A DNA stretch of 64,000 bases from Candidatus Latescibacterota bacterium. GTDB taxonomy: Bacteria > Latescibacterota > UBA2968 > UBA8231. This document shows positions 1 through 64,000 of the stretch, in pieces. A program made the translations under genes and the position numbers. Where the stretch lies: positions 32,001 to 96,000 of the forward strand of contig CBDAOB010000002.1 in the NCBI GenBank assembly GCA_965197905.1, written 5' to 3'. Below the pieces are notes generated by a model. It did not search any database. It was not told the origin of the DNA and was given only the letters and a program-made list of their open reading frames with translations. The number at the start of each line of letters is the position of its first letter. Within the stretch, counting starts at the first letter, position 1.

Positions 1-722
1 TTCCGGAGTGCCGTTAATTGCGTCGCCTTCTCGTCAGCGTTGCTCGGCTGATCGTAGATCGTGACATTGAACCACTCGACGCCATCGGAGTGTCCGATGG
101 CGTCGTAACGAACGGTGTAAGTGTCACCTACGAACGGGTGACGAATCGTGTACGTCTCCTCAGCTTGGTTGTACCCAACGATCAGGCCCCAGCAGTACGC
201 GTGGTGTGCCGGGTGATCGCTTGCTTTCTGTTCCAGACTCATCGGCTGCCACACCATCGCCGGGACGCCCTGTTGCAAGCTCGCCCGCACGGCTTCCCTG
301 GCTTCTCGCTTCAGTGCTGGGAGATCGATGTCGGTATCGTGCTTCGTCGCTTGGAACGTGCGAAACTGTGCCATATTGGGGAGGAAATCGAGCGCGAGCC
401 CCCAGTCTATGTTGTCGTGCATGACTCCCTTGCCTCCCTCTACCATCTCAAAGTGGAAGGCATGTCCCATCACGCCCTGCAACCGTGCCATCGTCCATTC
501 CGAGCGGCCGACGGTCTGCATCAGCGGGCGGAGGGAGGAGGCTAGGGTCGTCCCCGAGTGTGGTCTGGACGGGTTGACATCTACCATGACGTTCATCGCT
601 TGGCCTCCTTCCGGCACAGCGTCGGTGTTGGTCTCCTTGGCCGAAGTTCGCTCGATGATAAGGGTTGTAAGGACGAGGGCAGCCGCGATTCGAGCCAGAT
701 TGACCACGGTATAGTTTACCAT
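1..722 (-). CDS. Cassette 4 ORF: hypothetical exported protein, partial (3' end outside window)
   Basis: Not in the ORF track because it has no stop in the window. ATG at 722 follows AAGGAAGG. Frame is open to the edge: MVNYTVVNLARIAAALVLTTLII...GVPAMVW...HAYCWGLIVGYNQAEETYTIRHPF. Confidence 0.8.
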   Translation of the reverse strand, partial: MVNYTVVNLARIAAALVLTTLIIERTSAKETNTDAVPEGGQAMNVMVDVNPSRPHSGTTLASSLRPLMQTVGRSEWTMARLQGVMGHAFHFEMVEGGKGVMHDNIDWGLALDFLPNMAQFRTFQATKHDTDIDLPALKREAREAVRASLQQGVPAMVWQPMSLEQKASDHPAHHAYCWGLIVGYNQAEETYTIRHPFVGDTYTVRYDAIGHSDGVEWFNVTIYDQPSNADEKATQLTALR

Positions 723-754
723 TTCGTCCTTCCTTTCTCTATCTGTTGCATGTC

Positions 755-844
755 GGGTAACGTTATGCCTGTTGCCGAACTCGCGTAGAGAGTTGCCGAC
801 AGGCCAAGGCGCGTATGCGCCGCAGCGGCAACAGGTTGTTAAAG
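755..844 (-). repeat. attC-like recombination site (90 bp)
   Basis: Minus strand reads CTTTAAC...CCTGTTGCCG...CGGCAACAGG...GTTACCC, an imperfect hairpin. Close copy of 3468-3557. Confidence 0.88.
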
Positions 845-872
845 GACGTGGGATAGAAATTCACGGAGCAAG

Positions 873-1748
873 CTATCCCATTTCGCCGAGAGCGAACAAG
901 GTAAGAGCAATCCCAAGATACCGGTCGCGAGTTTTGGCGTCTCTGGTCGTCCCAGTCGGCCAAAAACACGAATAGGCGGCGTAATCCGCTATTCTCGTAG
1001 AATCCACCTTCTTGTTCGGTCTGCTTGCTGCCGCAGATCTGATCGCTTCAGTGAAATATTCGTCACTCCATTCGCCGTATTTGGCTATGCCGCCCAAGAG
1101 ATCGCCGACATCTCTTTCAAATTGTCCCGGACCTATGCTCTCAAAGTCGGTCAGGGTGGTCTTCTCTCCGTCTAGTACGACTTGCCGTGGCGAAAGATCT
1201 CTGTGACACATGTCTGTGTATGCATCGTGGACATGGCTCTCTATGCGCGACAAGATACTTCCGCACTCCCTGGTCAGCGGAGCGAAACGAGCACACGTGT
1301 CGGTAAGCCGTTCAATATCCCGATCTCTAGTGGTCAGACCGTCTCTGATAACTCCGAAGTCGGAGTAATCTTGTTCGGCAAACCGAGTGAGTTCCTGGAT
1401 TGTCTGAAAAACTGCCTGCAACGACTTCGGTGAAACCACATCAAGCACTAGATCCGCAACGCTCTTACTACCACAATCCGACAGAATCAAATACGGAATA
1501 CCGGAAAGCTCTCCGTGAGCAATTATCTTCGCATGGTTTAGCGAGGACCGCTCAATGAGACGATATGCCTCGATTTCTCGGCGTAAACGGTACGGTCTTC
1601 GTGGATTTAGTTTTACGATATAAGTTTTGTTCTCACCGAATGCACGCCAGACAAAGTTGCTGTTCGGCGGCAAATGTTGCGCTTCGACTACACCGGAAAG
1701 GCACTTCGTACAGACGTTATCGACAACTGCCTGGTATTCTTCCAACAT
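873..1748 (-). CDS. Cassette 3 ORF: APH/choline-kinase-like phosphotransferase
   Basis: YIVK lysine motif, REIE helix C, HRDLSPRQ catalytic loop, TDFE metal motif, ERDVG. Confidence 0.75.
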   Translation of the reverse strand: MLEEYQAVVDNVCTKCLSGVVEAQHLPPNSNFVWRAFGENKTYIVKLNPRRPYRLRREIEAYRLIERSSLNHAKIIAHGELSGIPYLILSDCGSKSVADLVLDVVSPKSLQAVFQTIQELTRFAEQDYSDFGVIRDGLTTRDRDIERLTDTCARFAPLTRECGSILSRIESHVHDAYTDMCHRDLSPRQVVLDGEKTTLTDFESIGPGQFERDVGDLLGGIAKYGEWSDEYFTEAIRSAAASRPNKKVDSTRIADYAAYSCFWPTGTTRDAKTRDRYLGIALTLFALGEMG

Positions 1749-1822
1749 TCAGAAAAGAGCGTTTGATGCCGAAAAAGTGTGATGACCCAATCTCATGTTA
1801 ATACGATCTCAATCCCATGTTC

Positions 1823-2718
1823 CTTTAACGTTTTTCGGCTTTACGACGTGGGCCTGATCCCGAATAGGGATTGGCGCGGCGGTTGCCAAAGGCAATCGCT
1901 GTGACAAAAGGCCCGTGTGCCCGTAGGGCCGAGGGGCGAATGCCCCGATGGTAGGGTCGAGAACTGGCGCGCCAGCCTTAGGGTTCGGTGGGTTCCCCAT
2001 GGCTTTCGCCATAGCCCTCAGTCCGACTCCCATCGCTACGTTTCCAGTTCCCGCCGCCTCAAACCGGACGTGCGGATCTCCCGCATCCGGCTTCCCGACG
2101 AACGTCACATCCAGGCACACGCCACAAGGACTTCACCTGGTAGTCAAGCTGCTTCCGATGCATACTAGTCTTACTGCTGGAGGCAATAGGCTCACGCCAC
2201 TCTCCAACCCTCTGCACTTCCGCAGCATGTCCGAAGTCAGGCCCCTTCCCTCCACCGGAGTTACCCGGCTTCCTCGGTACTACGCGCCTGTCCGCCACCT
2301 CATCCAGCCCAGTCTGGCCCTCGCGGGTTACCGGTTGGAGGCACTCGCTGCTTCCACCGGATGAGGCTTCCCGTGTTGCGCCACATCTCCTCTTACACAC
2401 ATGCTGTCGCCACTACCCCGGCGGAACAGCTGGGTGCGCTTGTCGCTCGACTTCCCCAGCTGCAGCGGCCTTCCCTGGTTTACGGGCAGGTCGGCTTCCG
2501 CATTACACTTTTCGAGGCCTGCTCAGCGTTTACTCACGTTACGGCCTGTGTGCTCGCCAAGTCGCCCAAGGCGACCCTCTACACCGGAGGCTTCAGCGGC
2601 TTCGTCGCCTCCACCACTGCTCCGATTGCTACCGGCTGGAGCGACCCTTGCCGGGTGGGATTCGCACCCACTGAAGATGTGCGCCTTAGCACGGCGCACC
2701 GTAAAACCGATGTTATAT
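1823..2718 (-). repeat. attC-like site interrupted by a group II intron (halves 2700-2718 and 1823-1950)
   Basis: Rejoined minus strand reads ATATAAC ATCGGTTTTACG | CATCGG...CGTAAAGCCGA AAAAC GTTAAAG. Arms TCGGTTTTACG and CGTAAAGCCGA are complementary. Confidence 0.8.
1951..2699 (-). mobile_element. ORF-less group II intron (IIB-like), 749 nt
   Basis: 5' end GTGCG at 2699. DIII-like GTAGTACCGAGGAAGCCGGGTAACTCCGGTGGAGGGAAGG. 34-nt DV GAAGCCGGATGCGGGAGATCCGCACGTCCGGTTT (2094-2061) with AGC triad and AC bulge. DVI ends CGACCCTAC. DIV is only about 140 nt with no RT ORF. Confidence 0.92.
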
Positions 2719-2848
2719 AACGTGGAACTTTCTAGAATCTCATGGCCTTAGCCCTACTTCAGATCAAAGGATAATCGCTTTTCCCAACGCCTTCCGGTCT
2801 CTAATAGGAGTGGCCAATCTTGAAATATGCGAAAATATCACGCCCGAA

Positions 2849-3268
2849 TTAAGGTGCGCCTTCCGCGAACCACTGGATCAGCTCGTTAGAATTTTTCAAA
2901 GCGAACTGCCTTTTAATCAAGCTCCCAGATCGATCAAAGAGTAATAGTTCTGACGGGTTGGCACGGTGTTCAGCGATCAGTTGGTCGCCCTCTGGGGTGC
3001 CGATTTTGGCGATGAGAAAGAAAACTTGGTCGCCAAGCCGATCGCGAGCTTTATTTATTTGTTCAGACTGGCTTACGCTAACGACAAGGCCTGGGTCGTA
3101 GACAAATACCAGCGCCGGCTTGCCGGTACCTATTTGCTCGTGGGTCATCTTAAAACCCTTAGGCATCGCCGTTAACATAAGCCCTATAACTATCAATATG
3201 GATATGGTGACACTAATAGGAACCCAAGGCTTTCGACGTGTGGAGTTGGAATTATATTCCTCGTTGAT
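2849..3268 (-). CDS. Cassette 2 ORF: small membrane-anchored protein, possibly thioredoxin-like fold without CxxC; start uncertain (TTG 3196 or ATC 3268)
   Basis: N-terminal hydrophobic helix, then GKPALVFVYD...ELLLFDRSG. Frame is open upstream to an ATC that follows AGAGGGGG. Confidence 0.65.
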   Translation of the reverse strand: MNEEYNSNSTRRKPWVPISVTISILIVIGLMLTAMPKGFKMTHEQIGTGKPALVFVYDPGLVVSVSQSEQINKARDRLGDQVFFLIAKIGTPEGDQLIAEHRANPSELLLFDRSGSLIKRQFALKNSNELIQWFAEGAP

Positions 3269-3467
3269 GGTAAATCCCCCTCTTTTTTGTTATCAACGTA
3301 CGGTTGCCAAAACTGTGATGTGAGCTGGCATACCTAATGCCGCTGATGGGCATATTTCAGGTCGAAAGCTCCGATTGTTTCCTCAGCTTCTGGAACAACA
3401 ATCGCAGGCGTTGCTTAATTAACTTCATGCTTGAGGATGCCTATTTAGCTGAGTTGTTTTCCATGTT

Positions 3468-3557
3468 ATATAACGTTACGCCGGTTGCCGAACTCGCGAA
3501 GCGAGTTGCCGTAGGCCAAGGCGCGGAGGCGTCGCAGCGGCAACCGCGCTGTTAGCC
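3468..3557 (-). repeat. attC-like recombination site (90 bp)
   Basis: Minus strand reads GGCTAAC...CGGTTGCCG...CGGCAACCG...GTTATAT. It starts 6 bp after the cassette 1 stop. Homologous to 755-844. Confidence 0.88.
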
Positions 3558-3563
3558 GTCGTG

Positions 3564-4781
3564 TCAGCGAAGAAGTAGCAGTTTCCGGGTTAGGTGTTTC
3601 CCTGCGCTCAAGCGATAGAAGTACACCCCACTCGCAAGTTCCACACCAGCATCGTCGAATCCGCTCCATATCAACGAATGTGCTCCTGCTGGCCAGACGC
3701 CAGATGCCAAATCAGTCACTATCTGGCCGGATATGTCGTACACGGAAAGTCGGATCCGCAGCTCCGTGGGCAACTGGAAACGGATCGAGGTGTCCGAATT
3801 GAAGGGATTCGGTACGTTCGGTGCGAGGTTAAGCCTTGGCTGTGATGTGTCCGATTCCTCGGCGACCGCCGTCACACGCTCGCCCTCTGGCACCCATAGT
3901 GGGAACTGGTCGTCGGCAGGATGATTCGTCAAATTGACCACGTTGCTACCGTCAGAACCCATTGCGATTATTTCTCTGTTGTCCCCTAGAAACCTGTCGA
4001 AGACGATTCTGGCGCCATCTGGCGACCATTGATGGTTCTCGTTTAGACCTCTGTCGGTAAGTTGGACGAGGTTCGTACCATCCGCGTCCACGACGTAAAT
4101 ATTGATTTGAGCGTCGTGGTGTCCCGAAAAGGCAATCCGGCTACCATCCGGCGACCAGCGCGGAGAGACCGAAAGGGAGGGAGGTCGCAGATCGACTAAT
4201 TGCTCAAGGTTTGCGCCATCCGCATCGATGATAAACAAGCGAATAAACCCTTGTTGGATTCGCCTGCCGAATGCTATTCGTTGGCCGTCTGGAGACCAGC
4301 TTTCATCCCCGCTCCCCGGTGAAAAGACAGGGAACAGCTCAACCAGATTTCCTCCGTCGGCGTCCATTACGAAAAGGCCGAAGTCTTCGTGATTCCTGTT
4401 GGAACGAAACATCAGTTTTGAGCCATCCGGCGCCCATATGGGAAACTGATTGATGGAATCGTCGTCAGTTAGCCTTGTGACAATGTTGCCCGACTCATCC
4501 TTGACGCGGATGTCATCTGGTGGGCCGTTCTCGAAAAAAACCATTTCCAGGATTCTTGTACCGTGAAGCCCATCTACACGAGTGTTATTTAAGCGTTGAA
4601 GAAACGCCGTGTTCTCATCGGGCGTGAGCCGAGCCAAATTGGTACCATCAGGATCCATGGCGAACCCTTCAAGTGCTTCGCCGTCGCGATTGGATAAGAA
4701 CGCTATGCTGTCCGCTGAAGAAGGTTTTGGATATGTCGCCCACGCCAAACCCGCGACTAAGAACAACGTAATCGGTCTCAT
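3564..4781 (-). CDS. Cassette 1 ORF: secreted TolB-like (PD40 repeat) beta-propeller with C-terminal FlgD-Ig domain
   Basis: Signal peptide, repeated W(S/A)PDGxxIxF, C-terminal NVPNPFN...ASGVYFYRL...RKLLLLR. Confidence 0.9.
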   Translation of the reverse strand: MRPITLFLVAGLAWATYPKPSSADSIAFLSNRDGEALEGFAMDPDGTNLARLTPDENTAFLQRLNNTRVDGLHGTRILEMVFFENGPPDDIRVKDESGNIVTRLTDDDSINQFPIWAPDGSKLMFRSNRNHEDFGLFVMDADGGNLVELFPVFSPGSGDESWSPDGQRIAFGRRIQQGFIRLFIIDADGANLEQLVDLRPPSLSVSPRWSPDGSRIAFSGHHDAQINIYVVDADGTNLVQLTDRGLNENHQWSPDGARIVFDRFLGDNREIIAMGSDGSNVVNLTNHPADDQFPLWVPEGERVTAVAEESDTSQPRLNLAPNVPNPFNSDTSIRFQLPTELRIRLSVYDISGQIVTDLASGVWPAGAHSLIWSGFDDAGVELASGVYFYRLSAGKHLTRKLLLLR

Positions 4782-4828
4782 CGCACTGTCTCCGATCTTG
4801 GAATCGACTACCTATTAAAGGACATGAC

Positions 4829-4870
4829 GGCTAACAGGTTGTATCCGAAGTGTGTTTCTACTATTCAGAC
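4829..4870 (-). other. attI-like primary recombination junction (G/TT at 4835); upstream extent uncertain
   Basis: GTTAGCCGTCATGTC matches the inverse end of cassette 1, but no attC hairpin lies upstream. It sits between the integrase and the first cassette. Confidence 0.65.
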
Positions 4871-5153
4871 GGGCACTCCGGGTTCATGTTCATGCAGTTC
4901 CGGTTGTTGAGTATTCGGTACATAGGATGTCGACGGTGAATCTGGTCCATCCGACATCGAACCAATGTGGCTGTGTGTGAAGAACCACCGATGAGAGGAA
5001 TGCATGTCAGGGCGAGAAGGACTTGAAGCCACGTCTTTCGACGGAGGCAAAATATCGCTGCATGGCCTTCTGTGAACCGCAGGGATTACACACGTGTTTC
5101 TCGACAGGTTTGATACGCGAAATATCCATTGACTGTCGTGTCAATGTCAATGG

Positions 5154-5995
5154 TCATCTCGTCTCATCGCGATTAGGTAAATCTCCGTCTTTAAGTTTGA
5201 TGTTATCCAGTGGCGACCGAATGCGCCGAATATCTTTCTGCATCACATGGGTATAGACCATCGTCGTCTCCGGTCGCTGTCCAGATCCTCCGCTTTCAGC
5301 CGGACGACTTCGCTGACTCGTAGGCCGGCCGAGTAAGCCACCATGAGCAGGGCTCGGTGCTTGGGGTTTCTCAGAGCGTTGAATATCCGAATCACTTCAT
5401 CACGGCTCAGGACGATGGGCAACTTGCTCTCGCGACGTGGTCGGGGTATCTCCTCCACGATGGCGGGTCTGCGCAACACCCGAAGGAAGTAGAATTTGAT
5501 CGCGCTTACGACTTGATTGATGTAGGCTCGGGAGACCTGCCGCTCATCGATCAGGTAAAGGAGGTATTGGCGAATCTCCGCCTCTTCCACGTGGCGCGGA
5601 TCCTGTTGCAGAAATCGTTGGAAGCGAAGCAGATGATTGCGATAGGACTTCTGCGTGGGCGGACTATAACCTCTGAGTCTGAGTTCCTGGTCTATCGGCT
5701 TGAGGAAGGCCTCTTCTGTGGGCGAAAGTACGGTGCGACGACTCTTCCGAGCTGCCGCGCGGGAATGTGGGTTTCGGATTTGACGTTCCTTGAATAGCTG
5801 CTGCAGACGCTCGATGGTCTCCTCCGTATGCGGTACACTCCAGCACTTCTCCTGAGGATGCCATCGGTAACCTGGTACCTTCTTGATCTTGCTGACCTTG
5901 TCGGGGTGATACGAGAAAGATACTCTGAGCCGTCCGGATGGAGCTTGATCTATTGATGCGCTACGGAATCCACCAGATGTCGAATGGCATGAATC
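5154..5995 (-). pseudogene. Integron-integrase-like tyrosine recombinase with internal deletion/frameshift and no in-frame start
   Basis: One frame is open 5995-5243: N-terminal extension, SAM-like ELRLRGYSPPTQKSY, KLPIVLS, YSAGLRVSE. A second frame (about 5276-5154) reads RPETTMVYTHVMQKDIRRIRSPLD with the catalytic Tyr. The K, HxxR and LLGH region is missing. ATG at 5990 is out of frame. Confidence 0.9.
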
Positions 5996-6068
5996 CTACG
6001 AGAGGCATAATTTCGAGGCTCTGAACCTGCGGAAATCTGGGACATTGAAAGAAAGCAAAGGAAAGCTC

Positions 6069-6851
6069 ATGGGGATACTGGACAGGTTTTCATTGAAGGG
6101 TCGCGTCGCCTTAGTCTCCGGCGGCGCGGGACCGCTGTTTGGAAGCAGCATTTCGGAAGCGTTGGCAGAAGCGGGGGCGACGCTGATTACGGCCTCGCGA
6201 TCTCTGGAGCGCAACGAGGTGTTTGCGGAGGGGTTGAAGACTCAGGGCTACGACGCCCACGCAATGGAGATGGACATCACCGAGCTGGAATCGATCGAAG
6301 CGTTAGGGGCCGGGGTGACGGAGCGTTTCGGGCGCCTGGACATCCTGGTTAACAGTGCGCTGGCGATCAAGGGAGGTGGTTTCGAGGAGCAGACGCCGGA
6401 GTCGTGGGCGTTCGGAGCCAAGGGGAACATGGTGGGTCTGTTTGCGATGTGTAAGGCGTTCGTCCCCGGGATGGTGGAGCAGGGTGGAGGATCGATCATC
6501 AACATCTCGAGCATCTACGGTGTGGTGGCGAACGATCCGACGCTTTACGAGGGCACCGATATGCGGCAGCCGCCGGATTATACCTTCGTCAAAGCTGGCA
6601 TGATCAATTTTACTCGATACGTCGCCAATTATTATGGAAAGAAGGGGGTTCGGGCGAACTGCATCTGTCCGGGGGGTTATGACTGCGGCGACCCGGCACC
6701 TTTTGTGGAAAACTACACGAAACGTGTTCCGGTGGGACGGTTGTTGGACAACGAGGATCTCAAGGGAGCGGTCGTGTTTCTGGCTTCGGACGCGTCGTCC
6801 TACGTCACCGGGCACACGCTGATGGTGGACGGCGGTTGGACGACCCTTTAG
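6069..6851 (+). CDS. Short-chain dehydrogenase/reductase (SDR)
   Basis: SGGAG Rossmann motif, YxxxK (YTFVK), VDGG tail. ATG 6069 follows AAGGA. Confidence 0.93.
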   Translation: MGILDRFSLKGRVALVSGGAGPLFGSSISEALAEAGATLITASRSLERNEVFAEGLKTQGYDAHAMEMDITELESIEALGAGVTERFGRLDILVNSALAIKGGGFEEQTPESWAFGAKGNMVGLFAMCKAFVPGMVEQGGGSIINISSIYGVVANDPTLYEGTDMRQPPDYTFVKAGMINFTRYVANYYGKKGVRANCICPGGYDCGDPAPFVENYTKRVPVGRLLDNEDLKGAVVFLASDASSYVTGHTLMVDGGWTTL

Positions 6852-6983
6852 CTGCGGCGGCGTTCCCCGACGACCGCCCCGTTGGCGGGACAGCGCTGTT
6901 CGTTGACATCAGAGGGCTTATAGTGCTGCATTTACAGGGTATTTCCTACGTCGCTCTTGCATCCGCCGTCTTCATCCGCTGGC

Positions 6984-8240
6984 ATGGCTAAAACTAAGAT
7001 CCTGATCGTCGAAGGTGTTGAGGTCCGTGGCAGGGCCCTGGACATGATTCTGGGCCAGATCGGCGAATTCGAGACCGTTCTGGTCTCGACCGTCACCGAC
7101 GCCCTGATGAAGATCAAGGCTGAACCGTTCGATTTGGTACTCGCCAACACCGAGGTCAGTAAACACGGCGACGGCCTCAAACTCGCCCAGATCATTCTGC
7201 TGCGCAACGTGGTGGCCAAACCCCCTTTGGTGATCATGGTCACCAAGGAGAAGGAGCAGGAACTGGTGCGCAAGTGTCGGCAGATCGGCGTAGTGGATTA
7301 CATCGTCTACCCCTACGACCCGGTCAATCTGTTGAAGCGAGTGTCGGATGCATTCGGCCAACACAAAGGCATGACGAAGGCACAGGCGCGTCGGTCGATT
7401 GCTGCGACGCTGAAAAAAATCATCGATCTGCCGACTATCTCCCAGGTTCAAGATCGGATTACAGATCTTCTCGCCAGCGATCGATCTTCTGCCGCTGATG
7501 TCGCCCGGGTCATGGAGATCGATCAGTCCATCACCGCCAAAATGCTGCGCCTAGCGAACTCCGCCGTTTTCGGTTTCAATCGCCATGTCACTTCGGTCAG
7601 GGACGCTGTTGCTCTTATCGGTTTCGAGCAGGTTGCGGATCTTGTCACCGCGGTATCCACATTCGAGGCACTTGGGCGCGTGGAAGAATCGCCCCACTTC
7701 AATCGCCTCGCGTTCTGGGAGCATTCGATAGGCTGCGGTTCCATCGCGCGGGTCATTGGTGATAAGCTCAAGGTCGACCCCGAGCGCGCCTTCGTAGCCG
7801 GTTTGCTCCACGATATCGGCAAAGTGGTGCTTGACGGCTATTTTCCCGAATTCTTTGGGCAGGCCCTACAAATGGCGGCCAAAGAAGGCATTTCGATCTA
7901 CGAGGCCGAAACCAAGACGATCCCTATAAACCATGAGATGGTGGGTGGCTATCTTGCCCGTCAGTGGAAACTGCCCGAGCCGATCGCTGACGTCATAGGC
8001 GCTCACCATACCCTCAAACCGCAAAAGTCCATGAATATGCGGCTGGTGGTCCTGGTCCACGTGGTCGACGCGCAGTGTCGTGCTCTCGGCGTCGGCAACG
8101 CCGGCGACAACTCAGTGTGGGAGCCAACCAACGGCATGCTGACGCGATTGGCAATCACTCGGTCTGACCTCGATTCATGGAAGCCGGAAATGCAAGAGGC
8201 CATAAAGAACGCGCAAGGACTCTTGGAGTTGGCCGAATGA
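6984..8240 (+). CDS. Receiver-like domain plus HDOD domain signalling protein
   Basis: N-terminal REC-like fold, LPTIS, LRLANSAVFG, FWEHS, GLLHDIGK. Confidence 0.9.
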   Translation: MAKTKILIVEGVEVRGRALDMILGQIGEFETVLVSTVTDALMKIKAEPFDLVLANTEVSKHGDGLKLAQIILLRNVVAKPPLVIMVTKEKEQELVRKCRQIGVVDYIVYPYDPVNLLKRVSDAFGQHKGMTKAQARRSIAATLKKIIDLPTISQVQDRITDLLASDRSSAADVARVMEIDQSITAKMLRLANSAVFGFNRHVTSVRDAVALIGFEQVADLVTAVSTFEALGRVEESPHFNRLAFWEHSIGCGSIARVIGDKLKVDPERAFVAGLLHDIGKVVLDGYFPEFFGQALQMAAKEGISIYEAETKTIPINHEMVGGYLARQWKLPEPIADVIGAHHTLKPQKSMNMRLVVLVHVVDAQCRALGVGNAGDNSVWEPTNGMLTRLAITRSDLDSWKPEMQEAIKNAQGLLELAE

Positions 8241-8285
8241 ACGGCGTTGTTTTCGCCCACTTTAAAGAATCGGAAGCAGACATTC

Positions 8286-9020
8286 ATGAGCGAACAAGCA
8301 CGAGCTGAACTGGCACCTACCGGAGTCCTGCGGGCCGGCATCAACCTGTCCAACTTTCTGCTGGTCACCGGGAAAACCGCCGCTGGCGAGCCCGAAGGGG
8401 TTTCCCCGGACATCGCCCGCGCCGTGGCCGATCGCCTGGGCATCGAGCTGGAATACGTGGTGTTCGACACCCCGGCGCAACTGGCGGACGCGGCGGTGCA
8501 AGATGTGTGGGATATCGGCAACCTTGGTGCCGAGCCGGAACGTGCCAAGACGATCGCATTCACCGCCGCCTACGCAGAGATAGAAGCTACCTATCTGGTG
8601 CCGGCCGGTTCGGCGATTCAATCTGTCGACGAGGTGGACCGCGAGGGGATGCGCATCGCCGTGTACGGGCGCGGCGCCTACGGGCTGTGGCTGAGCGATA
8701 ACCTGCAACACGCCGAGCTGGTCAAGGCGGATGGTCTCGACGACTCATTCGACATCTTCGTGAAAGAGGAGCTGGATGCCCTGGCGGGTCTGCGGCCCCG
8801 CCTTACCACGGATGTGCAGAAGCTGCCTGGTGCGCGGATCCTCGAAGGCCAGTTTACCGCAGTGCAGCAGGCGATCGGTACCAAGCCGGACCGAGCGGCC
8901 GGCGCCGCGTTTCTGCGTGCGTTCGTCGAGGAAGCCAAAGCCAGCGGTCTGGTGGCGGAGCTTATCGACAAACATGGTGTGAAAGGCAAGCTGACGGTGG
9001 CGCCGGCGGCGAGCGACTAG
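8286..9020 (+). CDS. Type 2 periplasmic-binding-fold protein (SBP family 3-like)
   Basis: LAPTGVLRAGINLSN, GVSPDIA, IAFTAAYAEIE. Confidence 0.85.
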   Translation: MSEQARAELAPTGVLRAGINLSNFLLVTGKTAAGEPEGVSPDIARAVADRLGIELEYVVFDTPAQLADAAVQDVWDIGNLGAEPERAKTIAFTAAYAEIEATYLVPAGSAIQSVDEVDREGMRIAVYGRGAYGLWLSDNLQHAELVKADGLDDSFDIFVKEELDALAGLRPRLTTDVQKLPGARILEGQFTAVQQAIGTKPDRAAGAAFLRAFVEEAKASGLVAELIDKHGVKGKLTVAPAASD

Positions 9021-9033
9021 AGCTGAGAAAAAC

Positions 9034-9804
9034 ATGTCTGTACTGAGCGAAGCTGACCACAGTTTTTTCAAGGAGAACGGATACATCCTGCGGACGGATC
9101 TCCTCTCGGAGGAGGATCTTGCTCGATTCACCCACATCTACGACCGGGACCGTTCGGAGTACTCCTACCGGTGGCATCCTTACTCCTACCATCAACGGGC
9201 CAATTACGATGTGCTGGTTACCTCACCGGAGTTCGACGAGGCGGTTCGACACACACGAGTCTTTGCCGCCATCGGAGAGCTCATGGGTGGCAAGACCTGC
9301 TTCGGTGAATTCGGTGCCCGCTATATGGGCGATTATGACGGCGAGCTCCACCGCGGCTGGCACCGGGATCGCCCTCACTGGCCCGAGCATGCCTACCGAA
9401 TGGATTACATCCAGTTCATGCTCTACCTGACGGACGTCGGTCCGGACACCCACTGCTTCTCGATTTCGCCCGAGTCGATTGCCGATCCGGTCCTCAAGGA
9501 ACCGGAAGACCAGCTGTCAAGAGGGGGAATCGTCGACATCGAAGGGCCCGCCGGTTCCGTTTGCCTGTTCAACGTTGCCGTGCTGCACACGGCAACGACC
9601 CGCAAGACGACTAAAGAGCGCAAGACGCTGCAGATCTATTACGGTCATCGGGATCGCGCCCCTCTGGCCAACGACTCGGTGATCCCCCCCCGCTTCTGGA
9701 AACACGATCCGGACCCCGAGACGCGGGCGTTTTACGGAAATCTCAACGAGGTCACGAGGATCTACATGAAGTCGTTCGGGGTCGAGGACACCACGGTATC
9801 GTAG
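9034..9804 (+). CDS. Phytanoyl-CoA dioxygenase (PhyH) family Fe(II)/2OG dioxygenase
   Basis: FFKENGY start, WHRD and distal VLH iron triad. Confidence 0.85.
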   Translation: MSVLSEADHSFFKENGYILRTDLLSEEDLARFTHIYDRDRSEYSYRWHPYSYHQRANYDVLVTSPEFDEAVRHTRVFAAIGELMGGKTCFGEFGARYMGDYDGELHRGWHRDRPHWPEHAYRMDYIQFMLYLTDVGPDTHCFSISPESIADPVLKEPEDQLSRGGIVDIEGPAGSVCLFNVAVLHTATTRKTTKERKTLQIYYGHRDRAPLANDSVIPPRFWKHDPDPETRAFYGNLNEVTRIYMKSFGVEDTTVS

Positions 9805-9839
9805 TAAACGCAAAACCGTTGCGTGGCTGAAAGGAAAGC

Positions 9840-10139
9840 ATGATCGAACACATCGTATTGCTGAAGCTGAAGGATGGGGTCACGTCCGAGCAGACGCAGG
9901 CGGTTCTAGAAGGATTACAGGAGTTAAAAGGAATGCTGCCCGGCATCGTTTCTATTACTGGTGGGGACAACATGAGCCCGGAAGGGAAGTCACACGATTT
10001 CAGCTGGGGTTTCACCATCACATTCGAAGACGTAGCATCGCGGGACGTTTATTTGCCACATCCCGATCACAAGGCGGTAAGCGCAGGCACGATCCGTCCC
10101 ATCGCGGACGACGTGCTGGTGTTCGATTACAGCAGTTGA
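9840..10139 (+). CDS. Dabb (stress-responsive A/B barrel) protein
   Basis: MIEHIVLLKLK...YLPHPDH...VLVFDY. Confidence 0.92.
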   Translation: MIEHIVLLKLKDGVTSEQTQAVLEGLQELKGMLPGIVSITGGDNMSPEGKSHDFSWGFTITFEDVASRDVYLPHPDHKAVSAGTIRPIADDVLVFDYSS

Positions 10140-10182
10140 CAACTGTGGCCCCGTCGGGCCGCAAAAAAGGAGCGGATGAACT

Positions 10183-10914
10183 ATGAACATAATCCTGATC
10201 GGCTGTGAGTTTGCGGGCAAGACCACGCTGGCTGCTGAAATCGTGGACTGGTTCGAGGAGAACATGGGCTACAGCAGCCATTTTCACGACCACTTCACAA
10301 TTCCTTCTACCGAGCTGACCGACGACGCGGGCGCCAGCTACGAAGCGGCCCATCCCCAGGTCAAGGAGATGTTCCAACGCTTCCTGATCTCTTACCACAC
10401 GTCGGAGGGATTCTACAGCGCTCCCGACCACCATCTCATGGGGTTCCACATCGAGGAAGCGGTCTACGCACCGCTCTACTACGGCTACGGCGGCCCGGAT
10501 TCGGGCTCCCCCATGCGCTCTCCGGAGGGGCAACGGACCGAGATGGCACGACACACAGAGGAAGAGATCCTCAAACATGCACCGAATTCGATTCTGGTGT
10601 TGATGAAAACAACGCCAGAAGTGATCAGGGAACGCATGGCCGCCAACATCTTCCCTGACGCCGAGACCCTCGCGCAACAAAAGTTGTCCAAGATCTTCGG
10701 AGAGCCCACCCGAGGTGTGGTACAGAAGAAAGACGTGGAACATGTGCTGGCCCGCTTCGAGGAGGAGTTCGAGGCAAGCCTGATCAAGAACAAGCTGGTG
10801 CTCGACACGACCACTGCCACCGTCGAGGAGAGCATGGCGGAGTTCCTAGAAGGCGCCAAGCCGCTTATGTCAGATGAGGACAAAATCCGCTTTGCCGAAC
10901 ATGGAAGCGCCTGA
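10183..10914 (+). CDS. P-loop NMP-kinase-like hypothetical protein, copy 1
   Basis: N-terminal IILIGCEFAGKTTLA Walker A, PEVIRERM lid-like segment, LVLDTT. Confidence 0.8.
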   Translation: MNIILIGCEFAGKTTLAAEIVDWFEENMGYSSHFHDHFTIPSTELTDDAGASYEAAHPQVKEMFQRFLISYHTSEGFYSAPDHHLMGFHIEEAVYAPLYYGYGGPDSGSPMRSPEGQRTEMARHTEEEILKHAPNSILVLMKTTPEVIRERMAANIFPDAETLAQQKLSKIFGEPTRGVVQKKDVEHVLARFEEEFEASLIKNKLVLDTTTATVEESMAEFLEGAKPLMSDEDKIRFAEHGSA

Positions 10915-10999
10915 AGGCGCGGAAGAAACGAGATGAAGCAACGGGTTCTGGGGAGGACCGGTGTGGCCCGTCGGGCCGAAAAAAAGGAGCGGATGGACT

Positions 11000-11731
11000 G
11001 TGAACATACTCTTGATTGGCTGTGAGTTTGCGGGCAAGACGACGTTGGCTGCTGAGATCGTGGACTGGTGCGAAGAGAATCTGGGTGGCAGCAGTCATTT
11101 CCATGACCACTTCACGATTCCCTCGACGGAGCTGACCGATGAAGCTGGCGCCAGCTACGCGGCGACCCATCCCCAGGTAAAGGAGATGTTCCAGCGCTTC
11201 CTGATCTCCTATCACGCGTCCGAGGGATTCTTCAGCTATCCCGATCACAACCTCATGGGGTACCACATCGAGGAAGCGGTCTACGCGCCGCTCTACTACG
11301 GCTACGGCGGCCCGGACTCGGGCTCCCCCATGCGCAGCCCCGTGGGGCAACGCACGAAGATGGCCCGAAGTACTGAAGAAGAGATTCTCCGGCGTGCGCC
11401 CAACATGGTTCTGGTGTTGATGAAAGCGACACCGGAGGTGATCAGGGAGCGCATGGCGGCCAACTTTTACCCGGACGCCGAGACCGTCGAACGCCAGAAG
11501 ATGTCGAAGCTCTTCGGAGAGCCCACCCGGGGTGTGGTGCAGGAGAAAGACGTGGAACACGTGCTGGCGCGCTTCGAAGAGGAGTTCGAGGCGAGTCTGA
11601 TGAAGAACAAGCTAGTGCTCGACACGACTACTGCCACCGTCGAGGAGACCATGGCGGAATTCTTAGAAGGCTCAATGCCGTTCATGACAGACGCGGACAA
11701 GGCCCGCCTCGCTGAACACGGAAAATCCTGA
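11000..11731 (+). CDS. P-loop NMP-kinase-like hypothetical protein, copy 2
   Basis: GTG at 11000 aligns with the ATG of copy 1. Same length (243 aa), highly similar. Confidence 0.8.
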   Translation: MNILLIGCEFAGKTTLAAEIVDWCEENLGGSSHFHDHFTIPSTELTDEAGASYAATHPQVKEMFQRFLISYHASEGFFSYPDHNLMGYHIEEAVYAPLYYGYGGPDSGSPMRSPVGQRTKMARSTEEEILRRAPNMVLVLMKATPEVIRERMAANFYPDAETVERQKMSKLFGEPTRGVVQEKDVEHVLARFEEEFEASLMKNKLVLDTTTATVEETMAEFLEGSMPFMTDADKARLAEHGKS

Positions 11732-11748
11732 GGGCAGGAGGACGCGAG

Positions 11749-12738
11749 ATGAAGCAGCGGGTTCTGGGGAGGACCGGTTTAAAGGTGAGCGAGCTCAACC
11801 TTGGGGCGGCTTTTGTCAGCAAGGGGGAGCAAGGCGCCGACGGTGCCACGGCGACGGTGCGCCGGGCGCTCGAGCTGGGCATGAACCTGGCCGATACCTC
11901 CGCCGACTACGGCGACAGCGAAGAGGTGCTCGGCCGGGCGCTGCACGAGATCGGCGAGCCGTGTATCGTCTCCACCAAGCTGGGGCCGCCGTCGGAATGG
12001 ACCGACTTCGATCCCAAAGACAAGGACCAGCTGCGACGGATAGTGGAACGTAGCCTCAAGAATCTGCACCGCGACGTCATCGACATCATGATGATCCACG
12101 AGCCCGACCGTCCGCGGCAGTTCGACTGGTACGACGACGACATCTCCTTTCAGGGTCCTGTGGTGGAGCTTTTGAACGAACTCAAGGAAGAGGGAGTGAT
12201 CAAATACACGGGTATCGGAGGCACAGCGATCTACGAACTCACGCGCCTGGTGGCTACCGGTGCGTACGACGTGGTGTTGACCGGTTTCAACTCCAGTCCT
12301 CTCTGGCGCGACTCTTTGACTACGGTGATTCCGGAAGCGACCAAACAAAACATGGGGGTCTTCCTCGCTTCTCCGACGCAGCAGGGGTGGCTCGTCAAGA
12401 AATGCCCGCAGGTTTACGACGGGGCGCGCTGGCTCAGTCCGCAGCGGCGAGAGCAGCTGAAGGTGCTCTACGACTTCGTGGACGAGATCGGCATCGAGCT
12501 GCCGGTGTTGTGTGTGCGCTGGGCATTGGCGGTGGAAGGGGTTTCCACGGTGTTGACCGGACCGCGCAACATCGCCCAGCTGGAGCAGAACTACTCCGCG
12601 ACCGAAGAGGGGCCATTGCCTGCCGATATCGCGAAACGTCTCGACGAGATCTACGAGATGGTACCGTATCGTCCCTTCGAGGAGCCGGCGCCGGCCTGTT
12701 TCGAACGGGAGTACTGGGGTCCGGGGCCATTGCGGTAA
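11749..12738 (+). CDS. Aldo/keto reductase
   Basis: LGRTGLKVSELNLG, DTSADYG, STK, MIHEPD. Confidence 0.92.
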   Translation: MKQRVLGRTGLKVSELNLGAAFVSKGEQGADGATATVRRALELGMNLADTSADYGDSEEVLGRALHEIGEPCIVSTKLGPPSEWTDFDPKDKDQLRRIVERSLKNLHRDVIDIMMIHEPDRPRQFDWYDDDISFQGPVVELLNELKEEGVIKYTGIGGTAIYELTRLVATGAYDVVLTGFNSSPLWRDSLTTVIPEATKQNMGVFLASPTQQGWLVKKCPQVYDGARWLSPQRREQLKVLYDFVDEIGIELPVLCVRWALAVEGVSTVLTGPRNIAQLEQNYSATEEGPLPADIAKRLDEIYEMVPYRPFEEPAPACFEREYWGPGPLR

Positions 12739-12783
12739 CGCATCCCCGCGTGCCTCAGGCCGGCTGCAGGCTCAATCGATGAA

Positions 12784-15700
12784 GTGCGTGCAGCAGCGCT
12801 TTCAAAACTCGGTTCAGACACCTGCGACATGCCATCGATTCCCACAGCTTCTTCTGCGGGGAGGCGCGGTTGCGGCGGGCCGCCCGCTGGCGACACACTC
12901 CCGGAACCGGCACGCCGTTTTCCGTTGGAGGCCCAACGCCGCATCAGCGAGCTTCTGGAGACCGCGGAGAGTGATACGACGGCCGCGGTAGTAGCGGGTT
13001 TCTTCTATCGCGACCACGACGGGGACGACACGTTCTCCGACGGCGAGGAGTTTCCCGGGGCGATTCTCGGCGCGCCGCAGCTTAACGACGCGTCGCTGCA
13101 CACCTACTTCAACTGTTTTTGGAGCGACGCACTACTACCGGGCGATAAGGTCGTGGTCCGGTTCGAGGCAGCCGGTGTGTTTCCATTCGAGGCAGACGTC
13201 GAGCTGCAACCCGGATTGAATCTGGTGCACATTCCGGTTCTGCCCACGCGACCGGTCATCTATGTCGTTCCCCATTCCCACTTCGACACCGAGTGGCGTC
13301 GCACCTACGAGGAGTACCTCGAGCAGGAGGTGCCCAACCTGCGGAGCCGTCTCGACCTGATGCGACAAGAGCCATCCCACTGCTTCAGCTTCGACGAAGA
13401 ATGTGTAACGATTCCGTTCATGGAGCGCTCCGACGCGGACCACCGCGAGCGGCTGCGCCAGGGCATCCGCGACGGCATGGTGGAGCCCAAGGGGTTGGTC
13501 ACGCAGCAGGAGCTCACTATGCCGTACGGTGAATCGCTGGTGCGTAACATTACAATGGGGGAACGGATGCTCTCCGAGCTGATGGGTGAGTCGATTCGGC
13601 CGGAGGTCTACTGGTGCGTTGATCATTACGGCATGGGAGTGCAGATGGCGCAGATCCTGCGCAATTCCGGGCGCAGGTATTTCCTCATTGGGGAATACAG
13701 CGATGAGCGGATTCCGTACACGGAGCCGGGACTGAGCCAGCATCAGGAATTCTGGCTGCGTTCACCGGACGGGTCGAGGATGCTCACCAATCGCGGTTTC
13801 TACGGCGGTGCGGTAACACCGACCGCCATTCCGCCGCGACACCCTCATCAGTGCGGACTACAGTTCCTGGGTGAGGACAACTGCGCGCCCCGGCCCGAGC
13901 TGATCGCCGAGGTAGAGGAAACAAACCGTTCCCAGGATCAGTTCACCTACGTGATCTCCACGACGCTGCCTTTTTACCGGGCGATCGCGCGCGACCCGGA
14001 GCTACCCACCTTCGAGACGGAAAGTGTCGTTACCCGCTGGTGTGGGATCTACGAATCGCGGCTGCGAAGCAAGACCCAGAACCGGACGTTGGAGAACCGG
14101 ACCCTGGCGCTGGAAGCGTTGGCCAGCTGTGCACAACTGGAAGGGATGCCGTATCCGGACACATTGGAACGCGCCTGGTACCTGATGATCCTGAATCAAC
14201 ATCACGATCCGCTGATGTCGATTATGGCCAGGGTGGGTCTCTTTGACTCGGAGATTCCCGCGCGTTTCGAGCAGTGCTCGAGCCTGCTGGATCAGGTCGA
14301 CGACCAGGTGATGGGTTGGCTGGGAGCGGAGATCGACACCGCGGGGTCGCCAGGGAGACCGCTGATCGCCTACAACGCGCTGCCGCTGGCGCACTCGGCG
14401 GTTTTGGAGATGGAGTTCAGTGTCGAGGACGGGACCGGAGGTACGCACGTGGGTTTCGTCGATCACCAGGGCGAGCCGGTGGTGTGCCAGCGCGTGGAAG
14501 CGGAAGAGGGCAGGGAACGACTCGTCTTTCTGGCGGAGCATCTTCCGGCGTTGGGGTGGCGCACCTATTACATGACTACCGATGGAGATCCCCGGCTCGA
14601 CGGGGGCGGCAACAGCGACGACTCGGCTGCCGCGGCGCTCGGGGATTCGGGTCGTGGCGCACAGGTCGTCCAGGCCACGACAACTCGCCTGGAAAACGAG
14701 CACCTCAGAGTCGAGTTGATCGACGGCATGATCACACGAGTGGTCGAGAAGAGCGCGGGCATTGAGGTGCTGCGAGCATCGACCGAATGTGGCGTCAACG
14801 AGATCGCGATCTGGCGAGACGAGGGGTGCATCAGCGTAATTCGCCCGATGGACGACAACGGCATCGTCGATTTTCTGCACAACGACGCGGCTGTTCTGGT
14901 CGCCCGCAGTGCACAGATCGCCGACCGCCAGGTTGCCGTGCTCGAGGACGGACCGCTGCGGGCACGGCTGCAGATTCGGTTCGAGCTCGATTGGGGACGC
15001 TTTGAACAACGGCTCGAGCTGGAGACCGGGTCCTGGCTGTTGCGGCTAACTACCAAGATCGAGTGGGATCCGTCCGGCAAGGTCACTCCCTTCGACGGTC
15101 GCCGCGTGCGTCTGGCTTTCGGTACCGGCTTCAAGGATGCGAGGATCGTGTGCGACACCCCGTTCGGCGTGGTGCCGTGGAGGCAGGTGGAGCAGATCCG
15201 ACCGGTTAACTCATGGCTGGCAGCGGAGACGCCGACCTGTGGGGTGGCATTGTTCCACAAGGGAACCCACTCGGTGCAGGTGGTGGACGATATCATCTAC
15301 GCCACCCTGATTCGTTCGGTGCTCGAGCCGGATTTCGATACTGAGGACGAGCGTGCCTGCAAGTGGGATGTGGCCGATGACGAGGCCGCCGAGGCCGGCA
15401 CCCACACCCTGGAACACGCTCTCTACATGTATCCCGGAACCTGGGACCGCGCCGAGGTTCCCTCCGCCGCCCGTCGTTTCAATTCCGCCATCGAGGTTGT
15501 GCCGGCGGGCCGCCACGAGGGGCGACTGCCAGCCGAAGCGAGCTATCTAGATCTAGAGCCGCCGACGCTGGTGGCATCGGCGGTGAAACCCTCCGAATAT
15601 CGCACTGGTCATACGGTTGTTCGTCTCTACAATCCCACCGAGCGCAACGTGCACGGTCGGCTGGGGGTCGGGTTTGACCACGGAGCGGTGGAGGTGGTGG

Positions 15701-15810
15701 ATTTCCGCGAGCAAATGGTGGATACTCTGGGCGGGGGAAACCCGTATGAGCTTCAGGTGGGTCCCTACGAGATCGTCACCCTGTGCATCGAGGGACGGAA
15801 GGAACACTGA
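12784..15810 (+). CDS. Glycoside hydrolase family 38 (alpha-mannosidase-like); start uncertain
   Basis: VVPHSHFDTEW zinc motif, WCVDHYG nucleophile region, LNQHHD, C-terminal VVRLYNP...PYEIVTL. Confidence 0.88.
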   Translation: MRAAALSKLGSDTCDMPSIPTASSAGRRGCGGPPAGDTLPEPARRFPLEAQRRISELLETAESDTTAAVVAGFFYRDHDGDDTFSDGEEFPGAILGAPQLNDASLHTYFNCFWSDALLPGDKVVVRFEAAGVFPFEADVELQPGLNLVHIPVLPTRPVIYVVPHSHFDTEWRRTYEEYLEQEVPNLRSRLDLMRQEPSHCFSFDEECVTIPFMERSDADHRERLRQGIRDGMVEPKGLVTQQELTMPYGESLVRNITMGERMLSELMGESIRPEVYWCVDHYGMGVQMAQILRNSGRRYFLIGEYSDERIPYTEPGLSQHQEFWLRSPDGSRMLTNRGFYGGAVTPTAIPPRHPHQCGLQFLGEDNCAPRPELIAEVEETNRSQDQFTYVISTTLPFYRAIARDPELPTFETESVVTRWCGIYESRLRSKTQNRTLENRTLALEALASCAQLEGMPYPDTLERAWYLMILNQHHDPLMSIMARVGLFDSEIPARFEQCSSLLDQVDDQVMGWLGAEIDTAGSPGRPLIAYNALPLAHSAVLEMEFSVEDGTGGTHVGFVDHQGEPVVCQRVEAEEGRERLVFLAEHLPALGWRTYYMTTDGDPRLDGGGNSDDSAAAALGDSGRGAQVVQATTTRLENEHLRVELIDGMITRVVEKSAGIEVLRASTECGVNEIAIWRDEGCISVIRPMDDNGIVDFLHNDAAVLVARSAQIADRQVAVLEDGPLRARLQIRFELDWGRFEQRLELETGSWLLRLTTKIEWDPSGKVTPFDGRRVRLAFGTGFKDARIVCDTPFGVVPWRQVEQIRPVNSWLAAETPTCGVALFHKGTHSVQVVDDIIYATLIRSVLEPDFDTEDERACKWDVADDEAAEAGTHTLEHALYMYPGTWDRAEVPSAARRFNSAIEVVPAGRHEGRLPAEASYLDLEPPTLVASAVKPSEYRTGHTVVRLYNPTERNVHGRLGVGFDHGAVEVVDFREQMVDTLGGGNPYELQVGPYEIVTLCIEGRKEH

Positions 15811-16796
15811 TGGAGTATGTCAATTTCGGCAAGGCCGGAGTCAAGGTGAGCAAGATCGCCCTGGGACTCGGTTTTAGAGGACAACGCGACCCTGCGGAGG
15901 CGCAGAAGGTGGTGGAACGGGCCCTCGATCTGGGCATTACCTTCTTCGACTGTGCCAACGTCTACGGACCCACCGGCAGAGACGCATGGGACATCGGCCA
16001 CTCGGAGAGAATTCTGGGTCGGGCGATCAGGAGCGGTCGCGACGACGTGGTCATCACGACCAAAGTGGCCGGTGCGGTGGGCACGGGCCCGAACGAGAGC
16101 GGACTGTCTCGTTACCACATCATGCAACAGGTGGAGCGTTCTCTAAAACACCTGGATACCGACCACATCGATGTCTACCTGGCCCACGACTATCCCCACG
16201 AAACCCCGCACGAAGAAACCCTGCGCACCTTCGACGATCTAGTGAGATCCGGCAAGGTGCTCTACGTCGGCTGCTGCAACTACAATGCCTGGCAGGTGTG
16301 TCATGCGCTGTGGATCCAGGAGCGCATCAACGCTTCGCCCTACATCTGCGTGCAGAATCCGTACAACCTGCTCAATCGCAAGTTGGAGCAGGAGATGTTT
16401 GGCGTCATTCGGGAATTCGGTCTCGGTGCCATGGCGTACAGTCCGCTCGCCGTCGGTCTCTTGAGCGGCGCCTACGACGTCAACAAGCCGGCGCCCGCCG
16501 ATTCACTGTGGGAGATGGATCACCGCAAAGGCCGTTTCGAGAAGCTGATGCAGGGACCGATCCGGCCGACCATCGCTCTGGTGCACGAGCTCGCCGCGGA
16601 AATAGGCAAGACGCCGGCGCAGCTGGCCATCGCCTGGGTGCTCTCGCATCCGGAAATCACGACGGCATTGAGCGGCAGTGACAAGGCGGAGCATGTAGAG
16701 GATGTGGTGGGGGCCGTCGGCTGGGAGCTAGATCCGGAGATCCGCCGAAGGTTGGACGAACAATCCGATTCACTGGGGGAGGCCCTCGATGGCTGA
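15810..16796 (+). CDS. Aldo/keto reductase (Tas/Kv-beta-like)
   Basis: FDCANVYG, TTKV, GLSRYHI, QNPYNLL, YSPLAVGLL. ATG overlaps the upstream TGA. Confidence 0.93.
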   Translation: MEYVNFGKAGVKVSKIALGLGFRGQRDPAEAQKVVERALDLGITFFDCANVYGPTGRDAWDIGHSERILGRAIRSGRDDVVITTKVAGAVGTGPNESGLSRYHIMQQVERSLKHLDTDHIDVYLAHDYPHETPHEETLRTFDDLVRSGKVLYVGCCNYNAWQVCHALWIQERINASPYICVQNPYNLLNRKLEQEMFGVIREFGLGAMAYSPLAVGLLSGAYDVNKPAPADSLWEMDHRKGRFEKLMQGPIRPTIALVHELAAEIGKTPAQLAIAWVLSHPEITTALSGSDKAEHVEDVVGAVGWELDPEIRRRLDEQSDSLGEALDG

Positions 16797-16826
16797 CTCC
16801 ATCAACTCGAACTCGGAGCAGAGACC

Positions 16827-18125
16827 ATGACCGATCAGAGCTGGTTCTCCCGCGATCGATTCGGACTCTTTATTCACTGGGGTCTCTACGCCCTGCCGGC
16901 ACGCCACGAGTGGGTGAAACAGCGGGAGGAGATCCCCGACGAACAGTACGACCCGTATTTCAAGTTTTTCGATCCGGATCTTTACGATCCCCGGCTGTGG
17001 GCCAACGCTGCCGCGGGTGCGGGCATGAAGTACTTCGTGGTCACCACCAAACACCACGAAGGGTTTTGCCTGTGGGATTCCCAGCTGACCGACTACAAGG
17101 CTACCAACACCCCCGCCGGACGCGATCTCATCGGACCGATGATCGACGCCTTTCGCGACGCTCAAATGCGGGTGGGATTCTACCACTCCCTCATCGACTG
17201 GCACCATTCGGACTTCGTCATCGACGATCTGCACTCCATGCGCAATCACCCCGATCGGGAGAAGCTCAACAAGAACCGGCAGCAGCAGCGATACATCGAG
17301 TATCTGCACGGGCAGGCGCGGGAGCTCTTGAGTCAGTTCGGTACCATCGACGTGATGTTCTACGACTTCAGCTATCCGGCGAGCGACCAGCGGTGGGCGA
17401 GGGAAGGCTGGCAGGGCAAAGGAAGGGAGGAGTGGGACAGCAAGGAGCTGATCCGGATGACGCGGGAGCTGCAGCCGAATATCGTCGTCAACGACCGGCT
17501 CGACCTCAACGATGTGGAGGGCGGTTGGGACTACCGGACTCCGGAGCAGTTCATGCCGCGGGAGTGGGTGACGATCGACGGCAAGCAGGTTCGCTGGGAG
17601 ACCTGCCAGACCTTTTCCGGCTCCTGGGGGTACCACCGGGATGAGACGAGCTGGAAAAGCGTAGCGCAGCTGGTACGCATGCTGGTGGAGGTGGTGAGCA
17701 AAGGTGGGAACCTGCTGTTGAACGTGGGACCGACGGGGCGGGGAGAGTTCGATGCCCGCGCCCTAGATCGACTCGCAGGCATGGGCGCGTGGATGTTCCG
17801 CCACGGTCGTTCCATCTACGGATGCACCCAGGCGCCGGCGGAATTTGTCGGCTCGCCTCATTGCTGCCTCACCTACGACCCGGAGCGACGGCGGATCTAT
17901 GCCCATGTATTCACCTGGCCGTTCGAACAGCTCCACCTGGATGGATTCGCCGGCAAGGTGGAGTACGCCCAGCTGTTAAACGACGCCTCGGAAATCCAAT
18001 CTACCGAAGACCCCGGGCACCACCGGGCCAGCAGCGAGGAGGATCGTCAGACATTGACATTGAAGCTTCCCGTGCGGCAACCCGACGTCGCGGTACCGGT
18101 GATCGAGCTCTTCCTCAAATCCTAA
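16827..18125 (+). CDS. Alpha-L-fucosidase, GH29
   Basis: RFGLFIHWGLY, TTKHHEGFCLW, MFYD nucleophile, GGNLLLNVGP. Confidence 0.95.
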   Translation: MTDQSWFSRDRFGLFIHWGLYALPARHEWVKQREEIPDEQYDPYFKFFDPDLYDPRLWANAAAGAGMKYFVVTTKHHEGFCLWDSQLTDYKATNTPAGRDLIGPMIDAFRDAQMRVGFYHSLIDWHHSDFVIDDLHSMRNHPDREKLNKNRQQQRYIEYLHGQARELLSQFGTIDVMFYDFSYPASDQRWAREGWQGKGREEWDSKELIRMTRELQPNIVVNDRLDLNDVEGGWDYRTPEQFMPREWVTIDGKQVRWETCQTFSGSWGYHRDETSWKSVAQLVRMLVEVVSKGGNLLLNVGPTGRGEFDARALDRLAGMGAWMFRHGRSIYGCTQAPAEFVGSPHCCLTYDPERRRIYAHVFTWPFEQLHLDGFAGKVEYAQLLNDASEIQSTEDPGHHRASSEEDRQTLTLKLPVRQPDVAVPVIELFLKS

Positions 18126-18151
18126 CCTTTCATAACGCCGAGAGGCCTATC

Positions 18152-19945
18152 GTGAAGACAGTTCGCGTTTCGACATCCGATTCCCATCCCGCTCCCGCGT
18201 GGGCCGTTAGCCAGCGCCATCTGATCGACGTCATGAACGAGGCCGCTCCCAAGTTTCAGGAGCGTTACACCCGCGACGACGGCACATTGATCTGGCGCGA
18301 CGAATTCCCCGGCATGGACGGCTCCGACGACGGCTACGAGAGTTTCTACAACTGGCCCTTGTTCTACGCCCTCGGCGGCCGCGCCGACATGGAGGAGCGC
18401 AGTCGGTTCCTCTGGGATGCCGTTACCCGGCAGTTTACCGACTACGGACTGGTGCATCGGGAGTTCGACGGGTATTACGACTGGATGCACCACGGGGAGT
18501 CCTATCTCTACTTCTACTTCTTTGGCTTGGCCGACGCCAACCGCCAGGCCGGGCGGGCGCGCAACTTCGCGAACATGTACACCGGGGCCGATCCCGAGGC
18601 ACCCAACTGGGATGCGGAAAAACGGATGATCCGCTCGCCGATCAACGGTAGCCGCGGTCCGCACTTCAAATACACCTGGGATGACTGGTCCACCTGTCGC
18701 TGGGATCTGGCCCAATACCAGGTGCCGTTCGATGATCTCGACGTGCCAACGGAGATGCGCGAGTTTCGCGGCGAGATCGTCCCCATCGCCGACTGGAAGG
18801 AGGACCGAGTCTACGAGGTGATCTTGGAAGCGTTGAACGAACGCCAGATGCACGGCGACGTACCGCTCAACCTTTCAGCCACCAGCCTGGTGACGAATGC
18901 CTATATCTACACCGGCGAAGAGAGCTACCGGAAGTGGGTGTTGGATTACCTGGAGGCGTGGGCAGAACGCATCGAAGCCAACGGCGGCCTCTGCCCCGAC
19001 AACGTGGGCCACAGCGGCGCGATCGGCGAAACGCTGGATGGAAAATGGTTTGGGGGGTATTACGGTTGGAGCTGGCCCCACGGATTCACGAACATCATCG
19101 AATCACTGAGTATCGCCGCCATGAACGCGGTGCTGATGACCGGCGACATGAGCTACCTGGAGATTCCCCGAGGTCAAATGCGGAGGATGCTGGAATTGGG
19201 TCGCGTCGAAAACGGGCGTTTGCTGATGCCGCATCGCTACAGCGACCGGGGTTGGACCGGTTACAGTCCGGTGAAGCCCGGGTTTCTGGTGCCTCTCTGG
19301 TATGTCTCGCAGGACGAGAACGACCTGCACCTGATCGAGGAACTTCCAGATTGCAGCACCCACTGGCCGAGCCTCGACGGGGACAGCGACTCCTTCCACA
19401 CCGGTGCGTGGTACAGCTACATCCGCGGCAGGAACTCGGAGTACCCAAGCCAGCTGCTGCAGGCGCAACTGGATGAGGTGAAAGAGCGAATCGAGCTGCC
19501 CGACGAAGGGGAGCCCAGCACCTGGAATGTGCACCATTGGCAGCGGCGCAATCCGGTGCGCACGACGGCGCTGGTGCAGATGACCACCGGAGGACCGGAC
19601 CCGATCTACCACGGGGGTTTGCTGCATACCCGCCTGCGTTATTACGATCCTCAAGCGGGACGGCCCGGGTTGCCGGAACAAACGGCGGCGCTGGTCAGCG
19701 CGATCGAAGAGGACAAGGTTACGGTGGATCTGGTGAATCTGGATCCGGGGGACCCTCGTCGGATTCAGCTACAGGCGGGGGCGTTTGCCGAGCACGAGTT
19801 CACCGAGCTGAAAGAAACGGGCGAAGACCAGGTGCTGCAGATCGATGGTCCTCACTTCGAGATCGAGTTGGCGGCCGGCGGTCAGGGCAGGTTCGAAATC
19901 GGCATGCGCCGCTACTGTAGCCGGCCGACCTACCAACAGCCGTAG
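18152..19945 (+). CDS. Conserved hypothetical protein, possibly an (alpha/alpha)6-barrel carbohydrate enzyme
   Basis: GTG 18152 follows GAGAGG. Aromatic/acidic motifs DGSDDGYESFYNW, YDWMHHGE, PDNVG, GGYYGW. The longer ORF-track start overlaps GH29. Confidence 0.75.
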   Translation: MKTVRVSTSDSHPAPAWAVSQRHLIDVMNEAAPKFQERYTRDDGTLIWRDEFPGMDGSDDGYESFYNWPLFYALGGRADMEERSRFLWDAVTRQFTDYGLVHREFDGYYDWMHHGESYLYFYFFGLADANRQAGRARNFANMYTGADPEAPNWDAEKRMIRSPINGSRGPHFKYTWDDWSTCRWDLAQYQVPFDDLDVPTEMREFRGEIVPIADWKEDRVYEVILEALNERQMHGDVPLNLSATSLVTNAYIYTGEESYRKWVLDYLEAWAERIEANGGLCPDNVGHSGAIGETLDGKWFGGYYGWSWPHGFTNIIESLSIAAMNAVLMTGDMSYLEIPRGQMRRMLELGRVENGRLLMPHRYSDRGWTGYSPVKPGFLVPLWYVSQDENDLHLIEELPDCSTHWPSLDGDSDSFHTGAWYSYIRGRNSEYPSQLLQAQLDEVKERIELPDEGEPSTWNVHHWQRRNPVRTTALVQMTTGGPDPIYHGGLLHTRLRYYDPQAGRPGLPEQTAALVSAIEEDKVTVDLVNLDPGDPRRIQLQAGAFAEHEFTELKETGEDQVLQIDGPHFEIELAAGGQGRFEIGMRRYCSRPTYQQP

Positions 19946-20007
19946 GTCTGTCGGCGCGGGGGTTGGCGTCGGCGCCTAGCCCGCACCTGCAGGCACTAGC
20001 TCGATAG

Positions 20008-22098
20008 TCAAGCCGGCCCCACGTCGCGGAGATCCACCCCGTGGATTTCCAGCGCCTCCAGCTGACTGCTCGGTTCGACGCGAAAATCCAGGCCGTCGGC
20101 ATCCTTGAAGCGAACCTCCGTAACGGCTCCGTTCGCTTCGAATCCTTGATCGCGCATCTCTTGTAACGCTACCTGCGCCCAGGTTTCGTTCGCGGCGGCC
20201 CAGTAGACGTTCTTGTCCACCTCCTTGAGACCCTGCGCTTTTTCCAGTTTCACGAACGACAGGTTCTCGTCGACCGAGTTGAGGAACACGTTGCGCTGGA
20301 CCGTTGAGTGGTCGCAGGGATCCCGCCGTACGACCAGGCACCCGATCAGCGGTGCCCGGAAATCGATGAACAGGTTGTCTTCCACCGTGTTGTCATGTTT
20401 CAGCACGAAACCGGCGTAGGTGCAGTGCCGCACGACGTTGTGATGCCAGCGGCTGCCCCGGGTCCAATCGTCGGTGCGCAACGCGCCGTGATGATCACGG
20501 AATACCACGTGGTGGACGTAATTGAAACAGACCTCGTTGCCGATGCCGCAACCCGAAACGTAGATGGCGTTGCCGTCTTCCATCGACTCGCAGGTGTGGT
20601 GCAGCTCGTTGTGCGAAACTCGGTTGTGGCGAGAGTGCAGGAACGGGAAAACGTCTTCCCACGGCACGTCCTGGGGAACGTTTCCGAAACTCCCCGTCTC
20701 GTCATGTCTGACGGTGCGGCCGTTTTCGCGATAGTCGGGCATAGCGAAGTATGGCGGGCGCACCCCGATAACGGCGAGGCCGGTGTAGGGCATGTGGTGA
20801 ATGAGATTGTGGGCGATCTCGTTCTCACCACTCTGCCACACCATGATTCCCAGACTGTGCCAGAGGATCTCGGCGCAGTTGTGAACGGTGTTGTTAATGA
20901 CCCGGTTTTGTTTGTTGACGTCGAGGGTGCCCGGACCGTGGCCGCACAGCAGGATTCCGGTGCCGCCCAGATGTTCCACCGTGTTGCCGTCGATCCGGTT
21001 GTGTTTGGCGTGGCGATCGAGACGTATACCGTCCCCGGATGAGGCGGTGAAGCGGCAGCCTTCTACTGCGATGCGCTCGGCGCCGCGCAAGCGCACGAGG
21101 GCGTTGTCCTTGTCCCACATGTCCCAATCGTGCTGCACGCCGGCGTCGGTGGGCGTCAGGGTTTCGCGGGCGCCGTGCACGAAGGTGATGCCCTCGAATC
21201 TCAAATATCGGGGGAAGCGTTTATTGGCTTCATCCCCTTCGATGCGAACGAGCTCGGTCAACTGTGGATAGCAGATCTCGTCCCCAGGTTCGCCCTCGGC
21301 CGGCCAGAGGTAGATACACCTGGCGACGCTGTCGTAGACCCACTCTCCGGGTGCGTCCAGAACCTCCAGGTAGTTCTCCAACCAGCAGGGCCGGTGCTCC
21401 GTCCCCTCCAGGTGGGTGATCTCGCAGGTCATCGGGTAGGTGGCGGGCACTGTGGTAACGGCTCGCCCGGAAGACCGATTGACCTCGGCGAAGGTGAGGA
21501 AGTTGCAGATCCATCCGTACCTCGGGCGCACGAACAGCTCCACGTCTTCCAGGTTGTCCCAGCTTCCGATCATTTCGGGAGGGAGGTAGACCACATCCGG
21601 TCGTACGTCTGGGAGGTTGGGGTAGCGATTCAATTCCGGCGCGGTCTTATCCGGTTCCTGCGTCGGATTGAAGTTGCGGGAGCGGGCTCGCGGCAGCCGC
21701 TGGAGACCATTGTAAAGAGTTGTAACGCGAGGTGCGGATTCGGGAAGTTCGGCAACCCACACTTTCCCCGCCGCCGGCGCCGGAAGATTCGGCGGTTTTT
21801 CTTCCAACCGTCGCCAGCCGGTAACCGGGACGCCGGATCCGACAAAGACGTTCTCACCCTCGCCGTGCCAAACGATTGGATGCTGATCGGTGCCACTATC
21901 CTCCGGCCCGAGCACGAGGGTCTCCGTGAGTCGGTGATACCCCTCGTGCAGCACGACCTTTACGGCCACGCCGTCCTTTGGCATCGAGCGCGCCAGATCA
22001 CGGGCAGCAGCCAGTGAGGCAAGAGGACTTGCATTCTCACCGTCGCCACTATCGGTTCCTGCCGGCGATACGTGGATCTCAACTGTAGCGTTGTTCAT
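20008..22098 (-). CDS. Right-handed beta-helix protein, GH141-like
   Basis: IHVSPAGTDSGDG, RLPRAR, LDAPGEWVYD, PbH1-like repeats, DGNAIY. Confidence 0.85.
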   Translation of the reverse strand: MNNATVEIHVSPAGTDSGDGENASPLASLAAARDLARSMPKDGVAVKVVLHEGYHRLTETLVLGPEDSGTDQHPIVWHGEGENVFVGSGVPVTGWRRLEEKPPNLPAPAAGKVWVAELPESAPRVTTLYNGLQRLPRARSRNFNPTQEPDKTAPELNRYPNLPDVRPDVVYLPPEMIGSWDNLEDVELFVRPRYGWICNFLTFAEVNRSSGRAVTTVPATYPMTCEITHLEGTEHRPCWLENYLEVLDAPGEWVYDSVARCIYLWPAEGEPGDEICYPQLTELVRIEGDEANKRFPRYLRFEGITFVHGARETLTPTDAGVQHDWDMWDKDNALVRLRGAERIAVEGCRFTASSGDGIRLDRHAKHNRIDGNTVEHLGGTGILLCGHGPGTLDVNKQNRVINNTVHNCAEILWHSLGIMVWQSGENEIAHNLIHHMPYTGLAVIGVRPPYFAMPDYRENGRTVRHDETGSFGNVPQDVPWEDVFPFLHSRHNRVSHNELHHTCESMEDGNAIYVSGCGIGNEVCFNYVHHVVFRDHHGALRTDDWTRGSRWHHNVVRHCTYAGFVLKHDNTVEDNLFIDFRAPLIGCLVVRRDPCDHSTVQRNVFLNSVDENLSFVKLEKAQGLKEVDKNVYWAAANETWAQVALQEMRDQGFEANGAVTEVRFKDADGLDFRVEPSSQLEALEIHGVDLRDVGPA

Positions 22099-22394
22099 AA
22101 GAATCCTCTCCGATGCAGTGGGGCATCCCAGGAATCTACCGGAAAATTGGTGCTGGTCGAGGGGTGGCGTGGTAGTTCCCTGCAGCTCACTAGCAGACCG
22201 GGCCGCGAGGCCGGGTTGCCCGGAGCGGGTTCATTCAAATTAAAAGACAATCGCCGTTTGGCAGCGGACGGGGGCGGACGGTCTAAGCGGGTTCAATGCG
22301 TCCGAAGCCGCAGGATTGCGGCGAAGGATGCAATGCCTCGGAGCCCGACACGATGTCGGGCGAGAATGAGCGAAACCGTCCGGCACTGTCCGCT

Positions 22395-23387
22395 TTACGC
22401 CATGGTCTCCAGCATCTCCAACGTCACCTGGTATCGCAGCGGCTCACCGGCTTCCCAGCGTTCGAACTCGGCGATTACGTAGTCTGCCTGGCGTTTGATC
22501 TCGTCACCCTTCGACCCGGCGATATGGGGGCTCAGGTAGACGTTCGGCAAGGAAAAGAGCGGCGAGCCCTCCACGGGTGGCTCCGGGTAGGTGACATCGA
22601 GAAGCGCGGTCAGGTCCGGCCGGCGTTGCATCACCTCTGCCAGCTCCGCTTCCACCACCTGGGCGCCACGGCCGGTGTTGATGAAAGTGGCGCCTTGCCG
22701 CATGCTCGCCAAGAGTGCGCCGTCAAGCAAACCTCTGGTCGCCGGCAAGTCCGGAAGATGGTTGCTCACTACAAAAGCCTGCGCAAACAACTCTTCCAGC
22801 GAGACCTGCCTTAGGTCCGACTCTTCTGCGTCGGCTTCATTCAAATAAGGATCGCATGCCAACGCATGCAGGTCGAACGGTTTCAGTAGCTGCGCCACGC
22901 GGCGGCCTACCATGCCCAAACCGATGAGACCGACGGTTTCGCCAAACGCCCCGGGCACGATCGGGGCGTCCTTCCATCCTCGCGGCGACTCGCACCGGTC
23001 GGCGCACCGGAAATACCCTTTACACGACAGCAGTATCTGCGACAGGGTGAACTCGGCCACTGGAACAGCATTAGCTGCCCACGAGCTCACCAGCAGGATA
23101 TCCCGTTCCAAAATGGGGCGGGCAAATCCCCGCACCGAGCCGGCGGCGTAGAACACGGCTTCCAGCGCCGGTAACCGGGACAGTTCGTCGGGGCCCAGCG
23201 GAACCATTCCCCAGGTGGAGAAGATCACCTGCAGGCCTTGAAGCTGTTCAACGTGATCTGAGAAGGTGCTGCTGGAAATCGTCGCAGAATAGAGATCGAC
23301 CATCGACTCGATCCGTCGCCGCCGCCCGTTCGCGAAGACGCGGTCCAGGCGGTCCGAATCTTCGCTGAAGAAGGCCGCTTTCTTCAC
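22395..23387 (-). CDS. D-isomer-specific 2-hydroxyacid dehydrogenase
   Basis: GLIGLGMVG, FINTGRG, LDVTYPEP, SPHIAG. Confidence 0.93.
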   Translation of the reverse strand: MKKAAFFSEDSDRLDRVFANGRRRRIESMVDLYSATISSSTFSDHVEQLQGLQVIFSTWGMVPLGPDELSRLPALEAVFYAAGSVRGFARPILERDILLVSSWAANAVPVAEFTLSQILLSCKGYFRCADRCESPRGWKDAPIVPGAFGETVGLIGLGMVGRRVAQLLKPFDLHALACDPYLNEADAEESDLRQVSLEELFAQAFVVSNHLPDLPATRGLLDGALLASMRQGATFINTGRGAQVVEAELAEVMQRRPDLTALLDVTYPEPPVEGSPLFSLPNVYLSPHIAGSKGDEIKRQADYVIAEFERWEAGEPLRYQVTLEMLETMA

Positions 23388-23393
23388 CGCGAG

Positions 23394-24362
23394 TCAGGCG
23401 CAGGCGGGATTTGATTCGGTCCAGCGGTTGTAGGTGGGATCGTCTCTCGGCGCCAGGCGGTCGCGGGCATCGCGCCACATAACATGCCAGGTAACGGGAT
23501 CGTGCAACTCCGTTTCCGGCTTGGAACGGCTGCGCGCCACGAACCCGGGGAACTCGCTGCGTCCGGTAGGTTGTCCCGTGGGACTATACCGCAGATCGAA
23601 ACTCCAGCGGATCTGGTCGCTGGTGTTGGCGAGAGAGCCGTGGCAGGTATAGCGACTCATGAAAAGGACGTCGCCCGCATCCATGGGAACGGGGATGGTT
23701 TCCTCCTCGGCGAAGAACCGGGTGGGAATCTCGTATCCCCCGGTGGGCTGAGGACAATGTGGCTGAAGACGATCCCGATGGCTTCCCGCCACCAGCTTGA
23801 TACAGCCATGCTCTTCTCTGGAAGGCGTAAGTGGGAGCCAGACGGTCAGCATCTCGGTGTCGTCCGCTTCGGGCAGCACGACCCCGCTATCCTGATGCCA
23901 GCGCGTCGCTTTGACCAGGTCGTTCGCCTGCATCTCCGACAACAGATCTTCCGGAGGTTTGATGCGAACGTGCTGGACGGGAGTGGAGAAGATCTCGGGT
24001 CCAATGAAAGATTCGGCGGCATCCAGCAGCTTCTCGTTGCGCAGCAGCCAGAAAACGGCCGGGCCGGCCCAGAACGGGGTGTCCGCTTCGACCCCTTTCT
24101 GCGGCAGGCTTATGTCCAGGTGTTGCGCCGTCTGGCGCCCGGATTCCACGTAGATTTGGGTGAGGCGCTCGCCAAATGGCAACCCGGCGTATGTCGAGGT
24201 GATCTCGCCCTTTTTCAACAAAGTACCGGCAACGTCGTCCAGTAGAGCGCTGTATTCCTCGACGACCGGTTGCAGATCCTCGTCGAAGTCCAGCAGACCT
24301 TCGACGACGAGATACCCGTCTCGCTCGAACTCTTCCACCTGCTCATGGCTCAAACTGGCCAC
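23394..24362 (-). CDS. PhyH family dioxygenase
   Basis: FERDGYL, WHQD, TCHGS, RWSFDLRY. Confidence 0.9.
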   Translation of the reverse strand: MASLSHEQVEEFERDGYLVVEGLLDFDEDLQPVVEEYSALLDDVAGTLLKKGEITSTYAGLPFGERLTQIYVESGRQTAQHLDISLPQKGVEADTPFWAGPAVFWLLRNEKLLDAAESFIGPEIFSTPVQHVRIKPPEDLLSEMQANDLVKATRWHQDSGVVLPEADDTEMLTVWLPLTPSREEHGCIKLVAGSHRDRLQPHCPQPTGGYEIPTRFFAEEETIPVPMDAGDVLFMSRYTCHGSLANTSDQIRWSFDLRYSPTGQPTGRSEFPGFVARSRSKPETELHDPVTWHVMWRDARDRLAPRDDPTYNRWTESNPACA

Positions 24363-24606
24363 GGATTCCTCCTATTCTCGATCCCGATTTTGCGCCCAGC
24401 AATATCAGGCAAGACTGCTGCTCACGCAATTACGTTCGCCTGAGTAGTGTTTGCCGCACTGAACAGAGGTTCGCCCTGCCAAACAGCCCTTCGGCCCAAA
24501 CCCTGACTCCAAAAAAATCTATAAACTTTCTTGCTTCGCCTGGCTAGATATCTCAATTTATAAGACAATACCATCATTTTAACCCCCTAAACAGGAGGAT
24601 GAGAAA

Positions 24607-26493
24607 ATGGGTAAGCGATACCTTTCTTTTACGGTGCTCGCCCTGGTAGTTCTGGTTGCCGGCAGCGCGCAGAGCCAGACCACACCTTGGGAGACTGCCT
24701 TCAACGGATGGACCGGAGAGCTGGTGGTGCCTGAGTTTTCGGGCACACCCAAGGTTATGAAGGTGTCCGTCCAGGATGTTTCCTGGAACGGTAGTGGTTC
24801 TGTGACCGTTCCTTTCACATCCAACCAGCGGGGCCGGGCCTGGCTCGTAATCTACAGGAAAGGCTCCAACACCACGGGTGCCACTGGCCCAAACGGGGCC
24901 TGGGTCCGACTAGTAGCCCAAGATCTTTACGTCAACCACGTGGGTCCGGTGGATATCGAGTCGGGCAACAGCTCCATCACCTGGAACGGCCAGGATTTCG
25001 AGGGCAACGCCGCAGGTTCCGGGAACTACGAGTTCGACATTGTCGCCTTCAACGGCAAGGACAAGCTCACCCTGGTGGGTCCGGGCATGATGCCGGGCCA
25101 GACCTGGAACGAGACCCACATCGATACCAAGTCGAATCCGGCCGAGATCTGGTCACCGGAAGGGGCGGGAACGCCGTCGGATGTGATTCGCGGCGAGATC
25201 GGTACGGACTACCTGGCCAACCCAAACGCCTGGGACAGCTACTCCTTCGCTAGCTTGTATCCGTGTGCGGAGGGCGGTTGCAATCACTGCGGCGTCGTGC
25301 CCGACGATACTACCGTCGGAGTCTACTGGGCTTGCGACTTCTCCGGCGAATTTGGCGGCACCTACAAGATGACCATAAATCGCGCTGCCCAGTCGTTCGA
25401 GGCCGACACATCCTTTGGACAGAATGGATGGTTTCCCCTCACCGAGGATCGCAACGGGAACATCCATCCCTGGGAAAACCTGGTCATCGCCACTCACTGG
25501 AGCGTGGCGGACAATCCGCTGACTGGGATCGAATTCCACGACAAGACCACCGGCGAGATCGTCAAGTTCATCGATACTAACGATTTCTTCGTCGATCTCG
25601 GTGTGGACGACGATGGGAACGAAACGGTCACCCCAACCGGTCCCGGCAAGTTGGACGTGAACGCCCAGGGCATCTACATCAGCACCTGGCGGTTCAAAGC
25701 ACCGATCATTTTCATGGACCATGACGGCAACATTCACTGGGCCAACCTGCAGGGAGACGGCATCGGCCAGACAATCGATGTCGAGGAAGGGGTGGAGCTG
25801 GGCATCCCGGCCCGCGTTGCCATAGTGATCAACGTCAGGGGGGACATCAGCGGCAACGCGACATTCCTTAGCGAGACCCTGGCTACCGAAGGTTCTATCG
25901 TATCCTTCCTCGGCCGCGATGGCACCGGTATCGGACATATGCAACCTAGCGGAGTAATAGGTCCTACCTACGAATATGCCGAGGACAACTTCTCCATGAT
26001 CCGCGGGATGGATCTGGTGTCGGAAAACGGACCGTATGACGGCATCTACTATGACGCCCATATGAGCATGCTGACGAAAGCGTACACTCCCGGGGACGCG
26101 GAAGAGCTGGTCACCGGCCCGGGCATGTTCATGCACGTCCCCTACGATGTGGCCTCGGGGCGTCTCGGAGCGGGTGTCACCGCCGTGGAGTCTGTAGGCG
26201 CGGCTGGCACCCCGGACAGCTACAGCTTGAGCGATGCGTATCCCAATCCGTTCAACCCGGAGACGACGATCGAGTTCGCTATTCCAACCGATGGTCACGT
26301 CAAGTTACAGGTCTACAACACGGCCGGTCAGTTGGTCAATACCGTCGTGGATGAGGTGTTGAATGCGGGCGTCTACCGGGACACCTGGGAAGCGCAGGAC
26401 AGCAACGGTCAGTCGGTATCCAGCGGTGTCTATTTCTACCGCATGGAGGCGGGAGACTTCGTCGACACGCGATCCATGACGCTACTCAAGTAG
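24607..26493 (+). CDS. Secreted protein with FlgD-Ig-like domains (N-terminal and C-terminal)
   Basis: AGGAGG RBS, signal peptide, ITWNGQDFEG, C-terminal AYPNPFNPETTI...SSGVYFYRM...MTLLK. Confidence 0.9.
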   Translation: MGKRYLSFTVLALVVLVAGSAQSQTTPWETAFNGWTGELVVPEFSGTPKVMKVSVQDVSWNGSGSVTVPFTSNQRGRAWLVIYRKGSNTTGATGPNGAWVRLVAQDLYVNHVGPVDIESGNSSITWNGQDFEGNAAGSGNYEFDIVAFNGKDKLTLVGPGMMPGQTWNETHIDTKSNPAEIWSPEGAGTPSDVIRGEIGTDYLANPNAWDSYSFASLYPCAEGGCNHCGVVPDDTTVGVYWACDFSGEFGGTYKMTINRAAQSFEADTSFGQNGWFPLTEDRNGNIHPWENLVIATHWSVADNPLTGIEFHDKTTGEIVKFIDTNDFFVDLGVDDDGNETVTPTGPGKLDVNAQGIYISTWRFKAPIIFMDHDGNIHWANLQGDGIGQTIDVEEGVELGIPARVAIVINVRGDISGNATFLSETLATEGSIVSFLGRDGTGIGHMQPSGVIGPTYEYAEDNFSMIRGMDLVSENGPYDGIYYDAHMSMLTKAYTPGDAEELVTGPGMFMHVPYDVASGRLGAGVTAVESVGAAGTPDSYSLSDAYPNPFNPETTIEFAIPTDGHVKLQVYNTAGQLVNTVVDEVLNAGVYRDTWEAQDSNGQSVSSGVYFYRMEAGDFVDTRSMTLLK

Positions 26494-26547
26494 CTCGTGC
26501 GACGGACAGGGCCGCAACACAGCCCTGTTTTGAATCAACGCTAGAGA

Positions 26548-26586
26548 GGCCGGCTCCGGGATGTTCCTGGAGTCGGCTTTTCTCTG
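26548..26586 (+). terminator. Probable intrinsic terminator
   Basis: 14-bp stem GGCCGGCTCCGGGA/TCCTGGAGTCGGCT (with G-U pairs) followed by a T-rich tract. Confidence 0.65.
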
Positions 26587-26633
26587 CTTCGACGTGGTTA
26601 TTCCAACGGGATTCCCTAGGACACCTTACCCCT

Positions 26634-29594
26634 GTGAAGCGGCACTTCATACCCTCTGCAACGACAGCGGCTAGCGCCCCGATTGCTCCCAGCCTGGCGG
26701 TGCTGGTTCTGCTTTTGTGCAGCCCGCTAGGGACCGTGGACCGCTCCCTGGCGGACACCGGGGACCGGGTAGACGTACCGGAGATCGTGGCCAGCCGGCC
26801 TCTGCTGCGCTACGAGCGGCCCGGCTACCGCAACTATGCTTTCAACAATTATTCCAACCCGCCGGATCACAGCCTTCCGTATCGTGATCGGCAGAACGCC
26901 ATCTACAACTCCTTCGGGGATTATCTCCTGACCGGCTATCCGCTGTACGACTGGACCGAACGGCGTACGCCGAACCAGATCTTCGGCAGCAGCATCTCGA
27001 AGGACCTGGGCACCTTCGAGAACGTGATCGACAACCTCGTAGTTGCCCGGGACGGATACGGCGACTGGGGTATCAGCGCGATGATGGGTGATGCGATGAT
27101 CGCTCGCCTGTCCCCACTGACCCTGTCGCGGACCGATTTTAACGGGGCTCGTCTCGATTTTGCCCATCCTTTCCTGAGGATCTCTCTCCTGGGGTCGCGC
27201 ATCGAAAAACCCACAGACGCCAGATCTTCGGACGGATCGAATTTTTACAACGACTCAACCACCTTCAGAGAGGGCCGTATCTTCACCTTCTTCGCCGACG
27301 GCAGCGTGCTGCTGCTGGGCAGCAGGCTCGAGGCCGACCTGGGTATGCTACGCCTGGGTCTGAATGGCACCAACATCCATCTCTACCAGAGCACGCGAAG
27401 CGGTGGCAGTACACTCAAGGGGGTTGTCCACCCCAAACAGCCCCTCCTGGATTGGGTAGTTGTACGTTTTTCCGACGATTCCCCCGAAGATGGCCGCGGC
27501 GGCCCCGTAGTCCACGAGGTGCTGCTCATTATCAACGGCGAGCCGCGTCCCGACATCACCCCCGGCTTGGTCCGGCGTCGCGCAGGGCTGGACACCCAGG
27601 TCGGCACTATTTCTCAGCGCACGGGCGTGTTTCGTCCCATCATCTACGACAACCCCAGAGCGGCAAGGGGCGGCGGTTCGAGAGCGAGCGGCATATTCTA
27701 TCGGGGCCGGAATGACCTTCCGCTCTATGCCGACTACATGTATCGCCTCAACCACGAGGCGGGAATCGATGTCAGCGATATCACCAACTTGAAAGGGTTG
27801 CTGGCGAACCTCGAGGTGTTGTCGCCCGACGCGATTCATCAAGCCGACGGCGATGAACAACTCGTCTACCTCTTTGACCTCTCCGGTGAGCCGATTGTGC
27901 GCTCGGTGGAGGTTCAGGCGATGGTGGCAAACGACTACCGCATCGACGTAGCGACCCTGTCGGAACCGGACCCCGGCGCCCCGAACCTCACGCGTCAGTT
28001 CAAGAGCACTTTCTACCGCACTGCAAAGCGGGCGAAGGAAAACGTGCGCGACCTCTCCAATCTCGGGCAGTTACGTTTCGGGGTGGGGGAGCAGACCGGA
28101 CTGTTCACCTACAGCAGTGATTTCAATCTGCAGTTTGCGGGCGCAGAATTCAACGGAGAATTCGCGCGCTCAGCTCTGTACTCCCGTTTCCCTGCCCGCC
28201 AGGATAGGGAAGCGATCTACAGCAAAGCCCCTGCTTTTTCCGAGCGCGGGAGCGCCTACTACATAAACGGGACGCGATGGCTCGGCCGCTGGCAGTTCGG
28301 TGGCGAGCTGTTTGCCATGAACCCCGACTACCAGACGACCCTGCGCACCTACCAGGAGGATACCTTCGTTTGCTGCTATGCGGGCAAGTGGGGCGGCATG
28401 GTGAACGAGACCCTGTATTGGGATCTCATACAGGACAACGAAGACGGTGACGCGTATCCTGATCGGCGTCCTGGCGAGCTACTGGCGCTGCCGATTGACG
28501 ATTTCGGCGATGATCGTAACGGAGTGTTGATCGGCCTGGACGAGGATCAGGACGGCGTGCCCGACACCGACCGAAATTTCAATCAAGTGCCGGATTACAA
28601 CGAACCTTTCCTGTTATACAGCGTCGAGGCGAACGAATACGTCTACGGGCTCGACCGCAACAACAACGACGAGCCCGATGCGCGCGAGGACGATCTGGAT
28701 TGGGACTATCCCTACGACCTGGACCAGGGCGGCTACCATTTCTTCGGCCGCTACAAACTGACCGATCATTGGTCGGCCACCTTCGGCCGACACGACGTCG
28801 ACCAGATTGCCGGCGCCGGTCAGAACAGGTCCACCTACGGCATGGTCGACTATCGCCGGCAGAACCTCTCCGGGCGCCAGAAGGTTTTCATCGAGAACCA
28901 CTTCCGCCGGGTCCGGGACGACGTTCCCGACGAGTACACCGATCACAACGAGCGCTCGACCTCCGGGCAGAGGGTGGTGCGGGTGGATCAGCTGCTGTAC
29001 CGGGACAGCTACGTCAACGAGTCCTATCTGGAAGCCTGGATCAGCCCCTGGCGGAGCGTGAGTCTGGTGCAGAAGCTGCGCTGGCGCATCAACTGGCAGC
29101 AGCGGTTTCTGCGACCCGGCACCGCGCAGCGGGAGCGCCGGCTCGATTTCACCTCCATCGTTAGCCGCGCCGAGTATCGCTACAGCGTGGGCGACCTAGA
29201 CCTGACCGCGCAATTCAAGTACCTGAGGTTGCGTCTGCGCGACCGCAACGCCGATCGATCCCTGCGATTCGAGGAGAGTGTTATTCCGATCCTGAAGGGT
29301 GAATTTCCGCTGCTCTCCCGCACCTCTCTGCGCTTCGGTGTCGAGGGATGGGGGCCATTTCCGTACTCCTTCGAGGAGCAAGGCCGCGCGAGCGACAGTT
29401 TCGAGCGGCGTACCGCCTTCATCACCATGACCAACCGCACCGCCTACTTTGGCTACGATCTGTATACGATCTTCGGTTTTAGCAAGGACAAGCAGAAGTT
29501 CGATAGTCCGTTGCAGCGCGATCGCTCCATCGACACCTGGGGGTTCTTCATCCGCGGGCTCATCGGCTTCACCGAATACGGCGATCTGATCTGA
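26634..29594 (+). CDS. Large hypothetical protein, probable outer-membrane beta-barrel with acidic Ca-binding-like loops
   Basis: Signal-like N-terminus, many alternating aromatic beta-strands, DxDxDGxPD-like repeats. Confidence 0.75.
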   Translation: MKRHFIPSATTAASAPIAPSLAVLVLLLCSPLGTVDRSLADTGDRVDVPEIVASRPLLRYERPGYRNYAFNNYSNPPDHSLPYRDRQNAIYNSFGDYLLTGYPLYDWTERRTPNQIFGSSISKDLGTFENVIDNLVVARDGYGDWGISAMMGDAMIARLSPLTLSRTDFNGARLDFAHPFLRISLLGSRIEKPTDARSSDGSNFYNDSTTFREGRIFTFFADGSVLLLGSRLEADLGMLRLGLNGTNIHLYQSTRSGGSTLKGVVHPKQPLLDWVVVRFSDDSPEDGRGGPVVHEVLLIINGEPRPDITPGLVRRRAGLDTQVGTISQRTGVFRPIIYDNPRAARGGGSRASGIFYRGRNDLPLYADYMYRLNHEAGIDVSDITNLKGLLANLEVLSPDAIHQADGDEQLVYLFDLSGEPIVRSVEVQAMVANDYRIDVATLSEPDPGAPNLTRQFKSTFYRTAKRAKENVRDLSNLGQLRFGVGEQTGLFTYSSDFNLQFAGAEFNGEFARSALYSRFPARQDREAIYSKAPAFSERGSAYYINGTRWLGRWQFGGELFAMNPDYQTTLRTYQEDTFVCCYAGKWGGMVNETLYWDLIQDNEDGDAYPDRRPGELLALPIDDFGDDRNGVLIGLDEDQDGVPDTDRNFNQVPDYNEPFLLYSVEANEYVYGLDRNNNDEPDAREDDLDWDYPYDLDQGGYHFFGRYKLTDHWSATFGRHDVDQIAGAGQNRSTYGMVDYRRQNLSGRQKVFIENHFRRVRDDVPDEYTDHNERSTSGQRVVRVDQLLYRDSYVNESYLEAWISPWRSVSLVQKLRWRINWQQRFLRPGTAQRERRLDFTSIVSRAEYRYSVGDLDLTAQFKYLRLRLRDRNADRSLRFEESVIPILKGEFPLLSRTSLRFGVEGWGPFPYSFEEQGRASDSFERRTAFITMTNRTAYFGYDLYTIFGFSKDKQKFDSPLQRDRSIDTWGFFIRGLIGFTEYGDLI

Positions 29595-29626
29595 GAAGCG
29601 CGTCAAAAGCGCGGCGATCAGTTCGG

Positions 29627-30820
29627 TTATTCGGTGGCGCCGGCCAGTTCCAGTCCCCGTAGCGCATTTTCGTTTTTCGGGTCGATCTCCAGCGCCCTCC
29701 TGAAGGCGCGTGCGGCCAGCTCTGTTTTGCGATTCTCGGCGTAGAGCTTACCGAGCTTGATCTGGGTGCCGGCGTCCTCGGGGTTGTACCGCAGGTAAGT
29801 GGTGTAGCGCCGCACCGTTTTCAGATAGTCGGTCAGCTGCTGAAACCGTCGCAGGTGTCTTTCCCCTTCGGCAGATTTGCCGCTGCGCCAGTAGGCTTGT
29901 CCAAGGGCGTAATACGCCTGGGCCTGTTGCGGATCCGCGGCAATTGAACGTTCCAGGTGGTCTATCGCCTCGTGGTAACGCTTTTCGTTGTTGAGAATCA
30001 ATCCCAGCTTGTAATGTGCGTCGCCGTACGAGGAATCGAGCTCGATGGCGCGCCGCAAATGACTGGTGGCTTCGGCGGCGCGGTTCTGGTGGTGCCGTAT
30101 CAGCGCCAGGTGGTGGTGTGCTTTGGGTTGTCCGCGCGGATCGAGCTCGATGGCTCTCCTGAAATAGACTTCTGCCTTTTCATCGAGGCCCTGGCGCGCA
30201 TAGACCAGCCCCAGGTTGTACTGAACCGTCGGATGTTTCGGGTTGAGTGCCAGCGCCTTTTGGTAGATCGAGATCGCTTTGGATTGCTGGCCCATACGGG
30301 AGTAGGCGTTGGCGAGATTGCTGTGCGCCGATACAGAGCGCGGAAACTGCGTTAATGCCTGAGTGTTTAGCTCGATGGCTTCGGTGAACATCTCCTCGTC
30401 GAAATACAGCTCTGTGAGATGGAAATACGGAGCCTCGTTATTGGGCGCGGCCGCGATCGCCTTGTGAAAGTACGGCACGGCTTCCTCGAGCTTGCCAGAC
30501 TGTCGGAGTTTTTGGCCCGATTCCAGATAAAACCCATACGTAAACCCTTCAAGAGCCACCGCCTTGATGAAGGACTGGCTAGCTTCGGTAAACCTTTTTT
30601 GCCGGAGTCGAACCGAGCCCAACTGCGTGAGTACCTGCGGCAGCTTCGGATCTATATGGAGGGCCTGGAGAAAGGATTGTGCCGCCTCTTCCAGCTGTCC
30701 CTGCTGTCGATGAATCTCGCCCTGGCGAATCAGGAGCTCCACCTGGTCTGTGTTCGAGTCGGAACAAGCCAACAGCGAACAAAAAACGCAGATTGCGGTG
30801 ACCCGAAGTATATCGGCCAT
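29627..30820 (-). CDS. TPR-repeat lipoprotein
   Basis: LLAC lipobox after ATG 30820, followed by many A..Y..A(L/I)..DP TPR repeats. Confidence 0.88.
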   Translation of the reverse strand: MADILRVTAICVFCSLLACSDSNTDQVELLIRQGEIHRQQGQLEEAAQSFLQALHIDPKLPQVLTQLGSVRLRQKRFTEASQSFIKAVALEGFTYGFYLESGQKLRQSGKLEEAVPYFHKAIAAAPNNEAPYFHLTELYFDEEMFTEAIELNTQALTQFPRSVSAHSNLANAYSRMGQQSKAISIYQKALALNPKHPTVQYNLGLVYARQGLDEKAEVYFRRAIELDPRGQPKAHHHLALIRHHQNRAAEATSHLRRAIELDSSYGDAHYKLGLILNNEKRYHEAIDHLERSIAADPQQAQAYYALGQAYWRSGKSAEGERHLRRFQQLTDYLKTVRRYTTYLRYNPEDAGTQIKLGKLYAENRKTELAARAFRRALEIDPKNENALRGLELAGATE

Positions 30821-30881
30821 CGACAAACTGACAGAGTTATCCACATACCATGGTGCTCGACAGCTGCTGCGACTCACTGGG

Positions 30882-32666
30882 CTATCGTTGGCCTGACCCA
30901 CGAACGGCCCCGCGCTCTTCAACTACCGTCAGAATTTGATTGGCGCTCACGTTTTGCAGCGTTTCCAGCTCGCCATTGGGCCACCTTACGTTAACCGAAT
31001 CGGCAAACGCCCAATTGCCCAGTCCAAAATTCAGTCTCAGATCGCTCTGGGAGAGATAGCTGCCGCCGCTCTTTACCTCCGCCATTTGTCGGTTGTCTGC
31101 AGCATATACGATGACTCGGGCTCCCAGGGCCGATCGGTTGCTGCCGCCACCCACCAGTTTTATGGTGAGCCAATTGTTGCGTGTGGCGGTCTCGTTGTGC
31201 AACAAGGTTAAGGGTCCGTTGGTCGCCGCGAGAAGGATGTCCACCGCGCCGTCATTATCATAATCTCCAAAGGCGGCGCCACGGCCAACGCGGGCAACTG
31301 GTAGCTCGTCACCTGCCCTGCTGACATCTTCGAAGGTGTAAACTCCGCCATGCGGCCCCTCGTTTCTCAACAGCAAGGCAGGTTGGGCATGGGCGGAGAG
31401 TTTGTCGAACAGCTCTATATTGTCCAGCACATGGCCGTTCGTATTAAACAGATCCCAATACCCATCCCGGTCGACATCCAGGAATCCCCCACCCCAGCCC
31501 AGCAGCCGCAGGCTCGGCGCCCCCACCGCCGAACGGAAAGAGACATTCGTGAAGAATCCATTCCCTTCGTTCTCGTAGAGAGCGTTGGGTTCCCCCTGAA
31601 AGTTGGTCACCCAGATGTCCAGATGTTGATCGTTGTTGTAGTCGCCGAGATCGACACCCATCCCGGCTTCGGTGCGCCCATCCTCTCCGTATCCGACGCC
31701 AGCGATCAGGGCATTGTCGACAAACGTGCCGTGGCCATTGTTGAGGTAGAGGAAGTTTGGGGTGTTGTCATTTGCCACGTACAGGTCGGGATCGCCGTCG
31801 TTGTCGCAATCTCCCCATACCACACCGAGTCCCTTTCCATCGGTGTTGTAGAGATTTGCTTCCCGGGTCGCGTCCGCAAACAGACCCCCATCGTTGCGGT
31901 AGAGAACGTCGTCGACGCCGGAAAAGCTGTCCGGGTGGGGATAGGCCTTCAATTTTCGGAGCTGCGGCCCCAGATTCTCTGTGTTTTCCATGGAGATATA
32001 CGGCATGAATGTCTGCTCTGAATCCTCCAGGGAGTAGTCGACGTAGTTTGCGACGTAGAGATCCAGATCCCCATCCAGGTCGTAATCCGCGAACGCGCAA
32101 CCAGTTCCCCACCGTTGGTCGCCTACCTGCGCTTCTTCCGTAACATCGGAAAGTCCGTCACCTGCGGTGTTTTGATAGAGCACGTTCATGCCGTAGTTGG
32201 TGACGTAGAGATCGTCGAAGCCGTCGCTGTTGAAATCACCGATGCAACAGCCCATGCCGTAGCCGACTCGCTCCGCCTCAATTCCGCCTCGATTCGAAAT
32301 GTTTTCGAACGTGCCGTTGGCGAGATTCCTGTATAGCCCATCCTTTGGGGGTCGGTCGGAGGCCGTAGGAAGAGAATGACCATTGGCGGCGAAGATATCG
32401 ATCTGACCGTCGCTGTCGAAATCCCAGAAAGCACAACCGGGTCCCATCGTTTCCACAAAGTATTTCTTCACATTCGCTTCATTGGCGCCGTTGGCGTGGC
32501 GAAAATCAATGCCGGACGATCCGGTGACGTCCCGGAAGCGTATCGAGTCGGCGTGAAGTCCGAAAGCCGAGCACCACAACACGACGCAACACAGAATCCA
32601 GCAAATTCGGGTGCGGGAACGTTCACCAGCGCGAGGCCCCACGATTCGCGCGCTGCGGGCGGGCAT
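30882..32666 (-). CDS. CRTAC1-family (FG-GAP/VCBS plus ASPIC/UnbV) protein; start uncertain
   Basis: DxDxDGxxD repeats, EAGMGVD, RGAAFGDYDNDG, SGGSYLSQSDLRLNFGLG. Confidence 0.92.
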   Translation of the reverse strand: MPARSARIVGPRAGERSRTRICWILCCVVLWCSAFGLHADSIRFRDVTGSSGIDFRHANGANEANVKKYFVETMGPGCAFWDFDSDGQIDIFAANGHSLPTASDRPPKDGLYRNLANGTFENISNRGGIEAERVGYGMGCCIGDFNSDGFDDLYVTNYGMNVLYQNTAGDGLSDVTEEAQVGDQRWGTGCAFADYDLDGDLDLYVANYVDYSLEDSEQTFMPYISMENTENLGPQLRKLKAYPHPDSFSGVDDVLYRNDGGLFADATREANLYNTDGKGLGVVWGDCDNDGDPDLYVANDNTPNFLYLNNGHGTFVDNALIAGVGYGEDGRTEAGMGVDLGDYNNDQHLDIWVTNFQGEPNALYENEGNGFFTNVSFRSAVGAPSLRLLGWGGGFLDVDRDGYWDLFNTNGHVLDNIELFDKLSAHAQPALLLRNEGPHGGVYTFEDVSRAGDELPVARVGRGAAFGDYDNDGAVDILLAATNGPLTLLHNETATRNNWLTIKLVGGGSNRSALGARVIVYAADNRQMAEVKSGGSYLSQSDLRLNFGLGNWAFADSVNVRWPNGELETLQNVSANQILTVVEERGAVRGSGQR

Positions 32667-32748
32667 AGATTCAACTGCTGTCGACAGAGCCGCCGCAAAG
32701 AAAGAAATCCGGGGCTCAAAGGCCTCGGCGACAGCCGAACCGAACCTG

Positions 32749-35162
32749 CTACCCACGGGAAAACTCGTAACTGGAACCGACGCTCGTATCGAAACAGACG
32801 ATGCCGCCGGCTTCAACCGCGGTTCCGACGGGATCGCCGTCCTTGGTCACGAGCACCGCGCCACTCCACGGCGGGTGCAGGCGGCAGCGCTGCCCGGCTT
32901 CGCTGGTCATCTTCAGGGACACAACCTGACCATCCCTGAATTCGGCGCTCACCAGGAACGCCCCTCGGCGCGGAAGCTCTCGAAGCGAGCATTGACCTCT
33001 TTGGGCCATTGCGAAAACAGCCGAATCGCGCCGTCCCAGCTCTGCAACATCATCTCCTGGAGCGGGGCGAACATGCTTTCCGACTCGCCGTAAAGGCCGG
33101 TATGACCGAGGCCCTGCTGTGACATGGCCGGCATCGAACCGTTCGACAGCCGCATCCGCTCTATGAGGTTTCGGTACCGCGGGTAGTCGCGCTCCGGCTC
33201 GAAAGCCCGGTTGCGCATGTGGATGAACATCTGCCAGGGAATCTGGGCGGAGCTGATGGAACCCCAGCGCCCTCCCCGCTTGTCCTGCAGACAACGGCAC
33301 TGGTCGCCCGGCCGGGGGAAGTCGTAGCCCACATCCCAGGCTTGGAACTCAGGGGGATTCAGGCGATAGCGCTCCTTCTCCTCGTCGGTCAACCCGATGT
33401 CGTCCAGATCGTCCACCACCACCAGATGATCGTGGACCTCCTCCCATTCCCGGCGCAGGTCCGCATCGAGGTTGAGCAGCTTGCTCGCCTCGATGGTGGT
33501 CATTAAACAAAAACGGGCATGGCGGATGCCCTGAGGTTGATCGGTGAATTTCTCGGTCGTGCCGTCGAACACCGCCTCTCCCTGCAGCGAAGGAAAAGCA
33601 TGATAACAGCCATCGTCCCATTTCTCCAGGAAATCGGCGTAGAATAAGGCGCAGTCGCGCATGACCGGGTAACCGTAACTGCGCAGCCAATCCAGATCCT
33701 GGTAATAGAGGTAACGATTCCAGTAGTGGTTGGAGATCCACCCGGTCATGTAGGTCATGCGGGCCAACGGGCCGGTGCCGTACGGGTCGCCGGCGACGGG
33801 AAACGGATACCCGGTGAGGTGGATGAATGTGCCGCGGCAGTTCCAGTATTTCGCCGCCAGCTCGCGGCCCAGATCCACCATGTGCCGCATGCCTGGGAAA
33901 AAGGCGTCTCCCAGATCGGCATGGTTGGCGGTATAATCGCCCCAGAACGGCTCCTGGTAGTTGTAGTTGGTGTGGATGTCTCCGTGCCACAGGGAGTAGT
34001 CGTGGATGGTGCTGGGCATGGCGAGGCCCGGCGCGATGACGTCGGCGCGGTAGGAGCAGCGGCGCAGATGCAGCTGTTCGTACCACATGTTCTCCATTAG
34101 CCGGTCATCCAGGGCGAGGCTCGATCGGCTCCAGAAGGCGCGTGCGCTGCGGCGATTGGCGTTGGCCCATTTGCGCATGGCTCGTCCGAAGTCGTCACCT
34201 ACCCCCTTCAGCACCCGGTCCAACTCACCTTCGACACCGCCCTTGTCCGAGCTGGTGGGAACCACAACCGCGGCTTCTCCTTCCATCAACTCGCCATCCG
34301 CGGGCAAGAGGTGGAGGGCTGCCCAGCCGCTGCCAAAGGTGTCGCACTCCTCAACGTTCAGACCCGAGGCGAACGGTGTCATGGCATAACGGAATCCGTC
34401 CTCGTATTCCAAATCCGGGTAGAAGGTCTGCTCCACTGACACGCGGCCACAGATCTCTTTCACGGTTGGGGTTGGCAACGGGGTCGATTTTCCCGCGTCC
34501 ACGCAGGCCGCGTAGTTGTGTGGATACTTCGCACGTATGTTCATCTTGGTGGCAAACTCGGCGATGGTGGGGTCGGGCCAGCGGTACAACGTGAACCAGA
34601 CAGGTGGGCGCCCGTCCGTGCAGGTTTCGTCGGTCCAGTTGACCAGCTTCCATCTGATCGCCAGGGCGTTCGGGGCCGGAGACACGAAGCAATTGAGATC
34701 GATGCCGGCGCCGGACTGCCAGCGTAGCCGGATGTCCACGACGCCTTTCTCGATGCTGAGCTTCTGCCGCATCTTCAAGCCGCGCTGATCCACCGGCAGG
34801 TGCAGGGCGAGCTCGCCCACTGGCTTGGGGCAGGGATACGGACGCCGGGCATAGGCTGGCCAGCCGTTGCAGAGCTCCTCCATCCTCTGCGGGTCGCTCA
34901 CTGTTCCCAGAGCTGACGCATCGGCATTCACGTAGCCGTGGGTCACCCACTTTTCGTCGCGAATGCCGCGGGCCAGCTCCTCGATGTGCGCCGGCTCCGG
35001 ACAGTCGCTGAGATCCAGCCGTCGATCCCACACATCATTCTTGCCAAAGCGCCATATCAGCAGGTCTTCCGTCTGGTAGATGCTGGCGGCGAGGTCCCCA
35101 TTGCCGAGCATGAGCCCGTTTTCCGGCTCGCCCACCCGTTCTTTGATTTCCACCGCGTGCAT
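32749..35162 (-). pseudogene. GH95-like glycoside hydrolase with a 1-nt frameshift near 32962 (real or assembly error)
   Basis: LGNGD, WHGDIHTNYNYQ, EMMLQS. FRAEG continues as AFLVSAE in another frame, as in the paralog at 53788. Confidence 0.8.
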
Positions 35163-35358
35163 TCTCCTCCTCCCAGTAGTTATCTCGGCCACAAGATTTG
35201 ACAAACCGCATGTAGTAATGGAAATCTAACAGTGAATCAGCATCTTGACGGGGCCTATGGCAAAATGGGATCGCACCGAGCCCGCCCCGCAGCAGGACAA
35301 ACGTGCTTGATGAAACACAAAACTATAGACAGATTCCACTCAACAAGGAGAATTCCTT

Positions 35359-35631
35359 ATGGATCTGCAGACAAAATACGATACCCTCGGCCGCATCTTG
35401 AAACACACCTGGGAGGATACCCTTCCCGACAAGGAGACGGCGGCGGCGATGGGAGAGTGTCTCGTCGATATAGGCGTCGACGAAAAACGCGTAAACTCGG
35501 TCGGCAACCAGCTAATGTGGTATCAGGCTCGAGTCGCCGAACTCACCGGCGAGCTGAAGCAATGCCTAGCAGGGAGCCCGAGCGACAACGCGCCGAAAGC
35601 GGTCGAGAAAGCGGAAGCGGGCGTACCGTGA
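35359..35631 (+). CDS. Small hypothetical protein (90 aa)
   Basis: AAGGAG RBS. Its stop overlaps the next start (GTGA). Confidence 0.7.
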   Translation: MDLQTKYDTLGRILKHTWEDTLPDKETAAAMGECLVDIGVDEKRVNSVGNQLMWYQARVAELTGELKQCLAGSPSDNAPKAVEKAEAGVP

Positions 35632-36938
35632 TTGCTGGACGACAGCCACAACTCGTGAAACCGAAACTGTTCGAGACCCACGCCCATGCGCTCGAACATG
35701 CAGACGCGCCGGTCGTCAAACCGTGGCGCCACCTGGTCTTCGAGCCGGAATACGCGGCAAACTTCATGGTTGCGGGTGATGTTGACGGCGACGGAGAGGT
35801 CGAGATCGTAGGCGCGCGCAATGCCGCCTCGAGCGACGGCCATTACGTCACCTCGGTCAGTGCCCACAAGCTGGACGGCAGCCGGCTCTGGACGTGGGGA
35901 CCGGTGGGCGCCGGCAGCTACTACCTGGGGTACGACGTCGCCTGCCAGCTGCACGACTGGGATGGAGACGGTCGGCTCGAAGTCGTCTTCTGTACCAAAG
36001 ACCATTTGGTGGAGGTGGATGGCGCCACCGGCGAAGAGCGCCGGCGTTTTCCGATTCCAAAGGATGCCTTCGACGTGGTGCTGTTTGTCAATCTCAGCGG
36101 CAGCGAGTACGCCCAGGAGGTGGTGGTCAAGACGCGGTATAGGGAGATCTGGGCTTTCGATCGGGACGGCCACGAGCTCTGGTATATCAAGGACCCCTGC
36201 AACCATCGCACCGCGCACCAGCCGTTTCCCATCGATATCGACAACGACGGACGGGAGGAGCTGGTCGTCGGATATGCTATGCTGAATCCGGACGGCAAGG
36301 TGCGCTGGCAGATGCGGGGCCTGGGTTTGGAACACTTGACCCATGACGGCGGCCACCTGGACTGCGCCCGCGTTTTGCGTCGCGGGGACACGCCGGCGGA
36401 CACCTACATAGCGGTAACCGGTTGTGGCCATGACTTCATGGCCGCCGTGGATGGGGAAGGGAATGCGGTGTGGAATCTGGATCGCCCCCATTTCGAATCG
36501 ATCGACGTCGGCAGGATCTGTCCCGACGAAGGTGGGGTGCAGATCGTCGTAGATCTCTCCAAGACGCAGCACGGTGACGAGCCGATCTGGATCGTACACG
36601 AAAATGGCGAGCTGCTGGGTCAGATCATGACCTACGGCTGCCGCTTCCACTTCCCGATCGACTGGCACGGCAACGGCGTAGAATCGATCGTGATCGGCCA
36701 CATCGGCGCGATCTTCGACGGCGCCGGCAAGAAAGTCGCCCACTTGGAAACACCGGCGTCGTGGTCCGGGGACAAGGCGATCTGCCACTGCGGCGACATG
36801 GACGGAGACGGGATTCCGGACGTGGTACTGGGCAGCCCGGATGGATCCGAGCTCTGCATCTATCGGAACGAGAACGGCGGTCCGGGCAGCCAGCCGCCGG
36901 TACGTCATTTCACCCACGTCAACTACACGATGTATTGA
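35628..36938 (+). CDS. FG-GAP beta-propeller protein, rhamnogalacturonan-lyase (PL11)-like
   Basis: GDVDGDGEVEI, HDWDGDG, TAHQP...DIDNDGREE, GHLD. GTG coupled to the upstream stop. Confidence 0.75.
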   Translation: MIAGRQPQLVKPKLFETHAHALEHADAPVVKPWRHLVFEPEYAANFMVAGDVDGDGEVEIVGARNAASSDGHYVTSVSAHKLDGSRLWTWGPVGAGSYYLGYDVACQLHDWDGDGRLEVVFCTKDHLVEVDGATGEERRRFPIPKDAFDVVLFVNLSGSEYAQEVVVKTRYREIWAFDRDGHELWYIKDPCNHRTAHQPFPIDIDNDGREELVVGYAMLNPDGKVRWQMRGLGLEHLTHDGGHLDCARVLRRGDTPADTYIAVTGCGHDFMAAVDGEGNAVWNLDRPHFESIDVGRICPDEGGVQIVVDLSKTQHGDEPIWIVHENGELLGQIMTYGCRFHFPIDWHGNGVESIVIGHIGAIFDGAGKKVAHLETPASWSGDKAICHCGDMDGDGIPDVVLGSPDGSELCIYRNENGGPGSQPPVRHFTHVNYTMY

Positions 36939-36950
36939 ATCGAGGAGCTC

Positions 36951-37796
36951 ATGCAGATTTCCATCGCGACGGATTTTGGTGGCAGCGGCATCGGTGATCC
37001 CTCGCCGCAACTGCGGCAGGTTGCGGATGCCGGGTTTTCGCATGTGCACTGGTGCCAGGAGTATTACACCGACTACTTCTACACCCAGGAGGATATCGCC
37101 CAGATACGTGGCTGGTTCGACGAATTCGGCTTGCGCATGTTCGACCTCCACGGGACGGGTACCGCGGATTACGACTGGACCTCAATCGACGAGAACAAAC
37201 GGCAGGCCGGGGTCGAGCTGCTCAAGAACCGGCTGGATTTCGTTGCCCAACTGGGTGACCCCGGCGGCTCGGTGGTGATGCACCTGGGCATGGCGGGTGT
37301 GGGCGGCACTTCTCTAAGGCAACCGGGGGCGACCCAGGTGCGCAGATCGATCGATGATATCGAGGAGTTCTGCCTGGAGCGGAACGTCTTCCTGGCCCTG
37401 GAGAATTCCAAGAACTTCGCCATTCTGAGACAGTTCCTTGCCTCCTACGGCCCTGAATATGTCGGTCTCTGTTTCGACTCGGGACACAGCAATCTGCCGG
37501 CGCAGAACGGCCTGGACCACCTGGAGGACCTGAAGGATCGCCTGATCGCCGTACATCTGCACGACAACAACTCCAAAGGTGACTTCCACCAGCCCCTCTT
37601 CTTGGGCACCGTCGACTGGGAACGGCTGGCCGGTCTGCTGGCGCGCTCATCCTACTCGAAATGCCTCACACACGAGGTGTCGATGGAGTTCTCCGGCACC
37701 GACGACGTGCCCACTTTTCTCCGCATCGTCCAGGACGGCGGCGTTCGATTCGAGGACATGATTGCCAAACATCGTGCCTCCGCCAGCAGTAATTGA
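36951..37796 (+). CDS. Sugar-phosphate isomerase/epimerase (AP endonuclease 2 TIM barrel)
   Basis: LALEN, CFDSGH, VHLHDN, DFHQP. Confidence 0.9.
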   Translation: MQISIATDFGGSGIGDPSPQLRQVADAGFSHVHWCQEYYTDYFYTQEDIAQIRGWFDEFGLRMFDLHGTGTADYDWTSIDENKRQAGVELLKNRLDFVAQLGDPGGSVVMHLGMAGVGGTSLRQPGATQVRRSIDDIEEFCLERNVFLALENSKNFAILRQFLASYGPEYVGLCFDSGHSNLPAQNGLDHLEDLKDRLIAVHLHDNNSKGDFHQPLFLGTVDWERLAGLLARSSYSKCLTHEVSMEFSGTDDVPTFLRIVQDGGVRFEDMIAKHRASASSN

Positions 37797-39745
37797 GCAC
37801 TGACCCCGCACAAAACAACGAGTTCCGCATAACGATCAGGTCCATTCTGCTGGGCTTGATAACCGTGGCTTCCGTTTCCCACCTCGCCGTTCGCAGCTCC
37901 GACGGCATGGTGGGCGGATTCGTGCGCTCCCAGTTCCCCATGACCGTGCTCATGCCGTTCGTGCTCTGGCTGCTGGTCAACACGGTGTTGAAGCTCGTGT
38001 GGCCGAGGGTAAGCCTGCGCCAGGGTGAGCTCTTGACCATCCTGTGTATGACCTGGGTGGTGGGCACCATCCCCAACCAGGGATGGATGAATTACGCCGT
38101 TCCGATGCTGGCGGCGCCGACCTACTACGCCACCAACGTGAACCTGTGGGCCGACAGCTTCTTTGGCTACCTACCGTGGCACGTCTTCGCCAAAACCTCG
38201 GAGGATGTCATCGACATCTTCTGGTTGGGAGCGGGCAAGGAAGCCCAGGTTCCGTGGGAAGGTTGGATGCTTCCGGCGGCCCACTGGCTGGGGGCATCGA
38301 TGGCAATGGTGATCCTTGGTTTCTGTCTGTTCGCGTTGTTCCAGCGCCAGTGGGTGGAGGCCGAGCGTCTCACCTTTCCCCTGGCCCAGATGCCGCTGGA
38401 TCTCACCCGTGGGTTCGACGGCACTCGACGCCTGCCGGATCTCTTTCGTTCGGGTCTGTTCTGGATCGGATTCGGGGTGGTTTTTCTACCCCTTTCCTAC
38501 AACATCGCTTCCTACTTTTCCCCTGGATTCCAGCCGCTTCAGTTCTTCATCGGCTACCTCCAGTTAGGGCCGGGGGACCCGTTCCCCGCGATCGTCATTC
38601 GCTTGATGCCCCTGGTGTTGGCGGTGGTCTATCTGTGCCCGCTGGACATCCTGGGAAGCCTGCTGTTTTTCTACCTGCTGGCCTACTTCAAGGAAGCGCT
38701 CATGGTACGCACCGGCTTTTCCGTGGGCACTTCGGGTCAGGAGATCGGAGATGTGGAAATCCTGCATCTGGAAAGCTACGGGGCGTTGATCTTCATCGCT
38801 TTCTGGTCCATCTGGCTTGCTCGCAACCATCTGCGCTCCGTCTGGCGGCTGGTGTCTAGCGGAGACGGAAACCCCGGTGAGGTGTCTCAGTATCGAACGC
38901 TCGTTGTTGGGCTCCTGTTGTCTGCGGGATGCCTGGTGGGTTGGGTCATGGGGTTGGGTGCCAGCCTGGGAACCGCCGTCGGCCTGCTGCTGCTGATGGT
39001 CCTCGGGTATTTGGCCATCGTCAAGATGATCGCCGCCACCGGGATGGCCTACCTTTACATGCCGATCGCGCATTTGAAGGGGCACAACGTGATTACCGAT
39101 CTTCTGGGGAGCACCCGCTTGAGCGGCCACAGCATGGTGGCGATGAAGGTGTTTACCAGCCGCATCTTCTTCGGCAATATTCGCATCCCGGCCTGGCCCT
39201 CGCTGCCTCACTTTCTCCGCCTCTTTCCACACCCGCGGCAATTGAAATGGATCGCCGTTGCCGTTTTGCTCGCTTTTCCCGCAGGGTTTCTGGTCGCCGG
39301 CTGGGACACGGTGAGTGTCGCCTACGAAATAGGCGGTCAACAGGTCGTGCCTGTCTCCTACGTCGAGCGGTTCTACGACAACATAGGCCGGCTGGTATAC
39401 ACCCCGACCGAGTCGGACCTGGGTAAGTGGGCCGTGTGGCTATTCGGTTTCGGCGAGGCAGCAGTGATCGCGCTGATGCGGACCCGCTACCACTGGTTCC
39501 CCTTGCATCCGGTAGGCATCGCGTTTCAGCGCGAACGGGCTACCTGGATGTACTGGTTCTCCCTGGCTATGGTATTCGCGGTGAAATGGTGCCTGCTGAA
39601 ATACGGCGGCCAGCGGGCGTATCGCCGCGGCAAGCTGTTCTTCTATGGCCTGGGCGTGGGATATGTGAGTGGCGTGATGCTGTCGATGGCAGTGGACTTC
39701 ATCTGGTTTCCCGGCCAACGGCTGCACACCGTGCACAACTGGTAG
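37793..39745 (+). CDS. Polytopic membrane protein (DUF6785/DUF6784-like, putative transporter), copy 1
   Basis: 650 aa with many TM segments, RQWVEAERLTFPLAQMP, WFPLHPVG. Confidence 0.8.
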   Translation: MSTDPAQNNEFRITIRSILLGLITVASVSHLAVRSSDGMVGGFVRSQFPMTVLMPFVLWLLVNTVLKLVWPRVSLRQGELLTILCMTWVVGTIPNQGWMNYAVPMLAAPTYYATNVNLWADSFFGYLPWHVFAKTSEDVIDIFWLGAGKEAQVPWEGWMLPAAHWLGASMAMVILGFCLFALFQRQWVEAERLTFPLAQMPLDLTRGFDGTRRLPDLFRSGLFWIGFGVVFLPLSYNIASYFSPGFQPLQFFIGYLQLGPGDPFPAIVIRLMPLVLAVVYLCPLDILGSLLFFYLLAYFKEALMVRTGFSVGTSGQEIGDVEILHLESYGALIFIAFWSIWLARNHLRSVWRLVSSGDGNPGEVSQYRTLVVGLLLSAGCLVGWVMGLGASLGTAVGLLLLMVLGYLAIVKMIAATGMAYLYMPIAHLKGHNVITDLLGSTRLSGHSMVAMKVFTSRIFFGNIRIPAWPSLPHFLRLFPHPRQLKWIAVAVLLAFPAGFLVAGWDTVSVAYEIGGQQVVPVSYVERFYDNIGRLVYTPTESDLGKWAVWLFGFGEAAVIALMRTRYHWFPLHPVGIAFQRERATWMYWFSLAMVFAVKWCLLKYGGQRAYRRGKLFFYGLGVGYVSGVMLSMAVDFIWFPGQRLHTVHNW

Positions 39746-39830
39746 TACGGCGGCGGCTTGTTGCCATTCCCATCGCTCGGTTCGCTGCGGCCCCGCTAGC
39801 GCCAGGACGCACTGACAGGCAGACAATTCC

Positions 39831-41783
39831 TTGAGCGTCACACCTCCACAAGACAACGAATTACGCATCACGGTGCGGTCCGTGGTCCTGGGTGTGATCA
39901 CGGCGGCGGTAGTCACCCACGTCGCCATACTCAGCTCCGATGGTTTCGTCGGCGGGTTCGTGCGTTCCCAGTTCCCCATGACCGTGCTCATGCCGTTTGT
40001 GCTGTGGCTGCTGGTGAATACGGCACTGAAGGTAGTGTGGCCGCAGGTCAGCCTGCGGCAGGGCGAGCTCCTGACCATCCTGTGTATGACCTGGGTAGTG
40101 GGCACCATACCCAACCAGGGGTGGATGAACTACGCTGTTCCGCTGCTGGCGGCGCCGATCTTCTACGCCACCAAGGTGAACCTGTGGGCAGATAGCTTCT
40201 TCGACTACCTGCCATGGCATGTCTTCGCCAAACCCTCGGCCGATGTCATCGACCTCTTCTGGCTCGGGGGCGGGAAAGAGGTCCAGATCCCCTGGGAGGG
40301 ATGGCTGCTTCCAGCGGCTCACTGGTTAGGGGCATCGATGGCGATGGTGATCTTCGGCATCTGCCTTTTCGCCCTCTTCCACCGTCAGTGGGCCAACGCC
40401 GAACGACTCACCTTTCCCCTGGCTCAGATGCCGTTGGATCTCACCCGTGGGTTCGACGGTACGCGACGACTCCCGGACCTGTTTCGCTCCGGCCTGTTCT
40501 GGATCGGTTTCGGCGTGGTTTTTCTTTCTATGTGTTACAACGTCGTCACCTATTTCCACCCCGGATTCATCCCCATCGGGCTGTTCATCAACTACTACCC
40601 GGTAGTGCTGGCCGAACCATTCCCGCTGATCATCTTTCGGGTGATGCCTCTGGTACTTGCGGTGGTCTACCTGTGCCCGCTCGATATCCTGGGCAGCCTG
40701 TTGTTTTTCTATCTGCTGGCGGTCATCAAACAGGCGGCGATGACCCGCACCGCATTTTCGGCGGGCGCTTCCGGCCACGAGATCACCGGTGATGAACTTC
40801 TGCATCTGGAGAGCTACGGAGCGCTGATCTTCATCGCGATCTGGTCCCTCTGGCTCGCTCGCCGCCACCTGCGCTTCGTCTGGAGGCTGGTCCGCACCGG
40901 AGACGGCAGACCCGAAGAAGTTTCCCAGTACCGCGTGCTCTTTTTCGGACTCCTGCTTTCAGGGGCTTGCCTGGTTGGGTGGGTGATTGGACTCGGAGCC
41001 AGCCTGGCGACCGCTGTTGGCATTTTTGTCCTGATGGTCCTGGGCTATCTGACCACGGTCAAGATGATAGCCGCCACTGGGCTGGCCTATCTCTATGTTC
41101 CCATCGCCCACATGAAGGGGTCCAGTTTCATTACCGATCTGCTGGGTACCACAAGGTTGTCGGGGCAGAGCATGGTGGCGATGAGGGTGTTCACCAGCCG
41201 CATCTTCTTCGGCAACATCCGCATACCTGCGTGGCCGGCTCTGCCCCACTTTCTGCGTCTGTTTCCGCAGGCGCGGCAGCTGCGATGGGTCGCCGTGGCC
41301 GTTCTGCTGGCCTTTCCAACCGGGTTTCTGGTTGCTGGGTGGGACACGATCAGTTTCTCATACGCGGTCGGCGGTCAACAGGTCATGGCCGTTTCCGAGA
41401 TCGAACGGTTATACGACGACGTCGCTCGCCTGGTCTACAATCCTTCGGAGCTGGATCCGGGCAAGTGGGCGGTCTGGCTGTTCGGCTTCGGCGAAGCAGC
41501 CATCATATCGCTGTTGCGGATCCGCTATCACTGGTTCCCTCTGCATCCGGTAGGCGTCGCTTTCCAGCGCGAGCGGGCGACCTGGCTCTACTGGTCGTCG
41601 CTGGCGGTGGTATTCGTGGTGAAGTGGTGTCTGTTGAAATACGGCGGGCAGAAGGCGTACCGCAGCGGCAAGCTCTTCTTCTACGGATTGGGCATGGGAT
41701 ACGTGAGCGGTGTGCTGCTATCGATGTTCGTGGACTTCATCTGGTTTCCTGGCCAGAGGTTACACACCGTCCACAACTGGTAG
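39831..41783 (+). CDS. Polytopic membrane protein (DUF6785/DUF6784-like), copy 2
   Basis: Tandem paralog of identical length (650 aa). Confidence 0.8.
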   Translation: MSVTPPQDNELRITVRSVVLGVITAAVVTHVAILSSDGFVGGFVRSQFPMTVLMPFVLWLLVNTALKVVWPQVSLRQGELLTILCMTWVVGTIPNQGWMNYAVPLLAAPIFYATKVNLWADSFFDYLPWHVFAKPSADVIDLFWLGGGKEVQIPWEGWLLPAAHWLGASMAMVIFGICLFALFHRQWANAERLTFPLAQMPLDLTRGFDGTRRLPDLFRSGLFWIGFGVVFLSMCYNVVTYFHPGFIPIGLFINYYPVVLAEPFPLIIFRVMPLVLAVVYLCPLDILGSLLFFYLLAVIKQAAMTRTAFSAGASGHEITGDELLHLESYGALIFIAIWSLWLARRHLRFVWRLVRTGDGRPEEVSQYRVLFFGLLLSGACLVGWVIGLGASLATAVGIFVLMVLGYLTTVKMIAATGLAYLYVPIAHMKGSSFITDLLGTTRLSGQSMVAMRVFTSRIFFGNIRIPAWPALPHFLRLFPQARQLRWVAVAVLLAFPTGFLVAGWDTISFSYAVGGQQVMAVSEIERLYDDVARLVYNPSELDPGKWAVWLFGFGEAAIISLLRIRYHWFPLHPVGVAFQRERATWLYWSSLAVVFVVKWCLLKYGGQKAYRSGKLFFYGLGMGYVSGVLLSMFVDFIWFPGQRLHTVHNW

Positions 41784-41861
41784 AGAGCTTCGGTGACACG
41801 TCGACAGTTGGCCCGCCTGGGGGCGAATTGGCCCTTGGGGACCTGCTGTTCGGTTGGCAGA

Positions 41862-43466
41862 TCAGACTTCGATCTCGACATCCCCCTGAGATTTCGCCTG
41901 ACAGGCCAGAATCACACCCTGGTCCTTTTCTTCGCGGGTAAGCGCGATTTCACAGTCCATTGAAACACTTCCCGATAGGAGCTTCACTTTGCAGCTGCCG
42001 CAGGTTCCAGACCGGCAGGCATTGTCGATCTCGACACCGATCGAGTCAGCAACGTCAAGGATGGATTCATCCTCTGGCAGTGGCGCCGACTCCCCTGTTG
42101 GACCGAATGTGACCGTGAAGTCACTGGCGGAACCCGGCACTCGATCGTTGGACTTCGGTTTGGGTTTTCTCTTTGCGGTCCCGAACGCTTCTATCCTGAC
42201 CTTCTCCTGTGGAACTTCGAGCCCTCCCACGATGGCTTGAGCATCACGCATCATTGATTCAGGTCCACAGATATGTATCAAACGCTCGGTGATATCGGGC
42301 ACGAAACCGTTGATCAACTCCTTGTCTATTCGTCCCACTGGGCCTGACCAGTCATCGCCCGGGCGCGTCAACGTGACCTTGACATGGAGGTTGGAATGCC
42401 GCTCCTCGAGTCTGCCGATCTCCTCGGCGAAGATAAAATCCTGAACGGTGCGAAAAGATAGAATCACAAAAATATCACCGTCCCACTTCTTATCCGTGAG
42501 GTAGCGAACCACACTCATTATGGGCGTGATGCCCACGCCGGCGGCAATGAGGACAATGCTGTTGTGTTGCTCTCCAGTGAACGTGAATCCGCCCGCCGGC
42601 GCCGAAAGTCGAAGCTGGTCGCCCGGTTTGATTTCGCTGTGCAAGTATCCGGAGACGAGCCCCTTTTCCTCGCGCTTAACCGTGATCTCGAGGCACTCCG
42701 GCCGTGTCGGACTGGAGGCGATCGTATAGGACCTCTTGATGCGCTTGCCCGCCGGTTCGATCTCCAACGTCAGAAATTGCCCGGGCAGATACTCGAAAGG
42801 AATGTTGCCCCCGTCCGGCGGCACCAAACGGAACGTCCTCACGTTTGCCGTCTCTTCGATGACTTCGGCGACCTTCAAAGTACCGGAGAAGCGGCCTGGA
42901 TTCGGATCGCAACAGGGGCATTCCTCTAGGTCCTGAACCTGCTCCTCGGTATACCTTGGGTTGATATGCTGGGGGCAGTTCACATCCCACAGCGAGAGGC
43001 GAAACACGAAGGCACGCTCCGGCTTTCCGGGATAGTTAGGGTCGGCTAGTTTCTCCAGCAGCTCCGGATCATCGTCCACGACCTTTGCGGTACCCCAGAT
43101 CTTTATTCGTTTCCGATTGACGTAGTCCATCAGAAAGATGAACGCTTTGTCGTTCTCGTTGAGGTTGCCGTAGGAGATGTACTGGCAATTGCCGATAAAA
43201 TCTGCGAATCCCAGGGTGCGGTCATCGATGACCTTCAAGAAACCCTTGGGGCCACCACGGTGTTGAATGTAAGGTTGGCCTTCTGCGTTCGCGGTTCCCA
43301 GATAAAACGAATCCCGCTCCGCGATGAATTCCACCAGCTCGGGTGTTATTGTGTCCAGCCACCAGTCTGGATCCTGTTCGGTCTCCTGGTAATTCGCCCG
43401 GGAGCCATTTCGGCTCTGAAGCGTTTTGACGGCTGGCGTGAAGGCAACATCGCTACGGGCGTTCAT
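41862..43466 (-). CDS. PNPOx-like domain plus FNR-type FAD/NAD(P)H reductase plus 2Fe-2S ferredoxin fusion
   Basis: PYIQHRGGPKGF, RSYTIASS, AGVGITP, ICGP, CRSGTCGSC...LAC. ATG 43466 follows AGGAG. Confidence 0.9.
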   Translation of the reverse strand: MNARSDVAFTPAVKTLQSRNGSRANYQETEQDPDWWLDTITPELVEFIAERDSFYLGTANAEGQPYIQHRGGPKGFLKVIDDRTLGFADFIGNCQYISYGNLNENDKAFIFLMDYVNRKRIKIWGTAKVVDDDPELLEKLADPNYPGKPERAFVFRLSLWDVNCPQHINPRYTEEQVQDLEECPCCDPNPGRFSGTLKVAEVIEETANVRTFRLVPPDGGNIPFEYLPGQFLTLEIEPAGKRIKRSYTIASSPTRPECLEITVKREEKGLVSGYLHSEIKPGDQLRLSAPAGGFTFTGEQHNSIVLIAAGVGITPIMSVVRYLTDKKWDGDIFVILSFRTVQDFIFAEEIGRLEERHSNLHVKVTLTRPGDDWSGPVGRIDKELINGFVPDITERLIHICGPESMMRDAQAIVGGLEVPQEKVRIEAFGTAKRKPKPKSNDRVPGSASDFTVTFGPTGESAPLPEDESILDVADSIGVEIDNACRSGTCGSCKVKLLSGSVSMDCEIALTREEKDQGVILACQAKSQGDVEIEV

Positions 43467-43545
43467 GGCGGTTCTCCTCATTGACTTCGTTTCTATTTTA
43501 GCGATCGTTCGCCGCATTCCGTAGGATGGGTCAATGCGTTTGCAA

Positions 43546-43893
43546 CTACAGCAGCGCCCTCACCTTGTTTTCTAGTTCAGTTCGGGACGTCATACCAACA
43601 ACCAAGTCTACCACTGCGCCGCTCTTCAGGAAAACCAGGGCGGGAACCGACACCAGACCAAACCTGTCTACGATCTGACGATTCCGGTCTGCGTCGACCG
43701 TCCCGAAGGTTGCTGCGCCTGCAAATACCTCGGCTAAATGGCGGAGAGAACAGCGCACGATCTCGGCAGATCCGCTCCAAGCTGTGCTGACACATGCTAC
43801 CACAAGCTGTGGGTTTTGTACTACGAGTTTCTCGAAGTTTTCGTCGGATATCACTTCTGTTTTGGTTTGGCTTGTCACTTTGGCTGTCTCCAT
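43546..43893 (-). CDS. Thioredoxin-fold protein lacking CxxC
   Basis: ISDENFE...WSGSA in place of WCGPC, VDAD, SVPALVFLKSG. Confidence 0.85.
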   Translation of the reverse strand: METAKVTSQTKTEVISDENFEKLVVQNPQLVVACVSTAWSGSAEIVRCSLRHLAEVFAGAATFGTVDADRNRQIVDRFGLVSVPALVFLKSGAVVDLVVGMTSRTELENKVRALL

Positions 43894-43962
43894 ATCCCAG
43901 ATGCCGCCCCTCCTAAAAAGGGCGGCATCGTTGTCAGCAACGTGGCCTCTGTGGAGTGGACA

Positions 43963-44742
43963 TCAGCTCCCAGTGGCGGCCTCTTGAATCGACTGCATAG
44001 CCTCGAGAGTCGTCCAGACGGCGTTGGCCATGAAGCGGAAGTTCACCAGGGCTGCGTCGTACCCGTTCCCTTCAGGCACTTTGGCTGCGGCTGTTGCGTC
44101 TGAGACAACGGCCACCTCGAAACCCCGCTCCAAAAATTCACGCATGTGGGCTTCGGTGCACAGGTTCGCGGACATACCCCCGAGTATGACTTTGTCGATG
44201 CCCCGCTTTCTCAATTGCAGCATCAGATCGTTGTTTTCGGGTCCGTATACCTTGTGGGGATTCGCAACTACCGTCTCTCCGTCATCGATGTAAGGTTTGT
44301 ATATTTCGAGCCAGTCGGCCCCCGAACCCTCGAAACCTTCGAGACTGAGAGGGTCCTTCCGATCGAACATCCCGATGTTGTGCATCAGCACTTCGAGAGC
44401 TCCCTCGAATTTCCAGCCGTGATCGCTTGGATAGTAGTAGTGTGGTGAGATAAAGACAGGGATGCCGTTCTCCTTGGCGGTCTTGAACAGCGACTCGATG
44501 TTGGCCACGGTGTTGTTTTCGGTGACGCTTTCACCCACCACACCTCAGGTCACTCCCTCAGGACTGAGGAAATCGTTCTGCGGATCTGTGATTACAAGGG
44601 CGGTTCGTTCAGGGTCGATCTGCATCCCCGGATTGGGCAGCCCGTGGGCAGTAGATATTGCCCCGGCGATGACGAGCACGAACATCCACGTAGCTGACTT
44701 TGCTGAATACTGCTTTAGAGACTTCATGATACGAACCTCCAT
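43963..44742 (-). pseudogene. Exported isochorismatase-family cysteine hydrolase with an in-frame TGA at 44545-44547
   Basis: Two ORFs in the same frame: ITDPQNDFLSPEGVT*GVVGESV, NPHK, SANLC. Confidence 0.85.
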
Positions 44743-44800
44743 GTTTGAATAAATTTGCTGGAACCTTCGGATTTTCGTGAGGCCATCACTGCCGACCCTT

Positions 44801-44817
44801 TTGCAACCTCTGTGCCA
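44801..44817 (-). promoter_or_regulatory. Sigma-54 -24/-12 promoter
   Basis: TGGCACAGAGGTTGCAA matches TGGCAC-N5-TTGC, just upstream of the hydrolase operon. Confidence 0.85.
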
Positions 44818-44921
44818 AAGCTATTGCATCATGCGCCAGATATTGCCTAACTATAACGGCCAGAGTAATGTGCGAGCGAAATACCAGCTCGTAGTCCGAG
44901 ACCTGATCGCGCCGACAAACC

Positions 44922-44954
44922 GTTAAATACCGTGGGCTCCACGATATATCACAG
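44922..44954 (-). promoter_or_regulatory. Putative upstream activator sequence (enhancer)
   Basis: CTGTGATATATCGTGGAGCCCACGGTATTT, similar to 47042-47072. Confidence 0.65.
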
Positions 44955-45029
44955 AAAACCTGGGCGCTGTGCCCACGTGCACGATAAGAAGCCGACCACG
45001 GTCGGCTCGGGGTCAACTGAAGGCATGCA

Positions 45030-47002
<1,973 letters not shown>

Positions 47003-47041
47003 CGCAACCAACCCCAATAAAACGAATCTCGCCCCGATTAT

Positions 47042-47075
47042 CCGTGATATATCGTAGGGGCTCCGATATATCATG
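47042..47075 (+). promoter_or_regulatory. Putative upstream activator sequence (two GATATATC palindromes)
   Basis: GATATATC at 47046 and 47065. Confidence 0.65.
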
Positions 47076-47167
47076 GCTTTTGGCGACTCGCCGTCTCCCA
47101 CATCTACATCCAGCAACAACTTGTTTTTTATATATGTTATGAAATAATCTTCCGCCCCGATTTTGGC

Positions 47168-47183
47168 TGGCACCAAAGTTGCG
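47168..47183 (+). promoter_or_regulatory. Sigma-54 -24/-12 promoter
   Basis: TGGCACCAAAGTTGCG, 71 bp before ATG 47255. Confidence 0.82.
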
Positions 47184-47254
47184 AAAGTAGGAGTTGTCTG
47201 CAGAGCGCAGGCGGCTTACCGAAGAGTTGGTACTCTCAAAATGGAGAGGCGACA

Positions 47255-48115
47255 ATGGACACTACAACCGCAACCGAAACCCTGATCAATGCCAAACGGT
47301 CGACGGCAGGCGCAGCGATCAGTGACGTGAGCGACTACCGATACGAAACCTTCCGCGCCGGCCTGCTTATGAACGACGCACGGTTCTCGTCCGGCGCTCT
47401 CAGGCCGGGTCAACTTCTCCCCGACCAACGTCTGATCCAGCCGGATGGCGAAGAAACCTCGCTGCGCACGGTGGCCGCCGGCCGGCCGATCGTGCTCGTA
47501 ACCGGCTCGCTGACCTGCCCTCTCAGCATCAGCTCGCTGCCCTTGTTCACGGAATTGAACCGCACCTACGGAGACCGGGTTGCTTTTGCTTTTATCTACA
47601 CCCGCGAGGCTCATCCCGGCGAAAACGTGAGACAACCTGCAAGTCTTGCAGAGAAAAGAAAGCATGCCCGCCAACTGCAGGAGATGCACGGAGTCGAATG
47701 GCCGGTGCTTGTGGACGATCTAGACGGCACCGTGCACCGGATGCTAGATACCAAGCAGAATTCCCTCCACATCGCCGATGCCAGCGGCCGGATCGTATTT
47801 CGGGCTCTCTTCGCAGGTGATAGCAGGGTGGGAGAGGCGATTGCCGCCGTTGCCGACGAGGACCTGCCTCGCAAGAGCCAGATCCATGGCATGCTAGCCG
47901 GTTCCATGAGGTCGATCGGTTACATTGACGAGACGCTTCGGCAGGCAGGCTCTAAAGCATACCGCGACGTCATGAAGGCTGTCCCGCCGATGGCGGCCAT
48001 GGCATTGATGGCTCGCGCCTTTCCTTCCCTGCCTAGAGCCAAACGTGGTTGGGCCGCGGCTGGCGCTTCGATGCTTGGAGCTGCTGCCATTCTGATAGGG
48101 ATGGCTACTCTGTGA
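47255..48115 (+). CDS. Iodothyronine-deiodinase-like/peroxiredoxin-fold protein with C-terminal membrane anchor
   Basis: RPIVLVTGSLTCP, FIYTREAHPGE, WPVLVDDLDG. Confidence 0.8.
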   Translation: MDTTTATETLINAKRSTAGAAISDVSDYRYETFRAGLLMNDARFSSGALRPGQLLPDQRLIQPDGEETSLRTVAAGRPIVLVTGSLTCPLSISSLPLFTELNRTYGDRVAFAFIYTREAHPGENVRQPASLAEKRKHARQLQEMHGVEWPVLVDDLDGTVHRMLDTKQNSLHIADASGRIVFRALFAGDSRVGEAIAAVADEDLPRKSQIHGMLAGSMRSIGYIDETLRQAGSKAYRDVMKAVPPMAAMALMARAFPSLPRAKRGWAAAGASMLGAAAILIGMATL

Positions 48116-48224
48116 GTCGATAGCCGTCAGGTGGGTTGCGGGCGTTCCGGCGTTGCAGCTGCAGTCGCGCCCGCCCGATGGCGTCGGATTCGACCTTGGG
48201 GACCGGTTGGAACCGTGATAGTCT

Positions 48225-49226
48225 CTAAGTACCCACGCGGTAAATGTGCTCGACAAGCTCCATGCTCTTGACCGCATCGGCAAAGTGGGTCAGTGGTTGC
48301 CGCCCTTCCTTAACGCAGTCGATGAAATGCCTATCTTCGTGCCAGAATCCCATCCAATTTACCGACGTGTCATCACCGGTCACGCCTACCTTCGTCGCAA
48401 ACTCCTTCGAGTCGTACACCTCGTGCACTCCATCGCCGGCTTTGATGTAGGATTGGGTGGCAGCGTCCACATAGGCGGAGGCGTCCTTGCCGTTGATCTC
48501 TGCCCGAAAAACGCCAATGCGGCTGACATAGCTGAAGCTCAAGATGCCAACCGCGCCTGAGCTGAACGACACCAGGGCGGTATATTCGTTGGGATAAGGT
48601 CCCGGCATGTAGCGGGTGCGGACGTGGGCGGCGACGTCCTCGACCTCGCCTCCACACAGGAATCTGAGGTTGTCGACAGCGTGGATTCCATCCACCGTCA
48701 AGGGGTCAATCACTCCGCCGTAGACCCCGGAGGGTTTGCCATGCGGTCGGTTAGGGCCGCCCTTGAGGAAGCTGACCGATGCCTGATGGATCGGCCCGCT
48801 CTCTTCGACCCGCTTCTTGAGTGCCGTCAGTGCGGGAATATGCCGGCGCTGAAATCCCACCGCCGTGAGGCACGAATTTTCCTCGGCGAAATAGGCGAGC
48901 ATCTGGGCTTGCTTGGAGTTCATCCCCAGCGGCTTCTCCACAAACAGGTGCCGGCCCTGTTGGAGAATTGTAGCTGCCGGCGCAAAGAGATCCTGCGGCA
49001 TCATGATGCAATACACGACCTGCGGATCGACCTCGGCCAGCATCTCCTCGTAGTCGGTAAAGACCTGCGGAATACTGAATCGCTCGGCGGTTTCCCTGGC
49101 CTTTTCCTCCACCAAGTCGCACGTAGCCACCAACTCCACATCGGGCAAGCTGGCCAGGCAAGGATAGTGTATGCTATTGGCCAGATTGCCCGCCCCAACA
49201 AATCCCACTCGAACTTTGTCTGCCAT
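48225..49226 (-). CDS. Gfo/Idh/MocA oxidoreductase
   Basis: VGFVGAG, FVEKP, DGIHAVD. Confidence 0.92.
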   Translation of the reverse strand: MADKVRVGFVGAGNLANSIHYPCLASLPDVELVATCDLVEEKARETAERFSIPQVFTDYEEMLAEVDPQVVYCIMMPQDLFAPAATILQQGRHLFVEKPLGMNSKQAQMLAYFAEENSCLTAVGFQRRHIPALTALKKRVEESGPIHQASVSFLKGGPNRPHGKPSGVYGGVIDPLTVDGIHAVDNLRFLCGGEVEDVAAHVRTRYMPGPYPNEYTALVSFSSGAVGILSFSYVSRIGVFRAEINGKDASAYVDAATQSYIKAGDGVHEVYDSKEFATKVGVTGDDTSVNWMGFWHEDRHFIDCVKEGRQPLTHFADAVKSMELVEHIYRVGT

Positions 49227-49388
49227 GATTCTACTCTCTCTTCCGCTTCGTAGTTTTCACTTGAAATTTCCCTTGCGTACGGTCGTACCAAGGGAGCTGT
49301 TCAACGGCTGAACGACGACTCGCCTTTCGGCCCGCGGGCGTAAATTCGGCGCGCGGGTTGTCGAGATCAGACAACCCCTGTTCCAGCC

Positions 49389-50174
49389 TTAACCTGCGGC
49401 GGCCGCATCGACCTGCGGCTCCGGCTGGCCCACCGCGTTCTTGCCATTCAACAACAGCGGTTCGGCGCTCCTCCACAACCCGCTGCCGTCGGGCTTCAAC
49501 AGCGGCTCGGCCGAGTACTGCGCCAGATAACTTCGGCGCATGAGCGACGTGCTGTTGGAGCCGCTGGAGTGGAAGTTCACGCTGCTGAAGACGACGATGC
49601 TGCCCGCCGGCACGATCGCTGCCACCCCCGGATCGTCGCCGAAATAACCGATCAGATCGTTCGAACCTTCTTCGTGAATGTGTTTTACGAAGGAACGGAT
49701 GCCGACGCGGGTGAACGGCATCACTCTCACCGTTCCGTTCGCTTCCGACATGTCGTCCAGGGCGCACCAGCAGCTGAGGTAAGGTAAGTGGTCCGGATAA
49801 CCGACGTAGCCCGAGTCCTGGTGCCAGCTGAACTTCATGCCGATGTCGGCCCCTTTGATTACGTACTGCTCGTTGAAGAGATACACATTCTCGCCCAGGG
49901 TGGCACGACAGATCTCGGCCATCAGATCGCTGAACAAAAAATCGTTCAGCTCCGGCTCTGTCTCGTGCATGCGCGATCTGAAATAGCGCTTGTTCCTGTG
50001 ATTGAGGCGGTTGCTGTCGGTGCTCAGCTCGTCCATCTCGGCGTCGGCCAGGTCGATGGCCAGCTGGCATTTGCCGCGCAGCATCTCCAGGAAATGATCC
50101 GGGATCACCTTTTCCAGGAAGAAATAGCCATCCTCGACGTACTGCTGTTTCTGTTGTTTGCTTACTAATGCCAA
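49389..50174 (-). CDS. PhyH family dioxygenase
   Basis: YVEDGY, WHQDSG, NFHSSG. Confidence 0.9.
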   Translation of the reverse strand: MALVSKQQKQQYVEDGYFFLEKVIPDHFLEMLRGKCQLAIDLADAEMDELSTDSNRLNHRNKRYFRSRMHETEPELNDFLFSDLMAEICRATLGENVYLFNEQYVIKGADIGMKFSWHQDSGYVGYPDHLPYLSCWCALDDMSEANGTVRVMPFTRVGIRSFVKHIHEEGSNDLIGYFGDDPGVAAIVPAGSIVVFSSVNFHSSGSNSTSLMRRSYLAQYSAEPLLKPDGSGLWRSAEPLLLNGKNAVGQPEPQVDAAAAG

Positions 50175-50198
50175 ATTCGCCCTCGGTCTATGTCATGT

Positions 50199-51203
50199 CT
50201 ACGCCGCCAGCACCTGGCGCGCCGCGGCGGTCGTTTCTCGCACCTGGTCCATCGTGCCCATGCCGAACATGGTAGCGGTAACTCCCACCTTGTTGAAAAC
50301 GAAGTCGAACGCCTGCGGCCCAAGGAACCGGCCGCCAGCCATCGGTTTGATCGACATCACCGGCTTCTTCGCGTTGGTGATGGCGTCGAGGGCGATCTCC
50401 TGGGTGGGGAACATGAAGGTGCCCGGCTTGTTGACGGTGGTCAGGTATCCATCCACCGGGATATTCTCTTGTTCGAGAAGGGGGATGGTGACTCCGGCGT
50501 GGTGCACGCTGGTGATCACCGTGTCGTAGCGCTCGCGCAGAAATGCGACGTATTCGCGAATCAGGTCGAAACGACCGGTCATCGCCAAGAGGTCGATCTC
50601 GGCGCCGGGATCGGCGATCAGGATATCGCAGCCCTCGAAGAAACCCAGATACCGCTCGAGGATGCCGTAGTCGACGGAGAGCTTCGCCGCCTCTTCCTCA
50701 GTGTAGGGCAGGACCTTCTCCGGGGTGGCCAGATCGTCGAACGAGCCGCCCATGGCGTAACGCACGATCTCGTCCTGGCGAATCTTTTCACGGAATTTCT
50801 CACCGCCCACCCGTTCGTTGTTCTGATAGAACGTGGAGTGAGCTCTAGGCGACCAGGAAACGATCTCGCCGTCCAGCACGATCGGCAGGAAAATGTAGGC
50901 TACCAGGGCGATATGCTTCTGCAAGGACTGCTCTGCCTCCCAGACTGCCTGCAGGTGGAGACGGTCCAGGGTCGGCAGCATATGATCGACCTGAACGGCG
51001 GTAATGCCGGCCTCGTCCACCGCGACCTTGATGACGTTGGCGACGTTTTCGACGCGGCCGAAGGCGTCGAAGTTCTCCGCATCCCGTTTCTTGTCTTGAT
51101 AGGAACAACCGTCGTACGGATGGATGCCCATGATCAGGCGAGGCACTTCCGCCTTTCCGACCTTGGCGGTCGGCACGCCACACGCTTCCAGATAACTCTG
51201 CAT
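50199..51203 (-). CDS. Hypothetical protein, divergent AKR-like TIM barrel
   Basis: VPRLIMG N-terminus and SIKPMAGGR...GMGTMDQV C-terminus; AGGAG RBS. Confidence 0.65.
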   Translation of the reverse strand: MQSYLEACGVPTAKVGKAEVPRLIMGIHPYDGCSYQDKKRDAENFDAFGRVENVANVIKVAVDEAGITAVQVDHMLPTLDRLHLQAVWEAEQSLQKHIALVAYIFLPIVLDGEIVSWSPRAHSTFYQNNERVGGEKFREKIRQDEIVRYAMGGSFDDLATPEKVLPYTEEEAAKLSVDYGILERYLGFFEGCDILIADPGAEIDLLAMTGRFDLIREYVAFLRERYDTVITSVHHAGVTIPLLEQENIPVDGYLTTVNKPGTFMFPTQEIALDAITNAKKPVMSIKPMAGGRFLGPQAFDFVFNKVGVTATMFGMGTMDQVRETTAAARQVLAA

Positions 51204-51245
51204 GATCGCTTTCTCCTATTCCTTATTGGTGGTCTCGAAAAGATA

Positions 51246-53153
51246 TCAAAAATCGAGGATGGGCAAATACCCTGACGGCTCCATCGCGTTCGGCCGGTAT
51301 CGGTACGGCACCGGCGGAACATTGGAACCAGGCCCCCAGATCTGCCACTCCCTGTCGTTGATGGTCATCAGGCAACCGGGTCCGTAGCCCGGAAGATCCA
51401 ACACGTTCACGGTGCGGATCCACCCGCACTCGTCCGGTAAGGGACGGATCAATCGACCGCTGCGCGGATCGCGGATGCCGCGCCGGTTGAGCGCCAGGTC
51501 GGCGCCGTCCACACCCCATGGGATGGCGCGATTGCCGGTTTCAGCGGACATCTCCATCCAGCGCTCGATCAGATTGAGCTCGTCGTCGAGAAGCACGGTG
51601 ACGCCCGGCTCCCGCCACTGGGTAGTAGTCAGTATCTGGTATCCGGCGCGCCCCGGAATAAAACGACCCAGCGCGTAAAGCTGCACGTGACCCCACTTGA
51701 GCTGGGTGAGAATCTCGCCGGTGTGCGGCTCCAGCTCCAACATGCCTTCTTCGCCGGCGGCGACGTAGAGCCTTGGCTGGGTGCGCAGGGCGAAATACCC
51801 GATGGCGTCAGAGTGGTCGGGCAGCCCCAGGTCCCATACTGTGTCTCCCGCCGGCGACAGCATGGAGCGGCTGGCGACCAGGTAATCCGGTTCGTCCGCG
51901 CGGATGCGCACTGGGAGGGGATGGTGGCCCGTGTTCAGCGCTTTGTGGTAGACCAGGTTCAGGTGGCAGTCGTAGACCCAGAGGTTCCAGTAGCGGTCCT
52001 TGATGTAGAATCCGGGCGGCTCTCCCAGCTTTGTGATCATGGGACGGAGCGCATCCCCCAGCAGGAGCTGGTGCGGGTCGTCGTCATCGCGGTAATGATT
52101 GGCGGGGGGTGTCTCCACCGTCTTGCGGTGCCCTCCGCTCAAGGCGTCGTGGATGTGAATGCCGAAGTCGGTGGTGAACACCAGCTCCCTGCGGCCATCC
52201 CCATCCAAGTCGAAACAATAGAGCGGCAGATCGCCGCCGCGGCTGATCGGGTACTCGTAGGATCCGCCGATGGTCCACATTGGTCCCCGCAGCAGGTGTT
52301 GACAATGCAATTGGGTGCCCAGCGATTCGTCGCCGATGAGCTCGGGCAGTCCGTCGCCATCCACATCGTGGAAGATCACCCGCCCCTCGCGCAGTCCCGG
52401 CATCAGCTCGCCTTTGGCAAGCAGCTTTATCTCTGGGGCTTCCGGAAGCGGCATTCTCGACTCCACCAACGCGCTGCCCTCAACGTCTACCGTTCCGTAG
52501 GTCGACTCGCCCTCGCAAACCAGGGCGCATTTGCCGAAGGCATAGGTCGAATCGCGAACAGTGGCCATCGGTCCATGCTCCAGGCCGGCCTCCAAACGAT
52601 CTCCCTGCGCCGACACCACCAGCCGGTATTCATCCGGGTCGCCATCCAACGGGATCCGCGCCAGCTCCTGGTGGTTGTCGCCACTGCGCAGCACGATGCG
52701 CAGGCCCACCCCGCGCTCGACGGTGACGGCGTAATAGTGTCGCCCGTCCCGGTAGCGGAAAGCGATGCCGCTGTGTCCGTCCCGGCCCCCCTGAACGATG
52801 CCCCGCAGCTTGCAGTCGGTCCACTGCCAGTTGCCGAAGGCGAGAATGGAGATCGGAGGATTCTGGATGAGCACGAAGGGCTTTACGTCGCCGGACTCGC
52901 CGGATCGGTCGAATTCGGCCTGCAGCCGTCCGCGGCGGATCTCGTACTCCTTGGCGCGGCTGCGAATCTGGCGCACCCGACCGCACTCCACGATCCAGTT
53001 CGGTGCCGACCAGCTAGAGAGCAGTGACTCCTCGCGCACCTGACCAACCCCGAAGGTGTTGTCCACTTGGCGCAGGATCAGGTCGTCGGTCTGCAGCTTC
53101 TCGAAGTTGAGCTGGTACTCGAACGGTTCGGTGGGAAGACCAGTAATATCCAT
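51246..53153 (-). CDS. Hypothetical protein: lectin/DUF1080-like N-domain plus PL11-like FG-GAP propeller
   Basis: SGIAFRYRDGRHYY, DVDGDGLPE, DLDGDGRRE, KDRY, TGHHP, DHSD. Confidence 0.7.
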   Translation of the reverse strand: MDITGLPTEPFEYQLNFEKLQTDDLILRQVDNTFGVGQVREESLLSSWSAPNWIVECGRVRQIRSRAKEYEIRRGRLQAEFDRSGESGDVKPFVLIQNPPISILAFGNWQWTDCKLRGIVQGGRDGHSGIAFRYRDGRHYYAVTVERGVGLRIVLRSGDNHQELARIPLDGDPDEYRLVVSAQGDRLEAGLEHGPMATVRDSTYAFGKCALVCEGESTYGTVDVEGSALVESRMPLPEAPEIKLLAKGELMPGLREGRVIFHDVDGDGLPELIGDESLGTQLHCQHLLRGPMWTIGGSYEYPISRGGDLPLYCFDLDGDGRRELVFTTDFGIHIHDALSGGHRKTVETPPANHYRDDDDPHQLLLGDALRPMITKLGEPPGFYIKDRYWNLWVYDCHLNLVYHKALNTGHHPLPVRIRADEPDYLVASRSMLSPAGDTVWDLGLPDHSDAIGYFALRTQPRLYVAAGEEGMLELEPHTGEILTQLKWGHVQLYALGRFIPGRAGYQILTTTQWREPGVTVLLDDELNLIERWMEMSAETGNRAIPWGVDGADLALNRRGIRDPRSGRLIRPLPDECGWIRTVNVLDLPGYGPGCLMTINDREWQIWGPGSNVPPVPYRYRPNAMEPSGYLPILDF

Positions 53154-53458
53154 GGTTGCTGTTCAGTCTATGTTCGGTATCTGTAATCAGTGGGGGCGGT
53201 ATCCGACGGTCGGCGGAAAACCGGCAATTAATGAGAGGGTTAGGGCTGATGGCGTCAAGAGAGACGACACTACCCTCGCAGACAGACGGTGCGGTCGCGC
53301 TCCGGATCTTACTTTCGTCTCAACCAAGAGATATCAGGCTCTCTTCGCTTCAGGGAGCAGTGAGGGGCCTGCATATTGTCGGCGTCCAGATTCCTTTTAC
53401 CTTTTACCTTACGGTACCGAATCGAAACAGGGCGGAGCCTTGACTGAGGAGACGATCA

Positions 53459-53749
53459 ATGAGCAAGCAGACGAGCGAACATAGTTGCGATATATGCGCC
53501 GGTCCGGCGGACGACACCGTGGAGATGGTATTCTACCCGATCAAACACGAGGATCGGAAACCCGATCTCTACCGCGCCAACATTCGGTTTGATACCTACG
53601 AGTACGGCGAGAACGAGAATCCATCCACGGGAGACGCGAACATCTGTGTCGACTGTTTCCTGCGTCACTGCATCGACAAGCTGCCCCGCATCGACGCGCG
53701 TTTGATGTATCGCGACGGCCACCACGCCTACGAAGAGAGTTCCACCTGA
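53459..53749 (+). CDS. Small Cys-motif (zinc-finger-like) hypothetical protein
   Basis: GAGGAG RBS, CDIC and CVDC. Confidence 0.7.
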   Translation: MSKQTSEHSCDICAGPADDTVEMVFYPIKHEDRKPDLYRANIRFDTYEYGENENPSTGDANICVDCFLRHCIDKLPRIDARLMYRDGHHAYEESST

Positions 53750-53787
53750 GCACGATCCCGTTAGAATAACCGAATCCTCGCTCGAGA

Positions 53788-55965
53788 ATGACCAGGGAAT
53801 CCGCAGACCCCGTCGTCAGCCGTCACGTAGCGGTGTTCACCGAACCACCCAAACGGGTCCCAAGCGTGTACGGCGTGGACGGCCCGCTGCTTGGGAACGG
53901 AGATGTGGGGGTCGTGCTTTCCGGCGAGCCCGAAGAGCAGACCTTCTGGATTGGCAAGATCGATTTCTGGAGCAAGGTGCTCTACATACCGCTGCCACCC
54001 GGTGCCGTTACGATCTCGATCCCAGCTCTGGTCGACGCCAGCTATCGTCAGGAGCAGGATCTGCAACACGCCGAGGTCCGTGGAAGATTCGAGAAGGATA
54101 ATATCCGGGTAACGACTCGATCCTGGACACCGGCAACCACCAATGCGCTGGTGACCGAGCTAGCTAACGGCGGCGACCAGAGCCTCGACGTCATCGTCGA
54201 TCTGTGGACCAATCAATCGAGCCTCAAGGAATATCCGGTGGGGTTGATGCCGCTGGAGCGCAGGCGGGTTCTGGAGTACCGCGAGGCGCGGGAGTATCCG
54301 ACGGACGCCGGCACCGATGGAGACCTGCTCTGGATTACACGCCACGCCGAACCGCAGGATGTGAAAGGCATGGACGCAGCCATGGCGACCAAAATCGTCG
54401 GGGTGAACCCGGAGGTCGACACCGACGATGCGGCGAAGTCGACGGCGGCGTTTCTGCTGGCACCGGGGCGCACGGTGCAGATCGTCACGACGGTGGTGAC
54501 CGACCTTGATGTGGAGCCGGGGGATTCGCTGGAGGTGGCCAAGTACCAGGCGCTGGAGGGGGACACCGCCGCGCTGGACTGGCTCAACTTGGAGCACCGG
54601 CAGTGGTGGTCCGACTTCTGGTCCGCCTCGTTTCTGGAGATCGCCGACAAGAAGGTGGAGGCGTTCTGGTACGGGGCGCAGTATATCATGGCCTGCTGCA
54701 ACCGCGCGGGAAAGCTGGCGCCAGGGCTCTGGGGAAACTGGATCACCACCGACCGCTCTCGCTGGAATGGGGACTACACCCTCAACTACAATTTTCAGTG
54801 TTCGTATTTCGGCATCTTCGCGGCCAACCATCCGGAGCTGGCGATTCCGTACTACGACGCGGTGCTCGACTTCGTGCCACGGGCACGCAAGATGGCCCAG
54901 GAGCATTGCTGCTGCGGCGTGCATTTTCCGACTCACATCGGACCGTACGGACTATGCGATGCACGCACCTACGGACAGCGCAGCAATGCCTCCTACTGCG
55001 CGGTCATCTTCGAAGATGGGTACAACCACACCCTGGATGAGAAGCTATGGCGCGAAAAGCTGTATCCCTTCCTCATCGAGGTGGCGAACTTCTGGGAGGA
55101 CTATCTCGAGCAGGACGATAGCGGCCGCTACGTGGTGTACCGCAGCAATGCCCACGAATCCGAAAACTGGGGCAGGGATACCAATGCCCTGCAGCATCGC
55201 GGATTTCTGCGCCGGCTGTTCCAGACCTTGCTCGACGCCAGCGTCGATCTCGGTACGGACGTGGAGCGCCGGCAGAAATGGTCCGATATCGTTGAGAACT
55301 TCAGCGACTACACCTACGTGGAGTTCAACGGAGTAACCGTGTTCAGCCTCACCGAGAACGAACCCCACTTCAAGAAGGGGGGCGCCTCTCTCAATGCGAT
55401 CTACCCTGGTGCCCAGGTCGATGAGGAGTCGGACGAGGAGGTGCGGCAGATCGCCCTGGATTCCATCGAGCAGGCGGACGCCTGGGAGGGAAACGGATTC
55501 TGCCGCTCCTTCCCGGCAGCGGTACGAATGAACTATCCGGGCATTCTGGCAAAGCTCAGGCAAACCCTTGACGAGCTGATGCCGCCCAACCTCTACGTCC
55601 GTGGCGGCGGCGGCATCGAGACCTGCGGAGCCAGCCTGGCGGTCAGCGAGATGCTGCTGCAAAGTCACCGGGGTTATCTGCGTTTCTTTCCCGTGTGGCC
55701 CCGGGACCAGCCGGCGCGGTTCGGCACGCTCCGCACCTTTGGAGCGTTTCTGGTGTCGGCCGAACTGAACGAGGGAGTCGTAGAGAACGTGGGGATCGTC
55801 AGCGAGAAGGGACGGGACTGCACGATCGCGAATCCGTGGCCGGGCAAACACCCCCGCGTGACGGAAGCAGCAAACGGAAAGAGCGTACATACTGTGGCCG
55901 GGGACGGCGACAGATTCACCTTTGCCACCCGCGCCGGCGGCAGCTACTGCTTGGAGCCAGGCTGA
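53788..55965 (+). CDS. GH95-like glycoside hydrolase
   Basis: LLGNGD, PGLWGNW, WNGDYTLNYN, EMLLQSH, GAFLVSAE. Confidence 0.85.
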   Translation: MTRESADPVVSRHVAVFTEPPKRVPSVYGVDGPLLGNGDVGVVLSGEPEEQTFWIGKIDFWSKVLYIPLPPGAVTISIPALVDASYRQEQDLQHAEVRGRFEKDNIRVTTRSWTPATTNALVTELANGGDQSLDVIVDLWTNQSSLKEYPVGLMPLERRRVLEYREAREYPTDAGTDGDLLWITRHAEPQDVKGMDAAMATKIVGVNPEVDTDDAAKSTAAFLLAPGRTVQIVTTVVTDLDVEPGDSLEVAKYQALEGDTAALDWLNLEHRQWWSDFWSASFLEIADKKVEAFWYGAQYIMACCNRAGKLAPGLWGNWITTDRSRWNGDYTLNYNFQCSYFGIFAANHPELAIPYYDAVLDFVPRARKMAQEHCCCGVHFPTHIGPYGLCDARTYGQRSNASYCAVIFEDGYNHTLDEKLWREKLYPFLIEVANFWEDYLEQDDSGRYVVYRSNAHESENWGRDTNALQHRGFLRRLFQTLLDASVDLGTDVERRQKWSDIVENFSDYTYVEFNGVTVFSLTENEPHFKKGGASLNAIYPGAQVDEESDEEVRQIALDSIEQADAWEGNGFCRSFPAAVRMNYPGILAKLRQTLDELMPPNLYVRGGGGIETCGASLAVSEMLLQSHRGYLRFFPVWPRDQPARFGTLRTFGAFLVSAELNEGVVENVGIVSEKGRDCTIANPWPGKHPRVTEAANGKSVHTVAGDGDRFTFATRAGGSYCLEPG

Positions 55966-55995
55966 GATTTACTCGCTTCGTTCTGCGTGGCCGCC

Positions 55996-56934
55996 TCAGG
56001 GTTTCCAGGTGTCCACGATCTTGCCGTACTCCCGCGCCTGCGCCGCGATATCCAGACCGACTTCCTCACACCAGGCATCGTAGAGTTTCTTGTAGACCGG
56101 TCCGGGCTTTCCGTCCCCCACGGTATTGAAGTTGAAGCGGGTGATCGGAATCATGCAGATGGTGGTGCTGGTGGACCAGGCTTCGCTGGCCTGCAGGACG
56201 TCGTACGGGCCGAGGTCGGTTTCCACGACAGTCAAACCTACTCGCTCGATGACCTCGAGGCAGGCCTTGCGGCCGATTCCGAACAGGATGTTGTGGACTC
56301 TCGGGGTCAGGATCTGACCGTCCCTGACCATGAAGAAGTTGTTGCCGGTGCCCTCGGTCAGGAAACCGCGGTCATCGGTCAGCAAAGCGTTCAAGTCGTC
56401 TCCCATGCGCCCGACCTCGATGTCGGCCAGCTTGTAATGCAGGCGGCTGTGGGTCTTGGCCCGGGGGCTGATGCAGCGCCATGGCACCGACTGCTGGCGC
56501 GGGGTCACGAAGTGAGCCCCTTCCTCATACCGTTTGGCCATGCGCCCGAGGGTCCGAACGATCGGGAAGATGTTGATGGCAACGATCGGATCGGTGCCTT
56601 CGTTGATGAGCTCCTCGTAGAGACCCATGCCCCCGCGGCTGATGTTGTGGTAGAGGTGAAACTCGAAATCGCCCAGTGCCGGCAGGCTCCGTTCGACCAG
56701 CTCCAGGCTGACTTCCTCCATCTCGTCCTTGCTCAAGCCGCAATCGATCTCCGCGTAACTCAAGGATTCGTAGAGTCGATCCAGATGATCTCGCAGACGA
56801 TATGGTTTCTGCTTGAAGGTGCGCGTGAGCTCGAAACAGATATCCCCGTACATGACGCCGCTGTCGAAGATGGAGATGCGGGCATCTCTTTCGGGAATGA
56901 AGTTGCCGTTGAAATAGACGAGTCGTTCACTCAT
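55996..56934 (-). CDS. Aminotransferase class IV (BCAT/D-amino-acid aminotransferase-like)
   Basis: ISIFDSGVMYGD, HLDRL, AKTHSR, EGTGNNFF, GDGKPGP. Confidence 0.92.
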   Translation of the reverse strand: MSERLVYFNGNFIPERDARISIFDSGVMYGDICFELTRTFKQKPYRLRDHLDRLYESLSYAEIDCGLSKDEMEEVSLELVERSLPALGDFEFHLYHNISRGGMGLYEELINEGTDPIVAINIFPIVRTLGRMAKRYEEGAHFVTPRQQSVPWRCISPRAKTHSRLHYKLADIEVGRMGDDLNALLTDDRGFLTEGTGNNFFMVRDGQILTPRVHNILFGIGRKACLEVIERVGLTVVETDLGPYDVLQASEAWSTSTTICMIPITRFNFNTVGDGKPGPVYKKLYDAWCEEVGLDIAAQAREYGKIVDTWKP

Positions 56935-56980
56935 TTCCGATCCGTTACAGTTTTGTGGGAATGTTACGGCAGGCGATTTG

Positions 56981-57775
56981 TCAGCTTGCGGTTCCGAAGA
57001 TCACCGGATTGATCGCGGGGTCATCAATATAGGTCAGTAGACGCTCGCCAGGTGCTTTGGGCTGGCTGTTGTTGGTGCGCAGGTGAATCGCCAGACTGCG
57101 CCGCGCTTGGGATGATGTGTTGCGATCGCTGCCGTGAAAGACCATCCAGTCGTGCAGGCTCATGGCACCGGCTGACATCAGAGCAGGTACTTCCTCCCAC
57201 TCGGTCTCAGGGGGTCGCTGGATGGCGTCCCGATCCAACTCCTGACCGAAAAAATCGCTGCCTTCGACCACGCCCCAATGGTTACTACCGCGAACGAAGG
57301 TCATCGGCCCCGAATCTTCGTTCACGTCGGAAAGGGCGAGCCATGCGGTTAGCAGCTGACTGCCTTCCTCCCATGTCGTGTCCCAATAGTTGTGGTCTTG
57401 ATGCCAGCCGATCTTGGCATAGGCGCTAGGGTCCTTCGGGGCCGGTGGTTTGAACAAGAACTGCACCCAGAAGACCTGAACCATGGCAGCCCCCGTCGCC
57501 GCCGCCGCCCACCGGCCGATCTCGGGGGAGCTGACCACTTCCTGTATCGCCCGGTTCGCCAACTGGGGAAGTTCGATTTTGCAGAGAATGTTCGGATCAT
57601 CCCCGGGATTCCATGGGGACTCCCGAGGTGGGTGACCGGTGTCGTACTCGCCGGCGCGAATCATGTCCATGCCAGTGCTGGCGCGTTGCACCAGATTGGC
57701 ATCGATGACCGGTTCGTCGAAGATGAAATATCCGTCGTGTTGGAACTGCTCGCTCAGATCGTGTGTTGGGTTCAT
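56981..57775 (-). CDS. PhyH family dioxygenase
   Basis: FQHDGY, GWHQD, VFHGS. Confidence 0.9.
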   Translation of the reverse strand: MNPTHDLSEQFQHDGYFIFDEPVIDANLVQRASTGMDMIRAGEYDTGHPPRESPWNPGDDPNILCKIELPQLANRAIQEVVSSPEIGRWAAAATGAAMVQVFWVQFLFKPPAPKDPSAYAKIGWHQDHNYWDTTWEEGSQLLTAWLALSDVNEDSGPMTFVRGSNHWGVVEGSDFFGQELDRDAIQRPPETEWEEVPALMSAGAMSLHDWMVFHGSDRNTSSQARRSLAIHLRTNNSQPKAPGERLLTYIDDPAINPVIFGTAS

Positions 57776-57853
57776 GTCCCTTCTCCAACTGACGAAGGGC
57801 AGATTATCAAGCAGCGCAACGCTGCCGTCAAGCGTAGCAGAGGTGCCGCCGGC

Positions 57854-60400
57854 TCAGCCTTCGCCGAGCTCCACCACCAGAACCTCACCTTCGAAGCCGG
57901 CCGCATTGAGTCGTTCCACCAGCGCATCCGCGAGGCTGGTGCGGAGCAGCGGATTGGCGGCGATTCTCAGGTTTCCGCCCAACCCCTGGAGGTTTGCCAA
58001 CCCCGCAATTGAGGTGAGCACCTCATTGCCGATGATGTCCAGGTGGCCGCCGATCGTGCGCAATTCCTCCAAGCCCGTCAATGTGGTGAGATCCTTGTTG
58101 CCCCCTATCAGCACAACAGCTCCGGACGGAGCGAATATTACGAGGTTGCCAATGATTAGGTCGCCGTTAATGCTGCGCAGGTTGCCCAGTCCCTCCAGGC
58201 TGGTCAGCCTCTCGTTTTCGTTTATGAAGAGACCGCCATCTATCGCGGTCAAATTCTCAAGCCCGCGGAGATCGACCAGAACGTCGTTGCCAATGAGGAT
58301 GATGCCGTCGCCGGTACGTTCGAGACGGCCCAACGGCCCGAGCGTTGTCAGTATGACGTTGTTGCGTATCGCCAGGGTATCGCCGACCCCCACAAGATTG
58401 TCCAGGCCGTTGAGATTACGCAGCTGGCGATTGGAGGATATTTCCACGGTTCCACCTACCGACCCAAGCGACGAGAGCCCGCGCAAAGTTTGAAGAATCT
58501 TGTTTTGCCGCAGGTATAGGTTGCCATCGACGTTTTCGAGTATTTCGAGCCCCGCCAGATCCACCATGGCGCCGGTACCGGTGATCTCCAGGTTGCCTCC
58601 GATCGATCGAAGGTTGCTGAACAGCTCCATATTGATCGGTGCGCTGGTACCGCCGATCTCCAGGTTTCCCTGAAGGGCGGTGCGTTGTCCCAGCGCTCCA
58701 AGGTCGGTAAGGGCCGGCACAAATCGAAGCACGACATCACCGGTAAAGGTCTCCAACAGCCGATCCGGTCCTCTCAAGCTTTGCAGCAGCTCGTTGGTGC
58801 TGATGCTGAACTCACCATCGACTCTCTCCAGATTGCTCAAACCTTCGATGTTGTTCAGCACCGGGTTGAAGGCGACGATGATGCTGCCGCCCACCTCCTC
58901 CAGGCTCTGCAGTCCGTCGAGGTTTTCCAACCTGTCGGCCCGCAGGATGACAATGCCGTCGCCGACCATGCGCAGATTTTCCAGGCCGGCAAGGGTGGTC
59001 AAGGCTCGATCTTCGTTGACCGTCAATCTGCCGCCCAGCTCCACGACGTTCTCGAGGCCCCTGAGATCGGTGAGGGCACTGTTTTTGGTAATATTGAGTG
59101 TTCCACCGATGCGGCGTAGATGGCGCATCTCGCCGATACTCGTCAAGGCGAAGTTGTCGACGATGGCAAAGCTGCCCCCAATGGTGACGATATGGTTCAA
59201 GAAACTCAGGTCCACTTCGCCGGAAGTAGGTCGAACCGAGATGCTGCCGGCGAAGTCAGCCGGTATGTTGCGTAGCAAGTCGGTATCGAGGCCCTCGAGG
59301 ATTTCCACGAAGAGGTCCCCGGTCAGGGTTGTAAGGGCGGTATCCAAACCCTGTAAGGACTCGAGGGCCCGATTGGAGGAGATATTGACACCGCCGCCCA
59401 CGAAACGCAGGCCTTGCATCGGGTCCACGGACGTGACGTTCTCGTTGGCAATGATGCGCAGGCTGCCGCCCACCGTGGCCAGGTTCGCGATGCCTTCCAG
59501 GGATTGGAGCCGGTCGTTGAAAAAGAAATCCAGATTGCCGCCGACGCTGGTCAACCCGGTTAGCTGATGAAGGTTGACCAGCGTTGAACGAATGAATCTC
59601 AGATTACCGGTAATTCCAAACGGCCGCCCGCCCGCCCTGGCCACCAGTTCATCTAGCTCGTCCGCGTCGGCTATGCGAAAATCTCCCGCGATCAATACCT
59701 CAGCTAGAGGAGCGATGGCGAATTCGAGATCCCCTCCTCGGTTCGCGTCTACCCGAAGCTGCCGGAACACCAGCAGCTGATCGACGCGGATCTCCACGGT
59801 GTAGAGAGCATTCTGGTTCGGTGTGGTTTGGGTTGCTTTTTGCGCCGCGACCGGGTGCTGTCCAACCGCTCCGCGGGCGCCATCCAGCAGGATCATCTTG
59901 CGCACCGAGGCGCCGTCTTCCGTCTGCATCCGCACTAGGTAGAGGCCGGCGCCAACGCCGGAACCTGCGTCGTTGGTGCCATCCCAGACAGCGGTGAAGC
60001 TGCCCGCCGGTTGGAGTCGATCAACCAATCTGCGCACCCTCTGGCCCAGGACGTTGTAGACCGCCAGCCGCACGCGAGATCTGGCGCGCAGCTGGTACGG
60101 AATGATCGTCGACGGATTGAACGGGTTGGGATAGTTGGGAAGCAAAACAGAGGTTGACGGCAGAGCCGATGATTGGTCGTCGACGTCCGTGGCAACACCG
60201 ATAGCGATCTGAAACACCCCGCGGGAGTCGGTCACGGCGGAGTAGGAGCGGGTTTCGTCGGTCGGATCTTCGAACGTGACCTGTGCAGAGGCTACCGGGC
60301 CGCCGCTATCATACAACACACGGCCGGTGACACCCGAGCTAACCCCCGGGGACGCGATGACGACGAGTGCGCACGCGAGCGCCAGGTTTCGCGGGTACAT
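57854..60400 (-). CDS. Secreted protein: internal FlgD-Ig domain plus receptor-L-domain-like leucine-rich repeats
   Basis: Signal peptide, NYPNPFNPST, many LxxLxGLxxLxx(V/I)GGxLxI repeats. Confidence 0.88.
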   Translation of the reverse strand: MYPRNLALACALVVIASPGVSSGVTGRVLYDSGGPVASAQVTFEDPTDETRSYSAVTDSRGVFQIAIGVATDVDDQSSALPSTSVLLPNYPNPFNPSTIIPYQLRARSRVRLAVYNVLGQRVRRLVDRLQPAGSFTAVWDGTNDAGSGVGAGLYLVRMQTEDGASVRKMILLDGARGAVGQHPVAAQKATQTTPNQNALYTVEIRVDQLLVFRQLRVDANRGGDLEFAIAPLAEVLIAGDFRIADADELDELVARAGGRPFGITGNLRFIRSTLVNLHQLTGLTSVGGNLDFFFNDRLQSLEGIANLATVGGSLRIIANENVTSVDPMQGLRFVGGGVNISSNRALESLQGLDTALTTLTGDLFVEILEGLDTDLLRNIPADFAGSISVRPTSGEVDLSFLNHIVTIGGSFAIVDNFALTSIGEMRHLRRIGGTLNITKNSALTDLRGLENVVELGGRLTVNEDRALTTLAGLENLRMVGDGIVILRADRLENLDGLQSLEEVGGSIIVAFNPVLNNIEGLSNLERVDGEFSISTNELLQSLRGPDRLLETFTGDVVLRFVPALTDLGALGQRTALQGNLEIGGTSAPINMELFSNLRSIGGNLEITGTGAMVDLAGLEILENVDGNLYLRQNKILQTLRGLSSLGSVGGTVEISSNRQLRNLNGLDNLVGVGDTLAIRNNVILTTLGPLGRLERTGDGIILIGNDVLVDLRGLENLTAIDGGLFINENERLTSLEGLGNLRSINGDLIIGNLVIFAPSGAVVLIGGNKDLTTLTGLEELRTIGGHLDIIGNEVLTSIAGLANLQGLGGNLRIAANPLLRTSLADALVERLNAAGFEGEVLVVELGEG

Positions 60401-60492
60401 AGTTGTGCCTTTAAAAAAGGTTGAGCCACAGATACCTATTTAGAGGGCAATTACACAAAATTCGTTGCGGTGGGCAAAAAAACAACCATTGG

Positions 60493-61596
60493 TTACCAGT
60501 CGACCACAGAGCCGTCGTCGGTCGAATACGATTCTGGATTCCGCCAATCGTGGTCGATTTTGTCTTCCATCGAGTTTTCATCGAGCTCGATACCCAGCCC
60601 CGGTGCGGTGGGCAATTCGACGAAACCATCATCGAAAACGAAGGGTTGCTGCAAATACCCCTCGCCCAGGGTCGTATGTTCCTGCGCCAGGAAATTCGGA
60701 ATGGTAGCATCGAGCTGGAGGCACGCTGCCAGCGATATCGGGCCCAGGGGGTTGTGGGGCGCGATAGCGGCGTAATACGATTCCGCCATGCCCGCGATCA
60801 GTCGTACCTCGAAGATGCCACCGGCGTGACACAGGTCGGGCTGCAATATGGCCGCCGCCCGCTTCTCGAGTATTTCGCGAAAACCCCACTTGGTGAAGAC
60901 CCGTTCACCGGTGGCGATGGGCAGGTGAGTACCCCGTGCGATATCCGCCAGCACATCCACGTTCTGGCACTGTGCCGGCTCCTCCACGAACATCGGTTGG
61001 TACGGCTCGAGCTCCTTGATCAACAGCCGCGCGGTTTGCGGGCTGATGGCGCCGTGGAAATCGATGGCCAGATCGCGGTCGGGTCCCACCGCCTCCCGCA
61101 ACGTCGCAAAATGACTGATCGCATGGTCCACGAACCTCTTGTTTTCCACAATGCGCGCCGGACGACCGCCATTTACCCCGGTCTTGAACGCCGTGAATCC
61201 CGCCTTCATCCCTTGCTGCACATCTTCGAGGGTCCCGGCGCCTTTGTACAATCTTATGCGGTCACGAGTGGGTCCCCCTAACAAACGATAGACTGGCACT
61301 CCGAGAGATTTCCCCGCCAGATCCCACAGTGCCTGCTCGACGCCGCTCAGGGCGCTGGTGAGCACTGGACCGCCGCGGTAAAAGGCATGTCGGTACATCG
61401 CCTGCCAGTGATGTACCACCCGACTCGGATCCTTGCCGATTAGATACGGCTCCAATTCAGCGACCGCCTCGGCGCAGGTTCTCGCACGGCCCTCCAGTAT
61501 GGGCTCCCCAAGGCCTACCAGTCCTTCATCGGTAAACATCTTGAGGAACAGCCAGCGGGGTTTGACCAGAAATGTCTCGAGTTTGGTGATTTTCAT
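60493..61596 (-). CDS. dgoD: D-galactonate dehydratase
   Basis: MKITKLETFLVKPRWLFLK, FYRGGP, IDFHG, EEP, ATGER, APHNPLGP, DGSVVDW. Confidence 0.9.
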   Translation of the reverse strand: MKITKLETFLVKPRWLFLKMFTDEGLVGLGEPILEGRARTCAEAVAELEPYLIGKDPSRVVHHWQAMYRHAFYRGGPVLTSALSGVEQALWDLAGKSLGVPVYRLLGGPTRDRIRLYKGAGTLEDVQQGMKAGFTAFKTGVNGGRPARIVENKRFVDHAISHFATLREAVGPDRDLAIDFHGAISPQTARLLIKELEPYQPMFVEEPAQCQNVDVLADIARGTHLPIATGERVFTKWGFREILEKRAAAILQPDLCHAGGIFEVRLIAGMAESYYAAIAPHNPLGPISLAACLQLDATIPNFLAQEHTTLGEGYLQQPFVFDDGFVELPTAPGLGIELDENSMEDKIDHDWRNPESYSTDDGSVVDW

Positions 61597-61728
61597 GATT
61601 CTACCCGTCGTTGGTCCCTTTTTCGTAGATTCTCATCCGTCCCCGAGTATGACCTGCTGAAAACGGCACCGCTCGAGCGCGTGGAAATTAGACCACAAAC
61701 CTCGCCGCGGTAAAGCCAGGAGGAATGA

Positions 61729-64000
61729 ATGACCCGACTCAACAGATTTCAGATCGTTCTCGGTGCCCTCGTCGTCATCGTCGTAGGCGGGGTAATCGCG
61801 AGCTTCTACACCGACTTTCTTTGGTTCCAGAGCCTGAAGCAACAGGGCGTCTTCTGGCGTATCGTCAAAGCTCGCTGGGGAGCCGCGTTTGTCTTCGGAA
61901 TACCGGCAGCGCTGCTGGTGGGATTGAACCTGTGGCTGGCGGAGCGTTTCACCCGCCAGGCTTTGCTGGCCGGCACCTTCTTTCGCGACGAAAGCGCGGA
62001 GGGTCAAACGGTGCCTCCATCTCGCATCGGGTATCTGGTGGTGGGAGCGGTCGTCGTTTTGTTGCTGGGGAACATCGGCGCCTCACAGTGGCCGCTGCTG
62101 CTGCGATATTTCAACGATCAACCGTTCAACCTGACGGATCCGCTTTTCTCGAAGGACGTCGGGTTCTACGTCTTTGCGCTTCCGTTCTATCGATTCTTCG
62201 CCAACTACCTGCTCGGCAGTCTCATTCTTGCCGGCGTCCTAGTCGGGTTGATCTACCTGGCCGGCGGCTCCATACGTGTGCAGGAACGCATCCAGATGCT
62301 GCCCAAGGCGCTTGCCCATCTCTCGGCGCTGTTCGGCCTCTTTCTACTGGATGTCGCCTGGATATATCGACTGAAGGTGTACGGGCTGCTCTACTCGGAA
62401 GGCGACGTGGTATTCGGGGCCGGTTACGCCGACGTAAAGGTCGAGATCTGGGTCTACTGGCTGCTGGTGCTCGTCTTCATCGCTGCGGCCGGACTTCAGT
62501 TCGCCAACACGCGCGCCCTCGGCAAACGCTTTCCCATGATCGGTCTCGCCGCGCTGGCAGTTGGGGTTGCCATCGTCAGCTGGCTGCCCGCGGCGGTGAT
62601 CCAGAAGCTGGTCGTGCAACCCAGTGAGCTGTCCCGTGAAACCCCCTATCTGGAATACAACATCGCCGCGACGCGCCATGCCTTCGGTTTGGATCGCATC
62701 GTGGAAGAACCGTTCGAAGCGTCCGAGGACCTCAGCCGAGCCGACGTGGAGGCGAATCCCCTGACCATTCGAAACGTGCCGATCTGGGACGAGCGTCCGT
62801 TGGTGCAAACCTACCAGCAGGTTCAGGAGATCAGACCGTACTACGTCTTTGCCGGCGTCGACGTCGATCGTTACCGGGTGGAGGGGGTCTACCGCCAGGT
62901 CATGCTGTCGGCTCGTGAGATGGACACTGGTCGGCTTCCCGCCCAGGCGCGCAACTGGGTGAATGAACGGCTTCAGTACACCCATGGATACGGGGTCGCT
63001 CTGAGTCCGGTTGACCACGTAACGCCCGAAGGTCTGCCAGCACTGATGGTCAAAGACATCCCACCGGTGTTTCCGAAAGGCTTAGAGATCGAACGGCCAG
63101 AGCTCTACTACGGGGAAGGGGAGATGGGGTACGTCTTGGTCAATACCGGGGTGCAAGAATTCGACTATCCGAAAGGGGATGACAACCAATTCTCCACCTA
63201 CGAGGGAACCGGGGGGGTGGAGATGGGCGGTTTCTTGGGTCGCCTGACGTTCGCTATTCGCTTCAGGGATATCAACCTGTTCCTGAGTAACTACATCGAA
63301 CCCCAAAGCCGGATCATGTTGCGACGCCAGATACATGATCGCGCGGAGGCGATCGCACCCTACCTGCAGTACGATTCCGATCCCTACCTGGTCATCTCCG
63401 AGGGGCGGCTAGTCTGGATTCTCGACGCCTATTCGACAACCGACATGTATCCGTACGCCACCCGTGGAGGACGTTCATACATCAACTATATCCGCAATTC
63501 GGTGAAGGTGGTGATGGATGCGTACGATGGCACGTTAACCTACTACCGGATGGATGTGGAAGACCCGATCATCGCTGCCTACGACGAGATGTTTCCTGGT
63601 CTGTTCGTGCCGGCAGCGACGATGTCTGCGGATCTGAAGGCGCATCTGAGATACCCGAAGGATATGTTTAAGCTGCAGGCGACCCTCTACCGCAGCTACC
63701 ACATGCAGGACGTCCGCCTGTTCTACAACCAAGAGGATCTTTGGGAGATCCCGAACGAGATCTACAGCGATCATGCGCAGATGATTCAGCCGTATTACAT
63801 CATCGTAAAGCTGCCCGGTGAAGAGCGCGAAGAGTTCCTGCTGATGGCTCCGTTCACCCCGGCGAGAAAGGATAACATGATCGGCTGGATGGCGGCCCGC
63901 TGCGACGGTGACAACTACGGGGATCTGCTCGTTTACCGCTTGCCCAAGGACCGCATGATCTTCGGCCCCATGCAGCTGGAGGCGCGCATCGATCAGCAGC
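61729..64000 (+). CDS. UPF0182 family membrane protein, partial
   Basis: Not in the ORF track (no stop). ATG follows AGGAGG. YTDFLWFQSL, DPLFSKDVGFYVF, YTHGYG, NYIRNSVK, GPMQLEARIDQ. Confidence 0.93.
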   Translation, partial: MTRLNRFQIVLGALVVIVVGGVIASFYTDFLWFQSLKQQGVFWRIVKARWGAAFVFGIPAALLVGLNLWLAERFTRQALLAGTFFRDESAEGQTVPPSRIGYLVVGAVVVLLLGNIGASQWPLLLRYFNDQPFNLTDPLFSKDVGFYVFALPFYRFFANYLLGSLILAGVLVGLIYLAGGSIRVQERIQMLPKALAHLSALFGLFLLDVAWIYRLKVYGLLYSEGDVVFGAGYADVKVEIWVYWLLVLVFIAAAGLQFANTRALGKRFPMIGLAALAVGVAIVSWLPAAVIQKLVVQPSELSRETPYLEYNIAATRHAFGLDRIVEEPFEASEDLSRADVEANPLTIRNVPIWDERPLVQTYQQVQEIRPYYVFAGVDVDRYRVEGVYRQVMLSAREMDTGRLPAQARNWVNERLQYTHGYGVALSPVDHVTPEGLPALMVKDIPPVFPKGLEIERPELYYGEGEMGYVLVNTGVQEFDYPKGDDNQFSTYEGTGGVEMGGFLGRLTFAIRFRDINLFLSNYIEPQSRIMLRRQIHDRAEAIAPYLQYDSDPYLVISEGRLVWILDAYSTTDMYPYATRGGRSYINYIRNSVKVVMDAYDGTLTYYRMDVEDPIIAAYDEMFPGLFVPAATMSADLKAHLRYPKDMFKLQATLYRSYHMQDVRLFYNQEDLWEIPNEIYSDHAQMIQPYYIIVKLPGEEREEFLLMAPFTPARKDNMIGWMAARCDGDNYGDLLVYRLPKDRMIFGPMQLEARIDQQ

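Follow-up and report, generated by a model that had tools for sequence, protein, structure and literature searches.

The locus described here raises the question of whether a cassette array headed by a recombinase gene on its own strand belongs to an ordinary integron or to a different system of cassette capture. It lies in a window of 64,000 nucleotides from the genome of a Candidatus Latescibacterota bacterium (hereafter G000). Positions 1-5995 of this window are the head of a 32-kb array of co-oriented cassettes, which has 28 complete attC-like sites and extends 27 kb past the end of this stretch, to about G000:C2:5,200. We conclude that this is a chromosomal array head with a broken recombinase, and that the array was likely built by a relative of the integrases that lacks the I2 insertion and that would recombine a folded site with an attI-like site. 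The system appears to work like an integron but to fall outside IntI.

The features of the array head are listed in Table 1. A sequence-only reading of this stretch had placed the integrase, the attI-like junction and four cassettes on one strand, with the array starting about 320 bp past the 3' end of the integrase; the coordinates bear this out, all features being on the minus strand and the GTTA of the attI-like site lying 319 bp past the recombinase stop. An attI-like site with a predicted GTT crossover that adjoins the integrase, an integron trait, is present, and the same motif also precedes the first cassette in both co-oriented and divergent relatives. The start of cassette 1 at this site pairs with the cassette's own end. 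A candidate promoter ahead of the cassettes matches the sigma-70 consensus at 10/12 positions with an 18-nt spacer; by consensus match only, the promoter scan gives 3 sites versus 1.1 +/- 0.9 in shuffles. The cassettes have a GC content of 46-61%, PADLOC and immunity families were found in none of the 4 cassettes of this stretch, and no Pfam family matched the ORF of cassette 2.

Table 1. Features of the array head (positions in the window)
Feature	Position	Strand	Remarks
Recombinase pseudogene, I2-less, NF040815-like	5995-5154	-	stop at 5156-5154; NF040815 103 bits (best NCBIfam), TIGR02249 91 bits
5' piece of pseudogene	5995-5246	-	HARP-like + SAM_4 + start of catalytic domain
HARP-like N-terminal domain	5768-5980	-	profile match to PDB 4o66
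Deletion junction	5265-5278	-	~304-bp internal deletion at short direct repeat
Candidate cassette promoter	5121-5150	-	consensus match only
attI-like site	4849-4832	-	GTTA 4835-4832; predicted crossover between 4835 and 4834
Cassette 1	3474-4834	-	ORF 4781-3564, 405-aa TolB/PD40 propeller protein, FlgD-Ig tail
attC-like site 1	3471-3554	-	84 nt
Cassette 2	1829-3473	-	ORF 3196-2849, 115 aa
attC-like site 2	1826-2715	-	141 nt without intron; split 12 nt after TAAC
ORF-less group II intron	1951-2699	-	749 nt; Rfam RF02003 106.8 bits; cassette strand
Cassette 3	761-1828	-	ORF 1748-873, 291-aa APH-family phosphotransferase
attC-like site 3	758-841	-	84 nt; bottom strand z -3.46
Cassette 4 (start)	1-760	-	ORF 722-<1, 387 aa, leaves stretch

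The recombinase gene is dead and therefore cannot be tested as it stands. Its 5' piece has no in-frame start codon, its 3' piece is short, lies in another frame and ends at the stop 5156-5154, and the deletion takes out most of the catalytic motifs; blastn against a genome of the same genus (G002) gives 83% identity up to the deletion junction. The short form is carried by contigs of the runs X1, X2 and X6, and an X2 contig covering 3483-6400 spans the deletion and the attI-like site into cassette 1. Because the deletion is spanned gap-free by contigs in two runs, which belong to different studies and either of which may be the assembly source, the locus is not a misassembly. In X6, cassette 2 occurs intron-free and between other neighbours, the match stopping exactly at GTTA. 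In the contigs of 6 runs we found no joint that would mark a cassette circle, contigs being a form of data that drops rare forms; the X6 and X7 contigs do not cover cassette 1, which proves nothing, and the runs with a small share (sponge RNA, seawater) say nothing about habitat or expression. Since no intact copy of the I2-less recombinase was found in the G000 genome, the array in this strain is probably orphaned.

The intact relatives are tyrosine recombinases with the domains PF13495 (SAM-like) and PF00589 (catalytic), often preceded by a HARP-like N-terminal domain, and they retain the complete set of catalytic motifs that is deleted in the copy studied here. The I2 insertion near patch III, an IntI trait, is absent from them: the distance from GxKxR to HxLRH is 58-62 aa in all 91 measurable loci (97 loci in total) and 57-61 aa in 30/30 further loci, versus 100 aa in IntI (pattern measured in 5/9 IntI), and the I2 region comprises 28 aa versus 70 aa in VchIntIA. 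On TIGR02249, five of five intact homologues score 201-229 bits, below the cut-off of 265, and on the XerC/XerD families 179-194 bits against a cut-off of about 330 (G000 has a XerD-like gene elsewhere, at C4:255924-256958). NF040815 is the best family for 4/5 of them, 3/5 exceeding its cut-off of 220; its name, "site-specific tyrosine recombinase/integron integrase", is a mere sequence label. In the tree, the 9 IntI form one clade (SH-aLRT 100) with the I2-less proteins outside, and both together group apart from XerC/D. The AU test does not reject the 38 I2-less rows as monophyletic (p 0.606), so that a sister clade and a grade both fit; the nesting of IntI inside the I2-less family seen in quick trees (SH-aLRT 94) is unsupported by this test. 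Judged by their sequences, the intact relatives are not IntI.

These data also bear on the idea, raised for inversion and misassembly by the sequence-only reading itself, that the locus is a canonical integron altered by local inversion, decay or misassembly of its intI. Such an origin would agree with the broken gene and with VchIntIA as the closest solved structure by sequence (143 bits), but it is already refuted, and its probability close to nil, by a same-genus orthologue with a whole catalytic domain and no I2, by the family scores of the intact homologues and by the gap-free contigs.

To examine whether the relatives head arrays, we used a cassette-start motif defined on the array of G000, because an attI weight matrix had failed to separate the zones in distant loci (11, 4, 6 and 11 hits). 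The motif occurs within 450 nt past the stop on the same strand at 27/60 metagenome loci, versus 2/60, 1/58 and 4/58 in control zones, and at 11/27 loci in another class, versus 0/27, 1/29 and 0/29. It is missing at 33/60 and 16/27 homologous loci, and therefore a place at the head of an array is not shown for every member of the I2-less family. The proposal of a distinct, poorly described cassette-capture system nevertheless gains support, as intact homologues head arrays, both co-oriented and divergent, and are not ordinary IntI. What does not survive is the choice of co-orientation and an extra N-terminal domain as the marks of this new class. Within this family, a monophyletic clade that lacks HARP has its arrays in divergent orientation, with attI and attC of the same types (6 loci), so co-orientation is not diagnostic of the system, and the attI motif stays with the recombinase gene through an inversion. 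Nor is co-orientation a hallmark, because co-oriented canonical integrons, which the sequence-only reading had rightly called known, are published from Treponema (PMC3607928) and as an "inverted" group (PMC4889954).

As for the N-terminal domain, a profile of 41 homologous domains matches PDB 4o66 (SMARCAL1 HARP) with an E-value of 2.4e-4. Pfam HARP is found in 28/41 members at E<=0.1, mostly weakly, and in the copy at this locus at E 0.017, below the curated cut-off. The model of the domain is beta-beta-alpha-beta-beta-alpha, another, single-sequence model having a pTM of 0.14, and the Atlas comparison returned only unnamed clusters under 0.9. The start motif follows 12/25 loci with a HARP hit and also 15/35 loci without one, some of them cut before the N-terminus; the domain is thus optional and not required for heading an array. 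The defining traits are instead the missing I2 insertion and a differently built attC.

The cassettes are co-oriented and bounded by R''/R' boxes, and their own ends are complementary, which is an integron trait. For 26 cassettes, 7.3 of 9 bases pair with the cassette's own end versus 3.7 with the neighbour's (Wilcoxon p 2e-5), 0/20,000 permutations reach the observed own-end pairing score, and the variable triplet next to TAAC agrees with the start of its own cassette in 21/26 cases and with that of the array neighbour in 3/26. In a second array (C3) the values are 4.7 versus 4.1, from just 7 parsed pairs. The predicted fold of the bottom strand is more stable than that of the top strand in 26/26 circle-form sites; in its array form, site 1 folds near-equally on both strands (-25.3 vs -25.5 kcal/mol). 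In the predicted folds, the R' arm has an excess of 3-4 nt, mostly T-rich, in 26/27 sites, and the R''-L'' arm lacks the extrahelical bases of classical attC sites. Position 7 forms C.A on the top strand and G.T on the bottom strand in 23/26, and the site interiors vary in sequence and in length (33-141 nt). A generic scan for TAAC...GTTA folds was too noisy and missed known sites.

All steps of the mechanism that we propose are inferred from sequence. Cassettes would move as circles, the site being restored where the two ends of one cassette meet. The self-complementary cassette ends place the crossover at G/TTA. The I2-less enzyme would recombine the folded single strand of the cassette end site, presumably the bottom strand, with the attI-like site. 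The R'-arm bulge of 3-4 nt and the G.T versus C.A pairs would determine the choice of strand, and the bulge and G.T pairs would thereby replace the extrahelical bases that are gripped by I2. The HARP-like domain may help bind the stem-bulge junction, yet would be dispensable, and the single strand exchange may be resolved by replication, as in integrons.

Alternatively, the I2-less enzyme could build the array by Xer-like recombination of double strands, the hairpins serving in termination or RNA stability. The missing I2 and the TAAC-5nt-GTT cores, which resemble a simple double-stranded site, are in keeping with this, as is a fold similarity to archaeal XerA that equals that to VchIntIA (Z 22.4, 20.0, 19.8). 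However, own-end pairing outside the core is of consequence only for a site that folds back on itself in the circle, and neither the strand-biased G.T pairs with the one-sided bulge nor interiors that differ so widely in sequence and length favour a double-stranded site. We therefore consider this alternative unlikely.

Another possible builder is present in the same genome. G000 has an intact canonical IntI at C3:203960-205222 (366.7 bits; cut-off 265), which is adjoined by classical attC sites, the one at C3:200719 showing the usual form. With one search pattern, no classical attC was found in the arrays of the I2-less type in G000. Of 14 genomes carrying the I2-less gene, four (G000, G002, G024 and G029) have a canonical IntI as well. 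The other 10 gave no IntI; several of these are in 1-2 contigs, and 8 carry arrays of this site type. It might be argued that the canonical IntI acts in trans on what is an ordinary attC array, with the I2-less gene merely adjacent to it: the local gene is dead, the R-box sequence and the crossover point are the same as in integrons, and, according to PMC2727003, removal of extrahelical bases does not abolish IntI recombination, so that sites without them still recombine. We regard this as very unlikely in view of the IntI-less genomes with such arrays, the two site types that do not mix in G000 (by that one pattern), the start motif that follows the gene at loci from unrelated metagenomes, and the attI motif that stays with the gene through an inversion. 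Recombination of a folded site by an I2-less enzyme remains our preferred reading. Since each system in G000 stands beside its own site type, the genome offers a ready test of cross-specificity.

The attC-like site 2 is split by a group II intron that has 13 copies in the genome, 7 of them in array sites; the intron-free joint 1950-2700 is present in X6. Like group IIC-attC introns and the group IIB/E introns in CALINs (PMC7923331), it recurs in cassette recombination sites. Unlike IIC-attC introns, whose entry is at R'' in the bottom strand, this ORF-less intron occupies the top strand, 12-13 nt beyond TAAC, where the motif is complementary to one of the intron's loops. Introns in the top strand of attC are reported, but rare.

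On balance, we lean towards a wider interpretation, in which the locus represents a widespread second class of integrons that lacks I2, uses folded single-stranded sites with an attI/attC grammar of its own, occurs in both orientations and coexists with classical integrons in one genome without mixing. Its integrase would recognise a bulge on one side in place of extrahelical bases. The class would take in rAID-1 and may supply the intermediate that is missing between Xer and IntI. The I2 insertion is held necessary for cassette capture and is used as a filter in integron annotation (PMC7790495, PMC4889954, PMC9668308); if the I2-less family builds arrays, this filter would miss it, and integron counts would change in groups thought to be without integrons. 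A "lack of intermediates" has been named as a limit on studying the origin of IntI (PMC7790495), a question that intact I2-less members make testable. Separately, on an Acinetobacter plasmid, tet(X3) is preceded by a fragment of the I2-less family that has the junction motif seen here; this points to such arrays as a possible origin of resistance genes.

Among known systems, canonical integrons (IntI1; VchIntIA, PDB 2a3v) likewise have a tyrosine recombinase beside an attI-like site, single-gene co-oriented cassettes, TAAC...GTTA R boxes, a G/TT crossover, self-complementary cassette ends and a bottom-strand folding bias. The present system differs from them in that I2 is absent and the R'-arm bulge would replace the single extrahelical bases, in that own-end pairing covers about 13-15 nt versus the 9-11 given in PMC2727003, and in its branched site tips and optional HARP-like domain. 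The archaeal XerA structures are more distant by sequence than VchIntIA (122 and 108 bits vs 143). In the "inverted" integrons of Treponema (PMC3607928, PMC4889954) the integrase is also transcribed toward attI and the cassettes, but these integrases are counted as IntI, whereas here I2 is missing and one family shows both orientations.

In the literature that we searched, with subscription papers mostly outside its range, no I2-less cassette integrase is described except in the rAID-1 layout of Bacteroidales (bioRxiv 10.1101/471110), which is the closest published layout and which we compare by description. Its cargo has a GC content of 41% or lower and includes immunity genes, unlike the cassettes at this locus. 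The accessible part of the preprint presents no analysis of site fold, crossover point, I2 or HARP, and it calls close homologues restricted to Bacteroidales. The shared traits are a 5' XerD-like recombinase, at least two co-directional downstream genes and repeated intergenic motifs, which that part describes as "reminiscent of integrons". It reports rAID-1 in 226/423 Bacteroidales, a share close to our own count of homologues at E<=1e-50 in 52/101 genomes from the class to which a Bacteroidota locus belongs.

The window corresponds to G000:C2:32001-96000 of the source genome. The recombinase gene that heads the cassette array and the four cassette ORFs in the window lie on the same strand (see the table). 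Three attC-like sites with TAAC...GTTA R boxes fall inside the window, the middle one interrupted by a group II intron, and the array extends beyond it as far as ~C2:5,200, comprising 28 complete sites plus 3 partial ones. Since a contig of sequencing run X2 covers window positions 3483-6400 gap-free with one mismatch, and a contig of run X1 is identical across 4978-6400, this layout is not an assembly error, and the array with a same-strand upstream integrase described in the sequence-only reading is present. Three transposase-like frames, presumably IS110-like as judged by eye, break up the array (G000:C2:15313-14303, 21167-20082 and 27608-26379), one of them exactly at a crossover site, and a minimal site of 33 nt (G000:C2:24403-24371) keeps its R boxes, bulge and short stem. 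A tandem pair of closely similar ORFs (243 and 256 aa) occupies window positions 10183-11731.

Coordinates of the recombinases, sites and intron in the source genome (G000), and loci with divergent platforms
Feature	Position	Strand	Remark
Recombinase gene	window 5995-5154	minus	head of cassette array
attI-like GTTA	window 4835-4832	minus	319 bp beyond recombinase stop
ORF-less group II intron, 749 nt	window 1951-2699	top strand of array sites	
Intact canonical IntI	G000:C3:203960-205222 (L132)		long open frame before SAM domain
Classical attC sites near IntI	C3:200719		candidates at 200142 and ~193330
Two more classical attC sites	C5:1353424 and 1357340		
Divergent platforms	L103-L107, L109		HARP-less clade of recombinase family

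The window integrase is dead. Compared with the genome of the same genus, G002 (83% DNA identity), the gene has lost about 304 bp of its catalytic domain at a short direct repeat, and its 5' frame lacks a start codon. A 1287-nt contig of runs X6 and X7, spanning window 4885-6170, covers the deletion region, so the short form is common to a related strain. Searches of G000 yielded no further copy of the family.

Intact homologues, 360-390 aa long, are common (365 matches at E<=1e-30), and their sequences indicate that the family is not IntI. Aligned to the solved integrase VchIntIA, they have 28 residues where it has 70; the spacing from GxKxR to HxLRH is 58-62 in all 91 measurable loci of 97, as against 100 in five IntI proteins (the pattern matched none of four others); and 5/5 intact homologues score below the TIGR02249 cut-off. 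The tree is compatible with this family, which lacks the IntI insertion I2, as either sister or ancestor of IntI. In the predicted structure the N-terminal 70 residues form a separate domain, whose profile matches the SMARCAL1 HARP structure 4o66 (E 2.4e-4); a Pfam HARP match, mostly weak, was found in 28 of the 41 members of the N-terminal domain set. HARP domains bind branched DNA. Three loci (L088, L101 and L073) have two HARP-like matches upstream of a single recombinase.

The gene is present in 14/61 related genomes, and 13 homologue loci were examined with long flanks. Profile matches to window-type sites lie downstream on the recombinase strand in four, a single cassette with matching ends is found in two more, and sites lie upstream on the opposite strand in six (L106 has downstream sites too); the contig ends early in one. 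The six divergent loci have no HARP match, carry the same attI motif as co-oriented members and group as a single clade (SH-aLRT 100; six rows in one tree, five in another), and genome G011 carries one platform of each orientation. The cassette-start motif, fixed on the basis of the G000 array, occurs after the stop codon in 27/60 metagenome loci versus 2/60, 1/58 and 4/58 in three control zones, and in 11/27 of the best 30 loci of the Bacteroidota locus's class versus 0/27, 1/29 and 0/29, where the loci counted include kin and hence are not independent, and the strict motif is absent from more than half of them. In that class 52/101 genomes have a homologue (including one unpublished genome, G149), and 25 of the best 30 loci have a HARP match. 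The expectation that intact homologues stand beside cassette arrays is thus borne out. Co-orientation and the extra N-terminal domain had also been proposed as hallmarks; because divergent, HARP-less members also head arrays, neither defines the system.

Evidence that each cassette is a unit comes from 26 cassettes with both ends parsed, in which the 9 bases outside TAAC were compared. Their mean match is 7.3 with the cassette's own start and 3.7 with the next one's, the variable triplet is perfect in 21/26 versus 3/26, and the own-end score was reached in none of 20,000 permutations; in the second array, on C3, only 7 pairs could be parsed, too few to discriminate (4.7 versus 4.1). Crossover at G/TTA between circles predicts this pairing, whereas double-strand recombination, if it built the array, would leave it unexplained. 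We place attI at 4835/4834 because the start of cassette 1 there pairs with its own end. In X6, a run of another study, cassette 2 is present at ~97% identity and intron-free, and the contig departs from the window sequence precisely at 1826 and, at the other end, no more than 14 nt from where cassette 2 starts.

Predicted circle-form folds have an R arm of ~15 bp and a branched tip; the R' arm shows an excess of 3-4 bases in 26/27 sites. The opposite arm is free of single extrahelical bases, and the bottom strand is the stabler in 26/26. In classical attC, according to the portions consulted, the R''-L'' arm carries two or three extrahelical bases, which direct strand choice (PMC2727003) and are docked by I2 (PMC7790495); the sites of this array, with an R'-arm excess instead, differ from them. 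We consider it probable, as one joint reading, that an intact enzyme would take a cassette circle's bottom strand in folded form and join it to double-stranded attI at G/TTA, that the one-sided bulge and the G.T pairs would dictate which strand is used, and that replication would resolve the product, integron fashion.

G000 is a built-in control, with a canonical IntI and its divergent array of classical sites in one place and the other type apart. Scanning with one classical attC pattern gave none in the C2 cluster, the C3 cluster or loci L102-L114. Canonical IntI acting in trans, the chief alternative, is a possible builder of the array in this strain, whose own recombinase is dead. It does not explain the system in general, since of the 14 genomes that carry the gene 10 gave no IntI match, and 8 of these 10 have window-type arrays. 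Further window-type clusters lie at G000:C3:289000-363200 (30 profile matches) and C1:172000-195000 (6), with many sites decayed; no recombinase of the window family was found beside them.

The 749-nt intron has 12 whole copies and one truncated copy in C1-C5, and 7 of the 13 sit in the top strand of array sites, 12-13 nt past TAAC; the insertion motif and one loop of the intron are complementary. Directly after one copy lies a relative of 1985 nt (G000:C3:1187174-1189158) whose reverse transcriptase frame is intact and which is likely the helper of the 749-nt intron. Another ORF-less group II intron, different in sequence (G000:C3:349430-348603), splits a second-subtype site. Group II introns are known from cassette arrays, top-strand cases being described as rare in the part of PMC7923331 consulted.

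The feature is real; it behaves like an integron, and its recombinase falls outside IntI. A truncated recombinase in L154:4043-6160 (NZ_CP041297.1), 46.6% identical to the intact HARP-bearing homologue P0013 over aa 138-369, lies upstream of tet(X3); a short inverted repeat and cassette-start motif occur 172 nt beyond its stop, and tet(X3) is followed by the start of an attC-like site. No description of this segment as a cassette appeared among the papers listed in a literature search, and a search mostly outside subscription papers found no publication describing a cassette integrase that lacks I2 and has a site grammar of its own. Co-oriented integrons are already published (PMC3607928; PMC4889954, consulted in part), and the nearest published layout, judging by the part consulted, is rAID-1 (10.1101/471110). 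To these the locus adds a dead enzyme heading a large array, a genome in which both systems occur side by side, evidence of orientation flips within the recombinase family and one cassette seen in two contexts.

What the first reader, a model, noticed from the sequence alone, without database searches (positions are those of the whole stretch)
1951..2699. ORF-less, non-class-C group II intron inserted inside an attC site, in cassette orientation
Seen: the intron retains its GTGCG start, DIII, a 34-nt DV with AGC triad and a DVI with an A at -7. DIV holds only a stub (GTGAGCCTATTGCCTCCA, resembling an IEP start). It sits right after the left arm of the attC. Established: the best-known attC-targeting introns are class C (shorter DV, CGC triad), encode an RT and insert opposite to cassettes. 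Inference: a non-autonomous element mobilised in trans that blocks recombination at this attC, locking cassettes 2 and 3 together, while splicing out of the array transcript.
Basis: partly seen in the sequence, partly recalled or inferred. Interest (0 to 1): 0.85.

Follow-up and report, generated by a model that had tools for sequence, protein, structure and literature searches.

The report
Protein-less intron homing into attC sites
A small self-splicing-type mobile intron that has lost its own enzyme gene sits inside an integron recombination site, and its guide sequences match such sites letter by letter, which points to a little-described way for introns to colonise gene-cassette arrays on the gene-coding strand.

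Summary
Confirmed: a 749-nt ORF-less group II intron (2699-1951, minus strand) splits a 147-nt attC right after its left arm, in cassette orientation. It is class F-like, not class C (33-nt DV with AGC and 5-nt loop, long DVI; the sibling RT groups with class F references). The genome holds 13 near-identical copies (8 at attC left arms, 5 elsewhere) and one intact RT-coding sibling with identical guide sequences, the likely driver. Covariation in relatives locates EBS1, EBS2 and EBS3; they pair with the attC L'' arm, the R''/spacer and the next base. Relatives with three other EBS1 variants sit at the same register. Targeting therefore looks like ordinary base-pairing retrohoming, not IIC hairpin recognition. 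Splicing, mobility and 'locking' of cassettes are not shown: the R and L stems can still fold, and the adjacent integrase is already broken. Same-orientation IIB introns in arrays and trans-mobilised ORF-less introns are each published; I found no class F attC-targeting lineage in four searches. This scan noted similar top-strand attC introns (other classes or positions) in other genomes, and this element's nuoH copy in this genome. New variant of a known kind.

The parts
1951..2699 (-). ORF-less class F-like group II intron, 749 nt; one of 13 near-identical copies in the genome
2478..2484 (-). EBS1 (CGUAAAC, intron nt 216-222) in the Id3 loop; pairs with the last 7 nt of the 5' exon
   Evidence: covariation over 44 lineage rows; consensus fold
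2505..2508 (-). EBS2 (GUGU, intron nt 192-195); pairs with ACAY-like bases that overlap the end of R'' and the spacer
   Evidence: 0 of 1000 shuffles reach the observed pairing score
2413..2413 (-). EBS3 (G, intron nt 287); pairs with the first base (C) of the 3' exon
   Evidence: best column for exon +1, 81% Watson-Crick in 36 rows
2378..2684 (-). Domain I (approx. nt 16-322), closing stem with compensatory changes
2297..2367 (-). Domain II (approx. nt 333-403)
2239..2289 (-). Domain III (approx. nt 411-461)
2095..2238 (-). Domain IV without ORF; includes the hairpin (approx. 2205-2179) homologous to the start-codon hairpin of the RT sibling; 76-81% like DIV of other ORF-less class F introns, 56-64% like the RT siblings
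2061..2093 (-). Domain V, 33 nt, AGC triad at 2092-2090, 5-nt loop
1954..2057 (-). Long domain VI (about 104 nt); branch A at 1957
2700..2718 (-). attC left arm of cassette 2: R'' (2718-2712), spacer, L'' (IBS1 = 2706-2700, 6 of 7 pairs with EBS1)
1823..1950 (-). attC remainder: first base C (IBS3), terminal structure, L' (about 1845-1836), R' (1829-1823)
2849..3196 (-). Cassette 2 ORF, 115 aa, no family found
873..1748 (-). Cassette 3 ORF, 291 aa, APH-family phosphotransferase domain (PF01636)
3468..3557 (-). attC of cassette 1, not invaded; its L'' pairs at only 5 of 7 positions with EBS1
3564..4781 (-). Cassette 1 ORF, 405 aa, TolB-like propeller plus C-terminal sorting-like domain
5246..5923 (-). 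Tyrosine recombinase next to the array, same strand as the cassettes, internally deleted and frameshifted

Best explanation
A non-autonomous, class F-like (IIB-type) group II intron that retrohomes into the top strand of integron attC sites by sequence reading. Steps: (1) it is transcribed with the cassette array or a host gene and spliced with help from the RT/maturase of its RT-coding sibling at G000:C3:1187174-1189158 (inferred); (2) the RNP finds DNA that reads TA, then ACAY, then a short spacer, then a 7-mer pairing with EBS1, then C (pairings shown by covariation; TA probably read by the protein, inferred); (3) the R'' box, spacer and L'' arm of one attC family of this host supply that motif, so most good targets in the genome are attC left arms (shown by count); (4) it reverse-splices just beyond the L stem and, lacking an endonuclease, is copied with a replication-fork primer (established for En-minus introns, not shown here). 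It is a selfish element in a recent burst. Its effect on the attC is probably a lowered, not abolished, chance of folding.
For: 12 full copies plus 1 truncated; 9 identical, 3 with 1-2 differences. One intact 441-aa RT-maturase with YADD and no En domain in an intron whose first 225 nt, with EBS1 and EBS2, are identical. EBS1/EBS3/EBS2 located by covariation in relatives that mostly do not sit in attC. Genome-wide, 9 of 30 sites with TAAC plus at least 6 of 7 EBS1 pairs plus C are occupied, against 3 of 10,952 without TAAC (truncated copy not counted). With TAACA, 9 of 15 are occupied; by eye 10 of these 15 are attC left arms. Among 51 of 61 profile-found attC hits with a YAAC anchor, 4 of 4 invaded score at least 7 of 8, against 3 of 47 uninvaded (Fisher p 1.4e-4). 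RT-coding relatives in G002 and G020 have EBS1 CGUGAAU and 5' exons with the compensating C at -4, at the same register. Metagenome relatives with EBS1 CGUAAAU or CGCAAAA also sit there (7 of 7 with a 5' flank, 4 distinct left arms). These 7 rows form one clade in a 19-row DI-DIII tree (SH-aLRT 97). Both junctions are in contigs of two samples (X1, X2).
Against: No splicing, mobility or empty allele was observed. 5 of 13 copies are outside attC. The TAACA rule was tuned on the occupied sites, so its hit rate is inflated. Only 5 of the 8 attC-type sites have a complete right arm, and attC calls were made by eye and by my own profile, which missed the window's long attC. My automatic arm-complement check recovered a clean right arm for only 1 of 7 clade loci tested (L151) and also flagged 2 non-clade loci. 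The RT sibling lies head-to-tail behind an ORF-less copy, so its own 5' exon does not match EBS1; its expression is unknown. Strand relative to replication is inconclusive.
Confidence: 0.78

Rival explanations
1. An ordinary ORF-less class F intron whose target motif merely happens to overlap attC left arms; the excess in arrays reflects tolerance of insertions there, not a lineage specialised on attC.
For: 5 of 13 copies lie outside attC, 4 of them in long sense reading frames. The upstream TA(A/G) motif is lineage-wide (15 of 30 distinct relatives), so the R'' match is partly inherited. ORF-less class F introns at non-attC sites are common in related genomes.
Against: Four EBS1 variants in three genomes and at least four metagenome sites all sit at the same attC register. 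Introns sharing EBS2 GUGU but with another EBS1 show no attC right arm by eye in the 5 loci with usable flanks on both sides (L143, L146, L153, L154, L159).
Confidence: 0.15
2. A domesticated lock: the insertion is kept because it stops IntI recombination at this attC, fusing cassettes 2 and 3 while splicing restores the transcript.
For: The terminal region grows from about 110 to about 860 nt and the first unpaired base is moved away; long terminal structures can lower correct folding (PMC5371416, passages). An intact IntI exists elsewhere in the genome.
Against: R box, spacer and L stem are untouched and still pair in the equilibrium fold. Copies are nearly identical, as in a recent burst, and also hit ordinary genes. 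The integrase beside this array is already broken. No sign of selection was tested.
Confidence: 0.1
3. Structure-guided targeting as in IIC-attC introns: the RNP recognises the folded attC hairpin and needs little base pairing.
For: The site is fixed at the end of the L stem, next to an unpaired base. Three non-attC sites with the full TAACA motif and a reasonable EBS1 match, and others, are empty (5 non-attC motif sites, 1 occupied).
Against: Full 7-nt EBS1, EBS2 and EBS3 match; occupancy among attC sites follows EBS1 pairing; 5 copies sit at sites that carry the motif but no attC; no hairpin lies upstream of the junction on the top strand.
Confidence: 0.08
4. The driver is not the class F sibling but another RT, such as the multi-copy g1-like intron RT of this genome.
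For: 11 copies of a 32%-identical RT intron and one further RT (30%) are present; relaxed 'driver' proteins are known (PMC2882425, passages).
Against: Those RTs group with g1 or fall outside class F; the upstream TA preference is a trait of the class F lineage; the sibling shares EBS1, EBS2 and 85-87% of DV-DVI.
Confidence: 0.07

Closest known systems
Group IIC-attC introns (S.ma.I2 and relatives; PMC3001079 passages, PMC7923331 parts 1-4 of 7)
   Same: A monophyletic group II intron lineage found at a fixed spot of attC sites, without endonuclease.
   Different: Those are class C (CGC triad, 3-4 bp EBS1, no EBS2), code for an RT, insert in the bottom strand at TTGT/T in R'' opposite to the cassettes and use the hairpin. 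This one is class F-like, ORF-less, top strand, inserted after L'', with 7-nt EBS1, EBS2 and EBS3.
UHB.I2, H.ha.F1, H.ha.F2 (Sonbol and Siam 2021, PMC7923331, parts 1-4 of 7 read)
   Same: IIB introns inside cassette arrays; UHB.I2 is in cassette orientation.
   Different: CL1 (full, just downstream of an attC) and truncated class E; single cases, no fixed register inside attC shown, not ORF-less multi-copy. The paper also cites one IIC intron in an attC top strand in Enterobacter cloacae (original not read).
Class F introns (Ni.ha.I1, D.a.I1, Pe.th.I2; PMC3552965 parts 1-3 of 4 and Table S2; PMC3753933 passages)
   Same: 5-nt DV loop, long DVI, EBS1 plus EBS2, RT-X protein of about 440 aa, intron of about 1985 nt; sibling RT 46.8% to Ni.ha.I1 and 62% to a plasmid intron labelled F(g2-g5) in PMC8919778 (supplement rows).
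   Different: No attC targeting is mentioned in the passages seen; here the ORF is gone and the guides match attC.
ORF-less TeI3 introns of Thermosynechococcus elongatus (PMC2882425, passages)
   Same: ORF-less introns from one deletion that outnumber their RT-coding drivers and spread to new target sets by EBS change.
   Different: CL/IIB1 with endonuclease, targets are not attC; here ribozyme domains appear exchanged with RT-coding siblings while the ORF-less DIV is shared more widely.

Membership tests
Group II intron | GUGYG 5' end and AY 3' end | tested here: met
   GTGCG ... AC, same ends in 12 copies
Group II intron | DV with catalytic triad and AY bulge; bulged A in DVI | tested here: met
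   Rfam Intron_gpII 39.2 bits, 0.8 under the cut-off
Group II intron | DI-DIII fold | tested here: met
   Rfam D1D4-4 106.8 bits; consensus fold of 8 sequences; single-sequence z only -1.33
Group II intron | Self-splicing or maturase-assisted splicing | not testable with these tools
   RNA contigs show no spliced joint and do not cover the flanks
Group IIC-attC | Class C ribozyme (CGC triad, short EBS1, no EBS2) | tested here: not met
   AGC triad, 7-nt EBS1, EBS2 present
Group IIC-attC | Bottom-strand insertion at TTGT/T in R'', opposite to cassettes | tested here: not met
   top strand, 12 nt after the R'' box
Class F (F, g2-g5) | IEP groups with class F references | tested here: met
   sibling RT in a 100/99 clade with Ni.ha.I1 and two plasmid RTs labelled F; the ORF-less copy itself has no IEP; no class E or C reference was in the tree
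Class F (F, g2-g5) | 5-nt DV loop (shared with class E) and long DVI | tested here: met
Class F (F, g2-g5) | IEP without endonuclease domain | tested here: met
   only RVT_1 and GIIM in 441 aa
Class F (F, g2-g5) | alpha' at the end of a DId stem-loop and extra DId bulge | not tested
   feature named in PMC3753933; not mapped here
attC site | R'' RYYYAAC and R' GTTRRRY, R'' complementary to the cassette's own 5' core | tested here: met
   R'' ATATAAC is the reverse complement of the preceding core GTTATAT; same rule holds for the neighbouring cassettes
attC site | [quoted passage not shown] | tested here: met
   spacer is asymmetric and the site (147 nt) is slightly longer than the 57-141 range in PMC5371416
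attC site | Score against the IntegronFinder attC model; recombination by IntI | not testable with these tools
   model not available; adjacent integrase broken, an intact IntI lies on another contig

The most novel reading that the evidence does not exclude
Class F contains a lineage reprogrammed to read attC sites as plain sequence on the cassette-sense strand, carried mostly by an old ORF-less chassis that picks up new guide domains by recombination with RT-coding siblings. In this host two different ORF-less introns split the work, one for each attC family. Because identical copies sit at the same register in many attC sites, they act as portable homology that swaps attC arms and rearranges arrays without the integrase.
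Probability: 0.3. Interest if true: 0.75.

Novelty: new variant of a known kind. Interest (0 to 1): 0.55.

Why it matters
Integron arrays were thought to be invaded mainly by class C introns that read the attC hairpin on the bottom strand. Here a different class reaches the same sites by RNA-DNA base pairing on the coding strand, where it can splice out. That gives a natural guide design for attC sites, a compact ribozyme-plus-driver pair for studying class F mobility (untested in the passages I saw), and a clean test of how a large insertion beyond the L stem affects IntI recombination. Same-register copies also offer a route to cassette fusion or arm swapping, which bears on the open question of how cassettes form and change.

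Tried and rejected
Heuristic genome-wide attC finder: 4771 raw and 1285 filtered hits, mostly noise; replaced by a profile from 12 seeds of the C2 array. Replication strand: raw GC skew is G-rich on the intron strand for all 13 copies, but after correcting for gene orientation the sign is mixed (negative or near zero for the C2 array and C3:300k), so no claim. Empty allele: no joint skipping exactly 1951-2699 in 4 runs; a joint 1868-2695 with 8 other letters and only 21 letters on one side cannot be assigned. Expression: the RNA run X6 covers only the intron, which DNA carry-over of a multi-copy element could explain. Viral contigs: 0 matches to the EBS2 pattern. Promoter scan: 3 sites against 2.5 expected, none inside the intron. 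Class E, my first guess from memory, was dropped when the nearest labelled RTs proved to be F. No RT parent for the second ORF-less intron was found in 61 genomes; only its 3' end or part of DI matched. Arm swapping in G000 could not be tested because uninvaded attC arms are also imperfect; L151 and L158 share a 5' exon with different 3' exons, but assembly chimeras through the repeat are as likely. No structure or complex prediction was run.

Full report
Observation. The element runs from 2699 to 1951 on the minus strand, 749 nt. Rfam gives group-II-D1D4-4 at 106.8 bits and Intron_gpII at 39.2 bits, just under its cut-off of 40. A consensus fold of 8 ORF-less relatives resolves DI to DVI, with two-sided changes in 51 of 213 pairs (the rows fall in two related groups of four). 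The single sequence folds no better than shuffles (z -1.33). DV is 33 nt with AGC and a 5-nt loop; DVI is about 104 nt with the A at -7.

The site. The flanks rejoin to a 147-nt attC whose bottom strand pairs R and L boxes (-38.7 kcal/mol, z -5.1; top strand -29.9, z -2.8). Its R'' heptamer is the reverse complement of the core at the start of the same cassette, as for the neighbours. The array starts at a simple core near 4830 beside a tyrosine recombinase gene, so the minus strand is the top strand and the intron is in cassette orientation. That recombinase is internally deleted and frameshifted; an IntI above the family cut-off lies at G000:C3:204281-205219.

Copies and driver. The genome holds 12 full copies (9 identical, 3 with 1-2 differences) and 1 truncated after nt 700. 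By eye, 8 of 13 follow an attC left arm at the same register, 5 of them with a complete right part; 5 of 13 are elsewhere. Four of those 5 lie in long sense frames, among them a nuoH-like gene that is frameshifted upstream as assembled. A 1985-nt sibling at C3:1187174-1189158 codes for a 441-aa RT-maturase with YADD and no endonuclease. It lies head-to-tail behind an ORF-less copy, and its first 225 nt are identical to the ORF-less intron. Closest named relatives are labelled Candidatus Latescibacterota. Both junctions occur in contigs of two samples; the intron core is about 20-30 times deeper than the flanks; no exact empty allele or spliced joint was seen in 4 runs.

Class. The nearest plasmid RTs (62% and 55%) are labelled F(g2-g5) in the supplement of PMC8919778, and Ni.ha.I1 (class F, g3, Table S2 of PMC3552965) is 46.8% identical. 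In a 34-row tree the sibling falls in a 100/99 clade with these, apart from g1 and D references; no class C or E reference was included. PMC3753933 (passages) gives the 5-nt DV loop for E and F and a long DVI for F.

How it finds its target. Of 80 related RT loci, 47 had a locatable 5' end and 43 a full 5' exon; with this intron, 44 rows were used. Exon positions -1 to -5 covary best with intron nt 216-220 (75-86% Watson-Crick) and exon +1 with nt 287 (81% of 36 rows). In 30 distinct rows, EBS1 and EBS2 pairing scores exceed all 1000 shuffles, and TA(A/G) lies at -18 to -13 in 15 of 30, against 1-3 of 30 in other windows (rows are related, so these are not independent tests). For this intron EBS1 is CGUAAAC, EBS2 GUGU, EBS3 G. 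The R'' box, spacer and L'' arm of one attC family supply the matching motif. Genome-wide, 9 of 30 sites with TAAC, at least 6 of 7 EBS1 pairs and C are occupied, against 3 of 10,952 without TAAC. With TAACA, 9 of 15 are occupied, and by eye 10 of the 15 are attC left arms; this last rule was tuned on the occupied sites. Among 61 profile hits for attC, 51 had a YAAC anchor: 4 of 4 invaded score at least 7 of 8, against 3 of 47 uninvaded. The profile missed the window's long attC and the incomplete sites.

A lineage trait. G002 has 5 intron 5' ends (3 full RT introns, 2 fragments) and G020 has 1; the full ones carry EBS1 CGUGAAU and their exons show the compensating C at -4, at the same register; 2 of the 4 full ones have a complete attC by eye. 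A metagenome scan for the EBS2 region gave 21 loci; 8 belong to this group by their Id3 loop, and all 7 with a 5' flank follow an attC-type left arm (4 distinct arms); 3 are 745-747 nt ORF-less introns and 1 is internally deleted. My strict automatic test for the right arm passed only L151 among 7 clade loci, so the other calls are by eye. The 7 clade rows that entered a 19-row DI-DIII tree form one group (SH-aLRT 97; 13 intended rows were dropped by the parser). DIV of this intron is 76-81% like DIV of other ORF-less class F introns, including a non-attC one, but 56-64% like the RT siblings, while nt 1-225 are 96-100% like the RT siblings. I infer that an old ORF-less DIV has been combined with DI from the attC-reading RT lineage.

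Effect on the array. The insertion is beyond the L stem. In an equilibrium fold of the bottom strand the R and L stems still pair with the intron in place. Long terminal structures can hinder correct folding (PMC5371416, passages), so a drop in recombination is plausible, but a block is not shown, and the local integrase is already broken. Nearly identical copies, some inside ordinary genes, fit a recent selfish burst better than a domesticated lock.

What is known. IIC-attC introns insert in the bottom strand, opposite to cassettes (PMC3001079, passages). PMC7923331 (parts 1-4 of 7 read; supplements not opened) reports a CL1 intron in cassette orientation just after an attC and truncated class E introns in an array. 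Trans-mobilised ORF-less introns that outnumber their drivers are shown in PMC2882425 (passages), and PMC4424553 (passages) calls bacterial ORF-less introns rare and usually accompanied by a related IEP. Four searches listed no class F or ORF-less lineage at a fixed attC register; the library lacks most subscription papers, and Simon 2008, Quiroga 2008/2009, Leon and Roy 2009 and the Enterobacter cloacae report were not read. Earlier AI notes of this scan describe top-strand attC introns in other genomes, at R' or R'' and in other classes, and one reads the nuoH copy of this element as ordinary and points to the TeI3 precedent; these are leads, not support.

Verdict. Real, class F-like, ORF-less, mobile in trans with high likelihood, and programmed by base pairing for the top strand of one attC family. 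New variant of a known kind; interest 0.55.

Noticed in passing
G000:C3:349429-348603 (minus; L042, L198): [quoted passage not shown] No RT parent found in 61 genomes.
   Followed up: partly
G000:C3:1186425-1189158 (L041): Head-to-tail tandem of the ORF-less intron and its RT-coding sibling inside the attC left arm of a cassette that looks like a HicAB toxin-antitoxin pair (name recalled, not from a call). A similar head-to-tail join is seen in L173. May arise from integration of an intron circle.
   Followed up: partly
window 5246-5923: Array-adjacent tyrosine recombinase points the same way as the cassettes, has an N-terminal extension, and has lost its catalytic middle part; the genome's intact IntI is about 85 kb from another array.
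   Followed up: partly
G000 C2:381-2600 and about 10 more places: A g1-like RT-coding group II intron in 11 near-identical copies; one lies in the C3 array region (314618-316837).
   Followed up: no
G000:C1:175770-177800: Another RT-coding group II intron (about 450 aa, 30% to the class F RT) close to attC sites of the C1 cluster; class not determined.
   Followed up: no
L170-L172, L174, L176, L182, L183, L185, L187, L191: ORF-less class F-like introns of 730-791 nt with varied EBS sequences are common in a related family of the same phylum, sharing one DIV remnant, at non-attC sites.
   Followed up: partly
L151 and L158: Same 5' exon, different attC right arms around the intron: recombination between intron copies or an assembly chimera.
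   Followed up: no
window 1823-1950: The long terminal structure of this attC is unique in the genome but resembles that at L149, and a shorter variant is abundant in runs X1, X2 and X5 (joint 1854-1907).
   Followed up: no
L009 (G000:C1, nuo-like operon): The copy in the nuoH-like gene lies about 70 nt after a frameshift at a G run; real lesion or sequencing error not resolved.
   Followed up: partly
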